A stretch of 64,000 bases of DNA from Promethearchaeota archaeon (GTDB lineage: Archaea; Asgardarchaeota; Lokiarchaeia; Sigyniarchaeales; SOKP01): the NCBI GenBank assembly GCA_018238625.1, contig JABCSY010000009.1:1-64000 (forward strand). The letters run 5' to 3'. A program made the translations under genes and the position numbers. The notes under the pieces are model-generated. The model was not told the DNA's origin and did not search any database. It saw only the letters and a list, made by a program, of their open reading frames with translations. Shown piece after piece: positions 1 through 64,000 of the stretch. Numbering within the stretch: position 1 is the first letter of the stretch; the number at the start of each line of letters is the position of its first letter.

Positions 1-597
1 TTCTATAACTTTTTCTTCAAGACTTCTTCCTGGAGCCTCAACATTGATGTCTTGTAATGCAAATGTAATTTTTTCGCTCGACGCTAACAACTCCTTTCTT
101 TCGTTTTTCCACAAATCTTTCACGCGATTTATTAAATCGATTAAGCCAATTCTTCCAAAACGGTTTTCTTTGGGAAAATATGTGCCGGCAAAGAAAGGTT
201 TTTTATCTGGGGTCATTAGAATCGTTAGTGGCCAACCACCGGAGTTGGTCATAATTTGGCAGACCGTCATATATATTTTATCGATGTCAGGGCGTTCTTC
301 CCGGTCGACTTTAATAGATACAAAAACATCGTTCATAAATTTAGCAACAGTAGGGTCTTCAAAAGATTCGTGTGCCATTACATGGCACCAATGGCAAGTA
401 GAGTAGCCAACTGAAAGAAATATCGGTTTATCTTCCATCTTTGCTTTTTCAAAAGCCTCTTCTCCCCAAGGATACCAATCTACTGGATTTTCAGCGTGTT
501 GCAGTAAGTAAGGGCTTTTTTCAGTTATTAATTTATTGAATTTTTTCTTATGTTGACGCTCATCTTTTTGTTTTTTGTTTTCTTCTATAGTTTTCAC
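1..597 (-). CDS. Thioredoxin-domain protein, YyaL/DUF255 (SPATA20-like), 5' part only, runs off the window edge
   Basis: Manual translation from GTG at 597: ...[61 protein letters not shown], the characteristic YyaL N-terminus. Not in the ORF track because no stop lies in the window. Confidence 0.92.
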
Positions 598-603
598 CTA
601 TTA

Positions 604-1173
604 TTACTTGTTAAACGGTTTAGTAAATTCATCTATGAAAACGAATTCTTTAAATACCTTTCTTTCTGGTCTTGGATCCTCTTTAGATTTTTGAATATCG
701 GTTAACTCTTCTTTGAATTCTTTAGAACGTTTACCGATTACTATTAAGGAAATTAATCGCATGTGTTCCGGAATACCAAGCACTCTTTTCGCAGCATCTT
801 CATTAAAACCTGCGATAGGGTGCGCAACAAGACCTAATTCTGTAGCGCGGAGCATTATAAAAGCGCTCGCTAAACCCGTATCGAAAAGATAATATTGCCT
901 CTCTTTGATAACGCAATCGTTTTTTACTTCGCTAAACACTGCGATAATTAACGAACCTAATTCTACCCACTTGTTAGTTAATGATAACGACTTGTGAAGT
1001 TTTTCGAGTTGCTCTTTATCGCGAACAAATACATAGCTCCATGGTTGTTTATTAAAGCAAGATGGCGCTAATCGCGCTGATCCGGCTAAATCTTCTATTA
1101 ATTCGTCGGAAACCTCAACTGATTCAAGAGATCTATATGCTCTTCTTTTTTCAATCGCAATTTTTACATCCAT
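604..1173 (-). CDS. Nitroreductase family protein
   Basis: RRAYRSL, APSCFNKQPW and ATELGL motifs. Confidence 0.9.
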   Translation of the reverse strand: MDVKIAIEKRRAYRSLESVEVSDELIEDLAGSARLAPSCFNKQPWSYVFVRDKEQLEKLHKSLSLTNKWVELGSLIIAVFSEVKNDCVIKERQYYLFDTGLASAFIMLRATELGLVAHPIAGFNEDAAKRVLGIPEHMRLISLIVIGKRSKEFKEELTDIQKSKEDPRPERKVFKEFVFIDEFTKPFNK

Positions 1174-1392
1174 ATTTTAACACCTTTAAAAAAATGTTTT
1201 GGAATCTTAAATTTGAAGATTTCATTTATGATTGAAACCTAATTAACTAAAAAATATTTAAAGAATATCAATATGCGCCTTATTAGATATTAACTTTCTA
1301 AATTAATTCTTTTGAGATATAGCTCTTTGATTTGGAATTTTTGCGAAAAAAGATAAATAATACATAAAGAAATAATTAGAAAAAAATAAAAA

Positions 1393-1836
1393 TTACTTTG
1401 CTTTTAGGGCTATAACTGCGGAACCTTGCGTCGTAATTCTTTCGTCTTGAGTTTCGCTTAGAACGCTAATTTCGACCAGATTTTCGCCGTTTTCAGAGTA
1501 CTTTTTCAATACTTTTCCTTTTAACATTAAAGTATCGTTTTCACTCGTCATACCAGCAAACCTTATCTTGAAGTCTTTTAACACGCCTCCTTTTGCCCAA
1601 TCAGTAATGTAGGAACCGACTGTTGACATAACAAGCATTCCATGGGCGATACATCCAGGAAGTTTAGCTATTTTCGCAAACCCCTCGTCGTAATGAATTT
1701 TATTATAATCTCCAGATGCTGATGCGTAATCTATTAGCTGCTGTCGAACAATTGGTCCCTTTTTTGATGTAGGTAATTCCATTCCCGTTGAAATATCTTC
1801 AAAAAACAAATCTTTTTTAGAATCTTCTTTAGACAA
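1393..1836 (-). CDS. MaoC-family hot-dog fold dehydratase (catalytic subunit)
   Basis: ASGDYNKIHYD...IAHGML hydratase motif. Confidence 0.88.
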   Translation of the reverse strand: MSKEDSKKDLFFEDISTGMELPTSKKGPIVRQQLIDYASASGDYNKIHYDEGFAKIAKLPGCIAHGMLVMSTVGSYITDWAKGGVLKDFKIRFAGMTSENDTLMLKGKVLKKYSENGENLVEISVLSETQDERITTQGSAVIALKAK

Positions 1837-1857
1837 TTTTCAAATCACCTTTTAAAT

Positions 1858-2298
1858 TTAATGGAACACGATTAACGAAATGATTAGATCAAAAACCTTT
1901 TCTCCAGTATCCTTGTTTTTTCCACTTGTGACCGCCGTGATTAAATCCATCTTACCTCTTTTGCCTTCCTTTTCAACAATATTTTTGACTTTGGTTTGAT
2001 ATGTAATGGTATCTCCGGCACAACATTGAGAGTAATACTTAATTTCTCTTCCACCATCTAATAGTTTTCTAAAATCTATCCCCAAAGTTGAAAAGAAGTT
2101 ATTATCTGAGAAGGTCATTCTCGTGTAAAAAGTAGTAGGAACAGGTATGTCTTTAAAACCTTGATTTTTGGCTTCATCGATGTCGTAATAAACTGGGTTC
2201 GAATCTCTTATCGCGTTAGCAAAATGAGAGACGCGCCAACGAGTAATAACCATTTCTTTTGGTGTAAATTCGTATCCAATGAATTTTCTATCAATCAT
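1858..2298 (-). CDS. MaoC/FAS1-like dehydratase N-terminal-type subunit (HadA-like partner)
   Basis: FANAIRDSNPVYYD..A...G....VPTTF motif; adjacent to the MaoC gene. Confidence 0.82.
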   Translation of the reverse strand: MIDRKFIGYEFTPKEMVITRWRVSHFANAIRDSNPVYYDIDEAKNQGFKDIPVPTTFYTRMTFSDNNFFSTLGIDFRKLLDGGREIKYYSQCCAGDTITYQTKVKNIVEKEGKRGKMDLITAVTSGKNKDTGEKVFDLIISLIVFH

Positions 2299-2552
2299 GT
2301 AACTTCTCTTTTAATTTTAATTAATTTTAATATGTTTAGATGTTTTAAAGGTTTTATTTACAAGCAGTATTTCCAACCTTTAATTCTACTTTTTTCTCGT
2401 TCATAACGATTTACTTCTTGAAGATTTTGGGTTTTATTTTTTTTTTATTTTCTTTTGTAAAAAATCCTCCCTTATTGTTTTAAATAGATAGTTCAATGAA
2501 ATCTATTATATCAAAATACTTATTAAATATTTATAATAATGGTGTAAAAATA

Positions 2553-3254
2553 ATGAATAAGCGAAAATTAGGATTTTTATTACTTGTATTGCTTATAATC
2601 TCTCTAAATTTGGCAACTGGTATAACTCAAGTAAAAGCTACTACGAAAATAGAAGAGATTAAGGCAACAGGTGATGCAAGAATTATGGAAGATTACCCAA
2701 ATACGAACTATGGCGCCGATCAGGCTATTAAGCTCTGGTATTCACCTAAGGAAGAGGGATACCTATTTTTTGATCTATACTCTCTTATAGAAAAAAATTA
2801 TACAAGTGTGATGTTAAGGATTCACATAGGCATGTCAACTTCCACAACAATTCAAGTTTTTCCTGTAATCGATTTATGGGATGAAGATATTATAGAATGG
2901 AGTAATGCCCCAGATGTTAACATGAGTATCATGTGCAGTCAATATATCCCCGTTACTACAAGAATTGGTTATATCAATGTTACCTCTATCGTATCAAATT
3001 TTACTTCTGGATTCACACGTTATTTTGGTTTCTATCTTAAACCTGTGATTAACGGATTGGATTTTTATAGTAAAGAATCTCCTGATGAAGAAAAACATCC
3101 TACTCTAGAAATTACTGTGCCTTCACAACCTGCTGGACCTTCACAACCTAGTATCGCAGGATTTGAGGTAACTATAGCAATTTTTGGAATGTTAGGCGTA
3201 ATATTTATACTGGTAATTAACAAAAGAAAAATAACAAAAAAAAATCCAAGATGA
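2553..3254 (+). CDS. Secreted DNRLRE/CBM96-like surface protein with C-terminal membrane anchor or sorting signal
   Basis: Signal peptide MNKRKLGFLLL; DARIMEDYPNTNYG, WDEDIIEWSNAP and FYSKE...P.LEI motifs; C-terminal IAGF + TM + basic tail. Start placed at the second Met. Confidence 0.75.
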   Translation: MNKRKLGFLLLVLLIISLNLATGITQVKATTKIEEIKATGDARIMEDYPNTNYGADQAIKLWYSPKEEGYLFFDLYSLIEKNYTSVMLRIHIGMSTSTTIQVFPVIDLWDEDIIEWSNAPDVNMSIMCSQYIPVTTRIGYINVTSIVSNFTSGFTRYFGFYLKPVINGLDFYSKESPDEEKHPTLEITVPSQPAGPSQPSIAGFEVTIAIFGMLGVIFILVINKRKITKKNPR

Positions 3255-3472
3255 AAAAAAATTTATGAGATATAAAGAGAGTAAATTTACATTCAAACTT
3301 TAAAACTTTTTTTTTTCATTTTTATTTCTTTCAAAGAAAGATATCTAGAGCTATCTGATGAAAATATTCAGATTATCAATTATAAAAGTTTTAAATACAT
3401 TCTTTTAATTAATAGTATTACAAGATTCGAAAATTAATAAAATATAAATTTAATATCATCGTGAGTTAAGAT

Positions 3473-4093
3473 ATGGAAAAAAAAAGTTTGGGACTATTCT
3501 TAGTTGTTCTGGGATTTATCTTTCTTGGCATTGCTGTGGTTACGATTTGGAGTATGTTTTTCGGCTTTGATGCGACTAAAGGGTTATACATCGTTTTAGC
3601 AATTCCTTTAATGGTCTTTAGTGTTACTACTATATTTTTCGGGTTTTATTTAATTACAAGAGTAAGTTTAGGTTTAAAGACTAAAGGATTAATCTTATTA
3701 GTAGACGGGCTAATACCAATAATTGCTTCCGCGTATGCTATGTTAGATCCCCGACTTAGCGTGATTAATGACATACGAATTCTGGTATTATTACCATTAA
3801 CGCTCGTGGGCATTTTTATTATAGTTTATAGCATTTTTCTATTAACTGCTGAGGCATATATAGATGGAATTAAAACCAGAAAAAGAGCAAACAAAATATT
3901 AGGAATAATTTCTATTGCAATAGGACTTGTTAATATAGCTGCGTTTATTGTATTAACATCTATCTCTGGGGAACAGCCAGTTATTTTATCGGTATTTTGG
4001 TTATTAATTGGGGCTATTTCAATTTATTTTGGCGTTCATTTATTTATCAAGAAAGTCGAAGAGAAAAAAAAGTATACAAAAAGGAAAAGATAA
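3473..4093 (+). CDS. Hypothetical membrane protein (about 6 TM)
   Basis: Alternating hydrophobic stretches and a basic C-terminus. Confidence 0.7.
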   Translation: MEKKSLGLFLVVLGFIFLGIAVVTIWSMFFGFDATKGLYIVLAIPLMVFSVTTIFFGFYLITRVSLGLKTKGLILLVDGLIPIIASAYAMLDPRLSVINDIRILVLLPLTLVGIFIIVYSIFLLTAEAYIDGIKTRKRANKILGIISIAIGLVNIAAFIVLTSISGEQPVILSVFWLLIGAISIYFGVHLFIKKVEEKKKYTKRKR

Positions 4094-4134
4094 AAGAAAA
4101 ATAAAAAAATAAATTATTTATTTTAGCATTCTAT

Positions 4135-5625
4135 TTACGGATCGTTCCTGAAAGGATGACGCGCATTATCTGCGTTTTGGATACCGTCATCTACCGTTGG
4201 TAACCCTTCCATAGCCTTTCGAATGGCGTTTCTTGTAGCTTTATAGTTATTAATAAATACGCGTTTTCGAGCGCTCGCGCTAGGATGTACAAATACATTT
4301 ACAATTATTAGGATATCTTCTGCGGCTTCTTTAGGAAGAATTCCATCCTCTACGCATTTCATTACCGCTTTTGCTACTGCTGCTTGAGCAGGCCCATAAG
4401 TTAAACTTGCGTGGCGCATGGAAGTGATTTTAACTGTAGGGATCATAACAGTTGCAGGTTTAACTTGCATGTTTGGTTCGAGAATTACTTGTAATCCTTC
4501 ACGCCCTTTCGCTGGATGAGTTAAAGCGCGAGCGAAAGCGTCACCTACGGGTCCTTTTTTATTTCCTATTAAAAGATCTATATGTGCTAACTCTGCTCTA
4601 CTACCAACTAGCGACTCTCCGACTTTTAGGCTGAAACCAGAAATCTTTTCAGGCGTTACACCCACTGCGTAAAAACGACTCGTTAGTTCTTTATCGTCGA
4701 TCTTGAACTTAATTTCTTTCTTTTCGATATATCCTAACTTTTCAAGTTCGACTCTAAATTCGTCTTGGAGTTCGTAGGAAAGAGCGTCTCCTAAAATGAT
4801 CGGGCTTCTAGTTGTGCCTACTGGAATGCCCATCAAATTCAAGCACTCTTTGGCGCCTAGGGCTCCAGAATTGATTAGCATTCGAGCTAACTTTTGCACT
4901 TTCTTTTGTAGAGTTTGTGCTTCAATTAACCGATTGTTTTTTACATGGTCGTACATTTCGAGCCATACCTTAGGAATGACATTAGCAGAGCCAAGTATGC
5001 AACCCGCAGCGCCACCAGCTAAAGCACCTAGTACATTTTCGTCCCACCCTATTAGAACGGAAATTTTATCGCTTACTTTCTCTAATAACGCAGAGAAGTA
5101 TTTGTAGTCACCGCTAGAATCCTTTATCGCAACGAAATTATCAATATCAACCAGATCTTCTACAACAGTCCAAGGCAATTCTACTCCAGTACAGACGGGA
5201 ATATTGTACAACACCAAGGGTATATCGGTTTTTTCTGCTATCCTAAAATAATGGTCGTACAACCCTTTTGCCTTAGGTTTGAGATAATAAGGCGTTACAA
5301 TTATAGCCGCGTCTGCACCGATGTCTGTTGCAGCTTTAGTAGCATCTATTACCAATTTTGTTCCAGTCTCTCCAGTCCCAGCAATTACAGGAACTCTACC
5401 GTTCGTTTCGTCGACGACTATTTCTATGACTCTCAAACGTTCTTCAAAAGTCATGTTAACGAATTCTCCAGTCGTCCCTACCGGAACAAGTCCCGTAACT
5501 CCTTGGTCTATGAGATGGTTGACTAAATTTCTAAGGTTTTCTTCGTTAATTGATTCATCTTCTTTGTTAAAAGGAGTTACTAATGCCGGCATAACTCCTG
5601 TTGGTCTAAAATCAAATTTACCCAT
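4135..5625 (-). CDS. dapA-fae: Fusion of a DapA-family (class I aldolase) domain and formaldehyde-activating enzyme (Fae)
   Basis: N-terminal PALVTPF, GTTGE, LYNIP, AIKDSSG; C-terminal VGESLVG...ELAHIDLLIG.K.GPVG.AF, GPAQAAVAKAV, NNYKATRNAI..AM, RHPF. Confidence 0.88.
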   Translation of the reverse strand: MGKFDFRPTGVMPALVTPFNKEDESINEENLRNLVNHLIDQGVTGLVPVGTTGEFVNMTFEERLRVIEIVVDETNGRVPVIAGTGETGTKLVIDATKAATDIGADAAIIVTPYYLKPKAKGLYDHYFRIAEKTDIPLVLYNIPVCTGVELPWTVVEDLVDIDNFVAIKDSSGDYKYFSALLEKVSDKISVLIGWDENVLGALAGGAAGCILGSANVIPKVWLEMYDHVKNNRLIEAQTLQKKVQKLARMLINSGALGAKECLNLMGIPVGTTRSPIILGDALSYELQDEFRVELEKLGYIEKKEIKFKIDDKELTSRFYAVGVTPEKISGFSLKVGESLVGSRAELAHIDLLIGNKKGPVGDAFARALTHPAKGREGLQVILEPNMQVKPATVMIPTVKITSMRHASLTYGPAQAAVAKAVMKCVEDGILPKEAAEDILIIVNVFVHPSASARKRVFINNYKATRNAIRKAMEGLPTVDDGIQNADNARHPFRNDP

Positions 5626-5643
5626 TTAAATTTACCTCTATTT

Positions 5644-6930
5644 TTATTTTCTATGATGTAAATTTTTAGCAGCTATAAATGTTAGTCCCCTTTTAGTTAG
5701 GGCTTCAGCTGTAGTATTAATAGCTTCGTATCGGTCGAGAAGATTTATGCGTAATGCTTCCCAAATTCCCGCTTCTTCAATAGCTTCCTTAGTCATGAAA
5801 TATTCGAGAATATCCGTAGGATGTTCCCGTTTTTCGTCAACTTCCACATTTGCTCCTTCATGTTTGGCACTTACATTCTTCACTTTCGTGGCCAATTCCA
5901 TTAGTTCATCTCGACGGTCGTAAGGTTGTCTTACAATACTTTTATAGGTCTCAGTTATATGGTGTTCTATTCGTACTACATCCTCAAAGCCAAATTCTTT
6001 TCTTATATAGGCAGTTACTTCAATAGTTTCGTTATTAACTGAATTGGCAAGGTTAAAGCCAATCAAGGGGCTAGTTCCATCTTCACGAGCAAACAATTTG
6101 GCAGTCATTAAAGTCCAAAGACAAGCGTAAGGATTATCGTTTCCTAAATAGACTGAAATTTTAAACTCGTTATTAATACCAAGTTTATGGATGATATAAC
6201 CTAATAAAACGGTACCAAGATTCACGTTAAGAACTTGTTGGATTCCATAGTTAGTATAATAATAAAGATATTCATCAAACCATTTTAATGGAAAGTTGTT
6301 TGGCATTCCAACGCCTCCAAAATAGCCCGTAATAGTTTCAGGTCCACCAAGATGTACATTGACAGGCATACCATCTGGACCTGGGGCAGTTCCCTTAGTG
6401 TCAAGAGTTTCGACCCATGTCGCCCCAATAATTTGCATCGCCGCTGCCATAGCTAGTAAATCCCCGTCCTCTTCTTGTTCTTTCATGTATCTTACGCGAA
6501 TAATTCTACCAGGTACTAACTTTTGATTTTCAACGGCGTCTCTTACCATATCCATTAAGAAAGGAAAGTAATTACACGCAGAAAGTTCTAATGTTACAGC
6601 AAAGTCTTCGTCGAAAGTCAATTCAGATGTTTTATCGCCTAAAATCTTTTTTCTATAATCTGCTATGCTAATAAATGAATTTTTGTCGCGTTGAGAAATC
6701 AACCACTCAATATCCTTAACATATTCTGGCTTTTTCTTTTTTAACTTTTCGAGTAAGTTTTCTACTTTACTGGCTTCTTCTGCCTTTCTATTAATCTCTT
6801 CTATTCCGCCATATTTGTCTACTATAGCTAAAAGATCGTTTATAAGTGGATTTTTTTCGTCCAATAAGAAATCGTTTATTACTTTTAATGCGTCATCTGG
6901 AATTTTCAATTTTTTTCTTAAATCGTTCAT
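5644..6930 (-). CDS. Conserved-looking hypothetical soluble protein, probably co-transcribed with dapA-fae
   Basis: 428-aa ORF ending 18 bp upstream of dapA-fae; enzyme-like segments (NVHLGGPETITGYFGG, EHHITETY) but no family recognised. Confidence 0.75.
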   Translation of the reverse strand: MNDLRKKLKIPDDALKVINDFLLDEKNPLINDLLAIVDKYGGIEEINRKAEEASKVENLLEKLKKKKPEYVKDIEWLISQRDKNSFISIADYRKKILGDKTSELTFDEDFAVTLELSACNYFPFLMDMVRDAVENQKLVPGRIIRVRYMKEQEEDGDLLAMAAAMQIIGATWVETLDTKGTAPGPDGMPVNVHLGGPETITGYFGGVGMPNNFPLKWFDEYLYYYTNYGIQQVLNVNLGTVLLGYIIHKLGINNEFKISVYLGNDNPYACLWTLMTAKLFAREDGTSPLIGFNLANSVNNETIEVTAYIRKEFGFEDVVRIEHHITETYKSIVRQPYDRRDELMELATKVKNVSAKHEGANVEVDEKREHPTDILEYFMTKEAIEEAGIWEALRINLLDRYEAINTTAEALTKRGLTFIAAKNLHHRK

Positions 6931-7139
6931 TTTATCATTTACCTTATTTTTTTGTTAATATTTTATACATGAATTTTGAATTCTACCCAAAGAATTCCCA
7001 TACTTCCAACTTTCATTGGAAGAGATCACAAATTTAATACATTTCATTATATTATAAATTTATTTGTACAATTGCAAAAAGTTTTAACAATATCCAAAAT
7101 TGATAACTAAAAGAATTTAATTTAATAAGAGTAACGAAA

Positions 7140-8498
7140 ATGTATAAACATAAAGTTTCGATTTTAGGGACTGGATTTATCGGTTTATGTAGTGCTGCGT
7201 GTTTCGCTGGGAAAGACATACAAGTCTTAGCGTCCACTCATAATGAAAAGAAAGCTAAAATGATTAACGAAGGAAAAGCACCATTTTACGAAGCGGATTT
7301 ACAAGAAATAATGGACGATATTAAAGCTAACAAGCCAGAACTGTTACAGTGTTTGCTGGATCCCGTAAAAGCGGTACTCGAAACGGATATTTCTATGATT
7401 ACTCAAGGTACTCCCATGCGAGAAGATAAAAGCATAGACTTAGGCTACATTGAGAGTACAGCTAGGGAAATAGGAGAAGCTCTAAAGCAAAAGGATAAGT
7501 ATCATTTAGTTGTTGTAAGATCTACTGTAGTTCCCGGTACTACGAGGAATCTGGTAGGAAAAACAATTACTGAAGTATCTGGAAAGGTTCCAGGAAAAGA
7601 TTTTGGCTTATGTATGCAACCGGAATTTTTAGCGGAGGGTCGTTCGATTGAAGATACGCTTCGCCCAGATAGGATTGTAATAGGTGAGATTGACAAGAAG
7701 AGTGGCGTTATGCTCCAAGAGTTTTACGAATATTTCTATGGTGACCACTTACAAAATTGCCCTGTGTTAAGGATGAATCTAGAAAGCGCTGAATTAGTTA
7801 AATATGGCAATAATTGCCTTTTATCTACTAAAATCAGCTATGCTAACGAATTCGCGAATTTTGCCGAGTTAGTACCAAATGTAGATGTAGCCCAAGTTAT
7901 GAAAGGAGTTGGGCTCGATTACAGATTAAATTCTCGATTTTTAAATGCTGGAGTTGGTTTTGGAGGTTCTTGCTTTCATAAAGACGTGAACGCAATAAAA
8001 GCATGGTCTAAATCAAAAGGATATACTTCAAGGTTATTGGAAGCAGTTTTAGGCATTAATGACGATCAAGCAATCCACATCGTCGATATGGCTGAACAAT
8101 TGGCAGGAAAATTAGCTGGTAAAAAAGTAACCTTATTGGGTCTTGCTTTTAAGCCAGGTACGGACGACATGCGAGAAGCTGCTAGTATTAGGGTCGTTAA
8201 CGAATTAAGAAAAAGAGGTATAACTAATATCATCGGATACGATCCTAAAGCAAATAAAACTGCCGAAGTGGAAATGGGAGATAAAATTAAATATGCCAAA
8301 TCAATTGAAGAAGCTTTAAAAGATTCTGAGTGTGCAATTTTAATTACAGAGTGGGATGATTTTGCAGCACTTACCCCAGATGACTTCAAAAAACATATGA
8401 GAGTTCCTAATTTAGTAGATGGAAGAAGGATTTATGATTATGAAATATTCAATAAAGCCTTACCATTTAGAGCAATTGGTCGCATAAATTTATCATAA
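7140..8498 (+). CDS. ugd: UDP-glucose/GDP-mannose dehydrogenase family protein
   Basis: GTGFIG, RSTVVPGTT, PEFLAEG, GFGGSCFHKD, GLAFKPGTDDMREA. Confidence 0.92.
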   Translation: MYKHKVSILGTGFIGLCSAACFAGKDIQVLASTHNEKKAKMINEGKAPFYEADLQEIMDDIKANKPELLQCLLDPVKAVLETDISMITQGTPMREDKSIDLGYIESTAREIGEALKQKDKYHLVVVRSTVVPGTTRNLVGKTITEVSGKVPGKDFGLCMQPEFLAEGRSIEDTLRPDRIVIGEIDKKSGVMLQEFYEYFYGDHLQNCPVLRMNLESAELVKYGNNCLLSTKISYANEFANFAELVPNVDVAQVMKGVGLDYRLNSRFLNAGVGFGGSCFHKDVNAIKAWSKSKGYTSRLLEAVLGINDDQAIHIVDMAEQLAGKLAGKKVTLLGLAFKPGTDDMREAASIRVVNELRKRGITNIIGYDPKANKTAEVEMGDKIKYAKSIEEALKDSECAILITEWDDFAALTPDDFKKHMRVPNLVDGRRIYDYEIFNKALPFRAIGRINLS

Positions 8499-8564
8499 GC
8501 TAATTCTTTTTTATAAAATATTTAAAAATATATCTATAGAATCGAAAAATCCTAAATTATTCCA

Positions 8565-8628
8565 AAGGTAGATTTATATTTTTACATAATAATAATTAGA
8601 TCAATCCATTAACGATAGAGTAAAAAAT
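8565..8628 (+). promoter_or_regulatory. Upstream/promoter block shared by the two SBP genes (copy 1)
   Basis: aaggtagatttatatttttaca...tcaatccattaacgatagagtaaaaaat, nearly repeated at 10358-10421; contains TATA-like TTTATAT. Confidence 0.6.
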
Positions 8629-8642
8629 CAATTAGCTAAAAT

Positions 8643-10319
8643 ATGCTAAAAATGGAAAGGAAAAATATCGTAACATCAATTCTGCTGATTGCTCTAATTA
8701 CATCGGGAATAGGTAATATTGTTTTAATCATTGAAATGTCTTCTCTACCTATAGTAGAACCTCCAGATTTCATCATTGGTACATCAAGTGGACACCACAC
8801 ACTCGAACTCGTTGATTCATGGGATAAAGCATCAAACGATGTACTTTACCAAGTCGTTGAAACGCTTTTCTCTTACGATTTAACTGATTTGGACTTACCT
8901 CGTATTAACCTTCTTGCTCACTCTTATTGGTGGAAAAATAGTACGATACTTCAAATACAATTGAGGAAAGGAATTCTTTTCCATGATGGTACTTCCTTTA
9001 ATGCAGATGCAGCAAAATGGAATCTGGATAGATTACAATACCTCATAAATGCTACAGGAACAAATTATGGGGTAGTGGCTCATACTCAGTCCTTATGGAT
9101 GTTTCCCGATGGAGAGACCCCCATCATGGATACTATAACAGCTATAAGTGATAATAATATCACTATCACTCTCAATGGTGCGTATGGACCTTTTTTGAAT
9201 ACGCTAGCTTACATAAACGCAGGAATGATTTCTCCAACTGCTCATGCTAGTCATGCGACTAGCTTTATCCCTCTCACAACTGGTGATGTCATAGGAACTG
9301 GCCCATTTATGTACGATTATTTCACACCAAATGAAGGTGTGTATCTTTCCCGATGGGAAGGATATTGGAAAAATCTAGCAAATTTTAAAAGAATAAAATT
9401 TGCTATCATTCCGGACTCAGCAGACCGAAATAATGCGATGTTAGATAAATCTGTAGATCTTTTAATTGGAATTGATCCTTCGTTCCTTCCGTCTTTTGAA
9501 AGTGATTCTTCTATAACAGTAAAGCGCTTTACTGACGATACAGAAATTCCTGGATTAACATATCAATATCTCATTTTAAACAGAAATAATCTAAATGAGA
9601 CCTGGAGAAAAGTGTTGAGTTATGGGATAAATTATACTTATATCATTAATGAGATGAAGAATGGGCTGGTAGTGAGAGCTAATTCACCTATATCTCCTGC
9701 TTTTGGTGTCGGGTTTAATGATTCTGTGAAAGCTGCAGACTATAATATTACAAAAGCGCGAGAAATTATAGTGTCTATGAGGCTTGGTAACTTGAGTTGG
9801 ACAGACATCCAATGGGAAAATATAGCAGAAAACTCTCCATTTCTTTCCATTGAGTTTTTTCATTATATAAACCCATTTCTAAACGAGATCTATAGTGTTT
9901 TTTTTACATGGATGAGATCTCTAGGAATAGATATAGTTGGACACGCATGGTTTCCAGAACACCCTCCGTACTGGGGGAGAGATTATCCAGCCTATGACTG
10001 CACTTGGTTAAGGTGCGATCCAGATTATTTCGAGCCCTACAACATGCTTTACCAACTATTTCATCACCTATCGGAAAAAAATTATTACCAATATAATGAC
10101 ACATGGCTCAAGACAAAAATGGAATTAGCTCTTCAAACCACCAATGATGATGCTAGAACTCATATTTACAAAGACATTCAATGGTATTTATCAGAAAAAT
10201 TGTATCCTCATGCTTTTGGATTCCATCCAAAAGTATTTTCCGTACATTCGGCAAATCTCTATGGTGTTCCTTATAACGCATTGGAGAGGTTTGAAGCGTA
10301 TGGGATACGGCGTGCTTAG
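8643..10319 (+). CDS. ABC transporter substrate-binding protein, family 5 (DppA/OppA-like)
   Basis: N-terminal TM anchor; LRKGILFHDGTSFNADAAKWN and GTGPF motifs. Confidence 0.88.
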   Translation: MLKMERKNIVTSILLIALITSGIGNIVLIIEMSSLPIVEPPDFIIGTSSGHHTLELVDSWDKASNDVLYQVVETLFSYDLTDLDLPRINLLAHSYWWKNSTILQIQLRKGILFHDGTSFNADAAKWNLDRLQYLINATGTNYGVVAHTQSLWMFPDGETPIMDTITAISDNNITITLNGAYGPFLNTLAYINAGMISPTAHASHATSFIPLTTGDVIGTGPFMYDYFTPNEGVYLSRWEGYWKNLANFKRIKFAIIPDSADRNNAMLDKSVDLLIGIDPSFLPSFESDSSITVKRFTDDTEIPGLTYQYLILNRNNLNETWRKVLSYGINYTYIINEMKNGLVVRANSPISPAFGVGFNDSVKAADYNITKAREIIVSMRLGNLSWTDIQWENIAENSPFLSIEFFHYINPFLNEIYSVFFTWMRSLGIDIVGHAWFPEHPPYWGRDYPAYDCTWLRCDPDYFEPYNMLYQLFHHLSEKNYYQYNDTWLKTKMELALQTTNDDARTHIYKDIQWYLSEKLYPHAFGFHPKVFSVHSANLYGVPYNALERFEAYGIRRA

Positions 10320-10357
10320 AGATAGATATTAATTAAAAATTTTCTCCAGAAAACTGT

Positions 10358-10421
10358 AAGGTAGATTTATATTTTTACAAGATAATATAAAGTTCAATCC
10401 ATTGATGATAGAGTTAAAAAT
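10358..10421 (+). promoter_or_regulatory. Upstream/promoter block shared by the two SBP genes (copy 2)
   Basis: aaggtagatttatatttttaca...tcaatccattgatgatagagttaaaaat. Confidence 0.6.
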
Positions 10422-10475
10422 TATTTTTTTTTAACAGGTCAAGTACGAATTATTCTCTAAAAGGTAAAACATCGA

Positions 10476-12710
10476 ATGTTTTTAAGCGGAATTATAGGTT
10501 TGGTTTTCTGGATTAGATTTAAGAACTGGTTATCGAATTACAAATATCGTTATCGTCTCTTACTAAAGATTAGCGTTCAGTTAACCATCGTAGGACTAAT
10601 CTCCATTGCTTCAACATTGGCTCTTCTTCCGCAGGTTCCGGTTCCTAAGACATATGGAGACAGCGCGATGTTCATACCACTCTCTTTTCCGTTGTTTTTG
10701 AAATGGAGCATTTCAGGAGATTTTTTAATCCCAGTATATCATCATTATTCAATTAGTGTATTTAATTCTGATATTCTTGTAGAAAGTAGTTTCGAATTTG
10801 CTTCTGAAGCTACCATAAGAACACAAATATTTCAAAATTGCATTCCAATTTTTTTAGGGTTTAATGTAATATTCCTATTTATTTTAATTCTGGTTTATGA
10901 ATCATGGATGATCCGAAAAAAAAAACATGGATATATTACCTATAGGTATTATTTATTGACAAACCATCCAATAATGCTTAAGCTAAACAATAGCTTAGCT
11001 TCGATAATTCGAAGACTTCCCTCTATAAAAATAAAAAATAAATTTAAATCAGTATCATTTTTTCTCTTAATTGCTGTAATTGTATCTGTAATAAGCAATA
11101 TTGTTTTGTTTATTAATAGTACTCAAATAGAGGAGTCTCCAACAGAATTCTCAATGTTTCGAAGGCTTATAGGGGTTGGTCCTAATACGATAGAGCCATT
11201 AGACTCAATGGATTTTATGTCTAGAGATGTTATTCATCAGGTTTGTGAGGGACTCTTTGCGTATGATCTAAGGGATATTTCATTACCACGAATTAATCAT
11301 CTTGCTGAAGATTATTTCTGGATAAACCAAAGCATACTGCAGATAAAAGTAAGGGAAGGAGTTCTCTTTCATGATGGATATCCGTTCAATGCTTCAGCAG
11401 TCAAATGGAACTTGGAACGGATTAATTATTTGATTAATGCCACAGGAACCTTACCTTCGAATTCAACACGAGCCAAATCAGCTTCACTCTTTTTCTTTCC
11501 AGACGGTATTACTCCTATAATCAATAGAACTATTTTGGAAACTGAGTTTAATGTTACGATTTACCTAAATTCTCCATATAGTCCATTTCTAAATTTATTA
11601 TGCCATCAAGCATGCAGCATACTTTCACCTTATTCTAACCCCGCAACGAGTTTAATTCAGCTAGATGAGGATTTAATAGGAACTGGACCGTTTATTTTTG
11701 ATTCTTGCACCCAGCATGTAGAAGTACATTTTTCTAGATGGGAGGGATATTGGAGAAATTTAGCACATTTTGAAAAAATGATCTTTGGAACTTATGAATA
11801 TTTCGAGTGCAGCTACGCTAAAGGTTGTGAAATGGATTGGTATAATTCCGAATATTTCTCTCCTTGGCGGGAGTTGGGACCACCAGATGATACTATTAAG
11901 ATTATAAATTTTACAGATGATACAGGGTTTCCAAGTCTTACATACCAATATCTAGGATTTAATAATCAAGTTTACAATGCAACTTGGAGAAAGGTGATGT
12001 GCTTAGCACTTAACTATAGTTATGTATTAGAAAATTTCAGAACTGGAAATGGTATTAGAGCTAATTCACCTATTTCGTCATGTTTTGGTGCAGCATATAA
12101 TCTATCGGCTCAAACTTCCTATAATATCACACAAGCCAGAAATATTATGCAATCAATGGGATTTGGTCTCGGTTTTGTTAATGATTCACAGTGGAGAGCT
12201 GTAGCCGAAGGAGTCAGTCCTTTCTTAACAGTCAACTTTACTTTTAACAATGGAAATACCTTTAGAGAAGATTTGTTTTTTGTTGTACAAGAATGGTATA
12301 AAGATATTGGTGTCAAAGTAGAGGAAAACGGTGTTACCTGGTCTCAATATCTTAGCTATTTAAACGATACTCCTGAATATTTAAGCTTATATTCTCATTA
12401 TTCAACATTAGAACATTTTGATCCATACAATATGCTTAACCAATTGTTTAATCCTAACTCCGACTCAAACATCGCACAAGTCGACGATCCCTGGGTTAAT
12501 AATAAATTATCGCTTGCTTTAAACACCTCAGATGAGACGACCAGAAATAATATTTATAAGGATATCCAGTGGTACTTGACAGAGATTGGTTATTTCCATG
12601 CCCCTTTATATCACCCCAAAACATGGTTCACCCATTCAACAAATATTTATAATGCTCCTTATAATGCTTTAGATCTCTTTGAAGCCTATTATATTTACCG
12701 GGTAGATTAA
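10476..12710 (+). CDS. Family 5 ABC substrate-binding protein with an extra N-terminal membrane region of about 190 aa
   Basis: VREGVLFHDGYPFNASAVKWN, GTGPF; paralog of 8643-10319; several additional hydrophobic segments at the N-terminus. Confidence 0.85.
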   Translation: MFLSGIIGLVFWIRFKNWLSNYKYRYRLLLKISVQLTIVGLISIASTLALLPQVPVPKTYGDSAMFIPLSFPLFLKWSISGDFLIPVYHHYSISVFNSDILVESSFEFASEATIRTQIFQNCIPIFLGFNVIFLFILILVYESWMIRKKKHGYITYRYYLLTNHPIMLKLNNSLASIIRRLPSIKIKNKFKSVSFFLLIAVIVSVISNIVLFINSTQIEESPTEFSMFRRLIGVGPNTIEPLDSMDFMSRDVIHQVCEGLFAYDLRDISLPRINHLAEDYFWINQSILQIKVREGVLFHDGYPFNASAVKWNLERINYLINATGTLPSNSTRAKSASLFFFPDGITPIINRTILETEFNVTIYLNSPYSPFLNLLCHQACSILSPYSNPATSLIQLDEDLIGTGPFIFDSCTQHVEVHFSRWEGYWRNLAHFEKMIFGTYEYFECSYAKGCEMDWYNSEYFSPWRELGPPDDTIKIINFTDDTGFPSLTYQYLGFNNQVYNATWRKVMCLALNYSYVLENFRTGNGIRANSPISSCFGAAYNLSAQTSYNITQARNIMQSMGFGLGFVNDSQWRAVAEGVSPFLTVNFTFNNGNTFREDLFFVVQEWYKDIGVKVEENGVTWSQYLSYLNDTPEYLSLYSHYSTLEHFDPYNMLNQLFNPNSDSNIAQVDDPWVNNKLSLALNTSDETTRNNIYKDIQWYLTEIGYFHAPLYHPKTWFTHSTNIYNAPYNALDLFEAYYIYRVD

Positions 12711-13071
12711 TCGTTACTAATAATTTTAAGCTTTAAAACTTAAATAAAACTCAACTCTCTTAATGCTAGCATAACACTCGCCAACATGAGAATTTTACTC
12801 TATAAATGTCGAACTACTTTAAAACAAAGATTTTAGTCATGTGAATGCTTTATACCATTGAATATTTAGAAATTTTTACGCCCTACTTTTTTTAACACGC
12901 AATATAGCGAGGGTGATTTCTTCCTTTTTTCTTTCGAGAGAGAAAGTGCTGAAAAGATACACAAGATTTTTATTTTCACTGATTATATTATTATATGTAA
13001 AAAACTTGAATTTTTAATAAACTCTTAAAGCTGAAGGAATTCAATGAATAAACAAATTATCATAGTTATAT

Positions 13072-14433
13072 GTGATATTAATGGAAGCTATAAACAGAAA
13101 AATTAAAAAAAGAATATTTGAAATCATTATTCTTTTCAGTATTATCTTTTTCACATCTACATTAATTTATATTTATTTTACACAATTAATAGAACCTGTT
13201 CAAGATTTCACAATAGAAATAAGGTCAGACGAAGATTTTGAAAAATATGGCTTTCCAGGTTCTGGTACGGAGCAGGATCCTTATAGAATCGAAAATTATA
13301 CGATCCAAACATCAAATTTATGGGCAATTAGTATCTGTGATGTATCCAAACACTTTAGAATATGGAATAATGTCTTAGAGGTTGAGCGTATAGGAATATA
13401 TATTTCTAATGTTGAACCCAATATCACTCAAATATTGAGCAATATTATCTTTGGTGGCGACAATGGTGGAATAATAATTAGTAATGTAGATGGAGGTATT
13501 ATTGATGATAACACTTGTTATGATAATTTTCAAGGAATTAATCTTGAAAATTCAGCTAATTGGCAATTAAGAAACAACACTTTAGAAAATAATAGACTTT
13601 ATGGTGTATATATAATAGACAGTTTACAAATTATTATTGAAAATAATACTCTGTCTCATAATGCATATAGTGGTGGAAGTTATTATAACATAGGAGTTCT
13701 TATAGAGAGATCTCCAAATGTTACTATTCAATTTAATAGCTTTAAAAACCATGGATTAACATTTTCTCTTTCTGATCTTAACCAGTATTCGTCTATTATT
13801 GTAGAAAATAATACTGTAAATGACTTAGAATTAGGGTATTTTTTTAACTATAACGATAAAACAATTAATAATCCTAAGTATGGCCAAATCCTGTTGATTA
13901 ATTGCTCAAACGTCAACATAACTAACCAATTCATTAACCATACAGGTATTGGATTGGATATAGACTTTTGCAATAATTGTTCAATTTATGAAAATAATTT
14001 TTGTTATAATAGACTACGAGGTATTAGTTTGTACAAAACTTATGATATAACACTCTGCAATAATACATTTTATAAAAACATGTACGGAATCGGTATTTGG
14101 CATTCAAATAATACAATGATTAAGAATTGTTTTTTCGAGAGCAATAATAGAGGTTGCTATTCAGGAGGTTCAGAATGTTCAGTATTTAATTGTGAATTTT
14201 ACAATAATAATCTGGGGTATCTTGCTAACAATTTCTATACAATATTAGAGGATATTATTAATAGCAGTATATTTGATGGGAATTTTATTGGAATTGAATT
14301 ATATGGTGCTAATGGTAAAATCAAGCATAATGAATTTTATAACAATGATTATGGATGTTATATAGTAGATTCAGATTACGAGTTATTTTCTAATATATTT
14401 GCATATAATACTGAAGATATAGTTATTGAGTAA
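13072..14433 (+). CDS. Membrane-anchored right-handed parallel beta-helix (NosD/CASH-like) protein
   Basis: GSGTEQDPYRIEN motif, many GI.l..s.N..I.NN repeats, N-terminal TM. Confidence 0.85.
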   Translation: MILMEAINRKIKKRIFEIIILFSIIFFTSTLIYIYFTQLIEPVQDFTIEIRSDEDFEKYGFPGSGTEQDPYRIENYTIQTSNLWAISICDVSKHFRIWNNVLEVERIGIYISNVEPNITQILSNIIFGGDNGGIIISNVDGGIIDDNTCYDNFQGINLENSANWQLRNNTLENNRLYGVYIIDSLQIIIENNTLSHNAYSGGSYYNIGVLIERSPNVTIQFNSFKNHGLTFSLSDLNQYSSIIVENNTVNDLELGYFFNYNDKTINNPKYGQILLINCSNVNITNQFINHTGIGLDIDFCNNCSIYENNFCYNRLRGISLYKTYDITLCNNTFYKNMYGIGIWHSNNTMIKNCFFESNNRGCYSGGSECSVFNCEFYNNNLGYLANNFYTILEDIINSSIFDGNFIGIELYGANGKIKHNEFYNNDYGCYIVDSDYELFSNIFAYNTEDIVIE

Positions 14434-14887
14434 AGTAAATAATTCTCTCCGATCCTGTTAATTATATTCAATAAGCTTAAAAATGGATAAAGAGTCTTTA
14501 AACTTCTTTTCTTTTATTGAGAATTTGCCCCAATTTCCAATAATATTCAAAGTTTGTAATTCGGTTTCTTCTCGGATTTTTGGTTACAATTTGATTCTTG
14601 TTCTTGGAGTGATATTTATAGCTTCTGCAATCCTTATCAAAAAAAAAGTTTTAAAGCTTCTTAAATAACTATTTTTTCTTCAAAAAAAATATCCAACAGA
14701 GGAGACTCTTAAAACTGATTGCATTCCTCGAAAATGAAATTAGTGAGGAAGTCATGAATACCACTAGAATAAGCTTTGATACTACCAGCAAAAAATTCTA
14801 TGTGCTAATCCCTCTCCGAAACCTTTTCCTCCAAAAAAAAAGAATCTTATTAGATATAACAAATTATAATGATAATAAAACTTACTT

Positions 14888-15727
14888 TCATTTAGATTCA
14901 AGAACTTTGTGGATTTTATTTAGTCGAGTATCCCTCGACAGGCTCTTAGTAATAGGGTTATGATCTCCATATAAACCTTTATGATACACAGGCTTTTGAG
15001 CTCTGTAAAATAAGCCTAAAGTGAATTTATGCTTATTTTTTACAGCTTTCATTGCTTCTTCATAAGTCTCAGGTTCATTTTCAAGAAATTCTATTTTTTC
15101 TCTATATTCGCCCCAAGAATGATATGGTACGGCAGGTTGTAATACTTCAATAAAAGAAAATCCTTCGTGTTGAATCGCTTGAACCAATATTTCTGTAAGG
15201 TGATTGATTTCACCAGCAAACGCTCTGGCTATAAATGTAGCTCCGACTTCAAGCATTAACGATAGCGGGTTGAAGGGGGTTTCAAAGCTTCCTTTTGGAG
15301 TGGATGGTCCCTTCCAACCCTTTTCAGTTAAAGGCGAGTATTGTCCGGTAGTTAAGGCATAAACGCTGTTATTATGCAAAATCATAGTCATTTCTTGATT
15401 CCTTTTAGCCGCAAAAATCGTGTGAGCCAAACCTTCACCTAATCCGTTTCCGTCTCCAGAAAAAGTAATCACTTTCAAATCAGGATTTGCGATTTTCATT
15501 CCTTCAGAATTCGAGCTATTTCGACCGTGTAGCCCATAAAGACCGCTTAGGTTTAAATAGTCGAAGATTTTTGCGTGACAACCTATACCCGCCGTCATTA
15601 CAACATCCTCCCTTTTAATTCCTTTTTCTTCGAGTTTTGGAATGGCGTTTCTTAAAGCTGAAAAGATTCCAAAATTTCCACACCCTTTGCACCATGTAAT
15701 TTCGGCGTAAGTTTTAAGATTATCCAC
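14888..15727 (-). CDS. korB: 2-oxoacid:ferredoxin oxidoreductase beta subunit
   Basis: WCKGCGNFGI, GIGC, GDG, NNSVYALTTGQYSP TPP-binding motifs; likely GTG start at 15727 directly after the alpha subunit stop. Confidence 0.92.
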   Translation of the reverse strand: MDNLKTYAEITWCKGCGNFGIFSALRNAIPKLEEKGIKREDVVMTAGIGCHAKIFDYLNLSGLYGLHGRNSSNSEGMKIANPDLKVITFSGDGNGLGEGLAHTIFAAKRNQEMTMILHNNSVYALTTGQYSPLTEKGWKGPSTPKGSFETPFNPLSLMLEVGATFIARAFAGEINHLTEILVQAIQHEGFSFIEVLQPAVPYHSWGEYREKIEFLENEPETYEEAMKAVKNKHKFTLGLFYRAQKPVYHKGLYGDHNPITKSLSRDTRLNKIHKVLESK

Positions 15728-15728
15728 C

Positions 15729-17390
15729 TTAAAGCAGCACCTCCTTAATCTCTTTTGATAATTCAATTGGATCAAATGGGCGTCCATCATACTTTTTAAT
15801 CGCACTTCTTATTTTTAACCCTGCTTTTTCTTTTAAAAGAGCTGCAAATTGTCCTGTAGAGCTTTGTTCAATTACCACATTGTCTTGATTTTTGAATTCC
15901 TCTAATTCCCATATTGGTAAAGGGTTCAAATATATTGGTTGAACGATTGTAGGGTTTAATCTCCCATACCTAAGAGCCTCTAAAACGCTCATGTAAGTCG
16001 AACCATACGCAAAAAGATTAGTGGTCATATCTCCTCGAATAATATTAACAGTATATTGACTCTTTAAATATTCTACAAGTGCTTTATGTTTCTTATTTCT
16101 CTTGTCATGCATTTTTGCAATCATCTTGGCATTCTCAGTCGTTACGCCAAATTCATCGTGTTCGTAGCTATTCCACTTAATTACTTCTTTGGACGGTGGA
16201 AATAGCATTGGAGAAATTCCATCTTCAGCGTCACGATATCTTTTATAATTCTCCCCTTTATGCATTTTAGGTTTTGCCCATTTTGCTTTATCTACATCGA
16301 TATCAATTGTCATACTACATTCTGATAAGTGTTTTTCCGTGAGTAGTATTCCTGGCGTTTGAAACTTCCAGACAAGATCTAGCATTTCCGCAGTTAAATA
16401 ATAAGCTTCTTCTATCGTTCCAGGAGATGCTACTATACGCAAAAAGTCACCGTGACCAGCAGAAAGAGCAAAACTTAGATCAGCTTGTTCGGTATAAGTA
16501 GGTACTCCTGTAGCAGGTCCGGGTCTTTGTGATAAAACTATGAGAATAGGTGTTTCAGTAATCCCTGCTAAGGATATACCTTCGGTCATAAGCGCGAAAC
16601 CTCCGCCACTGGTTCCAACCATTGATCTTGCCCCAGTAAATGTAGACCCAATTGCCATGTTAATTACAGCAAGTTCGCTTTCAGCATGAACGACTGCTAA
16701 CCCAAAATTATCTGCTTGCTTTGCTAAAAAGTGCAATATTGAGGATGCTGGCGTCATAGGATAGCCAAAATATGTATCTAACCCTCCAGCTATAGCTCCC
16801 AGACTTATCGCTTCGTTACCTGTAATAATTGGTCTTTCTTTTTCTCCTCTACTTAATAAAAATTTATCTTGACACCCGCCTTTTACCATATCGTAGACGG
16901 TATTTGCAAATTTAATGTTTTCTTCGATACCTCTTGGATATTGATTCTTTATACTTTGATTCATTTGCTCTTTTTTGAATCCTATCGCTGATGCTAAAAT
17001 TGCTACAGCCCCCACACCATACATTAAGTTTTTCATGGGATATTTTTCAGCTTCTGAACTGAATGGAATTCCAACACCATCAACATCTTCTTGTTCGTCT
17101 GAGTTATAGATAATAATTCCACCGTCAGCAACATCATTAATATGAGTTTCACAACTTCGCTTATCAAAATTGACCACAAGGTTCGCTTTCATATATTGAC
17201 TTGTAATCCAACGAGAAGAAGTGCTTACCACAGAAAAATTGTGTCCCCCTCTAATTAGGCTCATATAATCGTCCATTTGAAATACACGCTGTCCCATACT
17301 AGAAAAAATATGAGCTGCCACTGAACCTGCTTTTTTAATACCTTCTCCTGCCTTACCACCAACAAGAAAGGTGAATACATCGTTAATCAT
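15729..17390 (-). CDS. korA: 2-oxoacid:ferredoxin oxidoreductase alpha subunit (gamma-alpha fusion)
   Basis: GGKAGEGI, SLIRGGHN, GNEAI, YPMTPAS, TSGGGFALM, QRPGPATG. Confidence 0.92.
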   Translation of the reverse strand: MINDVFTFLVGGKAGEGIKKAGSVAAHIFSSMGQRVFQMDDYMSLIRGGHNFSVVSTSSRWITSQYMKANLVVNFDKRSCETHINDVADGGIIIYNSDEQEDVDGVGIPFSSEAEKYPMKNLMYGVGAVAILASAIGFKKEQMNQSIKNQYPRGIEENIKFANTVYDMVKGGCQDKFLLSRGEKERPIITGNEAISLGAIAGGLDTYFGYPMTPASSILHFLAKQADNFGLAVVHAESELAVINMAIGSTFTGARSMVGTSGGGFALMTEGISLAGITETPILIVLSQRPGPATGVPTYTEQADLSFALSAGHGDFLRIVASPGTIEEAYYLTAEMLDLVWKFQTPGILLTEKHLSECSMTIDIDVDKAKWAKPKMHKGENYKRYRDAEDGISPMLFPPSKEVIKWNSYEHDEFGVTTENAKMIAKMHDKRNKKHKALVEYLKSQYTVNIIRGDMTTNLFAYGSTYMSVLEALRYGRLNPTIVQPIYLNPLPIWELEEFKNQDNVVIEQSSTGQFAALLKEKAGLKIRSAIKKYDGRPFDPIELSKEIKEVLL

Positions 17391-17705
17391 AACAAAAATA
17401 CCTTAAATTATTTTTTCAAATAAATATTTTAAAATCTATATTATATTTACTCTTTTCGAGTAATATTTAAAAATATGCCTTATAAGTTCTAAAATAAGGG
17501 TTCTTTTTTTTTATATCTGAGAACGTTTTAAAGAAGAATTTGCAGTCTATCATATTGTTATAAATTCTTATTAAGCTGACTTGATAATTTATATCCTAAA
17601 TTTTTTAAAATAATCTACTTTCTAAAAATTAATTTTATATCATAATTTTTATTGACTATAAACTTATTAACTGATTTATCTCAAAAATTATATTACTGAA
17701 TAAAA

Positions 17706-18128
17706 ATGACCGAAAGCGAATTTAATCCATTCATTTTAGGTATATGTTGTAATTGGTGTACATACGCTGGTGCCGACCAAGCTGGAACATCTCGCATGCA
17801 ACGACCCGCAAATTTAAGGATTATGCGCGTAATGTGTGGAGGAAGAGTAGAACCACATTTTGTCTTGGACGCACTTAGAAATGGAGCAGATGGCGTATTA
17901 GTGTCTCATTGTCATCCAGGCGACTGTCATTACGTTGAGGGAAACTTAAAAACAATGAGGAAAATTCCAATGCTTCATTTATATCTAAAACAGTTCGGCA
18001 TTAACCCTAAACGAGTTAAGTACACGTTCGTTTCGGCTTCTGAAGGTGCAGAGCTGACTGAAATTGTTGAAGAATTTGTCCAAGAATTAAAAGAATTAGG
18101 ACCTAATCCTATGAAAAAGGAGGCATAA
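17706..18128 (+). CDS. mvhD: Methyl-viologen-reducing hydrogenase delta subunit (Cys-containing)
   Basis: CCNWCTYAGAD.AG, RVMCGGRV, CHPGDCHY..GN. Confidence 0.93.
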   Translation: MTESEFNPFILGICCNWCTYAGADQAGTSRMQRPANLRIMRVMCGGRVEPHFVLDALRNGADGVLVSHCHPGDCHYVEGNLKTMRKIPMLHLYLKQFGINPKRVKYTFVSASEGAELTEIVEEFVQELKELGPNPMKKEA

Positions 18129-18132
18129 AACA

Positions 18133-18390
18133 ATGCAAATTTACGAATTAAAAATTAATAGAAACACTTGCACTGGTTGCAACGCGTGCGTTGTAAGTTG
18201 TCCAATTAACTTTAACCAATTGAGGAAACAAAGTTATTTGAACGAGGAGAATGCTGTTATACTGGTTAAAAACGGTATTGCGGTACCTGTTTACAATAAA
18301 GAAAGAAATATTAATTGCGATGGTTGTGGGATATGCATTGAAAATTGTCCACAGCAATCAATTAGAATTGAAGTTATGGAGGGAGTTTGA
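18133..18390 (+). CDS. 2x[4Fe-4S] ferredoxin (FwdG-like)
   Basis: CTGCNACVVSCP and CDGCGICIENCP; located in the fwd operon. Confidence 0.85.
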   Translation: MQIYELKINRNTCTGCNACVVSCPINFNQLRKQSYLNEENAVILVKNGIAVPVYNKERNINCDGCGICIENCPQQSIRIEVMEGV

Positions 18391-18394
18391 AAAG

Positions 18395-19105
18395 ATGTCG
18401 TTTCCAAAAATTTCAAGAACAATTACAGAAGAAGAAGAACATGTAAAAGTTCAATTTTTAACAGAAAGCTTAGAACTTGTTTTAAATAGAACCAAATGCG
18501 TAGGGTGTGGAACTTGCGCCCGAGTATGTCCCAAAGAAGCTATTTCCAGAGGACCTATTGGAGCTTCACGTCGATTTCCAACAAGCGAAGATATAGTATC
18601 AGAGCTCTATGATCCCAAGGCTTGTGTTTTTTGCGGCACTTGCGTAGTTATGTGCCCATTTGGCGCATTGACGCTAAAAAAAGACGGAGAAATAATTAAT
18701 TTAGCGGATATCCCTATTGTTGCTCAAAAAGTAGTTCCTAAAATTGAATTTGAAGCGAAAAAACTAAAAAACGATAGAGTAGTAAAGCAATACGCTAAAG
18801 CAACTGTGAAGGTTATTGACGAAGAGTGTGCTAAGGGATGTGGGTCGTGCGCTGAAGTGTGCCCCTCAGGAACTATTGAAATAGCTAAAAGACCTGAGCA
18901 TGGTTGGGAAATGTCGAAAAATGTAGAAGTTGTCGACCCAGATGCTTGCGTGGCTTGCGGAGCGTGCGATAACGCTTGTCCAACGGGAGCGTTGCAGCTT
19001 GAAATTACCGAAGTGAAAACTTCTGGTGAATTTAGCAAGTTATTTTGGCCACCATTGTTAGAAAGATTGAAAACGTTAAGATGGAGTAAAAAGGAGGGTT
19101 CTTAA
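18395..19105 (+). CDS. fwdF: Polyferredoxin, FwdF-like (4 cluster motifs)
   Basis: Four CxxCxxCxxxCP-type motifs; true start probably MSFPK at 18395. Confidence 0.8.
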   Translation: MSFPKISRTITEEEEHVKVQFLTESLELVLNRTKCVGCGTCARVCPKEAISRGPIGASRRFPTSEDIVSELYDPKACVFCGTCVVMCPFGALTLKKDGEIINLADIPIVAQKVVPKIEFEAKKLKNDRVVKQYAKATVKVIDEECAKGCGSCAEVCPSGTIEIAKRPEHGWEMSKNVEVVDPDACVACGACDNACPTGALQLEITEVKTSGEFSKLFWPPLLERLKTLRWSKKEGS

Positions 19106-19107
19106 AA

Positions 19108-19503
19108 ATGAGTTTAAAAAATTTTATTTTATTAACTGGTCGAACTATTAACCAAGGAGTAGCTCTTGAAGGTGGAAAAGTATCAAAGGAAAATGTTCGA
19201 GCTGCGGGAATCTGTGCCTTCGATAGAGACGACTTTAAAAAGCTAGATTGCCTTGTTGGAACTCCTGTTAAAATTACAACTGATTTTGGAGAAGTTATAG
19301 TCTATTCTACAATTTCAGAAGAGGGCCCTCATCCCGGGATATTATTTGTTCCGATGGGTCCATGGGCTAATCAACTTGTGAATCCAGACTCACAAGGGTG
19401 TGGCACTCCAACATATAAAGGGATGAAAGCAAAGGTTGAAGTTATTAAAAACGGAAAGGTATTAGATGCCTTGGAATTAATAGGACAATTGAAAGAAGCT
19501 TAA
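19108..19503 (+). CDS. fwdD: Formylmethanofuran dehydrogenase subunit D
   Basis: LLTGRTINQG, FVPMGPWAN, GTPTYKG. Confidence 0.92.
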   Translation: MSLKNFILLTGRTINQGVALEGGKVSKENVRAAGICAFDRDDFKKLDCLVGTPVKITTDFGEVIVYSTISEEGPHPGILFVPMGPWANQLVNPDSQGCGTPTYKGMKAKVEVIKNGKVLDALELIGQLKEA

Positions 19504-19513
19504 AGGAAAAAGA

Positions 19514-20848
19514 GTGAAAATAATGGTAGAAAGAAAGCTTAAAACGATATGCGACGTTCCGTGTCCATTTTGTGGCACATTTTGTGATGACCTTGAAATA
19601 GATCTGGACGTTAAAGAAAATAAAGTTGTTGAAGTGAGAAATGCTTGCCAAATCGGTAGTAAAAAATTCTTATCGTCAAATAGCGAGCATCGTTATATGA
19701 AGCCTTTAGTTAAAAAGAAAGGAGAATTTAAAGAGGTTTCGTGGGACGAAGCACTTGATAAAGCTGCCGAGATATTAGTTAACGCCAAAAGACCTCTATT
19801 GTACGGATTTTCCAGCACTGAATGTGAAGCTCAGAGTAAAGGCGTTGAGTTAGCAGAAACATTAAACGCTCTTTTAGATAATACAGCATCTGTTTGTCAC
19901 GGTCCTAGTTTATTAGCAGTACAAGATGTTGGTGCACCAATGGCCACTTTAGGAGCGTACAAAAATAGAGCCGATCTGGTAATATTCTGGGGCTCTAATC
20001 CAGTTCATGCCCATCCTAGACATTTGAGTCGATACAGCAATTTTGTGAGGGGTTATTTTAGAACTGATGGTAAAAACGATAGATTTATCGTAGTTGTAGA
20101 CCCGAGAAATACTCACACTGCCCAAATTGCAGATTTATACATCAAGATAAATCCTAACGAGGACTATCAACTATTAAATGCAATAAGAGCCATGGTAAGA
20201 GGTACAGAGCTAGACGTAAAAGAAGTTGCTGGCGTTCCAATGGAAAAAATGAAAGAACTAGTGAAAATATTGAAATCGTGTAAGTTTGGAGTAGTCTTCT
20301 TCGGCATGGGATTAACGCAAACATTAGCACATCATCGCAACGTTGACACGGCAATTTGTTTAGTTAGAGAACTGAACGACCATACTAAATTTCTTTTAAC
20401 GCCCATGCGAGGGCATTACAACGTCGCTGGAGCAAACCAAGTTTTTACTTGGAATACAGGCTATGCGTATTCTATTGACTTTTCAAGAGGATATCCTCGT
20501 TATAATCCTGGAGAATTCTCTTCTGTCGATCTTCTAATGAGAGACGAAGTAGACGCCACATTAGTTGTAGCCTCTGATCCAGGAAGTAATTTTCCCGCAG
20601 CGTCTGTAAGAAACTTATTTAAACACCCCCTAATCTCAATAGAGCCACATGAAACCCCGACATCTGCGTTTGCCGATGTAATTTTACCCGCAGCGTTTGC
20701 TGGTATTGAATGCGAAGGAACTGCTTACCGTATGGATAAAGTTCCTTTAAGGTTGAGGAAAGTAAAAGAACCACCGGGAGAATGTTTGTCTGACAAAGAA
20801 ATATTAGAAAGATTAATTGAAAAAGTGAAAGAAAAGATGGGTGAGTAA
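19514..20848 (+). CDS. fwdB: Formylmethanofuran dehydrogenase subunit B (Cys ligand, not Sec)
   Basis: CPFCGTFCDD, DNTASVCHGPS, NRADLVIFWGSNP.HAHPRH, PMRGHYNV. Confidence 0.95.
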   Translation: MKIMVERKLKTICDVPCPFCGTFCDDLEIDLDVKENKVVEVRNACQIGSKKFLSSNSEHRYMKPLVKKKGEFKEVSWDEALDKAAEILVNAKRPLLYGFSSTECEAQSKGVELAETLNALLDNTASVCHGPSLLAVQDVGAPMATLGAYKNRADLVIFWGSNPVHAHPRHLSRYSNFVRGYFRTDGKNDRFIVVVDPRNTHTAQIADLYIKINPNEDYQLLNAIRAMVRGTELDVKEVAGVPMEKMKELVKILKSCKFGVVFFGMGLTQTLAHHRNVDTAICLVRELNDHTKFLLTPMRGHYNVAGANQVFTWNTGYAYSIDFSRGYPRYNPGEFSSVDLLMRDEVDATLVVASDPGSNFPAASVRNLFKHPLISIEPHETPTSAFADVILPAAFAGIECEGTAYRMDKVPLRLRKVKEPPGECLSDKEILERLIEKVKEKMGE

Positions 20849-20851
20849 AGT

Positions 20852-21700
20852 TTGGCCGATATCAAGTTAAAAATAAAAAAGAAACTAGATTTTCCTTTAG
20901 AAGCAGATAGTATAACGCCAGAGAATTTCGCTGGGAAAACTCTGAACGAAATCAAGAAATTACCGTTATATTACGCTAAAGAACTAACGACTATTGGTGC
21001 TTTTTTTGATGTTTCTGGAAAATCAGTTGAAGTTGCTGACACTAAAATTATCATCGATGGCGACGTGTCTAACGTCAAGCGTATTGGCGAAAAAATGAAG
21101 GGAGGAGAAATCGTGATTAATAGCGATGTCGGTATGCACGTAGGAAATAATATGTCAGGGGGAAAGATCGTAGTTAATGGAAATGCGGACGATTGGGCTG
21201 GAGCTATGCTTAAAGGTGGTGAACTTGAGATCAATGGAGATTCTGGTCATTACACTGGCTCAGCATATAGAGGGTTCTGGCAGGGAATGAGAAATGGCGT
21301 GATTCGAGTTAAGGGCAAAGTAGGTAGCGAATCAATGATATGGGCAAACGGTTCTAGAATTGCTAAAAGGTTCCCTACTTTATATTGTGGCGGTGCAGCA
21401 GCATTTTTAGGGCTTCATTCGCATGGTGCGACCATCGTAGTTGAAGGCGATGCAGACCGCTGCGTTGGAGCAGATCAAATAAAAGGAACTATAGTGATTA
21501 AGGGAAAAACCCCCGTACTTCCATCATTTGTAAAGATTGGGGAAGTTAAAGAAATCGAACTATTCAATGGTGAAAAAATAACCGGGAAATTTATTGAGTA
21601 CAGTGGAGACCATTCAGTGAAAAAAAATCATTCTGCTATTAGCAAAAAGACAGGGGAACTTAATATAGGTGTCAATGGCAGGTTATTTGTAGCTGTATAA
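20852..21700 (+). CDS. fwdC: Formylmethanofuran dehydrogenase subunit C
   Basis: PLEADSITPE, GXGXG repeats (M.GG.I.I.G), GSAYRG.W.GM. Confidence 0.92.
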   Translation: MADIKLKIKKKLDFPLEADSITPENFAGKTLNEIKKLPLYYAKELTTIGAFFDVSGKSVEVADTKIIIDGDVSNVKRIGEKMKGGEIVINSDVGMHVGNNMSGGKIVVNGNADDWAGAMLKGGELEINGDSGHYTGSAYRGFWQGMRNGVIRVKGKVGSESMIWANGSRIAKRFPTLYCGGAAAFLGLHSHGATIVVEGDADRCVGADQIKGTIVIKGKTPVLPSFVKIGEVKEIELFNGEKITGKFIEYSGDHSVKKNHSAISKKTGELNIGVNGRLFVAV

Positions 21701-21828
21701 TTTTAATATAACACTTATCATTTCTTACTTTTTTTAAAAAAATTTTATAAATTAGAGTAATAAACTCTTTATTACTAAATTAAATTAATATTTCAGCAGT
21801 TTTAGTTAAATTAAATCCGGTTGTAAAA

Positions 21829-22638
21829 TTGTACAAAAGAAAGGTAAATATTACTAGAATTCGCAAGGATCAGAGAATCGAAGAGATAGATGTTGTTCTA
21901 ATAGAGAGCCCAATTGATATTATCGTAAATTCAGAACCTTTAGTGAATATAATATGTTTAAATAAAGACTTAATGGAATTGGCTACAGGGTTCTTGTATT
22001 CTATAGGAATTATAAATGGCATAGAAGATATTAAAACTATCAAGATCAATAATATAGAAGGACAGGTTTATGTAGATTTAGTGGAGACTATAAATTTCAG
22101 TTCAAAAATTTTAGATGTGAATCCCGTAAGTAGAGTGATCGATACTACGTGTGGAATTCCCTCGCCTTGGCGCAACTTAATTAAAGAAAAGTTGAAGGAG
22201 ACCAAAGCAACATTTGATCTTGAAAAACAAGAGACAATAAGCCAAGAAGTGATTTTTTCGACTATCGTTAAGATGCAACAAGAAACAAAACTATTTAGAG
22301 AGACAGGAGGGTGCCACGGAGCTGCGATCTTTGACATGAAGGGAAACTTAATAACGGTCAAAGAAGATATAGGAAGGCACAACGCGATAGATAAAGCAAT
22401 TGGGTATTTGTTATTGAAAGGAGAATCGCTCGATAATAAAATTTTAACCTCGACCGGGAGGTTAACTGGCGATTCAGTTCTAAAAGCCGTGAGGGCGCAA
22501 ATCCCTATTGTTGCCTCGCTATCTGCCGCTATTGAATCTGGCATAAGATTAGCTTTTTCCTATGGAATTACATTAATTGGTTTTGTCAGGGGTGGTACGA
22601 TGAATATTTATACTCATCCCAAAAGAATTAAAATTTAG
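21829..22638 (+). CDS. fdhD: Formate dehydrogenase accessory sulfurtransferase
   Basis: TGGCHGAA, EDIGRHNAIDKAIG, LIGFVRG...NIY. Confidence 0.93.
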   Translation: MYKRKVNITRIRKDQRIEEIDVVLIESPIDIIVNSEPLVNIICLNKDLMELATGFLYSIGIINGIEDIKTIKINNIEGQVYVDLVETINFSSKILDVNPVSRVIDTTCGIPSPWRNLIKEKLKETKATFDLEKQETISQEVIFSTIVKMQQETKLFRETGGCHGAAIFDMKGNLITVKEDIGRHNAIDKAIGYLLLKGESLDNKILTSTGRLTGDSVLKAVRAQIPIVASLSAAIESGIRLAFSYGITLIGFVRGGTMNIYTHPKRIKI

Positions 22639-22712
22639 TATTATAAAAACTTAAACTTTAATTTTTATATTATTGATATTATTGATATCTTAAATAAAAA
22701 AAAATTAATAAA

Positions 22713-23324
22713 GTGGGATTAATGAAAAATTTAACATCGATTTTTTTGTGTTTTCTTGGTGGAGCGTTAATGATTGTGGGTTCAGCCACTGGGAGCGCCG
22801 CGTTTTACTTCTATTTGACTAATCTTTTTTCTTCTTATATTAGTCCAGAATTTATGCCATTGGTTGCCTCAATACTAACTGTTTTAGAGTACATTGCTTT
22901 TTATGGGGGTTATTCTGTTATCGTAGGAGCTATCTTGATATTGATTAAACAAATTAGATTAGGCAAAATTATCATTATGGTTGCCACGGGTTTTGGAATG
23001 TTAGGGTTAGTCTTTTATGCGGGTACTTATATCTTGGGAATCTCGGGTATTGCTGTCAGTCCTGCTGTTCAAACAATTTTGATTCAAATATACAGCATGT
23101 TTACATACAACTCAGGGCTAGCATTTTCTGGAACCGCTATTGCTGTCGTTGGTCGATATGGAATAGAGAAACCTAAGAAAGATAAAAAAGAAGTTTCTAC
23201 AGAAAAAGCAAAAAGCGATGATTCTATTGCGGAAGACCTTGATAACAAATTCTGCCCAAACTGTGGGGAGAAATTACCAATTAAAGCCAATTTCTGCAAC
23301 CAATGTGGAGCGACTTTCAATTAA
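22713..23324 (+). CDS. Membrane protein with C-terminal zinc ribbon
   Basis: About 4 TM segments followed by CPNCG...FCNQCG. Confidence 0.8.
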   Translation: MGLMKNLTSIFLCFLGGALMIVGSATGSAAFYFYLTNLFSSYISPEFMPLVASILTVLEYIAFYGGYSVIVGAILILIKQIRLGKIIIMVATGFGMLGLVFYAGTYILGISGIAVSPAVQTILIQIYSMFTYNSGLAFSGTAIAVVGRYGIEKPKKDKKEVSTEKAKSDDSIAEDLDNKFCPNCGEKLPIKANFCNQCGATFN

Positions 23325-23448
23325 ACAATCCTTTCTTTTTTTTTTCTATTTCTATTTCTATTCTATTTTGTAAAGGTTTATATCTCAATTGTTTTATGAT
23401 TCTATTTAGGGTTATTATTTTTATATCTACAATTGATTTATCCATAAT

Positions 23449-25038
23449 GTGAAAATGAATATTGAAATTTTTGGTGGATTGAACGAAATTGGAGGAAATA
23501 AAATCTTCGTTAATATTGGAGATAAAAAGTTTCTATTTGATTTTGGTCTTTCTTTTAGCGAAAATCAGAAATATTTCTCAGAATTCCTAAATCCACGCAA
23601 ATTAAATGGAATTATTGATTATTTGTACTTAGGTCTTATACCCTCCATTAATAAATTATATCGGAACGATCTAATTACTCCATTTTCTGATATCTTAAAT
23701 TCTGAACCGTATAAAATTATTACTACTAATGAAAATATTGTTGACGCCTTTTTTCTTACGCACGCACATTTGGACCACTACAAATTTATTTGTTTTCTTA
23801 AACAAAACACACCAATCTACATGAACTGGATTTCAAATACGATAATCGAACATCTCGCTATCACTTCAAATGAACCTCTCTTAGACGAAGTTTTAAATTT
23901 TTATGAATTTTTTAAAATCGTACCAAAAAAAAGACAAAGTAAAGATAGTGAAATTGAATATAAGAGAGCGACCAAACCCGATTACAACCAATCAGAAATT
24001 AAAAGACCAATTAAGATTATAAAAGAAGGCAAACCTTTACTATTTAAATCAACTCAGGGCGAGGTCAATATTACTCAATTTCCAACGGACCATTCAATTC
24101 CAGGTGCTTGTTCTTACATAATTGAGTGCGATGGGAGAAGTATCATTTACACGGGTGATTTTAGACGGCATGGATTTCATAGCGTTTGGGTGGATGATTT
24201 TATTAAACGAGCGTCTAAATCCAATCCAATAGCGATTATCACTGAAGGTACAAGAGTTCCGAATATTGAGGCTTTTAAGAAAGGTATATACCATAGAGAT
24301 GAACAATCTGAAAGGGATGTAGAAAATCGCTCAAGAGAAATAATTAAGGATCATCCAGGGTTAATTCTTGTGAGATGTCCTTCTAGAAATCTCGATAGAA
24401 TTTTATTATATTATTCGCTTGCAAAAAAGTTCAATCGAAGATTCGCGATTACCCCCAAAATATTTCACTTAATCGATTGCTTTAGAATGAGACTTGACAA
24501 CATGGAGGAGAGTGCTATAAAACAATATTATAGCAATTATGATCTTCCTGATTTTAGCGATAAAAACTTCGTTTTATATCTACCGCGAAAAGGTTGGGGC
24601 AAATTCGAAGCCTCAGATTATAAAGGATTTCAAAAAGACATCCTTAAAATTGGCAACTATGTTACTTACAAGGATGTTAAAAAAGAACCTGAAAAATATT
24701 TACTCTATCTTGATTATTTTATGCTGAGTGAATTAATCGATTTAGATCAAAAACCTGGTAAAACATTATTTCTAAACTCTGTTACCGACCCATTTAATGA
24801 AGAGATGATTATAAAAGAAGAGAAGTTAGATATGTGGCTAAAAAGATTCGGAATATTAAAAACTGAAACAGTTCATTCGTCAGGGCATTCCAATGTAGAT
24901 GATTTAATAGATTTTCTTCAAAAAATTGATGCCGACAATATAATACCCATACATACGGAACATCCCGAAACATTTCAAGAATTTGGATTATCTGGAAAAG
25001 TAATTTTGCCTGAAAAAGGAAAAAAATATACATTTTAG
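23449..25038 (+). CDS. Metallo-beta-lactamase/beta-CASP nuclease, RNase J-like
   Basis: GGLNEIGGN, THAHLDH, DHSIPG, YTGDFR, HSSGH, IPIHTE. Confidence 0.88.
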   Translation: MKMNIEIFGGLNEIGGNKIFVNIGDKKFLFDFGLSFSENQKYFSEFLNPRKLNGIIDYLYLGLIPSINKLYRNDLITPFSDILNSEPYKIITTNENIVDAFFLTHAHLDHYKFICFLKQNTPIYMNWISNTIIEHLAITSNEPLLDEVLNFYEFFKIVPKKRQSKDSEIEYKRATKPDYNQSEIKRPIKIIKEGKPLLFKSTQGEVNITQFPTDHSIPGACSYIIECDGRSIIYTGDFRRHGFHSVWVDDFIKRASKSNPIAIITEGTRVPNIEAFKKGIYHRDEQSERDVENRSREIIKDHPGLILVRCPSRNLDRILLYYSLAKKFNRRFAITPKIFHLIDCFRMRLDNMEESAIKQYYSNYDLPDFSDKNFVLYLPRKGWGKFEASDYKGFQKDILKIGNYVTYKDVKKEPEKYLLYLDYFMLSELIDLDQKPGKTLFLNSVTDPFNEEMIIKEEKLDMWLKRFGILKTETVHSSGHSNVDDLIDFLQKIDADNIIPIHTEHPETFQEFGLSGKVILPEKGKKYTF

Positions 25039-25042
25039 TAAT

Positions 25043-25100
25043 AGTTGCACCAATAATACAATACAGTTGCACCAATGGCTAACCAAGTGCAATTTTGCAA
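25043..25100. repeat. Short direct and inverted repeats, possible operator upstream of mvhG-hdrCB
   Basis: agttgcaccaat at 25043 and 25065 (22-bp spacing), inverted gtgcaa at 25087, ttgcaa at 25095. Confidence 0.4.
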
Positions 25101-25255
25101 TAACTGAAAAAAAACATATTTTGGATTTTCTTTTAATATATATGAAGTAAATAAACTAATATTTTATTTACCAAATTTTTTAATAAATTTTGCATTAAAC
25201 CAATATAATTATTATATAAAATAAGATATATGATTGTATTGAGGAGATTATAAGA

Positions 25256-26659
25256 ATGCCCGTTCCCGTTGCGTTTATGCAGTTAAGTTCGTGTTGGGGT
25301 TGTCATCAGAGTTTATTGAATGCCCATCTAGGATTACTCGATATTTTGCCTAATTTAGATATCGTTTATTGGCCGGCTGTAGTTGATTTCAAGCACGAAT
25401 CATTGAAAGCAAGGAAAGATGGAAGTATTGTTGTTGGATTCTTAGAAGGTGTAGCTAGAACTAAACAAGATACAGCTAATATTAAATTAATGAGAAAGAA
25501 ATGCAGTATAATAGTTGCTTTTGGGACTTGCGCTTGTTATGGAAGTGTAGCAGGTTTAGCAAATTTGTTTGATAAAGACGAATTAATAAAAAGAAAATTT
25601 ATGGAAACCGAATCTATTACTGATAAAGAACCTAAGGAACCAAGCCAACACGTACCTGGAATCGAGGAATTTATTGTTAACGTAAAAGATATAATTGACG
25701 TAGATGTATTTATCCCGGGGTGCCCACCAACGACGGATAACATAGTAGCTGCGATAACATATTTGTTTACATTAGTTGGCGAGGGACCAAACTCTCTTGA
25801 CAAGAATAAATGTGTATGCGATAATTGCGACCTATTAAAAGAAGGTTGCTTTCTAGATAAAGGTGAATTGTGTTATGGGCCAATTACAGCTGCGGGATGC
25901 GAATTAATGTGTCCCCATGAAGGAGATATATGTTTTGGTTGCTTTAAACCCACAAGTAAGCCAGGTGAGAAGTCTAAACAATTAAAACAGATAGTAGATA
26001 GTTTAGAAGAATTAAACGCTGAAACAGGAGCTAGTTTACAGCATTTTCTTAATCTGTACTTAGGCGCGTCAAATATTACCAACTTTTATTTTAGGGGAGA
26101 TTTATTGCAGCGCCTAGCTTACGAACCCGACAGTTTTAAAGTAAAGGAAATAGAAACTGAGAAAGGTTCAAAACTAATTTTAGATGTCAAACCAACTGGG
26201 ACTGATACTATTGATGAAATCGTAGGAACCTCACTGTTCCTATTAAAGAACGACCCTTATTTTAAGTTCAGTTCTAAAACGGTTTGTAGTCACTGCGATA
26301 GAGAAGTCGCTGATAAAGTTCCAACTGAATTGAAAAGAGACTACGAAGGATTACCCTCCATGGATACGTGTTTTTTAGAGCAAGGTTATATATGTTTGGG
26401 GCCTGTAACGCAAGCTGGTTGCGGAGCAATTTGTCCAAATAAAGCGAACGCACCTTGTTTAGGATGTTATGGTCCACCAGTTGGAGTAGAGGATCAAGGT
26501 CTGAAATTTATTAGTGCTTTAGGTTCTCTCTGTGCCGACCGCGATGTCGACGAGGTAACGAAAGCGATAAAAGATCCAGCAGGATTGTTTAATAGATTCA
26601 CTTTAGCAGATAGCGTTTTAGGCCATAAATATCACGATAAAATGGAGGAAGAAGAATAA
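25256..26659 (+). CDS. mvhG: F420-non-reducing [NiFe] hydrogenase small subunit with duplicated C-terminal Fe-S domain
   Basis: SSCWGC, FGTCACYG, IPGCPP, then two copies of CxxC...CFL..G..C.GP.T.AGC...CP....C.GC. Confidence 0.85.
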   Translation: MPVPVAFMQLSSCWGCHQSLLNAHLGLLDILPNLDIVYWPAVVDFKHESLKARKDGSIVVGFLEGVARTKQDTANIKLMRKKCSIIVAFGTCACYGSVAGLANLFDKDELIKRKFMETESITDKEPKEPSQHVPGIEEFIVNVKDIIDVDVFIPGCPPTTDNIVAAITYLFTLVGEGPNSLDKNKCVCDNCDLLKEGCFLDKGELCYGPITAAGCELMCPHEGDICFGCFKPTSKPGEKSKQLKQIVDSLEELNAETGASLQHFLNLYLGASNITNFYFRGDLLQRLAYEPDSFKVKEIETEKGSKLILDVKPTGTDTIDEIVGTSLFLLKNDPYFKFSSKTVCSHCDREVADKVPTELKRDYEGLPSMDTCFLEQGYICLGPVTQAGCGAICPNKANAPCLGCYGPPVGVEDQGLKFISALGSLCADRDVDEVTKAIKDPAGLFNRFTLADSVLGHKYHDKMEEEE

Positions 26660-27156
26660 TGGTAATGATTGATTACGAATTAAAAAAGAAGGTAATGGAT
26701 GCTAACATTCACGACGCTTTAAAATATTGCTATCAATGCAATCGTTGCACAGATGTTTGTCCCGTTGCGGATCTCGCACCAAATAGATATAACCCTCGAG
26801 ATTTAATCTTAAATTCTTTTCTGGGATTGAGAGAAAACATATTTGGAGGGGACGATAGTTTTAATATATGGGGTTGTACTATGTGCGACACTTGCGACGA
26901 GATATGTCCTCAAAAAATCGAATTAACTGGCGTTTTTACCGTACTAAAAAATATATCTATTGCTTTGGGTGAAGCACCAGAATATTACACGATCCAAGCT
27001 TCAGCGATTTACGATAGTGGAAAAGCAATCCCACCCCAACCCGCAATTGAAAGAAGAAGAGAACAATTAGGACTTCCTAAAGTTGAAACTCCAAACCTTG
27101 AAGAAGTCAAAACAATATTAAATGAAACTAAATTAAATAAAATTATAAATAAATAA
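26659..27156 (+). CDS. hdrC: Heterodisulfide reductase subunit C
   Basis: CYQCNRCTDVCP, WGCTMCDTCDEICP; overlaps the mvhG stop. Confidence 0.9.
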   Translation: MVMIDYELKKKVMDANIHDALKYCYQCNRCTDVCPVADLAPNRYNPRDLILNSFLGLRENIFGGDDSFNIWGCTMCDTCDEICPQKIELTGVFTVLKNISIALGEAPEYYTIQASAIYDSGKAIPPQPAIERRREQLGLPKVETPNLEEVKTILNETKLNKIINK

Positions 27157-27172
27157 GAAAAGAGAATTTACT

Positions 27173-28060
27173 ATGGCAAAAGTTGAAGAATATAAACTGT
27201 TTCCTGGTTGCACCATTGGTAACAGAATCCCGTTCATAGAGGTTAGCGCCCGTAAAGTCTTAGATAAACTAGGAATAAAGACTTCCGACGCTGCTTTTGC
27301 GTGCTGTCCCGATCCAGTTGGTTTTAATTCAGTTGACCATACAAGTTGGTTGGCCATGGGGGCAATGAACCTAACGCTTGCCGAAGCTGAAGGAAAAGAC
27401 ATTCTTTCCTTATGTAATGGCTGCTTTCAGACTCTTAAGCTCGTGAATACAGAATTAAACCACAACGAACACGAGAAAGAAAAGATAAACAAAATTCTAA
27501 AAGTAATTGGAAAAGAATTCCAGGGTTCAATCAATGTAAAACATTTTGTGGAAGTCTTACACGATTACGGTCCCGATAAAATAAAAGAGTTTGTTACTCA
27601 CGATTTTTCAGGGTTAAAAGTTGCGTGCCACACAGGGTGCCATTATAATAGGCCTTCTGAGATCGTTCAAACGGACGACCCAATGGAGCCTGTGAAATTA
27701 AGAGAGCTAGTAGCTGCGACAGGGGCAACACCAATAGATTACGCAGAAGAGATGCTCTGTTGTGGTTCTGGCGTTGGTAACACTGAAGAAGCACCGTCGA
27801 TGCTATTATTAGCAAATAAATTTTCTAGCGCGGTAAAGGCTGGGGCCGATGTTTTTGTCGTTATTTGCCCTGCTTGTTTCCAACAAATGGATACAAACCA
27901 AAAGAAAGCGGGAACTCAATCTAATAACGAATTTAAGATACCAATCTTATATTTAACTGAGTTATTCGCTTTATCCTTTGGAATGAATCCGGACGAGCTT
28001 GGATTAAAGTTTCATCGTGCTAGATTAACGGATTTTCTGGAAAAAAACGGACTTAAATAA
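27173..28060 (+). CDS. hdrB: Heterodisulfide reductase subunit B
   Basis: FPGC, CCP, CNGC, HTGCHY.RP, CCG, CPACF.Q.D (two CCG domains). Confidence 0.93.
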   Translation: MAKVEEYKLFPGCTIGNRIPFIEVSARKVLDKLGIKTSDAAFACCPDPVGFNSVDHTSWLAMGAMNLTLAEAEGKDILSLCNGCFQTLKLVNTELNHNEHEKEKINKILKVIGKEFQGSINVKHFVEVLHDYGPDKIKEFVTHDFSGLKVACHTGCHYNRPSEIVQTDDPMEPVKLRELVAATGATPIDYAEEMLCCGSGVGNTEEAPSMLLLANKFSSAVKAGADVFVVICPACFQQMDTNQKKAGTQSNNEFKIPILYLTELFALSFGMNPDELGLKFHRARLTDFLEKNGLK

Positions 28061-28177
28061 ATTATATTAATAATTTTTTTATTAAAATAAGGTTTAAAAT
28101 AGCATTTATAAACCTTTTTTTAAACTCCTTTTAGTTAACATAAAGAATTTAATCAATTTAACACATATTTCTATCAC

Positions 28178-28993
28178 ATGAAGCAAGGTATTTATTCGAA
28201 TTTGAAAGGAAAAATTCCCGATTACGTGTTTGATTATAAAAGAAAATCAGATATATTACCGGAAAAGGGTTTTTTTCTTGATACTCACGCGCATACAACA
28301 GCCAGCGATGGTTGGATGACACCAGAACAATGTATTAAGTGGCACATAGCAAATGGATTTAACGCCTTTGTTCTAACTGATCACAATACAGGTAAAAACA
28401 ATAAACCCATTTTAGAACTTCAAGATAAATATCCTGAAATCGTTATTATTCCGGGATTTGAGTGGACTACCCTCCGTATCCATCTCAATTTCTTAGGTAT
28501 TGAGGACTTCCCGGGGAAAATTAAATTTAATTCAACTGACGAGCAAATTAAGTCTGCTATAAAGAAGGCAAAGGAAATGGGGGCACTTGTTCAAGTAAAT
28601 CACATTACGTGGACAATGGACCAACCTATGCTTCGAAAAGGAAAATATACGCATCCTACAAGGGACCAGCTTTTAGAATGGGGCGTGGATGGGTTTGAAA
28701 TCAACAACGAAATGCGGTGGTACGACCCCAAAACAGTTCATTGGTTAGAAAGACTTAAACAAAACAATCAATTACTAAGACCTATATTTTTATCGACGGG
28801 AACAGATGTTCACAATCCTCTTAAGGAATGGGTAACGTGTTGGACTGAACTTCTTCTTACTCCAGAAGAATTAAAGGATCCAAATTGGAGCGTTATTAAA
28901 AAAGCGTTATCTGAAGGTAGAACATTTAGATGGGTTGACCACGATTATTACGAACCTTTTGAGGCGAAACTACTCAAATTAAATAAAACATAA
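28178..28993 (+). CDS. PHP-domain metal-dependent phosphoesterase
   Basis: DTHAHTTASDG, TDHN, GFE, GTDVH. Confidence 0.88.
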   Translation: MKQGIYSNLKGKIPDYVFDYKRKSDILPEKGFFLDTHAHTTASDGWMTPEQCIKWHIANGFNAFVLTDHNTGKNNKPILELQDKYPEIVIIPGFEWTTLRIHLNFLGIEDFPGKIKFNSTDEQIKSAIKKAKEMGALVQVNHITWTMDQPMLRKGKYTHPTRDQLLEWGVDGFEINNEMRWYDPKTVHWLERLKQNNQLLRPIFLSTGTDVHNPLKEWVTCWTELLLTPEELKDPNWSVIKKALSEGRTFRWVDHDYYEPFEAKLLKLNKT

Positions 28994-29111
28994 GACATAT
29001 ATGTATATAAGTGCAGTTCTACCAACAAAAGAATATTTAGAATTATATAGGGAAAGTAAAGCTAAAAGAATAAAGAAAATTGGTTCTTATAATATAAGAA
29101 TTTTGTTTCTT

Positions 29112-30425
29112 TTAAATCAGTTCAGAGAAGAGGTTAAACCCATCTACTTCATACACTCGTGCTTTTACAAATGATCCATAATATCCATTAAAATTCTCAA
29201 TAAATATATTTTTATAAGCGATATTTCTACCAAAAGCTTGATTTGGTTTAAGTCCTGCATGTAATAACAAAATTTCTCCTTCCCAATCTTGCCATTTTTC
29301 GTTTATTGTAATCAAGGATTCCCTGAAAATTTTTGAAAGTCTAATTGTACGTTCTTTGATCACTCTACTATTGACTTGTTTCATATCCTTGGCTTTCGTT
29401 CCAGGTCGTGGAGTAAATTTTGAAATGTTGAGGATTTCTGGATTCAACCATTTTATTAACTCAATCGTTTTCGCAAAGTCATCTTCGGTCTCTCCGGGAA
29501 ACCCACATATTATATCTGTCGAGATGGTTAAGTAAGGAAATTCTTTCCTCAAAACCTTGAGTTTTTCTGCTATGTCTGAAATTAGATAAGGACGGTTCAT
29601 TTTTTTGAGAACAGCATCGCTTCCAGATTGAATGGGGATGTGCAAAAATTGGTACACTTTATCAAGTTTAAACATAGAAATTAATTGATCAAAATTATCA
29701 ACAATAAACCTTGGATTTAGCATTCCAATCCTTAAGAAGAACTTGTAATCCAAACTCACAATGTCTCGAATTAAATCGACTAATCTCGCGTTATTATACG
29801 TGTAAGTACTACAATCCTGAGAAGTTAAGTAAACTTGCTTAATTCCTTGTTTTAACTGATGTTTTACGTTCTCTACAATATTTGTTGGATTATAGCAATA
29901 TAATCGACCCCTGGCGTTTTTTACGCAGCAATAAGTACAAGCACCTAAACAACCTTCCGAAATCGGTAAAATTCCGGTAATCTTTTCTTTAGGGTGTTCG
30001 ATTAAAAATGTTGATTTATCTACCGAACTTTTGGGCTTAAAAACGAGATTAGTTTTTCCGGATTTGATATCTTGAAAAATTAAAGGAAGGTCGCTCAAAT
30101 TATCTAAGCTAATAATTGCAGAAAAGTTTGGGATTATATTTTTGACCACATCGATATAATTTGGTGCTATATGTGGCAAACAACCCGCGATGATGAAATA
30201 CTTATTTGTTTCTTTTTTGTAAGTGTTATACAATTCTTTCAGACGAGATTTTATTTTATTTTCGGTTTGCTGCTTTACGGCACAAGTATTAATGATTACG
30301 AATTCAGCGCCTTCAAGCGTTGTTTCAGTGTATCCCGATTTAAATAATACGTTAGATATAATGTTGGAATCTGCCTTATTTGACGTACATCCGTAAGTTT
30401 CTATGTAAAATAAATTCTTTTCCAT
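29112..30425 (-). CDS. mtaB: tRNA t6A37 methylthiotransferase (archaeal/eukaryotic-type MtaB), radical SAM with TRAM domain
   Basis: ETYGCTSN, NTCAVK, CLGACTYC, DIICGFPGETE, RPGT; start placed at MEKNL. Confidence 0.88.
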   Translation of the reverse strand: MEKNLFYIETYGCTSNKADSNIISNVLFKSGYTETTLEGAEFVIINTCAVKQQTENKIKSRLKELYNTYKKETNKYFIIAGCLPHIAPNYIDVVKNIIPNFSAIISLDNLSDLPLIFQDIKSGKTNLVFKPKSSVDKSTFLIEHPKEKITGILPISEGCLGACTYCCVKNARGRLYCYNPTNIVENVKHQLKQGIKQVYLTSQDCSTYTYNNARLVDLIRDIVSLDYKFFLRIGMLNPRFIVDNFDQLISMFKLDKVYQFLHIPIQSGSDAVLKKMNRPYLISDIAEKLKVLRKEFPYLTISTDIICGFPGETEDDFAKTIELIKWLNPEILNISKFTPRPGTKAKDMKQVNSRVIKERTIRLSKIFRESLITINEKWQDWEGEILLLHAGLKPNQAFGRNIAYKNIFIENFNGYYGSFVKARVYEVDGFNLFSELI

Positions 30426-30577
30426 ATTTTCTAAAATCTGTAAGAGTATATAATACATACGGAATCCAACCAGAAGAGGATTTTTGGGTGTAGTGTTCTA
30501 ACTTGGATGCGTGGGCTGAACATCAATAAAATAATTCAATAGCTTAATTAATAACGTTTATATATTGAATTCTATAG

Positions 30578-31168
30578 TTGAAATATATGGATGATTTACC
30601 AAGAAACAAATATGAAATTCTAGATATAGTTTTTACATTCCTTAATACACTATGTATGATCCTGACTGCTATCTTCCTTTTACACAATCTGATAATTTCT
30701 ATGATATATGTCATTATAGTTGTTCTTTTTGCGTTTGTGATTTTGTTTTATTGGGTATCTCGGAACCCATTTAATCTCTATCTAATTAGAGCATTTGCTT
30801 TTAATAATCTTTTCTTTACATTTATAGCACTTATTTTGTTCTTTTCTAGGATTTCTATTGCGCTAACAGAATATCCAGTAATTTTTGTTTTTTTTCTTTT
30901 CCCTTCTGGTGTTTATCTTGTAATTACGTTTAAGTGGTCAAATATTTCTATCCCTAAAGATAAGAGCGTGGGTTCATTGCTAGCCTTTACAGGAAGAACT
31001 AAGGCGGCACAGCGACTTTTTTTTAATGATAATAACATGGAGGATAGAATAAAGCAAGAAGAATTAATTACCAAACAGAAGAAAGTATACAAATATAAAT
31101 TAATAATTGCTTCAACTATAGCATTAACTTTAAGTAGTTTTGCCGCCCTAATCTTCGGATTTTACTAG
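30578..31168 (+). CDS. Hypothetical membrane protein
   Basis: About 5 hydrophobic segments. Confidence 0.7.
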   Translation: MKYMDDLPRNKYEILDIVFTFLNTLCMILTAIFLLHNLIISMIYVIIVVLFAFVILFYWVSRNPFNLYLIRAFAFNNLFFTFIALILFFSRISIALTEYPVIFVFFLFPSGVYLVITFKWSNISIPKDKSVGSLLAFTGRTKAAQRLFFNDNNMEDRIKQEELITKQKKVYKYKLIIASTIALTLSSFAALIFGFY

Positions 31169-31319
31169 TTTAATTGATTTCAAGACTTTTTTTTATTAAA
31201 GAGTAAAGCAATAATTTTTCAAATCAAGAAATAACGAACTTCTTAAAATAATGGAAATTTTTTTAATTAAACTAATCTATTATTAGAATTAATATAGTTT
31301 AATTAATAAGTGGAAAAAT

Positions 31320-31772
31320 ATGACAAAGTACATTTACTGTAAAGTTTGCGATAAAGAAATCGATCACGCCGTAAAAAAGCCAATGGAGACATTTCAGAAA
31401 ATAATATGGGTGATGGTAACGATTGCAACATTAGGGATCGCGGGTATTGTATTTGCCTTTATTTACATGAATAAGAAAAAGGTTTATTGTCCTACCTGTC
31501 GAGCAAAAGTAGTTTTTTCAAAAAAACCACATAAAAAACCTGAGGAAGAAACGGAGCCACTTACCACAAAAGAAAGAGTTCTCAAAAAAGCTGGAGAAAA
31601 AATAGAAGCTAAAAAGAGAGCTGAAGAGGAGGAGGAGGAAGAAGAAGCGCCGTTGGAAATAACCGATAAGAAAAAAAAAGATCAGACTTTTTGTCCCTAC
31701 TGCGGAGAAGATATAGAACCAGACGCTGTCAAATGTCCATATTGCCATTCTTCACTAAAAACACCTTATTAA
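31320..31772 (+). CDS. LITAF-like zinc-binding membrane protein with a second C-terminal zinc ribbon
   Basis: CKVC - hydrophobic segment - YCPTC, acidic linker, CPYCG...CPYC. Confidence 0.7.
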   Translation: MTKYIYCKVCDKEIDHAVKKPMETFQKIIWVMVTIATLGIAGIVFAFIYMNKKKVYCPTCRAKVVFSKKPHKKPEEETEPLTTKERVLKKAGEKIEAKKRAEEEEEEEEAPLEITDKKKKDQTFCPYCGEDIEPDAVKCPYCHSSLKTPY

Positions 31773-31904
31773 TTTTAATTTTTAGAATCTTATCAATCAC
31801 ATATGGTTTAATAATTAAATAGTAAAAATTCAAATAAACTAAAATACATATAATATAATAAAAATTTGAAAATCTAATTTAAAATATTTAATAGTGAAAA
31901 AATT

Positions 31905-32675
31905 ATGCCTAGAAAACCAAGAAAAGAACCAACAAGAAAAGCTAATCCCTTAGACGAGTATTCAACCTGGGATGTACGCATTGCTAAAGTGATTTACTAC
32001 TCAATTATAGTTTCTTCAGCAATCACAATTTTAGGTATTTGGTTAACGATTATTGGATGGTTAATAGAATCGGGTAGATGGGAAGTAGTAGCAGGTTGGG
32101 GTCCTGGCGCGGTCGCTTTAATTATCGTGGGAATTATAGTGTTACATATGTTTTTGCTCGTCCTATTTTATACTTTATTCCGAGGAGGTATACTTAGATT
32201 ATGCCAAAGACTCTTCAAGGATAGAGTATTAGCCAAGAAGTACGAAGACTACACAACTCTAAGACTTTTAATAGCAGTAACACTACTTAGTGTTTATATA
32301 TTTCTCATAACATTATTTGTCGTAATAGTTCCTTCATTTTTCTTAGAATTAGTTGCGGACATATGGTTATACATTCTAACTCATTTCAACCCTGGAGATT
32401 GGGTTTTGTTTGTTGGTCTAATGTTATTTACCATCGTAATGCTCGTATATTTGGGGTTTGCCATTTGGAACCATGGAGTCTTTATCGTCCTCAAACGCGT
32501 TAAAAGAATAGAAGAAGAAGACGAGATCGAAGAAGAGATTAAAAGAGAAGAGTTAAAAGGGGAAGACGACGAAAGCCTTCAAAAAATCTACGAGAAACAA
32601 ACTGGAAAAAAAGCAATTTATCGAGGAAAGGAAACTAAAGCGTACAAGTCTTGGAAACGCAAAATGTTGAAATAA
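31905..32675 (+). CDS. Hypothetical membrane protein (4 TM, internal two-fold repeat)
   Basis: Two similar TM hairpins (W..G..AL / F.PGDW.L) and a charged tail. Confidence 0.72.
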   Translation: MPRKPRKEPTRKANPLDEYSTWDVRIAKVIYYSIIVSSAITILGIWLTIIGWLIESGRWEVVAGWGPGAVALIIVGIIVLHMFLLVLFYTLFRGGILRLCQRLFKDRVLAKKYEDYTTLRLLIAVTLLSVYIFLITLFVVIVPSFFLELVADIWLYILTHFNPGDWVLFVGLMLFTIVMLVYLGFAIWNHGVFIVLKRVKRIEEEDEIEEEIKREELKGEDDESLQKIYEKQTGKKAIYRGKETKAYKSWKRKMLK

Positions 32676-32815
32676 AAAAAAATATAAATGATTCTTTCCA
32701 AATTTTTTTTCTTAATTTTTTATTATTAATTTAGTAAGTATTAAATTATAGATCTTCTTGTAAAAGTCTTTTTAAAAAAATTAGAAAAAATAAAAAAGTT
32801 TATTATATGTGAAAT

Positions 32816-33733
32816 TTACCTTCTCATCATTCTGGGGTTGCGGAAAAGGTCAAGTTCACTTTTGGGCATCTTGTAATCTGTAGTACCTGTTGATTTCATC
32901 TTTTTAAACAATCGTTTAACTATTTTTTTAGCATCGTCCATAAAGTTACAAGCTAACCCAAAAAGTATTATATAGCGAACAAATGTTCTGTCTTTTGCGT
33001 AATCTTCGTCGTAGATTTCAATAATAGATTCTTTCTGAATCGGGTGACCGTCTATACGAGCAATGATCTTTTTTCCGATCAAAAATTTATAGTTCCTTCC
33101 GGGACCGATAACTCCTTTTGCTAAAACCATTTGTAGTTTATCGCCTTTTTCTTCGGGAAGGAGGGGGAATGTCCAACGTGAACCGATGAATCGCCAGCCT
33201 CTTACGAATCGAATTAAATATCTTACTCCTGGGATTTGAGCGTAAAAAACTGGTGCGGCGTGCTTAATTTCATAACTCTGAACGAGAGAATGAGCTATGC
33301 TTAACTCAATACCACCTTTAAAATTTCCACCCTTAGCTCTTGAGTCCATAGTCTCTTCCATAATCGTAAAATAACGGCATATAAGTCTTTTCTCCTCTAA
33401 CGGGCTCTCTTCCCATTGCTCCTTATTAAACGCAATGATGTTTTTCTTTTGGCCGTCTATTGAAATTACGCCTTCGATATCGAAATTTTTAGAGAACCAG
33501 CGTGTTTTTGCCGTGTATTTAAGCTGTTGATGTATACCCAACTCCTCATCATGAAGACGAGTTCTCCAAAAATTAACTTTTATCTTTTTATAAACAATTT
33601 TTTTAGTGGATTTTTGAACTGGTTCACCTTTTTTTGGTGCTGGGGCTTTTTTTTTTTTCTTCTTCGTAGGAGCAGCCCTTGCCTTCGCTCTTTCCTTTAC
33701 AGTTTTTGTATCTTCTTCAGGATCATTTTCCAT
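32816..33733 (-). CDS. Hypothetical basic soluble protein, possibly Tubby-C/LURP-one-like fold
   Basis: 305-aa ORF with Lys-rich N-terminus; beta-rich core ending in a hydrophobic helix. Confidence 0.65.
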   Translation of the reverse strand: MENDPEEDTKTVKERAKARAAPTKKKKKKAPAPKKGEPVQKSTKKIVYKKIKVNFWRTRLHDEELGIHQQLKYTAKTRWFSKNFDIEGVISIDGQKKNIIAFNKEQWEESPLEEKRLICRYFTIMEETMDSRAKGGNFKGGIELSIAHSLVQSYEIKHAAPVFYAQIPGVRYLIRFVRGWRFIGSRWTFPLLPEEKGDKLQMVLAKGVIGPGRNYKFLIGKKIIARIDGHPIQKESIIEIYDEDYAKDRTFVRYIILFGLACNFMDDAKKIVKRLFKKMKSTGTTDYKMPKSELDLFRNPRMMRR

Positions 33734-34138
33734 TTTTTTTTCACTCTTCCATTATTTTATTACTGTAATAAAATTAAATTTCTTAGATAGTTTTTAATTT
33801 TTTCTTAATAAGACTTTTTTCTAAAGAATTTTATTAGTTATACAAATATTGTTTGAAGTTAATAATTTTATCGTTTTAAGTTAACAATTTTTAAGCAAGA
33901 TATTGGTTAAGAAAAGAGAAAGGAAAGATATTGCAATTAACTAAATTTTAAAACAAGGTGCAATTAAGGTTTAAAAGTAATTATTATTACTGATTAACTA
34001 TGGCAAATAGGATTTTAAATGTTGATTATTATACAATTATTTTTTAACTATCTTTGGATCTCTTTATGAAGTTCTTCTATAAAGCTATTAAAATATGTTT
34101 ACATAAATTTAAAAATGTATACTTCGTTAATATATTAG

Positions 34139-34657
34139 ATGACCATTATTATTTGTGACTCTTCATTAATAGTATTACTATCAAAACTCGAGTTGTTAGA
34201 TCTGCTTATCGAAGTATTCGAGAGTATTGTAATACCTCAAAGCGTTTTTGTTGAATCTGTTGACCAAGGAAAAGAAGCAAAAAAAATGGATGCTTTCTTC
34301 ATAGAAAAAAGGATTATTGATCAAAAAATTATTGTGGAAAAAATAAAAGATTTAACGGAAAAGGAGAATCTTATGAAAAATTTTAATTTACATGATGGTG
34401 AATCAGAAGCTATAGTTTTATATTCAGAAAAAAAAGCTGATCTCTTAGGTACAGATGATTATAAAACATTAAAAGTGTGTAAAATTCTTAATATCACATA
34501 TTTTACAACACCATTGTTTATTTTTCTATGTTATTCAAAAAAAAAGCTTTCAAAAACTAGGTCAATATTAAAATTCAAAGAATTATACAAATTTGGATGG
34601 TATAAAAAAGGTTTAATTTCAGAGTTTATAGATAGAATAGAAAATTCAGAGGTCTAG
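34139..34657 (+). CDS. PIN-domain (DUF3368-like) toxin/nuclease
   Basis: IICDSSLI, IP..V..E, LHDGESEAI, LGTDD. Confidence 0.85.
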   Translation: MTIIICDSSLIVLLSKLELLDLLIEVFESIVIPQSVFVESVDQGKEAKKMDAFFIEKRIIDQKIIVEKIKDLTEKENLMKNFNLHDGESEAIVLYSEKKADLLGTDDYKTLKVCKILNITYFTTPLFIFLCYSKKKLSKTRSILKFKELYKFGWYKKGLISEFIDRIENSEV

Positions 34658-34661
34658 AAAA

Positions 34662-34958
34662 ATGGGTAAAGTCATATCTGTAAGAATAAATGAAAATTTA
34701 GAAGAAAGTATTAAAAGATATTCTGAAGAAAAAAAAGAAGACCAATCAGATATAATACGGAATTTAATTAATAACGGTAGTGTATATTTAGCTATAAAAG
34801 GGTATGCAAAAGGAGAATATTCCATTGGAAAAGCAGCATATCTTGCAAATCTCTCATTATCGGAATTCATGGATTTGATAATGGATTTAGGAATTAGATC
34901 TAAGATAAGTAAAGAAGATTTATTAGAGGGTTATGAGAATTTAAAAGAATTTTTTTAA
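34662..34958 (+). CDS. UPF0175-family antitoxin with N-terminal ribbon-helix-helix
   Basis: VISVRI...S.IIR; Y..GEYSIGKAA.LA.LS..EF. Confidence 0.85.
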   Translation: MGKVISVRINENLEESIKRYSEEKKEDQSDIIRNLINNGSVYLAIKGYAKGEYSIGKAAYLANLSLSEFMDLIMDLGIRSKISKEDLLEGYENLKEFF

Positions 34959-34976
34959 AGAACTAATAAAGTTCTT

Positions 34977-37900
34977 TTAAAGCTTAATTTCACAAGACTC
35001 CGAATCACAGAACTTACTTCCTATTGCTCTGTCTTTTGTTTTATCCAAATCTAAAGGTTTAAGTTTTGAAACCATTTCCTCGAATTTTTCTTTTGTGATC
35101 GATTCGTACGGAGCTTGTTTGTAGCCGTGCTCTTTAATCGGTAAAAAACTTACGCTTTTTAGCTTATCTTCAAAGCACTCCAGCACGTGTTTAATTTGGT
35201 TTGCCTCGTCTTGCTTAAACGTAATCGTAATTGATACTTGGTTGTCGGACCAATATTTTTGATAGTCTGCAGCATTTTCCGCTTGTTCCCATATAGAAAC
35301 GTCGTCCTTGGAACGTTCAAATAATTGTTCGTGGACGGGAAATTCGACTACAATAGTATTAGGAGAATATGAATCGTCCTCTATGTAATAACCGGCGTTT
35401 TTAATGGGGTCTATCAAATCAGAATTCTTCGAAATGCGAATTCTTCGGATATAATATTCGGAATGAGGATAGTGAATTCCTGGAGGGACTCCCGGAAGTA
35501 AGCTTACGGTTCCGCTCGGTTTAACCGTAGTAATTTTTATCGATTTTGGGATGCACAACCAATCGGAATAATCCTCGTCCAATTCCCGTATATATTTATA
35601 ACCTTTATCGCACCAGTCTAACATATTCCTTCTTCCATGTTTCACAAAAGCTTCAATTATTCCCGTTTGTGAAATTCCCATTCGCCTGTTCTTAAGCATT
35701 ACTGCGTTAGTTTCTTGCCAATGCGTATTTACGAGCGTTACAGATTTAGCGTACAAATAAGCAGACTTTAAAGTGTCTTGATACTCTTCGTATGACTCGT
35801 GCCTTGAAGGGAACGTCTCTACAAGGCAGCAAAGTTCGAATGATTCCAACGTCTGTTCTCCGCAATTTGCAGTAAATATCATTTCTAACTTAGGCCTTCC
35901 TGATTTAGTTTCTTTTTCAGTTAGAATAATTCCATAATTATGGAAATCATCGACTGTACCATTATAAACTGTATTTTTCCCAATATAATTGACTGATACA
36001 ACTTTATGGTTATAAGATAGACCACAGTCTTTTAGTTTTAGTGCCATTTGTTGCCTATACTGATGTTTACTTAATGAGCGAACAGAGATTGTTTGACAAA
36101 CATATTTCTCAGTGATCGTGTCCATTACATATTGATAGCCTTTATAAATTCCAGCAGTTCTAAAATCGTTGATTCCATTTTCTTTAATAAATTTTAAGAA
36201 ATCAGCTAATTGAGGAACCTCATTTTGTTCATAAATATATTGAGCAAATAATTGACATAATTTTCTTTTAGCTTCTTGTTGATTTCTTTTTCCTTTATTT
36301 TTCATCGCTGCGCCTGCCTTAATTGCAGCTATTTTATTAGCACATTTATGTGAACAATAAGCTTGCTCTCGTCTGCCATATTTTACTTTAAATTCCTTTC
36401 TACATAATGCACAATATTTTACAACAAACATACCATCTTCAAAAATTAACTCAAGATCGCTTTCTTTCAGTAAATTAATATATCTTTTATATTCTCTCAT
36501 TAGAGCTGGGTTATCTAAATGTTCAAATCCAGATTCAATATTCGCTCTTTTAATGAAATTCAATAATGAACCACGAAATTCAGTAAAGGAAGATATTAAT
36601 CCTATTTCTTTTGAATGTTCTTTCCAAGCGGGAATAGTTAATGGTTCATTTGTTCTTTTGATATAGGAAATCATCTCATTATAAATTTGCTCATTAGAGA
36701 TTCCAGAATATCTTGGGTTTTTGGTACCGGAAGTAGCTTTCGACATCCTTTGATGGTACTGTTGTTTTTCTTCAGGAGTAGCATGGGGATACCAAATACG
36801 CATAGGATTTTTATCACCTGATATATCATGTAAAGAATCATGATCATCCTTTAGCATAAGTTCTAAATTATCTTTTCTATTATTCAAACCATCCTTGTCT
36901 TTATGATGGAGAACATACCCACTGGGAATTTTACATTTATTAAGTTGTTCATAAATAAATGTATGTTCAAAAGTGTTTTTCTTTCCATTATTTAACATCC
37001 AATAAATTGATCTTTTCTTCTTTTCTTCTCCCATTATCTCTGCCCAAGTTGTTTGCCATTTTGGTGTTATCATTAGACTATCTCCACTTCTTAATTCTCT
37101 AGCTTCTAAAGATGTATTATTCCTTAAAATAAACTTATGATTTTCTGTGCATTTTATTATACTATCATCATCCAATTTTACTTCATATATTTTCTCATTA
37201 TAACCCGTAATTCTTGGATTTCTCATCATTCTTATTACTGTTAATCCTTTATCATTTTTACAGTACACGGGAATATCGTTTCCTTCTTCTGCCAATTGTT
37301 TTATTGCCACAGCATTCCTACCGTCAGCGACAGCAATAAGTGTATCACCTGTTATACAAGGATTTACGCCCGCAGCTTTCTTATCTTTATGGTCTGGTGG
37401 GTTTCCCATTCGAGAATACGCCTTTGCGTTTTCTATCCAAAGAATTCCAGGTTCCCCATTCACAGCAATCTGATCTGCTATGAAAGAATAGTCTAATCCT
37501 TTTTTTGCAAATATACTGTTATTGCTCGCCCATCTATGCGAATAAAGTTTTTCTTTGTCTTGTTTGCTCTGTATAAACTCTAGATCGGTGGCTTCTCCTA
37601 ATGCGATCTCAGCACTGCGGCGAACATTGCCGGCTACGACGCATTTTCCAATGAGATTCATAATATCCAAAATGTCAAGTGACCTTATTGGTAGACCTAT
37701 TCGAGCTTCTAAGATTTTTTGAATATTCATCAACATATCAATTAAAGGTTCTGGGCCGCTAGCTATTCCTCCAAAGCCTCTAATTGGCTGACCTGCGGGC
37801 CTAATTAAGCTAAAATCAAACTTTGGCATTCGCTTACCTAAAAAATACGCTTCTATAACAAGTTTAAGGGCTTCCACCCAACCTTCTCTGCTATCTGGTA

Positions 37901-38705
37901 ATTGAAAAGTAAAATGATCTTCTATAGGTTTTTGAATTGTAATTTTACCTGCTCCTTTTGTATCAAAACCTACTCCTACGCCCAACATTAGCGCATCCAT
38001 CACGAATTGGAACGCTTTCGAGTATTTTAGGTCGATATCGTCGGTAGAGGCAAAGCCGCAGTTATTAAGCGACATAGAACCGTGACGCGCGATAAACTCG
38101 GTTCCCATCATCCAAAGTCCCCTTCCTGGCGGTAAGAACTTAAAATTCCAGATTTTATTATACATTATTTGAGCAGATTTCTGAGCTTTAGCATCGGTCC
38201 AAGGTAAACTTAACTTGATACAGTGCTCTTTTTGGATTGAATAACAACCTTCGACAACTCTTCTGATCGTTTCCCAGAACTCTTCCTTTCTGTTCTCTCC
38301 TTCTACAACTCTGGCGTAGGTTCTTTTGTACGTGATGTAGCCTAAAGGGCCCCAATCAGGTTGGTTCCCTGTAAATTTAGCAAGAAAACTATTGTCTAAC
38401 GTGAAAGATATATTTTCCAAATTAATAGCTCGAGCGAATAGATTTCGGTATTTATTTAAACCTCGTTGGGTTAGCTCGACACATACTAATTCTCTAACGT
38501 GATTAGTAGTGATCTCATCAACTCCTAGACCAATAATTATTCGTAAAACATCTTCCGTAACTTTTTCCGCAATGTGTATATCAAGACCAGTTTCTTTGTT
38601 TAATACTTTTGCTATGCTAGTATCTTCGAACTTTTTTTTTTCACCTTTCGAGTTTATTACATATTTTGGATACAAATCTTTTAATGAAAACGAGTTGTCA
38701 GTCAT
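34977..38705 (-). CDS. nrdJ: Class II (B12-dependent) ribonucleoside-triphosphate reductase with N-terminal ATP cone and an intein
   Basis: YKRTYAR, PPGRGLW, NNCGF, VVAGNVRRSA, NP|CGE, TTVKPSGTVS, C-terminal FCDSESC. Confidence 0.93.
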   Translation of the reverse strand: MTDNSFSLKDLYPKYVINSKGEKKKFEDTSIAKVLNKETGLDIHIAEKVTEDVLRIIIGLGVDEITTNHVRELVCVELTQRGLNKYRNLFARAINLENISFTLDNSFLAKFTGNQPDWGPLGYITYKRTYARVVEGENRKEEFWETIRRVVEGCYSIQKEHCIKLSLPWTDAKAQKSAQIMYNKIWNFKFLPPGRGLWMMGTEFIARHGSMSLNNCGFASTDDIDLKYSKAFQFVMDALMLGVGVGFDTKGAGKITIQKPIEDHFTFQLPDSREGWVEALKLVIEAYFLGKRMPKFDFSLIRPAGQPIRGFGGIASGPEPLIDMLMNIQKILEARIGLPIRSLDILDIMNLIGKCVVAGNVRRSAEIALGEATDLEFIQSKQDKEKLYSHRWASNNSIFAKKGLDYSFIADQIAVNGEPGILWIENAKAYSRMGNPPDHKDKKAAGVNPCITGDTLIAVADGRNAVAIKQLAEEGNDIPVYCKNDKGLTVIRMMRNPRITGYNEKIYEVKLDDDSIIKCTENHKFILRNNTSLEARELRSGDSLMITPKWQTTWAEIMGEEKKKRSIYWMLNNGKKNTFEHTFIYEQLNKCKIPSGYVLHHKDKDGLNNRKDNLELMLKDDHDSLHDISGDKNPMRIWYPHATPEEKQQYHQRMSKATSGTKNPRYSGISNEQIYNEMISYIKRTNEPLTIPAWKEHSKEIGLISSFTEFRGSLLNFIKRANIESGFEHLDNPALMREYKRYINLLKESDLELIFEDGMFVVKYCALCRKEFKVKYGRREQAYCSHKCANKIAAIKAGAAMKNKGKRNQQEAKRKLCQLFAQYIYEQNEVPQLADFLKFIKENGINDFRTAGIYKGYQYVMDTITEKYVCQTISVRSLSKHQYRQQMALKLKDCGLSYNHKVVSVNYIGKNTVYNGTVDDFHNYGIILTEKETKSGRPKLEMIFTANCGEQTLESFELCCLVETFPSRHESYEEYQDTLKSAYLYAKSVTLVNTHWQETNAVMLKNRRMGISQTGIIEAFVKHGRRNMLDWCDKGYKYIRELDEDYSDWLCIPKSIKITTVKPSGTVSLLPGVPPGIHYPHSEYYIRRIRISKNSDLIDPIKNAGYYIEDDSYSPNTIVVEFPVHEQLFERSKDDVSIWEQAENAADYQKYWSDNQVSITITFKQDEANQIKHVLECFEDKLKSVSFLPIKEHGYKQAPYESITKEKFEEMVSKLKPLDLDKTKDRAIGSKFCDSESCEIKL
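35865..37358 (-). mobile_element. Intein (498 aa) with HNH-type homing endonuclease, inserted before the catalytic Cys of NrdJ
   Basis: NP|CITGDTLIAVADG...KCTENHKF (blocks A, B); VYNGTVDDFHNY (block F); IFTAN|CGEQ (block G); HHKDKDGLNNRKDNL HNH motif. Confidence 0.92.
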
Positions 38706-39152
38706 TATTATACTCCTTAATTGCGATAATGGTTAACACATTAATTTTATCGGCGTTTTTAAAAATGCCTAAATTTTAAGTGCCTTAACCTAATTTTTAA
38801 TTTAAGTTATAATATAATATAAAACTATTGATTCAATTTTATTAAGCGATTGATGAATCTGTTAAAACCTTGCTTATTTCTTTTAATCCTACATCTACTA
38901 TTCAATTATCTAATTAGTATAAATTTTTATCGATTAATCTATATTACATCTCTTATGGTTTTCTAATGTATTTACGTCGGTTTTAATAACTTATAGAACC
39001 CATCATTATCAATATCTTTTTATTAATTAACATATTTAAAAAAAAATTGAAATTGATTACAATATTATTAATGTTAATAGTTTTAAATTCGATTTAGAAA
39101 GTTCAAATACTAAAAATAATTGATTTTAACAATAATGTAGGTGTAAAAATAA

Positions 39153-40139
39153 ATGTTAGACGAAATTGAACCGCCTGAAATGAGTGACTCTGATGGTGAT
39201 GGTGATGGTGAAGTTGCTAAAGAAAAAATTCAACTCCAATTCCATTGGTATTTAAGTATCTTTTTTGTAATTTACTATAGTTCGTATGTAATACCGGGAA
39301 TTGTTTTTATGGAGTATGTTATAATAGTTTTTATCCCTCTCTTTTTAAGGGTAGATAGCCTATTTGTTGTCTTTACGAACCTTGATTCTTTACTGGCTTT
39401 TCTAGCCTTACCGTTAGTTCTTATAGTAAGTTATTTAATCCACTTATTTTTAGTAGGTTTGCTCTCGCGAATTATCTGGAGATATACTGAAAAAATTTCG
39501 CCAAGCAAAGATGGCGTTATTCCAAGAAACATCCCTTCTAAGACTGCTAATCTATACCATATTAGATCCTTTATGATTAAATACGGGAAGAACGCTTTCA
39601 TGAAAGGGATATTTCCGTGGTTAGCTAATTGGTTTTTCAACTTTGTAGGGACCAGCGTAATTGCAAAGGGTTCTACGCTCGAAGAATCAGTAGTTACGGA
39701 TAGAAATGTAAACGTCGGAAAAAACTGCTATATTGGCGTTAATTCAGCACTCTCGAGCCATTTTGTGGAGGGTATTTTCGGAAATATTGTGTACTTTGAA
39801 ATTAAGCTAGGAGAAAATGTTACTTTAGGGGGTTTTAATAACATTGCCCCTGGATGCGACCTAAGAGATAATTCGTATCTTTTGCCAATGGCTGCAGCAA
39901 CTAAGCACAATTTGCTAAAAGGAGATAACTACTACTTTGGTATACCTTTACGTAGAATATTCAAGAAGAAAGTTATGAATTACTTAAAGATTAGCGAGAA
40001 TAATTTAGTTCAAGCCGAGGAATTAAGAGATAAGCAAGAGAACGCAAAGTTAGAGAGGATAAAAAAGGAAGCAGAAAAAAATGAAAAAAAAAAACGTAAA
40101 AATCATAAAAAAAATAAAGGCGTGAGAGAAAATGGATGA
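39153..40139 (+). CDS. Membrane-bound left-handed beta-helix acyltransferase-like protein, module A (Pls C-domain-like)
   Basis: 2 TM helices, then hexapeptide repeats (IAKGST, VGKNCYIGVNS, LGENVTLG), SHFVEG, YFGIP. Confidence 0.8.
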   Translation: MLDEIEPPEMSDSDGDGDGEVAKEKIQLQFHWYLSIFFVIYYSSYVIPGIVFMEYVIIVFIPLFLRVDSLFVVFTNLDSLLAFLALPLVLIVSYLIHLFLVGLLSRIIWRYTEKISPSKDGVIPRNIPSKTANLYHIRSFMIKYGKNAFMKGIFPWLANWFFNFVGTSVIAKGSTLEESVVTDRNVNVGKNCYIGVNSALSSHFVEGIFGNIVYFEIKLGENVTLGGFNNIAPGCDLRDNSYLLPMAAATKHNLLKGDNYYFGIPLRRIFKKKVMNYLKISENNLVQAEELRDKQENAKLERIKKEAEKNEKKKRKNHKKNKGVRENG

Positions 40140-41043
40140 AACTATAGAAGAAGAAAATAAAGGATCTGAAAGCATAGATGATGCCTTTGACTTTAACATT
40201 GATTTTACTACGAGTTCTGCTATAAACAGAGTTAGTCTTAAGTTTTTAATAGTATATATACCAATTTTTTGGTTTTCAGGTATGATTGTAGCAACTTTTT
40301 GGTACGGCTACACTGTAGGTACTGAACCATGGATAATTAAATTGCTATTTTTACCAATTTTATTGTTAGCATTTATGTTTCTTTTCATTATTAGTTGCTT
40401 CCTTTTTAGTAAGCTTCTGTTAATTTTAATAAATTTAATGCACCTTCCCAAAGAGGGAATATTCCGAACTGAGAAGGGAGACACGGATTTTGAATTTTGG
40501 AGGTTAAGAACCGAAATAAAAAAGATTGTTTTGTGGCTAATAAGAAACTGGCCTCTACCTTGGATAGACGTGTTAGCATTTCGCTGGTTTGGGGTAAGTA
40601 TGGATTTCTCGAGCCACTTGAACGATGCCTGGTGCGACGCTGAATTTATTAAGTTTGGAAACAACGTAACAATCGGCCAAGGGGCCGTTTTAATGAGCTC
40701 AATGGTGGTAGGTAATTATCTAATCATTAAAAGAATAACATTCGAAGATTTCGCTCTTGTTGGAGGTCAGAGCACGATCGCCCCTGGAACTCACTTTGGA
40801 AAAGACACTGTTTTAGGTGCGGTATCAGTCACCACTCTTAATCAAAAACTAGAAGACGGGTGGATTTATTCAGGTATTCCTGCTAGAAAATTAAAGCCTA
40901 ATCAATACGCCGAAGCGAGAAGAGATATTATAAGCAAGGTAGATGTTGACGAAGAAGAAAAAGTTGATGTAGAGCACGAAGTTAATATCGACGAAGATAA
41001 AAAGCATTTAATTAAAGGAAATAAAGGAGGCGTTAAAAAGTGA
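40132..41043 (+). CDS. Membrane-bound left-handed beta-helix protein, module B
   Basis: 2 TM, H.PKEGIF, FGNNVTIGQGA, IAPGTHFGKDTVLGA, WIYSGIPA; overlaps the upstream gene by 8 bp. Confidence 0.8.
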   Translation: MDETIEEENKGSESIDDAFDFNIDFTTSSAINRVSLKFLIVYIPIFWFSGMIVATFWYGYTVGTEPWIIKLLFLPILLLAFMFLFIISCFLFSKLLLILINLMHLPKEGIFRTEKGDTDFEFWRLRTEIKKIVLWLIRNWPLPWIDVLAFRWFGVSMDFSSHLNDAWCDAEFIKFGNNVTIGQGAVLMSSMVVGNYLIIKRITFEDFALVGGQSTIAPGTHFGKDTVLGAVSVTTLNQKLEDGWIYSGIPARKLKPNQYAEARRDIISKVDVDEEEKVDVEHEVNIDEDKKHLIKGNKGGVKK

Positions 41044-41966
41044 GCGTTCCGAATTCGATGCGCGTTGGTCCTTTTTGTGCAACCGTACTGGTTAAGAAAA
41101 AGTATTTGCTTATGCATATTTTTTTAATATGGATTAGTCTACTTCCTGCGATATTAGAAATATGGTGGTATTGGCAGATGTTGTGGTACGATTTAAGACC
41201 ACTTCATTTCTACGTGTTTTTGCCTCTTTATTTTATTGTAATGTACATCACAACCGTGTTCGCTGCGATATTCTTTGCTAAAATTTTATTAATTATGGTT
41301 AATGTTTTTCACAAACCAAGAGAAGGCGTTTTTCTAAGGGATCCCGCAGACAGGGATTATAGATATTGGAGTCTTAGAAATACAATTAAAAAGTGGCCAA
41401 CCTGGCTCGCGCATAAATTTCCCTTTCCATTTTTAGACAATATTTGTTTCAAGGTGTTTGGAGTAAAAACAAAGTTTTCTAACTCTCTCTTTGAAGGTTG
41501 GGTGGATACTGAATATATAAAGTTCGGAAAGAATGTAGTTGTGGGTCAGGGAGCTATAATTCAATCTTCGGCTATTATAGGAAACTTTTTAATCATTAAA
41601 AAAACTATCATTGAAGAAAACGTTAGAATAGGCGCACACGTAATAATTATGCCAGGCACCCATATAGGAAAAAACTGCATTTTAAACACTTGGTCGTCTA
41701 CAATGGTAGGTCAAGAACTAGAAGAAGGCTGGGTGTACAATGGGAGCCCTGCGAAAAAATTCAAGAAAAATAGATTTTTCGAAGACATTCCAATCGAAAA
41801 ACTTACTAAAACCGTTGGAGACCTTGACGGATTATTAAAGAAATACGATGAACAATACACAAAGCGGCATGTAAAAAAGAAGGTACCTCTCAAAGAAAGA
41901 AGGATCCATATAAGAAAAGAAAAATCAGAAGAAAAACCCGAAGAAAAAACTGAAAAAAAGGATTAA
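41040..41966 (+). CDS. Membrane-bound left-handed beta-helix protein, module C
   Basis: 2 TM, HKPREGVF, FGKNVVVGQGA, IEENVRIGAH.IIMPGTHIGKN, WVYNGSPA; 4-bp GTGA overlap. Confidence 0.8.
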   Translation: MSVPNSMRVGPFCATVLVKKKYLLMHIFLIWISLLPAILEIWWYWQMLWYDLRPLHFYVFLPLYFIVMYITTVFAAIFFAKILLIMVNVFHKPREGVFLRDPADRDYRYWSLRNTIKKWPTWLAHKFPFPFLDNICFKVFGVKTKFSNSLFEGWVDTEYIKFGKNVVVGQGAIIQSSAIIGNFLIIKKTIIEENVRIGAHVIIMPGTHIGKNCILNTWSSTMVGQELEEGWVYNGSPAKKFKKNRFFEDIPIEKLTKTVGDLDGLLKKYDEQYTKRHVKKKVPLKERRIHIRKEKSEEKPEEKTEKKD

Positions 41967-41968
41967 GC

Positions 41969-42754
41969 ATGAGAATTGGTTACGTTCAAACCTCTCCAAC
42001 CTTTGGTAAAAAAACTCAAAACTTTGAACAAGTAAAGAACTTATTAAGCGATACCAAAGCAGAATTAATTGTATTACCAGAACTTTTCGCAACCGGTTAT
42101 ACATTCATCTCTAAAAAAGAAGCTGAATCTTTATCGGAAGATATTAACGGGCAAACCGCTCAATTTCTAAAGAAATTATCAAAAGATACAGGAGGAGTTG
42201 TAATTGGAGGGTTTATTGAAAAAGATGGCGATGCAATATTCAATTCTGCGATGATAGTTTCAAAAAATGAAGTAATCGGAAGGTATAGGAAAATTCATCT
42301 ATATTATAAAGAACGCCTATGGTTTTCTCCTGGAAACAAGCCTTTACGAATTTACGAAGTAAACAACGTGAAAATCGGAATAATGATTTGTTTCGATTGG
42401 TTTTATCCGGAGACAATCCGTACGCTCGCGCTTCTTGGAGCTGATATCATTGCACATCCCGCTAACTTAGTGCTTCCGTATTGCCAAAAAGCTATGACTA
42501 CTCATTGTTTGGTAAATCACGTTTTTGGTGTAACTTCTAACAGAATAGGCAACGAAGTAAGGGGCGAAGACGATTTTAAGTTTACGGGGGGAAGTCAAAT
42601 CACGTCTTATAACGGAGATGTACTCTCGTCCGCACCAACGGATAAAGTTTACATTAAATTTATAGAAATTGACGTAAATCACGCAAGAGATAAAAAGCTT
42701 AATAGATATAACGATTTACTAAATGATAGAAGACCAGAGTTCTATCTTCTATAA
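41969..42754 (+). CDS. Carbon-nitrogen hydrolase (nitrilase/amidase family)
   Basis: LPELF, YRKIHL, ICFDW catalytic E-K-C triad. Confidence 0.92.
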   Translation: MRIGYVQTSPTFGKKTQNFEQVKNLLSDTKAELIVLPELFATGYTFISKKEAESLSEDINGQTAQFLKKLSKDTGGVVIGGFIEKDGDAIFNSAMIVSKNEVIGRYRKIHLYYKERLWFSPGNKPLRIYEVNNVKIGIMICFDWFYPETIRTLALLGADIIAHPANLVLPYCQKAMTTHCLVNHVFGVTSNRIGNEVRGEDDFKFTGGSQITSYNGDVLSSAPTDKVYIKFIEIDVNHARDKKLNRYNDLLNDRRPEFYLL

Positions 42755-42781
42755 TCATTTTATTATAAAAAGATATAAACC

Positions 42782-43789
42782 ATGAAAGCTGCTGTATTTG
42801 ATGGGCACAAAATTGCCATTAAAGAAGTGCCTAAACCTGAACCTGAAGATTCTCAAGTTTTAATTCAAGTAAAAGCTGCGGGAATTTGTGGCACGGATAT
42901 AGCAATAGTAAGAGGTTATCTTCCAACTCCCTCTCCACTCATATTAGGTCACGAATTTGCTGGTGAAATTGTAGAAGTAGGGAAAAAAGTGGAATCCACT
43001 TGGCTAGGTAAACGAGTGACTTCAGAAATTAATAGTAACATTGATTTTGAATGTTATTATTGTAAACGAGAGATGTTTACACAATGTATTTCCAGAAAAG
43101 CTTTAGGGATCGATATCAATGGAGCGTTCGCAGAGTTCATTGCCGTCGAGTCTTATTTGATACACGAATTACCAAAAAAGATTTCCTACGAAGAAGCTAC
43201 CTTTATCGAACCGTTAGCCGCGGCTTATCAAACGTTTGAAATGATGCCTATAGAAAAAGACGATAAAATTATAGCAATTTTTGGTCTTGGAAAGTTAGGC
43301 TTATTGCTAACTCAAGTTGCGTTATTAAAAAGATTGAAATTAATTGTAATTGACGGTTCAGATAAAAAACTTGCCTTAGCCAAAAAGTTTGGCGCACATT
43401 ATTCAATTAATCGTTTGAATGTAAATGATATACCAACTGAAATTAGAAAATTAACAAAAAACATTGGAGCTGATATCGTTGTTGATACCACAGGAAACCC
43501 AGATGCCCTAAAAGATGTTGTTTCTTCGTGTAAAACGCGTGGAAAAGTCCACATAAAAAGTACTCACGGGTTAGAAACTCCAATTAATTTTACCGATATT
43601 GTGGTCAGGGAAATTACTATTTACAGCAGTAGATGTGGTCCCTTTGACAAAGCTATTGAAGGATTAAGTTCAGGAAAAGTTAAGGTTAAAGAATTAATTT
43701 CCAAAGAGTATACCTTTAATGATATCCAAGAAGCTTTTATTTCTTACGAGAAAAACCGAGATTACATAAAAACACTTATCTTATTTTAG
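42782..43789 (+). CDS. Zn-dependent alcohol dehydrogenase (MDR family)
   Basis: GICGTD, GHE, EPLAA, GLGKLG, SRCGPF. Confidence 0.9.
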   Translation: MKAAVFDGHKIAIKEVPKPEPEDSQVLIQVKAAGICGTDIAIVRGYLPTPSPLILGHEFAGEIVEVGKKVESTWLGKRVTSEINSNIDFECYYCKREMFTQCISRKALGIDINGAFAEFIAVESYLIHELPKKISYEEATFIEPLAAAYQTFEMMPIEKDDKIIAIFGLGKLGLLLTQVALLKRLKLIVIDGSDKKLALAKKFGAHYSINRLNVNDIPTEIRKLTKNIGADIVVDTTGNPDALKDVVSSCKTRGKVHIKSTHGLETPINFTDIVVREITIYSSRCGPFDKAIEGLSSGKVKVKELISKEYTFNDIQEAFISYEKNRDYIKTLILF

Positions 43790-44174
43790 AAAAAATTACT
43801 TGGTTCTCCAAAAAACTTACAATCTTTTTGCATGTTCTTCGAACTGTATTCTTATTTGGATAAAAAAGTTCTGGTCTTGGACATTCGCTATCAAAAACAC
43901 ACGAGTTCTTATCTAAATCGTAAATTAAAGGATAAAATCGGCATCCTTGGGGTCTTATCTCGTAAATATTACAGAGTTTTGTTTCGCTATCGAAAAAGAA
44001 GCAATGTCCGTTAATGTTTTTTAATTGATAAAAGTTATCTTCAGTTTTTTGTACAAAATCTGTTTTTCTCAAGATTGTTTTATGGCTACTAACGATAACT
44101 TCGATATCTTGGTCAGAGAGAATCATCTCTGTCTCGATACAGCAATTTCCACAATCTTCACATCTATTCTTCAT
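43776..44174 (-). CDS. YkgJ-family cysteine cluster protein
   Basis: CEDCGNCC, C.FF....LCNIYEIRPQGCRFYP. Confidence 0.88.
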   Translation of the reverse strand: MKNRCEDCGNCCIETEMILSDQDIEVIVSSHKTILRKTDFVQKTEDNFYQLKNINGHCFFFDSETKLCNIYEIRPQGCRFYPLIYDLDKNSCVFDSECPRPELFYPNKNTVRRTCKKIVSFLENQVIFSKIR

Positions 44175-44340
44175 GTTATTTTTTCTATTAGTTTGTGTGA
44201 TTTCAAGGTAAGCTTTTAATCGTTTTGGTAGTTTTGTTCTTAATGTAACTTTAAAAAGTAAAAAACATTCCTATTTTACTAATATAAATAATAAAAGGAA
44301 TTTATCTATTATCTTCTCAAAGTTTTCCACATGCTAAAAA

Positions 44341-46179
44341 ATGGTTGAAGAAACAAAATCAGAATCATTGGATGGATCAAAGGATTCTCAAGAAGCCGTC
44401 ATTAAGGAACCCGTGAAAATACAATTTAAAATCTACATAATGACATTTGCTGTTATTTACTATTCCTCTTGGATAATCCCTGGTTTTATCTTAATAACAT
44501 ATTTCTTTTTTATATTTCGAAAATACTTTTTAGACACCAGCAATTTTGTTATGCTTTTTACAGAGCCGTATCCCCTCCTCTCATTGATTTTTATGCCACT
44601 TTTAATGATAGTTTCTTATCTTATACACCTATTATTAATTGGATTAGCAACAAAATTGTGTTGGAGTATTACTGAAAAAATGTCCCCTTCAAAAAATGGT
44701 ATAATCCCAAGAAACATACAAAGTAAGACGGCAAATTATTATCATATGAGAAGTTTCATGATAAAATATGGAAAAAATGCATTTACCAAAGGAATGTTCC
44801 CGTGGCTTTCCAATTGGTTTTTTAACTTTGTAGGAGCAAGCAAAATTGGAAAAGGGTCCACAATTGAAGAATCTGTTGGATCAGATAAATTTATTGATGT
44901 TGGTAAAAATTGTTATATCGGTGTAAACTCTACGTTAGCATCTCATTTAGTGCAGGGTATCTTCGGGAACATATCCTACTTCAAAGTAAAGCTGAAAGAC
45001 AATGTTACCCTCGCTGCGATGAATCAAATAGGTCCAGGGTCCGAAATTGGCAAGGATTCCTTTTTATTACCCTTAGCTACATGTTTGAAACATAGCATAT
45101 TAAAAGGGGGGAAATATTATGTAGGAATCCCACTAAAAAAAATTTTTAAAAAAGAAATTATGGATTACTTAGGTTTAACACCTGAAGATTTAGAGCGAAA
45201 CGATTCTCTTAGTGAATTTCTTACAAAATATAAAAAAGAAAAAACTAAAGAGAAAATTAAAGAAGAACTTGAAGAAGATTTTACTGTTAAGCAAGAAAAG
45301 GAAGAATTAGTTGATGTAGAGAGTATTACAAAAGAAGATCTAGCTTTGGACTTTACTACCAGTAGTGCTATCAGTAGAATAAATGTTAAATTTTTGGCAG
45401 TATATATTCCCATTTTCTGGTTAAGTGGTTTTTTAGTTTCGATTTATGTGTATGAATATACACGAGATCCTGGGCTAACAACGATTTTGTTTTTACCAAT
45501 CGCAATCTTTTCTATGTGGTACATATTCATCTTTGGAGTGTTATTTTTTAGTAAATTGCTTTTAGTTCTTGTAAATTTAATGCATAAACCCCGAGAAGGT
45601 ATTTTTATCGCTGAAATTGGAGATAAAGACTACGAGTTTTGGATGTTAAGAACAGAGCTAAAAAAGATCAGCCTCTGGCTAATTAGAAATTCTCCATTTT
45701 CCTGGGTAGATGTAATAGCGTTTAAAATGTTTGGAATAAATATGGATTTTTCGAGTCATTTAAACGATGCATGGTGCGATGCCGAATTTGTAAACTTTGG
45801 TCGAAATAATTTAATAGGACAAGGAGCCACAATAATGTCCTCAATGGTAGTAGGCAAATACTTAATAATTAAAAAGGTGATGTTTGACGATAATGTTATG
45901 GTTGGCGGCCACACCACTATCGCGCCTGGCACGATAATGGGACATGATTCGGTTATAGGTGCTATCAGTTCAACTACATATAATCAAATTCTAGAATCAA
46001 ATTGGATATATTTTGGAATTCCCGGAATTAAACTAAAAGAAAATAAGTATGCCCAAGAAAGAAGAGATATTATAATAAAACGCGATGTTGACGAGCAAGT
46101 GAAAGTTAAGATGACTCACGAAGTTAATATTGATGAGGATAAAAAGAATTTAATAAAAACAGAAAAAAATAAAGGGTAG
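44341..46179 (+). CDS. Fusion of module A and module B membrane left-handed beta-helix proteins (paralog of 39153-41043)
   Basis: N-half matches 39153 (SPSKNGIIPRNIQSKTANYYH.RSFMIKYGKNAF); C-half matches 40132 (DFTTSSAI.R, MDFSSHLNDAWCDAEF, HEVNIDEDKK). Confidence 0.85.
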   Translation: MVEETKSESLDGSKDSQEAVIKEPVKIQFKIYIMTFAVIYYSSWIIPGFILITYFFFIFRKYFLDTSNFVMLFTEPYPLLSLIFMPLLMIVSYLIHLLLIGLATKLCWSITEKMSPSKNGIIPRNIQSKTANYYHMRSFMIKYGKNAFTKGMFPWLSNWFFNFVGASKIGKGSTIEESVGSDKFIDVGKNCYIGVNSTLASHLVQGIFGNISYFKVKLKDNVTLAAMNQIGPGSEIGKDSFLLPLATCLKHSILKGGKYYVGIPLKKIFKKEIMDYLGLTPEDLERNDSLSEFLTKYKKEKTKEKIKEELEEDFTVKQEKEELVDVESITKEDLALDFTTSSAISRINVKFLAVYIPIFWLSGFLVSIYVYEYTRDPGLTTILFLPIAIFSMWYIFIFGVLFFSKLLLVLVNLMHKPREGIFIAEIGDKDYEFWMLRTELKKISLWLIRNSPFSWVDVIAFKMFGINMDFSSHLNDAWCDAEFVNFGRNNLIGQGATIMSSMVVGKYLIIKKVMFDDNVMVGGHTTIAPGTIMGHDSVIGAISSTTYNQILESNWIYFGIPGIKLKENKYAQERRDIIIKRDVDEQVKVKMTHEVNIDEDKKNLIKTEKNKG

Positions 46180-46181
46180 AA

Positions 46182-47078
46182 ATGTCAATTCCTAATACTA
46201 TGCGCATAGGTCCATTTATACCAACAGTTTTAGTAAAGAAAAAATATTTACTTTTCTATCTAATTATCGTTTGGTTCAGTTTTATCCCTGTTTTTTTAGA
46301 ATTTTGGGTTTATTGGCAATTTTTATGGAATTATAGTAGACCGATTCACTTTTATACGTTCCTACCTCTTGTAATTCTACCAATGTATATTACCCTTGTA
46401 TTTAGTGCAATTTTTATTGCCAAAATCTTATTTATAGCCGTCAATGTCATTCACAAGCCACAAGTTGGCGTATTTTTAAGACATCCAAGCGATAAGGATT
46501 ATCGGTATTGGTGTATTAGGAATATAATAAAAAGATGGCCATTTTGGATAAGTCATCGATTTCCTTTTCCTTTCTTAGACAACATCTGCTTTAAAGTGTT
46601 CGGTGTAAAGACAAAATTTTCAAACTCTTTATTTGAGGGTTGGGTGGATACTGAATTTATATCGTTCGGAAAAAACGTTGTTGTTGGTCAAGGGGCAATT
46701 GTACAATCTAGTGTAATTATCGGTAATCTCCTCATAATTAAGAGAACTGTTATTGAAGACGATGTCAGAATTGGTTCTCATGCAATAGTCATGCCTGGCA
46801 CTTATATCGGAAGAAAAAGCGTTTTAGCTGCTAATTCAATAACAACGGTGGATCAAAAACTCGAGGATGGTTATATCTATGTAGGAATTCCCGCAAAAAA
46901 ATTTAAAAGAAATTATTTCTTTGAGGATGGTTTACAAGAGAAAATAGGACAAGTTGAAGATGTAGAAGCTTTAAGGGCAAAATACGAAAAAATTTATATT
47001 AAACGCTACGACAAAATATCTCATAAAGAGCGTAAAGAATTGAAAAAAGAACAAAAAGAAGAAGAAAAGAAAAGATGA
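46182..47078 (+). CDS. Module C membrane left-handed beta-helix protein (paralog of 41040-41966)
   Basis: FPFPFLDNICFKVFGVKTKFSNSLFEGWVDTE is identical to the 41040 protein. Confidence 0.85.
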   Translation: MSIPNTMRIGPFIPTVLVKKKYLLFYLIIVWFSFIPVFLEFWVYWQFLWNYSRPIHFYTFLPLVILPMYITLVFSAIFIAKILFIAVNVIHKPQVGVFLRHPSDKDYRYWCIRNIIKRWPFWISHRFPFPFLDNICFKVFGVKTKFSNSLFEGWVDTEFISFGKNVVVGQGAIVQSSVIIGNLLIIKRTVIEDDVRIGSHAIVMPGTYIGRKSVLAANSITTVDQKLEDGYIYVGIPAKKFKRNYFFEDGLQEKIGQVEDVEALRAKYEKIYIKRYDKISHKERKELKKEQKEEEKKR

Positions 47079-47105
47079 GAATTGGACTAAGAAAAATAAT
47101 TTTTT

Positions 47106-47190
47106 TCAATTTCCAAAGTAGTATTCCCAACCGGATTTCCAAGAGTTGGTTAAACTCCAATCTTCAGCAATCGCTTGTTGTTATAACATT
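47106..47190 (-). pseudogene. 3' remnant of a histidine phosphatase gene (paralog of 59456-60001)
   Basis: Translates as ML*QQAIAEDWSLTNSWKSGWEYYFGN* versus KTWRQAIAEDWRLTNSWKPGWEYYIRE*; DNA 47119-47177 closely matches 59469-59527. Confidence 0.8.
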
Positions 47191-47200
47191 TCCAGTTTAT

Positions 47201-48061
47201 TTATGATCTTATTAATTTAATTGAAGTTAAAATAGTCCAAGCTGATATATTAATTGTTAATATCCACTCAATTAAAGGGGTTAAGGTAAATAGTAATATT
47301 AACAATTCTAAAGCCGTTGTGAAACCAATAATGACATGATATTTTTTATATTCACCGCTCTTTAACATTAAATAACTATAAAGGCAAATGCATATAACAG
47401 TCCCTATAAAAGCATTAAAAGCAACAAATGCGTGAAACATTCGAAATATTTCTAAGTAATCGGGGTCAGGAAGAATTCCAACTAAAGCTATGCTTGCCGA
47501 GCCACTTATTGCGATAATGGTCGCTGATCTACGGATAAAATCATTAATATTAACAAGGCTTTTTTCCAGAAATAATATAAAAGGAATGCCCAAACTACCT
47601 CCTGTGACAAAGGCTATGCTAAATAACGTTTTTGCAATTCCATTTCCTAGCGAGCTTACGGTATTTACGAGAGGGTTGTAATTTGGAGTTAATAATGCAG
47701 CCATAACGATAAAAACTATGGTTATTAGAGTACCTAACAATCCAAAATAGCATTCTAATTTAGAAAGGTGAACATCGACAATGTGGATGAGTCTTTCTTG
47801 AGTAAGCTGCTCGCTCTTTAAATCTTTTAGAGTCGCTGATTTTTCTAATGTTACTGAGAGCTTATTAACAATCCCCTTTACACCATATACCGTTTTAGTT
47901 ATCGTTTCAGCGCGTGCTTTTTGCCATAACGCAGAAATAGTTCCTTCTAATATCACTCTGCCATTTACAACTGTCGTTTTAATATTGTATACTTTTAGAA
48001 ACTTGTCCTTAAAAAATTTTGAAACTACTCTTTTCTTAATTTCCTCATCAGAGCTTAGCAT
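47201..48061 (-). CDS. BON domain fused to a DUF998-like membrane domain
   Basis: SDEEIK..V......I.TTVVNG.VILEG...KARAE.I...V.GVK.IVNKL (BON); YNPLVNTVSSLG...H.FVA (DUF998-like). Start placed at MLSSD after a GAGG motif. Confidence 0.75.
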   Translation of the reverse strand: MLSSDEEIKKRVVSKFFKDKFLKVYNIKTTVVNGRVILEGTISALWQKARAETITKTVYGVKGIVNKLSVTLEKSATLKDLKSEQLTQERLIHIVDVHLSKLECYFGLLGTLITIVFIVMAALLTPNYNPLVNTVSSLGNGIAKTLFSIAFVTGGSLGIPFILFLEKSLVNINDFIRRSATIIAISGSASIALVGILPDPDYLEIFRMFHAFVAFNAFIGTVICICLYSYLMLKSGEYKKYHVIIGFTTALELLILLFTLTPLIEWILTINISAWTILTSIKLIRS

Positions 48062-48455
48062 AATTAATCCCTCATTTAGAATAATTTCTCCTAATTTAAA
48101 TCTATACATTATTTAATAAAAATCTAATGGCTGAATTAAATACAATTTGAAATTGTTGTTCATAAAACGGTAATAAAGATGTTTTGTAAATCCATACAAA
48201 TATAAAACTCTTTAAAACCAGAATATATACCTAACATTGGAGTTCTTACATCTGACGCCCCAATAATTTCTGCATCGTCAACGACGAAGTTAATGTCTCT
48301 TGGAAAATTAATCTCCCCATAATAGGAATTACATCAATTAAAAATAATTAATAGTGATGTTTGATATCAAAATATAAAAATTACTTCCTTATATATTAAA
48401 CTAAAGCAGTGATTAGTAAAAACGTTATTATAAACAAAATATGGAAAAATAAAAT

Positions 48456-49574
48456 ATGGAAAAAATTGAAAATCTAGATGGGAGTTATGCTATTTGGCGT
48501 GAATCTAATGGTCAAAAATATTTAGAGGTTTACGCGTTTAATCATTACGATTTAGGTTTTCTTGAAGGTAAATTTCTCTCGAGAAAAATTCTTAATTTGA
48601 AAGAACTTATGGAAGTTCTTGCACTTAGATATATTCCTAAAAGGTATACTTATCAAAAATTTATTAGTATGGCTCAAGAATATGAAAAATTTATTCCAAG
48701 GTATTTACAACAGGAATTGCACGGGATGGCTGATGCTTTAGAAAATATTTCTTACGGAGATATTCTTTTACAAAATTGTTTTTTAGACATCCTTTATGGT
48801 CAATTAATTCCAATGGATAATTACGACTTAGCTCTTCATTCTTATGACTTTGGATGCACATCTTTTGGCGTAATAAATCAAAATTCAACATTAACAGGAC
48901 AAAACTTTGATTTAGCAGTGATTTTTAAGCCTACTTTAACATTTACATTGATTAAAATGCCTAAAAAACCTGATATCTTTTCATTAAGAATTGGAGCTCT
49001 ATTAAGTTTGCCAGTTGGAAGGAATAGTCATGGCGTAGCTTTATCTGTAACTGTTGTTAAAAACCATATGAAGGGAGCTATATCAATTCCATGTTCCATT
49101 AAAGCAAGAATGGCATTTGAAACGAGTAAAAATGCCGAGACATTGTATAATTTCATGATTAGTACACCTAGCCCAACTAGCGGCACTCTTCTCATAGCAG
49201 ATGAATCAAAAATTATAGCATTAGAAATTTTACCGTCTAAATATAAACGAGAAGATGTTACAAATACAATAGTAAAATCAAATACTTTTACTTCAAATTC
49301 TTTGCAAAAGTATCTTATTAAACCAAAATATTCAAAAAAAAGACAAAGATATGCAGAGGAGCAATTAAATAAAGTTTATAATAATAATAATAAAGGATTT
49401 ACGGATGATGGGTTATTAAATTTATTGGCTGATGATCCTATTATATGTCGTATGAAATACCGTAGATCCAAAACTATAGCTTTCAATACAAAATTATATT
49501 TTGGATTAGGAAATCCGAATCAAAACAAACCCGGGATAATTCCTTTTAATCAAATAAATGAACCATTAAAATAA
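48456..49574 (+). CDS. C45-family Ntn-hydrolase (acyl-CoA:6-APA acyltransferase-like peptidase)
   Basis: ELHGMAD, G|CTSFG autoprocessing Cys, GQNFD, G.NSHGV. Confidence 0.82.
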   Translation: MEKIENLDGSYAIWRESNGQKYLEVYAFNHYDLGFLEGKFLSRKILNLKELMEVLALRYIPKRYTYQKFISMAQEYEKFIPRYLQQELHGMADALENISYGDILLQNCFLDILYGQLIPMDNYDLALHSYDFGCTSFGVINQNSTLTGQNFDLAVIFKPTLTFTLIKMPKKPDIFSLRIGALLSLPVGRNSHGVALSVTVVKNHMKGAISIPCSIKARMAFETSKNAETLYNFMISTPSPTSGTLLIADESKIIALEILPSKYKREDVTNTIVKSNTFTSNSLQKYLIKPKYSKKRQRYAEEQLNKVYNNNNKGFTDDGLLNLLADDPIICRMKYRRSKTIAFNTKLYFGLGNPNQNKPGIIPFNQINEPLK

Positions 49575-49600
49575 TTATAATAGTTTTCTTTCAAGAATTT

Positions 49601-50368
49601 TCATTTTCCTAATTCTTCTCTCTTAATTAGAACTTCTTTAATATAATAGCAGTTTTCTCGATAGGGGCAAATTTGACACCCCCAATCATATTCACAGTCA
49701 ATCCTTTTTTTCCAATCTTCGATTTTGGCTTTCCATTTCTTGGCAAATTGTGCCGTTATTTCGGAAGAGATTTCTCTGAAGTGTCCTATTGAATCTGTGT
49801 ATGTGTTGATAAAGAAAATTTCCATAGCTTTGATCAAATTGCCAAATTTTTGGTGATAAAGATGAAAGATTGCATTTCCTAAAAACTCAAATGAGAAATT
49901 GCGTTGTAATGCATCGGAACTTATTCTACACCAAAATCTCCGAGGAATTGTTCTTATTAGAAAACCCTCAATGCTATTGGATATAAAAGATAATTGCCTT
50001 AATTCATCGTTTTCTATTTCGCTTTTATCGACTCCAATTAAAATGAACAATCCAAAATCGATAGAGGATTCCTTTATTGTTTTAATTTCTTGACCTAATA
50101 GAGTTATATTTCCGTCATGAAGGGATTCTAATTCCTGAACCGGAAAAACCAGTAAAAAAGATTTTTTATTTACGCCCCCTAATTCTAATCCGGTTTCTTC
50201 TTGAAGAATAACTTCTTTAAAATGATCTAGCTTAACTCCAATATCAGATTTACCAAAGAAAATGTTATAGTCGGGAATTTTCTGATAAGTGATTAGATTT
50301 TTTCCAATTTCGTATTCTTTGTTGAAAAAGTCCCTAAGTCTTTGTATCAACCGTTGATTTTGCATCAA
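49601..50368 (-). CDS. Stand-alone short CdhC/acetyl-CoA synthase beta-like domain protein with C-terminal Cys cluster
   Basis: ELGG, DGNITLLG, EGF.IR.....WCRIS, F.F..LG; C-terminal DC....CQIC....C. Confidence 0.65.
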   Translation of the reverse strand: MMQNQRLIQRLRDFFNKEYEIGKNLITYQKIPDYNIFFGKSDIGVKLDHFKEVILQEETGLELGGVNKKSFLLVFPVQELESLHDGNITLLGQEIKTIKESSIDFGLFILIGVDKSEIENDELRQLSFISNSIEGFLIRTIPRRFWCRISSDALQRNFSFEFLGNAIFHLYHQKFGNLIKAMEIFFINTYTDSIGHFREISSEITAQFAKKWKAKIEDWKKRIDCEYDWGCQICPYRENCYYIKEVLIKREELGK

Positions 50369-50400
50369 TAATTAATAACTCTTTTTGTTTATTAAATTGC

Positions 50401-50641
50401 TTATTGAAATATCTACTAGCTTGAAAATCATTGCAATTTTAAACATGAACAGCATAATTTATACTAAATTATTATTTTATGTAAATCCTAAGATTAATAA
50501 TTACAATTGAGAGACAGAATAATTACAAGAAGATGGAGTTAAGATTATACATGTTTTAGAGCAAATTAAGGAAGCAACTCGACTTACAAATCCTTGGATT
50601 AATAGCTGGAAAAATGAAAGAAAAAAAGTATTAGGATATTT
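50401..50641 (+). repeat. 241-bp direct repeat copy 1: degenerate duplicate of the dehydratase promoter and first ~31 codons
   Basis: Aligns with 51589-51829 at a constant offset of 1188 at both ends; the start codon ATG is ATA in this copy. Confidence 0.9.
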
Positions 50642-50727
50642 GGGTAGTTACAAAATTCAGTGGCGACATAATAAATTGATTTTCAATTGCATCCAGATCT
50701 TTTTGATCAAGTTTGTAACTACCCAAA
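50639..50727. mobile_element. MITE-like element or IS scar with 16-bp perfect terminal inverted repeats
   Basis: tttgggtagttacaaa (50639-50654) ... tttgtaactacccaaa (50712-50727), non-coding interior. Confidence 0.65.
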
Positions 50728-50788
50728 AATTTAAATAAAAAAAATCGATTATTTTAATAACCTAAATTTAATTAAGAGAAACAGTCAA

Positions 50789-51505
50789 ATGTTATATCAA
50801 GAAATGTTTAAAGTGGTGTTTGATGGTGTATTATTTAGTATAGTTCTTTTAATCACAGTTTTTTTAGCAGCTTTATTTATCTATAAGGGTAAAAAAGGAA
50901 ACATATTTAAAATCTGTGTTTTGATGGCTATCTTCATGCTAACATTGGGTTCGCCATGGTGGCCGCATATAATTAATTTCTATAGTATTTTATTAGGTAA
51001 TCCTCCATTAACACCGTACTGGTTTGTATTTTTCATTTACTTATTCATTCCAATGGGAATTTGGTTATGGTTTTCGGTCTATTATACACAATTGCATAAA
51101 AATAAATGGTTCTTAGTTATCTTTTCCATTTTAGGATTAGTTTTTTACTTCATAATTTTTGCATCCCTTTGGAATAACGAACTCTTATTAGGTTATCTCC
51201 CAATGATTTTTAGTTCAATAGGTTTAGTTGGAAATTTGTATACAGGCAGTTATTCGTTTTATATGACTCAAAAAAGAGAAGATGTATCAAGAAGTAACAA
51301 AAAAATGCTTTGGGAAACACGATTTTTATCTGGAGCATTTTTATTGTATTCCTTGGCAGCAATTTATGGTGCTCTTACAACTGCTTTACCATTCGAAATT
51401 CCAGGATTTTACGTGATGATGGTAGTTCTGTACATTTCTTTATTCTTGTTCTATCTTGGATTTTTCATACCTGAACGAATAGCTAAATTATTAATCAAGG
51501 GATAA
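50789..51505 (+). CDS. Hypothetical 7-TM membrane protein
   Basis: Seven hydrophobic segments ending LGFFIPERIAKLL. Confidence 0.75.
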   Translation: MLYQEMFKVVFDGVLFSIVLLITVFLAALFIYKGKKGNIFKICVLMAIFMLTLGSPWWPHIINFYSILLGNPPLTPYWFVFFIYLFIPMGIWLWFSVYYTQLHKNKWFLVIFSILGLVFYFIIFASLWNNELLLGYLPMIFSSIGLVGNLYTGSYSFYMTQKREDVSRSNKKMLWETRFLSGAFLLYSLAAIYGALTTALPFEIPGFYVMMVVLYISLFLFYLGFFIPERIAKLLIKG

Positions 51506-51588
51506 CTAGAAAACAAATAATTTTTTTTTTTTAATCTATCTTTTAATTGTAATCAATAGAATAATCGTATTGAGAGTGAGTTTCTTTT

Positions 51589-51829
51589 TTATTGAAATAT
51601 CTACTAGCTTGAAAATCATTGCATTTTTAAACATGAACAGCATAAATTATACTAAATTATTATTTTATGTAAATCCTAAGAATAATAATTATAAAAGAGA
51701 GACAGATTAATTACAAGAAGATGGAATTAAGATTATGCCTATTTTAGAACAACTTAAGGAAGCAACTCAACTTACAAATCCTTGGATTAATAGCTGGAAA
51801 AATGAAGGAAAAAAAGTATTAGGATATTT
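51589..51829 (+). repeat. 241-bp direct repeat copy 2 (intact promoter and gene start)
   Basis: Matches 50401-50641. Confidence 0.9.
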
Positions 51830-52856
51830 TTGTTCTTATATTCCCGAAGAGATTATCTACGCTGCAGATATTTTACCGATTAGGGTTAGAGCAAGATCGT
51901 GTACCGATACACCAATGGCGGATGCCTATTTAAGTTCTACCACATGTAGTTATACAAGATGTTGCCTTGAGCAAATCAATAGAAAAGAATTTGGATACCT
52001 TGATGGAATTGTTTCGTGTAATTGTTGCGACCAAGTTAGGAGACTTTACGATAATATAAGATATAAAACTCCGTTTCCTTACCATTATATCATGGGAGTT
52101 CCCGGTAGTGTCAATGAAACTACATTAGATTGGTTTAAATATGAACTCTCGAAATTCAAAGTAAGTATTGAGAAAAATTTCAATACTACTATTACTGATG
52201 AAAAGTTAGGTGATACAATTAGATTATACAATAATTCTCGTAAATTGCTAAGAGAGATATATGAGCTCAGAAAACAGGATTCTCCTCCTATTACAGGTAG
52301 TGATGTACTAAATATCATTTCAGCAGGAATCTCTATTCCAAGAAATGAGTTTAATGCTTTATTAACGCAGCAACTTGAGGAGATTAAGACTAAAGAGAGT
52401 ATTTCTGATTATAAATCGAGAATAATGATAATCGGTAGTATGCTTGACGAGCCAGAATATTTACAATTAATAGAAGAGCTCGGCGGATTAGTAGTCACTG
52501 ATTCTAATTGTATAGGAACTCGATATTTTTGGGATATGGTTGATGAAACTTCAAGTCCTCTTGATGCTCTTGGAGAGCGTTATTTGTCTAAAATCTCATG
52601 TCCTCGTATGACTGGTGTGCATTTAAAAAGAGCGCAATATATGATGGATATGATTAAAGAGTTTAATGTTGATGGAGTAATTTTTCAAAGAATGAAGTTT
52701 TGTGCGATATGGTGGGCTGAGATTTTCATGCTTCGGGACAAATTGAAGGAAGAAGGTATTCCATTTCTTGATTTAGAAAGAGAATATGTGTTAAGTGGCG
52801 CTGGAGCTGTGAAAACTCGCGTTCAAACCTTTATAGAAATTTTAGAAGCGAGGTGA
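51735..52856 (+). CDS. 2-hydroxyacyl-CoA dehydratase subunit (HgdB/FldC/BcrC-like)
   Basis: GYFCSYIPEEIIYAA, CCD..RRL, CPRM, KFC, KTRVQTFIE. Confidence 0.9.
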   Translation: MPILEQLKEATQLTNPWINSWKNEGKKVLGYFCSYIPEEIIYAADILPIRVRARSCTDTPMADAYLSSTTCSYTRCCLEQINRKEFGYLDGIVSCNCCDQVRRLYDNIRYKTPFPYHYIMGVPGSVNETTLDWFKYELSKFKVSIEKNFNTTITDEKLGDTIRLYNNSRKLLREIYELRKQDSPPITGSDVLNIISAGISIPRNEFNALLTQQLEEIKTKESISDYKSRIMIIGSMLDEPEYLQLIEELGGLVVTDSNCIGTRYFWDMVDETSSPLDALGERYLSKISCPRMTGVHLKRAQYMMDMIKEFNVDGVIFQRMKFCAIWWAEIFMLRDKLKEEGIPFLDLEREYVLSGAGAVKTRVQTFIEILEAR

Positions 52857-54181
52857 AAAAAATGGATATAGAATTATTTAAAAAATATAAGAAATTGGGT
52901 AGAGGAAATTGGGGAAAAGATCTTGCTTTGTGGAAAATGATGTACTTGGGATTTCTAAATAAAAATAAAGATGAAGAATTTAACCCAGTTTTCGAATTAT
53001 TATATAATATCTTCCTTGAGCTTCCTAAGGCAAGGAAAGAAGGGAAACCTGTTATAATGCATTCATTCAATTATGGTCCTGAATTATTTCACGCAATGAA
53101 CTTAGAACCTCTTATGCAGGAATTATTTTCCGTTGGATTAGCCCCGTTAAATCTTAATGAACCTTATATAGATTTTACCAATCAAATTGGATATGGAGAT
53201 AATCCAACAATCTGTAATGCTCAAAGACCATTGATTGGTTCTTTTATGCAAGGTGTTTCGCCAATTCCTGATTTACTATTCTTTCTTTCAACGCCTTGTA
53301 ACTCTCTTGCCATGACTTATCAAGTTTTTGAACATATAGCCAAAGTCCCTGCATATAGTATAGATGTTCCTTATTGGGCTTATGAACGACAAGATAACGA
53401 ATTTTATGATGAAAATACTGTTGAATATATGGTAAAGCAAGTAAAAGATTTAATATCATGGTTAGAAAAAGAAACAAAGCAGAAGTTAGATCCTGAAAAT
53501 CTCCAAAAAACAATGAAAAATGTTAATCAATCAAGGGAATATATATTAGAGTTTAACGAACTTTTAAAAACGGTTCCTTGCCCAGTGCCAAGCCAATCAG
53601 GTTTTGGGAACTTCCTTTCTATGGTGACTCGTGGTGGCACTGATGATGCTGTCAAAGCTACTAAATGGCTACGTGATTCTGCTTTAGAAAATATTAAAGA
53701 TGGGATAGCAGGTGTACCTGATGAGAAGATTAGAATTGCTTGGCCTTATACTCATGTCTTCTTTGATGCCGACCTTCTCATTTGGTTAGAAGAAACATTC
53801 AAAGCAGTGGTGATTATGGATATACTTGGATACTATCAAGTCCTTCCTCACGATATATCAACAGTAGAGAAATGTTATGAGAGTTTAGCTAAGGGAACGT
53901 TAGACTTTTCAATGGTGGGAACGTGTCGTGGTCCAATTGAGTTTTATATCGATTTTTTATTAAATTATGTAAAAGAATATAAAATAGATTGTGTGATTAT
54001 GCCAATGCAATTTGCGTGTAAACACGCATATGGGATAGCTCGAGTTGCTTCAGAAGTTGTGCGAGAACAAACAGGAATTCCATTTTTAATTTTTGGTTGT
54101 GATCCTTACGATTCGCGAGAAGTAACTTCAGACGCTATAAGAGAGAGGATTTCAGAGTTTATCACACAAGTAGTTTTATAA
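52853..54181 (+). CDS. 2-hydroxyacyl-CoA dehydratase subunit (HgdA/FldB/BcrB-like)
   Basis: PELFHAM, ICN, TPCN, FACK, D.YD.R motifs; 4-bp overlap with the upstream gene. Confidence 0.85.
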   Translation: MKKMDIELFKKYKKLGRGNWGKDLALWKMMYLGFLNKNKDEEFNPVFELLYNIFLELPKARKEGKPVIMHSFNYGPELFHAMNLEPLMQELFSVGLAPLNLNEPYIDFTNQIGYGDNPTICNAQRPLIGSFMQGVSPIPDLLFFLSTPCNSLAMTYQVFEHIAKVPAYSIDVPYWAYERQDNEFYDENTVEYMVKQVKDLISWLEKETKQKLDPENLQKTMKNVNQSREYILEFNELLKTVPCPVPSQSGFGNFLSMVTRGGTDDAVKATKWLRDSALENIKDGIAGVPDEKIRIAWPYTHVFFDADLLIWLEETFKAVVIMDILGYYQVLPHDISTVEKCYESLAKGTLDFSMVGTCRGPIEFYIDFLLNYVKEYKIDCVIMPMQFACKHAYGIARVASEVVREQTGIPFLIFGCDPYDSREVTSDAIRERISEFITQVVL

Positions 54182-54199
54182 AGGAGGTTTATTATAGAA

Positions 54200-54973
54200 A
54201 TGTTAGTAGCTGGATGTGATGTTGGTTCATTAACAGGAAAAGCAGTAATATTACAGGATGGTGAAATTTTATGTTATAGTATTGTTCCTACAACACCCAA
54301 GCCTGAAAGAACTGCTCAAAATGCAATGGATGCGGCACTTCAAAAAAAAAACTTATCTTTGAACGATATCGAATTCATTGTAGGGACGGGATATGGTAGG
54401 ATTAAAATTCCTTTTGCCACTTCTCAAATATCAGAATTATCATGTCATGGTAAAGGTGCCCACTCGGTTCTCCCATCAGTTAGAACTATAATTGATGTGG
54501 GAGGTCAGGATTGTAAAGTAATTAAAGTGGATAAGAATGGAAAGATACTAGATTTTGCCATGAATGATAAATGTGCCGCAGGAACGGGAAGATTTTTGGA
54601 AGTAATGGCTAGAACTCTGGAACTCAAGCTTGAAGAGCTCGGTCCAATATCTTTGGAATCAAAGAATCAGGCTAAAATAACTGCTCAATGTAGTGTCTTT
54701 GCTGAAACAGAGGTAGTTAGTCTTATGGCCGATGGTATAGAAGTAGCAGATATAGTTGCTGGGATTCACGATGCTGTAGCCTCTAGAATTATGTCTCTTG
54801 TGTATAGAGTTGGCCTTGAAGAAGATTTGACCATAACTGGAGGTGTAGCAAAGAATATAGGAGTTGTAACCTATCTAGAAAAAAGGCTGGGGGTCACCTC
54901 AAAAAAATTACCAGTTGATCCTCAAATAATAGGAGCGTTAGGAGCTGCTTTAACAGCAAAAGAGCAAAAATAA
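54200..54973 (+). CDS. hgdC: ATP-dependent dehydratase activase (HgdC/BadF-type)
   Basis: GCDVGS, TGYGR, IDVGGQD.K, MNDKCAAGTGRFLE, CSVFAETE, GGVAKN. Confidence 0.92.
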   Translation: MLVAGCDVGSLTGKAVILQDGEILCYSIVPTTPKPERTAQNAMDAALQKKNLSLNDIEFIVGTGYGRIKIPFATSQISELSCHGKGAHSVLPSVRTIIDVGGQDCKVIKVDKNGKILDFAMNDKCAAGTGRFLEVMARTLELKLEELGPISLESKNQAKITAQCSVFAETEVVSLMADGIEVADIVAGIHDAVASRIMSLVYRVGLEEDLTITGGVAKNIGVVTYLEKRLGVTSKKLPVDPQIIGALGAALTAKEQK

Positions 54974-55008
54974 AAAAAATATTTTAAGAAAAAATCTTTA
55001 ATTCTATT

Positions 55009-56250
55009 TCATTTAATCGTTTTCTCTATTAGCTGAGAAATATCATATGCCTTGATTTCGTCATTTTTAATATTAGATTTGAATTGATTTAGACAAAATG
55101 GGCAAGATGAGACTATTGCTGACGCATTGGTATCTTTAGCTTCTTCAATACGTTCGCGAGCAGCGAATTCTGACAAATCTTTAAATGCAGCTCTCACTCC
55201 ACCGCCAGAGCCACAACACCACGCGTTATGTTTATTTCGATTCATTTCAACGAGTTCAATCCCAGGAATTTCTTCTAAAACAGCTCTGGGTTCTTTATAC
55301 ATTCCCATGTGGCGCCCAATATGACAAGGATCATGATACGTAATTTTCATGTTAACTTCGTTCTTGAAATTCAAATCTCCACTTTTAATCATGTTTAATA
55401 AAAATTCTGGTAAATGCATCACCTTTATTCCATGCTTTAATCCGAATTTTTTAGGGTAAATGTCTTTTAACGCTCTATAACAGCCCGCACAGGAAGTTAT
55501 TATCTTTTCTATCCCCGAATCCTTAAACATCTTAACGTTATCTTCTGCTATTTTTCTTGCATAATCCACTTGGCCCGTCATATATACGGGAGAACCACAA
55601 CAACTTTCGTTTTCAAGAATCTTAAACTCAATACCAAGCGTATTCAATATTCTAACGGTAGAAATAGCAATTTCTTTTTCTCGATAACTCGATGTACAGC
55701 CAACAAAGTATGCTAATTTTGCGTTTGGAGATTGGAAAGCATCTGAAGGAAACCAATCTAATCGACTTTCATTTTTTTCTCCATAGGGGTTATGAAGCTC
55801 TTCTACATATTTCGTGTACTGTTTTTGTTCGGGCATTGGACCAAATCCAGCGCGAACGGCTTCTTCTCTCATCGCCATTAACCATTCACCAGCATAAGTG
55901 TGAAGCTCTGGTATTTGGCATTGCTGGGTACACGCTAAACATAAAGAACATTCGTAAAAAATTCGAGCTAGATTATCAGTCCATTTAAGTTTATTTGACA
56001 TTAAACCCCAGCTAAGAAGATTCTTCCCACCCAAATAATATGCTTCAAACTGCCCAAATTCACCTGAGGGACACACACGAGCCCAATTGACATCCTGAAA
56101 AACAGTTCTACAGGTTCCACATTTCCCACATTGGTATACTATATCTTTATAATGTTCAATCTCTTTGTGTCTATCTATCGTGTGTTCTTCTTGTTTCATA
56201 TCTATTTTTTCTATACCCGTACCTCTTATATATCTAACTTTTTTTGCCAT
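55009..56250 (-). CDS. Fe-S oxidoreductase, HdrD/GlcF-like
   Basis: CGKCGTC, CSLCLACTQQC, two CCG domains, YHDPCH.GR. Confidence 0.9.
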   Translation of the reverse strand: MAKKVRYIRGTGIEKIDMKQEEHTIDRHKEIEHYKDIVYQCGKCGTCRTVFQDVNWARVCPSGEFGQFEAYYLGGKNLLSWGLMSNKLKWTDNLARIFYECSLCLACTQQCQIPELHTYAGEWLMAMREEAVRAGFGPMPEQKQYTKYVEELHNPYGEKNESRLDWFPSDAFQSPNAKLAYFVGCTSSYREKEIAISTVRILNTLGIEFKILENESCCGSPVYMTGQVDYARKIAEDNVKMFKDSGIEKIITSCAGCYRALKDIYPKKFGLKHGIKVMHLPEFLLNMIKSGDLNFKNEVNMKITYHDPCHIGRHMGMYKEPRAVLEEIPGIELVEMNRNKHNAWCCGSGGGVRAAFKDLSEFAARERIEEAKDTNASAIVSSCPFCLNQFKSNIKNDEIKAYDISQLIEKTIK

Positions 56251-56251
56251 A

Positions 56252-57688
56252 CTAACTACCCCAACCGTGTCCTGGATTCATTATCATATTTGGATCCAAA
56301 AGCTTTTTTATTTTTCTAATCAACTCGTTAGTAGCGGGTAAGGTTTTTTCCTCATACACCTCATGAGCCCAAGGTGGAGCCTTATACATTACAACGCCAT
56401 CAATTGATTGAACTTCTTCATGGATTTCCTTTAATACTTGTCGAGCAGACTCAATTTCCTTGGGATCGTCTTTATTAAAATTTATGTTAGTTCGAGCCAC
56501 ACAATAATGACCACCAAATAAAATTCGGGAGTAAAATTGTGGGGTGTGCCCGTATTTTAGAGCTATTTCTCTCGCTAGAGCGTAAAAATTCGCGATGTCT
56601 CGAGTTGAACAATAACTTCCAATCCATTGACCCCCACCGCCCCTAGAGAAATTCCAGCAGCCAAATAATTGAATTGGCATTGCATCGAGAAGTTCTGTGT
56701 CAATTCCTTGGGGTTCAATAAGACCACCTTCTTTGAAGATGGCTTCAATTGCTTCGCATTGAGCTTCATGTTGTTTTTGGGTATATGCCTGTGTGGTAAT
56801 TATTCCTGCGAAATCGGGTAATCTTTTTTCTAAGGGATCTATAGGAATCTTTTTTGCATTTGCAGCTAATGTCGATTGAAGCCACCCATAGTTTTGAATT
56901 ACAAGATCACATATACCTAACCCTACTTTCGAAAGCTTAAGCATAACTGGGACGCCAACATCCATAGTCCTCCCAACCGTAATATAATTCCTTCGATATG
57001 GTAGTTTTGGCCAGAGTTTTATGGCTGCTTTAGTCACGATTCCTGTAGATCCTTCCCAACCAATGAACAGACCTGCTAAATCGGGTAACGGTTGTCTTCC
57101 GTACCAGTAATCAGAAAGACAACAAGAACCTATTTTCACTAATTCACCCGAGCCTAAGACTACTTCTAAGCCATTGATGAATTCTGCTCCAGTTCCACCA
57201 AGCATTCCCAAATCAAACATACCATAACATAAGCAAGAAGCTACTACTCCAGTTCCGGGTGGCGACCAAGTTACGCCCGCTCTTAAATCAGTATTGTGTT
57301 TTTGAAGGTAACCCTGTAAATCGGCCCATGTTGTTCCGCCTTCGACTAAAGCATACATATCATCTTCATTCACTTCAATTATTCGATTAAGCCTCCTCAA
57401 GTCAACGACGATTCCTCCCTTCATTGGTGTAGCAGTAGAACCAAAGTTGATCCCCGAAACCCAAGGTATAATTGGAGTTTTGTGCTTATTTGCAATTTTA
57501 ACGATTTCTTGGACTTCTTCCGCGGAATTTGGCATTATTACAATATCACATATTCCTTCTGGTTCAGCCGTGATGAAATCATAGTGGTAGAGAAACGTTA
57601 TTTCAGGTTGATCTGAGACGTATTTTTCTCCAACAACTTTTCCTAATTCATTAACTATTTCGCTATCAATCATAATTAATTCACCCAT
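56252..57688 (-). CDS. FAD-binding oxidoreductase, GlcD/D-lactate dehydrogenase-like
   Basis: P...EEVQ.IVK.AN, GLEVVL.SG, G.EG..GIVTK, K.LLDPN.IMNPG. Confidence 0.88.
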   Translation of the reverse strand: MGELIMIDSEIVNELGKVVGEKYVSDQPEITFLYHYDFITAEPEGICDIVIMPNSAEEVQEIVKIANKHKTPIIPWVSGINFGSTATPMKGGIVVDLRRLNRIIEVNEDDMYALVEGGTTWADLQGYLQKHNTDLRAGVTWSPPGTGVVASCLCYGMFDLGMLGGTGAEFINGLEVVLGSGELVKIGSCCLSDYWYGRQPLPDLAGLFIGWEGSTGIVTKAAIKLWPKLPYRRNYITVGRTMDVGVPVMLKLSKVGLGICDLVIQNYGWLQSTLAANAKKIPIDPLEKRLPDFAGIITTQAYTQKQHEAQCEAIEAIFKEGGLIEPQGIDTELLDAMPIQLFGCWNFSRGGGGQWIGSYCSTRDIANFYALAREIALKYGHTPQFYSRILFGGHYCVARTNINFNKDDPKEIESARQVLKEIHEEVQSIDGVVMYKAPPWAHEVYEEKTLPATNELIRKIKKLLDPNMIMNPGHGWGS

Positions 57689-57800
57689 TAAATATTATTA
57701 ATTCATTACCATTAATTATACTAATTTTAGAGAATTTAATTTTTATTTAACCTAATTATTATTTAAATATATAGAAATATGTATAGAAATCTCGTCAGTA

Positions 57801-58907
57801 ATGAGAAAAAAGATTAAAGTATTTGGTGCTGCTGTTGATGCGAGCGACTTCCCTCTTAGCATTCAGATGAAGCTTACCTACTTAAATCAATTAGCTCAAA
57901 ATTTTGGGCAAAAAAATAAGTCAAATTTCATAGATCCATATGAAGCTTTTCTTATGCATTCTAGTATTTTAACAGAGCAAAAATTCCTAAAGATTGGTAA
58001 ATTTTCTATTGACTCTTGGCTAACACCTAAACCAAAACTGGAGGACTTCCATCTAATAAATCAATTTAATTTCTCAAATTTTACAAATGATGGCTTATTA
58101 AAACCAATTTCAGATAATCTTAAGAGATATATAAACATTAATGTATTACCAGACATCCCCTTAATGATTGGAGTCGATCATTCGTTAACGGGAGGGGTTT
58201 TAACTGCTCTTTCTAAGGAATATGGACCTGAAAATCTATTAGTCTTAATTTTTGACGCTCATTTTGATGGGTTACCAGCGAATATATCAGTCGATATCGC
58301 AAAATATACAAAAGATCATCCCAATGAAGTAAATCCTTTAGTACTTGAATATAATTATTCACAAATGGAAGGTATTGAGATTAAAAATACTTACACTTGT
58401 GCTTCGTTTTTAAATAATTTGATAAATGCTAAAATCATAAAACCTGAAAATTTGATAATTTTTGGATGTCAAGATTATCCAGATGAAAAATATCGAGCTT
58501 TAAATGATCCAAGAATCGTAGAATTTGTTGAGTTTTACGATAAAATGGAAAGAAATGGTGTTAAATTCATACCCAAAGCAGAAACCTCACAAATGCTTGG
58601 TAAATTAAATCAAATCCTAAAGGATACAGTGAAATCAAATTTTTATCTGTCCTTTGACGTAGATGTTGGTGCCTTAAAAGAAATTATTGCTTGCCGATTT
58701 AGAAATGCTATAGGACTTGATCAATCAACTATCATAAGTGCTGCTAAAATTGTTAACAACATAATAAAATCAGCAGATAATAAGCTAGTCGGTCTTGATG
58801 TGATGGAAATTGAAACTTTTTTACTAAATAAGGTTTTTCCTAAGTCAGGTAGGGAAGATCTAACAATTGAAGTGGTGGATAATTTTCTTAGAACTTTTTT
58901 TTACTAA
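57801..58907 (+). CDS. Arginase/ureohydrolase family protein
   Basis: GVDHS, DAHFD, SFDVD metal-binding motifs. Confidence 0.85.
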   Translation: MRKKIKVFGAAVDASDFPLSIQMKLTYLNQLAQNFGQKNKSNFIDPYEAFLMHSSILTEQKFLKIGKFSIDSWLTPKPKLEDFHLINQFNFSNFTNDGLLKPISDNLKRYININVLPDIPLMIGVDHSLTGGVLTALSKEYGPENLLVLIFDAHFDGLPANISVDIAKYTKDHPNEVNPLVLEYNYSQMEGIEIKNTYTCASFLNNLINAKIIKPENLIIFGCQDYPDEKYRALNDPRIVEFVEFYDKMERNGVKFIPKAETSQMLGKLNQILKDTVKSNFYLSFDVDVGALKEIIACRFRNAIGLDQSTIISAAKIVNNIIKSADNKLVGLDVMEIETFLLNKVFPKSGREDLTIEVVDNFLRTFFY

Positions 58908-58947
58908 ATCTTAGAAATTAAAAAAAAAATAAGAATTATTTTGATAA

Positions 58948-59346
58948 CTATTTCTTTTCTTCTCTTAGATAGAAAAAGGTATTGAAGACTACTAATACTA
59001 TCATTACGATGGTGTCTAACCAATGAAAGACGAGATTAGTTGCTGAGCGAGTTACATACATATTAGAGGTAAGATTGACAAGGGCCATTATAATAAGACC
59101 TATAATCGCATATAGGAAAAACAATTTGATATAATCCCAATCTCCCTTAATTATTCCAAGCAAAACTGGAATTCCCATAGCGATTAAGACTCCACCAAAA
59201 AGACGCCAAAAGTGAGGGTCAAAATAAGGTGCCTCATTAAGAGTATAAATAGCTTCTGGAAGAAACAAATACATTATTCCGTAGACAACTGCGACGATCA
59301 TGTTAATGATTAACACAATTTTCATTTCTTTTGAGAATTCTGCCAT
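58948..59346 (-). CDS. Hypothetical 4-TM membrane protein
   Basis: Four hydrophobic segments. Confidence 0.72.
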   Translation of the reverse strand: MAEFSKEMKIVLIINMIVAVVYGIMYLFLPEAIYTLNEAPYFDPHFWRLFGGVLIAMGIPVLLGIIKGDWDYIKLFFLYAIIGLIIMALVNLTSNMYVTRSATNLVFHWLDTIVMIVLVVFNTFFYLREEKK

Positions 59347-59455
59347 GATTTATATACCTTGAATTTAGTTTTATAAAAAAATTATGAAAAATTATAATGA
59401 ATAATATGTTAAATGCATATAAAAGTTTTTACAAAAATGTAAATCAAATTCTTTT

Positions 59456-60001
59456 CTATTCCCGAATATAGTATTCCCAACCGGGTTTCCAAGAGTTTGT
59501 TAGCCTCCAATCTTCAGCAATCGCTTGCCTCCATGTTTTACTTTTTAAAATTACATCTAACGCTAATTGAGGAGCATGATGAGCAACGATAGCGACATGT
59601 TTTCCAGAATATTTTCTCCTTATGGAATTTAAAAACTTAGAAATCCTAGTTTCAACATCCTTATAACTTTCCCCATTAGGGAATGGTTTTTTAATGTATT
59701 CAATCAAATTGGATCGAAATTCAGAAATAGGTTTATTTGTGAAATCACCAAGATCAGCTTCTCTTAATCGTTTATCTTGAATTATTTGAAATTTACTGCC
59801 AAATGCGAGATTAGCTGTATCAACAGCTCTCTTTAAATCAGAAGTAAATATTGCATCGAATTTTTTATTTGATACTATGTTTCCTAGCTCAATTGATTGC
59901 TTTATTCCTAAATTTGATAATTCACCAGGTAACCAACCAGCAGCTATTCCCATCTCATTTTGTGTCGTTGTACCGTGAACAAAATAAGTTATTTTTATCA
60001 T
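59456..60001 (-). CDS. Histidine phosphatase (phosphoglycerate mutase-like) family protein
   Basis: VHG.T..N, SDLKRA..T, RLRE, PNGES, IVAH. Confidence 0.88.
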   Translation of the reverse strand: MIKITYFVHGTTTQNEMGIAAGWLPGELSNLGIKQSIELGNIVSNKKFDAIFTSDLKRAVDTANLAFGSKFQIIQDKRLREADLGDFTNKPISEFRSNLIEYIKKPFPNGESYKDVETRISKFLNSIRRKYSGKHVAIVAHHAPQLALDVILKSKTWRQAIAEDWRLTNSWKPGWEYYIRE

Positions 60002-60005
60002 TTTC

Positions 60006-60713
60006 TTACTTTAGAACAAAATACAATCTCCTGTTGTTCTTTCCTTTATTAACAGTTTTAAGGATTTCAATCTTACCTATTTCATTCAAATTTTTAACGT
60101 GCGTTCCACCATCTACTTGTTCGTCTATATCTCCAATTTTAATAATACGAAATTCCTTAATGTTTTTCGGTAATCCTATTGCTAATCTGGCCAGTTCTGG
60201 TTTTTGTAAAACTTCTTCTCGAGACATATAACCTATTGTAACAGGTAGATTTTTTTGGATAATACCATTTGCTTCATTAACATAAGTATGTAATTTCTCA
60301 GGAGAATAATCTTCCATTGAGAAATCCATTCTTGCTTTATCTAATTCAATCTGATTGCCCGTGATTTTAGCTTTCGCTCTTCGGAATAGTAAGTTTGAGA
60401 CGAGATGACAAGCAGTATGGTAACGCATATAGGTATATCGCCTCTCCCAATCGATTTCGCATGAAACTGTATCTCCTTCTTTTAATCCCGGTTTTTCTAC
60501 TTCGTGGCTAATTTCCCCAGAAAATTTGCCTACATAAACAACCTTGAATTTTTCACCGTCTTTAATTATAAAACCCTCGTCCCAAGGTTGACCGCCTCCT
60601 TTAGGGTAGAAGGCTGTTTTATCAAGGACAATATATTTATCATCTTTCACAGAAACAACTTTAGCGTTCCAATTCCTTAAATAGGAATCTTTCATGTATA
60701 ATGCTTCCGTCAT
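60006..60713 (-). CDS. alaXM: Alanyl-tRNA editing protein AlaX-M
   Basis: LYMKDSY, FYPKGGGQP.D.G, MRYHTACH, DGGTHV; start placed at MTEALY. Confidence 0.92.
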   Translation of the reverse strand: MTEALYMKDSYLRNWNAKVVSVKDDKYIVLDKTAFYPKGGGQPWDEGFIIKDGEKFKVVYVGKFSGEISHEVEKPGLKEGDTVSCEIDWERRYTYMRYHTACHLVSNLLFRRAKAKITGNQIELDKARMDFSMEDYSPEKLHTYVNEANGIIQKNLPVTIGYMSREEVLQKPELARLAIGLPKNIKEFRIIKIGDIDEQVDGGTHVKNLNEIGKIEILKTVNKGKNNRRLYFVLK

Positions 60714-60839
60714 AGAGTATAAGAAAGTAGTTATGCTTATAATTTTATTCTTATGGTTTTCTGACAATATCCAAAATCTCTAAAATTCAAATAGTTCTTA
60801 AATATAACTAACAGAAATGTCAAATCGATGGAAATTTTA

Positions 60840-60992
60840 TTAATCTTTCTCATAAAGTTCTCCTGGTTTCGCACCACAGAAAGCTTCGAGTTTCATAAAT
60901 TTCATTTCTTTCGAGCAATTGGGGCAGAAATATTTGCCAGGTTCTTTATCAGAAAACGAGTAACCACATTCTTTACAAACTACTGTGTTCAT
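60840..60992 (-). CDS. Small zinc-finger protein (50 aa)
   Basis: Manual translation MNTVVCKECGYSFSDKEPGKYFCPNCSKEMKFMKLEAFCGAKPGELYEKD*. Confidence 0.7.
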   Translation of the reverse strand: MNTVVCKECGYSFSDKEPGKYFCPNCSKEMKFMKLEAFCGAKPGELYEKD

Positions 60993-61230
60993 AGTATTTT
61001 CATCACGAATAAACTTTTAAAATGTTCTTATTATAAAATAGAAATCAGATAAGCCTTATTTAAACAAAAGAAAAGACTAATTTGTTTTATTTTAATATTT
61101 TAAAAAAAGATGAAGTATTATCATATTATCACTCAAATTTAATATCCCAATAAAAGAATTTATTATATGAAAGAGAAATACTTTTAGGAGATTTTAAAAG
61201 AATTATTATTTAAACTTAGTTGATGAACCT

Positions 61231-62202
61231 ATGCTTTATTTTTTATTTCTTTATCAAATAGAATCAGGAGAATTACTTTATGAGAAAGAGTTTCAAACAG
61301 ATATTGATTCTCATATGGACCTATTTGGCTCTTTTTTTTCTGCATTAAAATTATTTGTTTCTAAAATGGTAAATGATGGTGTAAAGGATTTACAAACAAT
61401 TGGATTAGGAAAATTAATGGCTTCTGTAATTAGGATACTAGAAGCCAACATTGACTTGGTGATAATCGCAGAAAAAGATGATAAAAAAGAAATTCAAAAG
61501 TTAAGTTCAAAACTTAAAAGTATCGTTTTAAATTATAAAGAGATATTCTTAGCGAGCGCCGTTAAAGCGGAAGATTTCGAAAAATTTGATAAGGAAATTA
61601 ATAATATCATACTTTCTCATCGAAAAATATTAGATCCTAATGTATTAATTGAAAAACAGAAAGATTTTTTAAAATCAATATGGGATCAGAGAGGAAAGAT
61701 ATCGGATCAACTAAGAGAAGAACGAAAAGACTTAGAAAACGAGAGAACAATTATCATTAATAAACTTCTAACAGAAAACAATGTTTTAGAAAAACTTACT
61801 TTATGCAAACTAATACTAGAGATCTCAGATAAGCTTGAGGACGAACAATTCTTTTTAGAGTACCAAAAAAAGGCTAAAATTATAGCTAAAGAAATTAATG
61901 ACCAGAAAATACGATTAAAATATTATCTAACCCGAGCCAAGGAATCGTTAAAAGTAGCCTTAGAAACATTCGGAGAAATGACGCTAAGAGAGGGTGATTT
62001 TAAAGAAGTTTACTCGAATCTGTACTCTTTTAGTTCAAAATTAAAGAATTTTGCTTCCGTAGAAGTCTACGAGAAATACTACCATTTAGCGAGCAAATTA
62101 ATTAACAGAAAAGAGATCTCTTCTGAAGAGTTTTCATTGGTAGTTTATGAGATAAACTATATGGACGAAAATATTGAATCTTATTTTGAACCGTTACCCT
62201 AA
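61231..62202 (+). CDS. Longin/roadblock-like N-terminal domain with helical/coiled-coil C-terminus
   Basis: F.F....SGELLYEKEF...LFGSFFSAL..F...M....LQ.I pattern typical of Asgard longin-like domains. Confidence 0.65.
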   Translation: MLYFLFLYQIESGELLYEKEFQTDIDSHMDLFGSFFSALKLFVSKMVNDGVKDLQTIGLGKLMASVIRILEANIDLVIIAEKDDKKEIQKLSSKLKSIVLNYKEIFLASAVKAEDFEKFDKEINNIILSHRKILDPNVLIEKQKDFLKSIWDQRGKISDQLREERKDLENERTIIINKLLTENNVLEKLTLCKLILEISDKLEDEQFFLEYQKKAKIIAKEINDQKIRLKYYLTRAKESLKVALETFGEMTLREGDFKEVYSNLYSFSSKLKNFASVEVYEKYYHLASKLINRKEISSEEFSLVVYEINYMDENIESYFEPLP

Positions 62203-62298
62203 GACCCTAGCGAGGGTTGGTCAACACACATCTAATATTTTTATGTATGTCTCATTCCTAAAAGGGTATATTATATACTTTTAAACGAAATCTATTTA

Positions 62299-62409
62299 TC
62301 ACTTAAATCTCAACGTAAAAAAGCGAGTAAACTTTTTGCATGCTTTACAATAGTAGTAGCCTTCTTCTGTACCATTTGTTGTAGTTTTACATTTCAGACA
62401 AAATATCAT
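62299..62409 (-). CDS. Small zinc-finger microprotein (36 aa)
   Basis: Manual translation MIFCLKCKTTTNGTEEGYYYCKACKKFTRFFTLRFK*. Confidence 0.55.
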   Translation of the reverse strand: MIFCLKCKTTTNGTEEGYYYCKACKKFTRFFTLRFK

Positions 62410-62591
62410 TCTAAATCAAGTGTTAAAGGTTAGGATTTATTTTAAAGTTTGAAATTATAAGAAAAAAGTACGTTTAAATTTTAATTGATATTCTGAAAAA
62501 GTAAGTGTTTAAAGATAAACTATAAATTTTAAATAATTTAATATAAATCTCAGAGATATCAATTTGAAAAATAACCTAATTTTTTATTCAA

Positions 62592-63632
62592 GTGAAGCGC
62601 ATGAAATTTGTTGAATATAAGAACGAAAAGTTTGAAATTAAGGATGGTTTTCTAGATCTTGGTTTATTAGAAATTAAAGATATCTCTGAAATTGAAGGTT
62701 TAGACAAAGTTGATATAACTCATCTAGAACTTAGTTCAAATGAGATTACTGAAATAAAAGGATTGGAAACGCTTCAGAACCTTGAAATCTTAAATTTCGG
62801 AAGCAATAATCTTACCGAAATTTCGGGATTAGACGAATTAGCAAACCTAAAAATCTTGCATTTAGCATCAAATCAGATTACAGATATAAATGGGTTAGAT
62901 AGCCTTACTGAATTAAAGGAATTATATTTAAGAGGGAATCAAATTAAAAAGTTGAGCGGGTTTAACTCTTTAACTTCGCTTCAAAAATTAGATTTGTCTT
63001 GGAACGTAATTAGTAAAGTAGAAGGGCTTGAATTAGAAAATTTAGAAGTGATGTGGCTTGCTGGAAATCAGCTAACAAAAATCGAGGGACTTGAAGGTTT
63101 AAAAAATCTGAAAGTTTTGAATGCGGCAGGTAATCAAATAACTGACATTAAGGGGCTTAAAAACCTGAATAATTTAAAGGAATTATATCTTAATGATAAC
63201 CAGATACAAGAATTAAACGGTTTAGATTCTCTTACTCAGTTAGAAACGTTGTGGATTACGGCAAATCAAATTGAACTGATTAAAGGGTTAGATAATTGTA
63301 AAAATTTACAAGTTTTAAATTTAAAAGATAATCAAATTCGCGAGATTAACGGATTGTATTCGCTAACGAAACTAAATAAGTTATTTCTTTCGGGGAACGA
63401 GATTACTTTGATAAAAGGACTTGAGACTCTTCAAAATTTAGAAACTTTAGATTTAGGAAATAATCAAATTGATCATATAAAAGGGCTAGAATCTTTAATG
63501 AATTTAAAGGATTTATGGCTTAACGGGAATGAAATTCTCCAAGATTTGCTTGACCAACTCGGGGGGCTTGATTCAAGCGGATGTGCCCTAGATGCAATAA
63601 AGTTTGTGGAATATTGTCTAATTAATTTATAA
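62592..63632 (+). CDS. Leucine-rich repeat protein (SDS22-like 22-aa repeats)
   Basis: About 12 repeats of L..L.L..NQI..I.GL..L. Confidence 0.93.
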   Translation: MKRMKFVEYKNEKFEIKDGFLDLGLLEIKDISEIEGLDKVDITHLELSSNEITEIKGLETLQNLEILNFGSNNLTEISGLDELANLKILHLASNQITDINGLDSLTELKELYLRGNQIKKLSGFNSLTSLQKLDLSWNVISKVEGLELENLEVMWLAGNQLTKIEGLEGLKNLKVLNAAGNQITDIKGLKNLNNLKELYLNDNQIQELNGLDSLTQLETLWITANQIELIKGLDNCKNLQVLNLKDNQIREINGLYSLTKLNKLFLSGNEITLIKGLETLQNLETLDLGNNQIDHIKGLESLMNLKDLWLNGNEILQDLLDQLGGLDSSGCALDAIKFVEYCLINL

Positions 63633-63844
63633 TTTCCTACTTTAACAATGAAATATTATTCGTATCGTTTGTTATTGTATTAAAAGTTAAACTGAATTTT
63701 TTTCTTTTATTTTGAAATATCTTAAAATTGAAGGATTTAAACCACAGAAATCTTAAATAATTCCTTTTAAAACTTCTGACATGTTTGCATTTAAATATTT
63801 CTTTCTAGATTATATACCTAATAATTATAAATTTAAAAAAAAAG

Positions 63845-64000
63845 TTGATAGAATTGATAAACACAAAAAACTATAAACAATTACTTATACTTTCGATTTT
63901 CGTAATATCTAGCGTCTATATAAATCCAGCATTGTTCTCATCGAATCAATCCCAAGATCCTTCGCTCCCTAACTATTTTAACGACACTGAAATTGGTTAC
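63845..64000 (+). CDS. 5' part of a probable secreted or membrane-anchored protein, truncated by the window end
   Basis: Open frame from TTG: LIELINTKNYKQLLILSIFVISSVYINPALFSSNQSQDPSLPNYFNDTEIGY, signal-peptide-like. Confidence 0.5.
   Translation, partial: MIELINTKNYKQLLILSIFVISSVYINPALFSSNQSQDPSLPNYFNDTEIGY

What the first reader, a model, noticed from the sequence alone, without database searches (positions are those of the whole stretch)
39153..47078. Two paralogous operons encoding a split, Pls/PosA-like three-module membrane beta-helix complex with no adenylation domain in view
Seen: five genes encode six modules with one plan: 2 TM helices, a short helical linker, hexapeptide left-handed beta-helix (LbH) repeats, and a terminal [WY]..G.P motif. 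They form two complete A-B-C sets (39153/40132/41040 with overlapping genes; 44341 A-B fusion plus 46182 C). Established: epsilon-poly-L-lysine synthetase and related Pls/PosA NRPS-like enzymes end in 6 TM segments interleaved with three tandem acyltransferase-like domains (C1-C3), and LbH enzymes work as trimers. Inference: each operon builds a heterotrimeric membrane acyl- or aminoacyl-transferase/polymerase equivalent to the Pls terminal module, detached from adenylation and thiolation domains. It might use acyl-CoA or a carrier encoded elsewhere, and could act on lipids, surface glycans or a homopolyamide. I know of no description of such a system in archaea.
Basis: partly seen in the sequence, partly recalled or inferred. 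Interest (0 to 1): 0.85.

Follow-up and report, generated by a model that had tools for sequence, protein, structure and literature searches.

The report
Split Pls-like membrane beta-helix transferase
Five neighbouring genes of an Asgard archaeon encode pieces of a three-part membrane enzyme related to the polymer-making end of bacterial poly-lysine synthetases, but without the parts that normally feed it, so it probably does a still unknown acyl-transfer job at the cell membrane.

Summary
Five genes encode six modules built as 2 TM helices, beta-strand, two helices, ~5-turn left-handed beta-helix (LbH) and Y-x-G-x-P, in two A-B-C sets.

The Pls kinship is real and not generic LbH similarity. 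A profile of the modules finds true Pls/PosA synthetases with three near-full-module matches each (E~1e-33). An HMM of Pls modules scores the B/C modules at 54-89 bits including the TM hairpin, while the genome's ordinary LbH proteins match only on the helix part.

A heterotrimer is supported by a model of AB2+C2 (ipSAE 0.84, best control 0.00) and by natural fusions that keep one cyclic order (12 of 12).

The genome has no carrier-protein domain, no PPTase and no NRPS-grade adenylation domain. The set occurs in 77 of 77 sampled genomes of the class.

Two new points. Only the A type carries the His that aligns with the catalytic His115 of galactoside acetyltransferase (147/147 A, 0/218 B+C). 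The three-way split arose independently of the Pls one.

The substrate is unknown. A CoA-thioester donor is inferred.

The parts
39153..40139 (+). A1: A-type module (328 aa), 2 TM + linker + LbH. It carries the invariant His (H203) that aligns with GAT His115.
40132..41043 (+). B1: B-type module (303 aa).
   Evidence: TIGR02353 39.1 bits, the best NCBIfam hit; 65.6 bits to the Pls-module HMM, positions 27-253 of 260
41040..41966 (+). C1: C-type module (308 aa, GTG start).
   Evidence: TIGR02353 47.1 bits, the best hit; 67.2 bits, positions 25-246 of 260
41969..42754 (+). Nitrilase-superfamily (CN hydrolase) gene, starting 3 bases after C1. A conserved follower of the split A-B-C set.
   Evidence: PF00795, 133.5 bits; NF040852, 280.9 bits, below its cut-off of 500; present in 28 of 73 loci; directly follows C in 18 of the 26 loci that have a split set
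42782..43789 (+). Zn-dependent medium-chain dehydrogenase (335 aa), a conserved neighbour.
   Evidence: IolM-like 174.7 bits and Tdh-like 171 bits, both below their cut-offs; present in 59 of 73 loci
43776..44174 (-). CxxCxxCC (PF03692) small metal-binding protein on the opposite strand, a conserved neighbour.
   Evidence: 56.2 bits; present in 66 of 73 loci
44341..46179 (+). AB2: natural fusion of an A-type and a B-type module (612 aa). Invariant His H202 lies in the A half.
46182..47078 (+). C2: C-type module (298 aa), modelled alone and in complex with AB2.
   Evidence: (88.6 bits to the Pls-module HMM, positions 28-246 of 260)

Best explanation
The five genes encode two paralogous versions of a ring-shaped A-B-C heterotrimer. 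Each subunit contributes a TM hairpin to a six-helix membrane bundle and a cytoplasm-facing left-handed beta-helix to a pseudo-threefold LbH trimer. The repeat unit is homologous over its whole length to the repeat unit of the terminal polymerisation domain of Pls/PosA homopoly(amino acid) synthetases (shown). The archaeal lineage became three-part on its own and never had, or has lost, the adenylation and carrier domains (shown for this genome). Only the A subunit keeps the His at the position of the catalytic His115 of galactoside acetyltransferase. I therefore infer one active site per ring, contributed by A and lying at the A/B interface, with B and C acting as partners or scaffold. This fits A being the part that is multiplied (1-3 A genes or A-B fusions per single C), so A is probably the exchangeable specificity subunit (inferred). 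Because the cell has no phosphopantetheinyl carrier system, the donor is most likely a CoA thioester, which carries the same pantetheine arm that the T domain presents in Pls. The acyl group would pass to an amine or hydroxyl of an acceptor at or passing through the membrane (inferred). The identity of the acceptor is unknown.
For: Homology. A profile of the genome's 11 modules found 11352 proteins at E<=1e-3 among 1.84 billion representatives. The best 150 include five NRPS proteins that match with 3 stretches each: P0231 (E 2.3e-33, best stretch profile 19-272 of 290), P0234, P0236, P0244 and P0259. All five match TIGR02353; P0231 (471 bits) and P0259 (460 bits) are above its 423-bit cut-off, and all five also carry adenylation-domain matches. 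In the reciprocal test, an HMM of 15 modules from those five proteins, run on 5519 ORFs of this genome, scored B/C-type modules at 54-89 bits per module over positions ~18-256 of 260. Seven generic LbH proteins matched only positions ~142-247, at up to 40 bits per stretch. Shared motifs include the Pro of TM2, P-x-x-[EQ]-G-x-[FYH] after TM2, and the hairpin in the helix. The element order H-H-E-H-H-LbH is the same in the C2 model (pLDDT 77.8) and three times over in the model of P0259 (pLDDT 68.8, pTM 0.70). It also matches the published AlphaFold description of PosA (PMC10522769, passages of section 13).
Heterotrimer. AB2+C2 scored ipSAE 0.83/0.85/0.84 against a best of 3 controls of 0.00; that mark was reached by 58 of 80 solved complexes and 2 of 110 mismatched pairs. 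The runs agree in at least 85% of contacts and the partner's pLDDT is at least 80. C2 touches the A half (63-290) and the B half (329-563), including TM-TM contacts. Of the strongly typed multi-module clusters, 12 of 12 are C-A (8), C-A-B (2) or A-B (2), which is one cyclic order. Of 104 A-B fusions in 73 loci, 55 have a C next to them.
No carrier system. The genome has 0 PP-binding matches, 0 PPTase matches, and 0 of 21 TIGR01733 matches over the cut-off.
Orientation. K+R counts over the six window modules are 14 in N flanks, 6 in TM1-TM2 loops and 27 after TM2.
Catalytic His. His occupies that column in 147/147 A, 0/133 B and 0/85 C modules; in P0184-type triples only at position 2 (4/4); in the Pls clade at position 3 in 6/7. 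In the profile alignment to 1kqa_A it falls on residue 115. H115A loses about 90% of conversion (PMC12775004, passages).
CoA-type fold. The nearest solved folds of the LbH part are CoA-dependent GAT/MAT enzymes and AntD.
Against: The direct TIGR02353 scores are only 39-50 bits against a cut-off of 423, A1 has none, and weak TIGR02353 matches ring in 13 of 14 control genomes, so that hit alone proves nothing.
A-type modules are weak against the Pls-module HMM (25.5-40.7 bits).
The complex controls were unrelated proteins. Homotrimers and paralogue swaps were not modelled, and LbH trimers abound among solved structures, so the pass may partly reflect likeness to those.
Sets are not always three: 49 of 104 A-B fusions have no adjacent C, contig C93 has two modules, and C150 has one.
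The His115 alignment rests on a weak profile hit (E 1.4e-4, 24.2 bits) in repetitive sequence where the register can slip. The Pls clade is also not clean, with His in 2/7 modules at position 1 and 1/7 at position 2.
Placing the His at the A/B interface is inferred by symmetry from the contact list, because I could not inspect coordinates.
There is no evidence on donor, acceptor or product.
The tree is a quick search with long branches.
Confidence: 0.6

Rival explanations
1. The complex is a true polymer synthase that works without a carrier protein. It would take an activated amino acid (aminoacyl-CoA, aminoacyl-AMP from one of the stand-alone adenylating enzymes, or aminoacyl-tRNA), build an isopeptide or other polyamide iteratively as Pls does, and thread it out through the six-helix bundle.
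For: The only characterised relatives of the whole repeat unit are polymerases (PMC10522769 passages). The TM helices carry conserved residues, including the shared Pro of TM2, rather than being plain anchors. The genome has 15 AMP-binding enzymes. One His-bearing module per ring is also the commonest pattern in the Pls clade.
Against: No adenylating gene lies in the window or in the conserved locus. There is no carrier or PPTase. The Asgard modules form a clade of their own, separate from Pls. The family is a core set in every sampled genome of the class (77/77), unlike the patchy spread described for Pls-type antimicrobial synthetases (PMC10522769 passages). No such polymer was found reported for Asgard archaea in my searches.
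Confidence: 0.13
2. There is no obligatory heterotrimer. Each gene product forms its own membrane-anchored homotrimeric O- or N-acetyltransferase with its own substrate, and the clustering reflects tandem duplication.
For: Single-module (C150) and two-module (C93) loci exist in this genome. 49 of 104 A-B fusions lack an adjacent C. Classical LbH enzymes are homotrimers (recalled). Homotrimers were not modelled here.
Against: A-B, C-A and C-A-B fusions force unlike modules together and always follow one cyclic order (12/12). B and C lack the His at the catalytic position in 0 of 218 sequences, so B or C homotrimers would lack it altogether. C2 is modelled against both halves of AB2 with high confidence. 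Each type is conserved as a type across the class.
Confidence: 0.12
3. The complex is not an enzyme. It would be a structural or transport assembly in which degenerate LbH domains serve as a cytoplasmic scaffold on a six-helix channel, comparable to the gamma-carbonic-anhydrase-like LbH subunits of mitochondrial complex I.
For: The fold search also returns complex I gamma-CA-like subunits (for example 8j9h_G1 and 7ar9_z). Two of the three module types lack the candidate catalytic His.
Against: The A-type His is invariant (147/147), and a Ser aligns with GAT Ser111 in the same profile alignment. The closest solved folds are active CoA-dependent transferases. The characterised relatives are enzymes.
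Confidence: 0.06

Closest known systems
Terminal polymerisation domain of Pls/PosA homopoly(amino acid) synthetases (NCBIfam TIGR02353)
   Same: The same repeat unit over its full length: TM hairpin with a conserved Pro in TM2, beta-strand, two helices, ~5-turn LbH with a hairpin, and W/Y-x-G-x-P-A. There are three units per assembly, and the candidate catalytic His sits mainly in one of the three (PMC10522769 passages).
   Different: The units are split over two or three polypeptides instead of forming one chain. There are no A or T domains, and no carrier system anywhere in the genome. Scores are 39-50 bits against a 423-bit cut-off. The three-way differentiation is independent. The set is a core genomic trait of an archaeal class rather than a patchy trait. 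The product is unknown.
Bacterial stand-alone triple-module proteins (P0184 family, ~650-700 aa) and the SDR fusion P0211
   Same: Three 2TM-LbH units with no A or T domains. His is present at the catalytic-His column in only one unit, position 2 in 4 of 4. P0211 is fused to an oxidoreductase, and the Asgard locus has a conserved dehydrogenase neighbour.
   Different: All three units sit in one chain. They form a separate clade with their own triplication (SH-aLRT 99). The family is small (25 proteins at E<=1e-5, one of them labelled Elusimicrobia). They are uncharacterised as well.
Galactoside and maltose O-acetyltransferases (LacA/GAT, Maa) and the N-acyltransferase AntD: soluble homotrimeric CoA-dependent LbH enzymes
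   Same: These are the best solved matches of the LbH part, for example 3nz2_J at 1.4 A over 92 columns with 29% identity, and 1kru_A at E 6e-6. The A-type His aligns with GAT His115 and a Ser with GAT Ser111.
   Different: They have no TM hairpin and no linker helices, and they are homotrimers with three equal active sites. Here only about 91-103 of 298 residues align, and two of the three subunit types lack the His.
LpxD and LpxA (acyl-ACP-dependent LbH acyltransferases of lipid A synthesis)
   Same: LpxD is the best sequence match in the PDB for the A type (4e75_A, E 7e-7 with the A profile). They are LbH enzymes that take a pantetheine-thioester donor and act on a lipid precursor at the membrane surface (the latter recalled).
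   Different: They are soluble homotrimers. NCBIfam scores are far below their cut-offs. This genome shows no ACP.

Membership tests
Pls/PosA family NRPS terminal domain (TIGR02353) | Whole-protein score at or above the curated cut-off of 423.1 bits | tested here: not met
   B1 39.1, C1 47.1, AB2 50.0 and C2 39.2 bits; A1 has no hit at E<=1. None of the 10 matches in the genome is over the cut-off.
Pls/PosA family NRPS terminal domain (TIGR02353) | Repeat unit of TM hairpin + linker (strand, two helices) + LbH, homologous over its full length | tested here: met
   Forward profile, reciprocal HMM with internal controls, shared motifs, and the same element order in models of C2 and P0259. This is strong for B and C and weak for A (25.5-40.7 bits).
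Pls/PosA family NRPS terminal domain (TIGR02353) | Three repeat units in one polypeptide | tested here: not met
   The window has one or two units per polypeptide. A natural C-A-B single chain exists elsewhere (P0121, 797 aa).
Pls/PosA family NRPS terminal domain (TIGR02353) | Covalently attached adenylation and thiolation domains that supply an aminoacyl thioester | tested here: not met
   None of the 15 AMP-binding matches lies on the window's contig. There are 0 PP-binding and 0 PPTase matches in a genome that is 97.9% complete, and no TIGR01733 match is over its cut-off (best 189 bits against 317).
Pls/PosA family NRPS terminal domain (TIGR02353) | One-to-one orthology of the three units with Pls C1, C2 and C3 | tested here: not met
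   A, B and C form one clade (SH-aLRT 98) apart from all Pls modules. Type-specific HMMs show no position-specific preference. No AU test was run.
Pls/PosA family NRPS terminal domain (TIGR02353) | Iterative amide-bond formation giving a homopolyamide | not testable with these tools
   This needs biochemistry.
Hexapeptide-repeat (LbH, trimeric LpxA-like) acyltransferase superfamily | Hexapeptide repeats forming a left-handed beta-helix | tested here: met
   PF00132 is over its cut-off in C1, AB2 and C2 and below it in A1 and B1. The model shows beta-helix strands at 150-243. Foldseek gives 142 matches at E<=1e-3; all 41 rows shown are LbH proteins or complexes that contain an LbH subunit.
Hexapeptide-repeat (LbH, trimeric LpxA-like) acyltransferase superfamily | Trimer with active sites at subunit interfaces | tested here: inconclusive
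   The model places C2 against both the A and B halves (ipSAE 0.84 against 0.00). Stoichiometry and homotrimers were not tested, and I had no access to coordinates.
Hexapeptide-repeat (LbH, trimeric LpxA-like) acyltransferase superfamily | Catalytic His after an LbH turn (His115 of GAT) | tested here: met
   Met in the A type only: 147/147 A, 0/133 B, 0/85 C. It aligns with residue 115 of 1kqa_A in a weak profile hit (E 1.4e-4). The role of His115 is taken from passages of PMC12775004.
GAT/MAT/WcaF-type sugar O-acetyltransferases (NCBIfam NF007076, NF007499, NF007797) | Score over the family cut-off | tested here: not met
   At most 33.4 bits against cut-offs of 183-347.

The most novel reading that the evidence does not exclude
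Lokiarchaeia-type Asgard archaea universally make an undescribed membrane-associated or exported product, either a polyamide or an acylated envelope or lipid component. They would make it with a carrier-protein-free, split relative of the Pls polymerisation machine. In this reading one His-bearing A subunit provides the single active site at the A/B interface, exchangeable A paralogues set the product, and the six-helix bundle serves as the conduit. The same one-site logic would then explain how the Pls/PosA terminal domain itself works.
Probability: 0.15. Interest if true: 0.9.

Novelty: new variant of a known kind. Interest (0 to 1): 0.72.

Why it matters
No structure of the Pls/PosA terminal domain appeared among the solved chains I saw, and the papers I read give no settled mechanism for it. 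Here is a natural version taken apart into three separately encoded subunits. It marks one subunit as the likely catalytic one and shows that the domain can exist without adenylation and carrier domains. That makes two questions testable: which of the three units does the chemistry, and what the membrane helices are for.

For Asgard biology, this is a multi-copy core gene set (12 modules in this genome, and present in 77 of 77 sampled genomes of the class) that databases label only 'hypothetical' or 'acetyltransferase'. It points to unknown chemistry at the membrane of the archaeal lineage closest to eukaryotes.

For evolution, three lineages (Pls, the P0184 type and Asgard) appear to have turned a one-unit membrane LbH protein into a three-unit asymmetric ring independently.

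Tried and rejected
One-to-one orthology of A/B/C with Pls C1/C2/C3 was rejected. Type-specific HMMs show no position preference, and the tree puts all Asgard modules in one clade.

Fused relatives longer than 1072 aa: a word-based search found none at E<=1e-3. The tool itself calls this weak evidence, and the exhaustive search did find Pls proteins.

Solved structure of a Pls terminal domain: among the 60 rows shown of 194 PDB matches to P0259, all lie on its A and T parts. No whole-module match appears for the C2 model in Foldseek.

Calling catalytic residues from single-sequence PDB hits: the LpxD alignments of A1 were ambiguous in register, so I used a profile of 20 A modules instead.

Neighbour themes at the other loci (C73, C93, C150) gave no recurring partner. 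They showed an acyl-CoA dehydrogenase, an MFS transporter, an ADP-forming CoA-ligase-like gene, a GDPD and a metallophosphoesterase.

Expression: no RNA holder was listed. The laid runs X1-X3 are probably DNA from related strains, and the RNA run X5 laid only two short contigs with loose ends. This is uninformative either way.

ESM Atlas returned only Asgard clusters with generic labels plus bacterial single-module clusters (Myxococcota, Bdellovibrionota). I treat these as leads only.

In-frame stops reported inside some A-B matches in relatives: in three fetched loci I found no frame with 150 aa or more on both sides of a stop. They most likely reflect matches reading through a gene boundary, so I dropped the point.

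Literature: six searches and passages of PMC10522769 and PMC8506220 turned up no description of a split or stand-alone archaeal form. The library lacks most subscription journals. The mutational study of the Pls tandem domains (Kito et al. 2013, seen only as a reference entry) and PMC4135771 (not held) could not be read, and supplements are closed. Either could bear on which Pls unit is catalytic.

Full report
WHAT IS THERE. A1 (39153-40139), B1 (40132-41043) and C1 (41040-41966, GTG start) overlap by 8 and 4 bases. AB2 (44341-46179) is followed after 2 bases by C2 (46182-47078). Between the two sets lie a nitrilase-superfamily gene (41969-42754, starting 3 bases after C1), a Zn-dependent medium-chain dehydrogenase (42782-43789), and a small CxxCxxCC protein on the other strand (43776-44174). 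BLASTP confirms the paralogy: A1 is 53.6% identical to the N half of AB2, B1 61.4% to its C half, C1 65.2% to C2, B about 40% to C, and A about 22-26% to B or C.

An alignment of this genome's 11 modules shows one plan with invariant or near-invariant G, R, P-G, Y-x-G-x-P and a Pro in TM2. The AlphaFold model of C2 (46-row alignment, mean pLDDT 77.8) has helices at 20-48 and 55-90, a strand at 96-99, helices at 105-125 and 132-139, then about five turns of beta-helix from 150 to 243. The positive-inside rule (K+R of 14 in the N flanks, 6 in the loops and 27 after TM2, summed over the six window modules) puts the N terminus and the LbH domain in the cytoplasm.

IS THE PLS KINSHIP REAL? The direct evidence is weak on its own. 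TIGR02353 is the best NCBIfam hit for B1, C1 and C2 and the second best for AB2, but at 39-50 bits against a cut-off of 423. It covers only the beta-helix part, and A1 has no hit. Such weak hits also ring in 13 of 14 control genomes. I therefore ran three stronger tests.

(1) A profile of the 11 modules was scored against 1.84 billion representative proteins. It found 11352 at E<=1e-3. Within the best 150, after the archaeal family itself, come five long proteins with three matched stretches each (P0231, P0234, P0236, P0244, P0259; E 2e-33 to 3e-29). The best stretch of P0231 covers profile positions 19-272 of 290, which is the TM hairpin, linker and helix together. All five match TIGR02353; P0231 (471 bits) and P0259 (460 bits) are above its cut-off, and all five carry adenylation-domain matches.

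(2) In the reciprocal test, an HMM built only from the 15 modules of those five proteins was run on 5519 ORFs of this genome. B/C-type modules score 54-89 bits over HMM positions ~18-256 of 260. The genome's seven ordinary LbH proteins match only positions ~142-247, at up to 40 bits per stretch. A-type modules are weak (25.5-40.7 bits), though A1 still aligns over positions 19-250.

(3) A model of the true Pls/PosA protein P0259, made with the same method (mean pLDDT 68.8, with 80-93 in the helix parts; pTM 0.70), shows the same order three times: long helix, long helix, strand, helix, helix, beta-helix with a hairpin after the second turn. This agrees with the published AlphaFold description of PosA (passages of section 13 of PMC10522769).

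Shared motifs run along the whole unit. No solved structure covers more than the LbH part: Foldseek aligns 91-103 columns in the best rows, and the nearest are CoA-dependent galactoside/maltose acetyltransferases and AntD.

HETEROTRIMER. AB2 and C2, each given as a 46-row alignment, were modelled as one assembly with ipSAE 0.83, 0.85 and 0.84. The best of three controls with unrelated proteins scored 0.00. That mark was reached by 58 of 80 solved complexes and 2 of 110 mismatched pairs in the tool's calibration. The runs agree in at least 85% of contacts and the partner's pLDDT is at least 80. C2 touches both the A half and the B half, through TM helices as well as beta-helix faces. LbH trimers are common among solved structures, so part of this pass may come from likeness to them, and homotrimers were not modelled.

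Independent support comes from gene fusions. Among the multi-module clusters whose modules could all be typed strongly, 8 are C-A, 2 are C-A-B and 2 are A-B, and none is B-A, A-C or C-B. That is 12 of 12 in one cyclic order, although it reflects only two or three independent fusion events. This genome itself has a C-A fusion followed by a B on contig C73.

CONSERVATION. A scan of species-representative genomes gave 73 loci, all in records labelled as Asgard archaea except one labelled Nanopelagicaceae. The common layout is [A x1-3, B, C] - nitrilase-like - dehydrogenase - CxxCxxCC (opposite strand) - [A-B fusion x1-3, C]. Counted over the 73 loci, there are 104 A-B fusions, of which 51 are followed by a C, 4 are preceded by one and 49 have no adjacent C. 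There are 26 loci with split sets (17 sets with one A, 4 with two, 6 with three). The dehydrogenase is present in 59 loci, CxxCxxCC in 66 and the nitrilase-like gene in 28. These loci were found with AB2 as the query, so they are biased towards having it.

In a sample of 300 other genomes of the phylum, every genome of the same class has the family at E<=1e-25 (68/68, 7/7, 1/1 and 1/1, so 77 of 77). Outside the class it is 22 of 223, of which 17 are in one family and mostly weak. This is a core, multi-copy gene set and not a sporadic biosynthetic cluster.

NO FEEDING MODULE. None of the 15 AMP-binding matches lies on the window's contig. None of 21 TIGR01733 matches reaches the cut-off (best 189 bits against 317). 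PP-binding and PPTase each give 0 matches in a genome estimated at 97.9% complete, while the same searches ring in 11 and 10 of the 14 control genomes. Pls-type chemistry on a carrier domain therefore has no visible parts here.

ONE ACTIVE SITE? In the joint alignment, a His just after the second helix turn is present in 147 of 147 A modules, 0 of 133 B and 0 of 85 C. In the bacterial P0184-type triples it occurs only at position 2 (4 of 4). In the Pls clade it occurs at position 3 in 6 of 7, against 2 of 7 at position 1 and 1 of 7 at position 2. A profile of 20 A modules aligns this His with residue 115 of E. coli galactoside acetyltransferase (1kqa_A; E 1.4e-4, 24.2 bits), and a Ser with Ser111. 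His115 is the catalytic residue, and H115A loses about 90% of conversion (passages of PMC12775004).

In the complex model, the equivalent loop of B (around residue 499) faces C2, and that of C2 (173-179) faces A (192-196, 223). By symmetry, the His loop of A should face B. This is an inference, because I could not inspect coordinates. It would put the single candidate active site at the A/B interface, which is the pair most often fused. It would also make A the multiplied and most divergent part, and so the likely specificity subunit.

EVOLUTION. A maximum-likelihood tree of 68 modules (quick IQ-TREE search, LG+C20, SH-aLRT support) places all Asgard modules in one clade (98), with A at 100 and B plus C at 97. 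The Pls modules, together with those of two stand-alone proteins, form another clade (90); within it position 2 (90) and position 3 (85) group, while position 1 is unresolved. The P0184-type triples form a third clade (99), with positions 2 and 3 each forming a clade and position 1 unresolved. The three-unit asymmetry thus seems to have arisen three times from a one-unit ancestor. The caveats are long branches, no AU test and no root. Single-unit relatives exist, one on contig C150 of this genome and as bacterial clusters in the Atlas.

MECHANISM I COMMIT TO (confidence 0.6 for the whole statement). The complex is a cytoplasm-facing A-B-C LbH ring on a six-helix bundle. It has one His-based active site contributed by A, and the donor is a CoA thioester, because CoA is the only pantetheine thioester carrier this cell appears to have. 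The acyl group is transferred to an amine or hydroxyl at or passing through the membrane. What is shown: the architecture, the homology, the conservation, the absence of a carrier system and the His pattern. What is inferred: the stoichiometry, the donor, the position of the site and the role of A. What is unknown: the acceptor and the product. The conserved dehydrogenase, nitrilase-like amidase and CxxCxxCC protein probably belong to the same pathway, but they do not name it.

NOVELTY. Databases label these proteins 'hypothetical', 'acetyltransferase' or 'acyltransferase'. Six literature searches and the passages I read found no description of a split or stand-alone form. The PosA survey used a length cutoff of 1100-1800 aa for its sequence network. 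I file this as a new variant of a known kind: it is related to the Pls/PosA terminal domain but fails that family's cut-off, its one-chain architecture and its A-T attachment.

Noticed in passing
window 34977-38705 (-): The B12-dependent ribonucleotide reductase next to the locus is 1242 aa and carries an intein with an HNH endonuclease (Intein_splicing at 458-924, HNH_3 at 592-621). Orthologues in most related loci are 744-751 aa, and one (L085) is also 1242 aa.
   Followed up: partly
L074 (DATKTW010000040.1, 13.4 kb): A contig filed under 'Candidatus Nanopelagicaceae bacterium' carries the full Asgard-type locus (RNR, three A genes, B, C, nitrilase-like, dehydrogenase, CxxCxxCC) at 63-89% identity to the window's proteins. 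It is probably a mis-binned Asgard contig.
   Followed up: no
P0244 (1696 aa) and P0211 (960 aa): There are unusual architectures among relatives. In P0244 the triple-module domain (323-1021) lies N-terminal to the adenylation domain (1116-1551). P0211 has a short-chain dehydrogenase fused in front of a triple module and no adenylation domain.
   Followed up: partly
G000 contig C73 35495-37940; C93 11447-13066 (-); C150 48525-49349: This genome has further module loci: a C-A fusion followed by a B-like gene; a pair of divergent modules followed in the same direction by a 532-aa metallophosphoesterase; and a lone divergent module just downstream of an MFS transporter.
   Followed up: partly
L091:2113-3042 (-) = G000 contig C93: A Gtr1/RagA-family small GTPase (PF04670, 81.9 bits), which is a eukaryote-like signature protein, lies about 4 kb from the C93 module pair.
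   Followed up: no
window 48456-49574 (+) and 49601-50368 (-): Downstream lie a C45-family autoproteolytic acyltransferase/hydrolase (118.5 bits, over its cut-off of 85) and a 255-aa protein resembling part of the acetyl-CoA synthase beta subunit CdhC (about 50 bits). The latter recurs near the locus in 16 of the 73 related loci.
   Followed up: no
window 47201-48109 (-): A BON domain fused to a DUF998 membrane domain (302 aa) lies directly after C2 on the other strand. It recurs in 12 of the 73 related loci, though not always adjacent.
   Followed up: no
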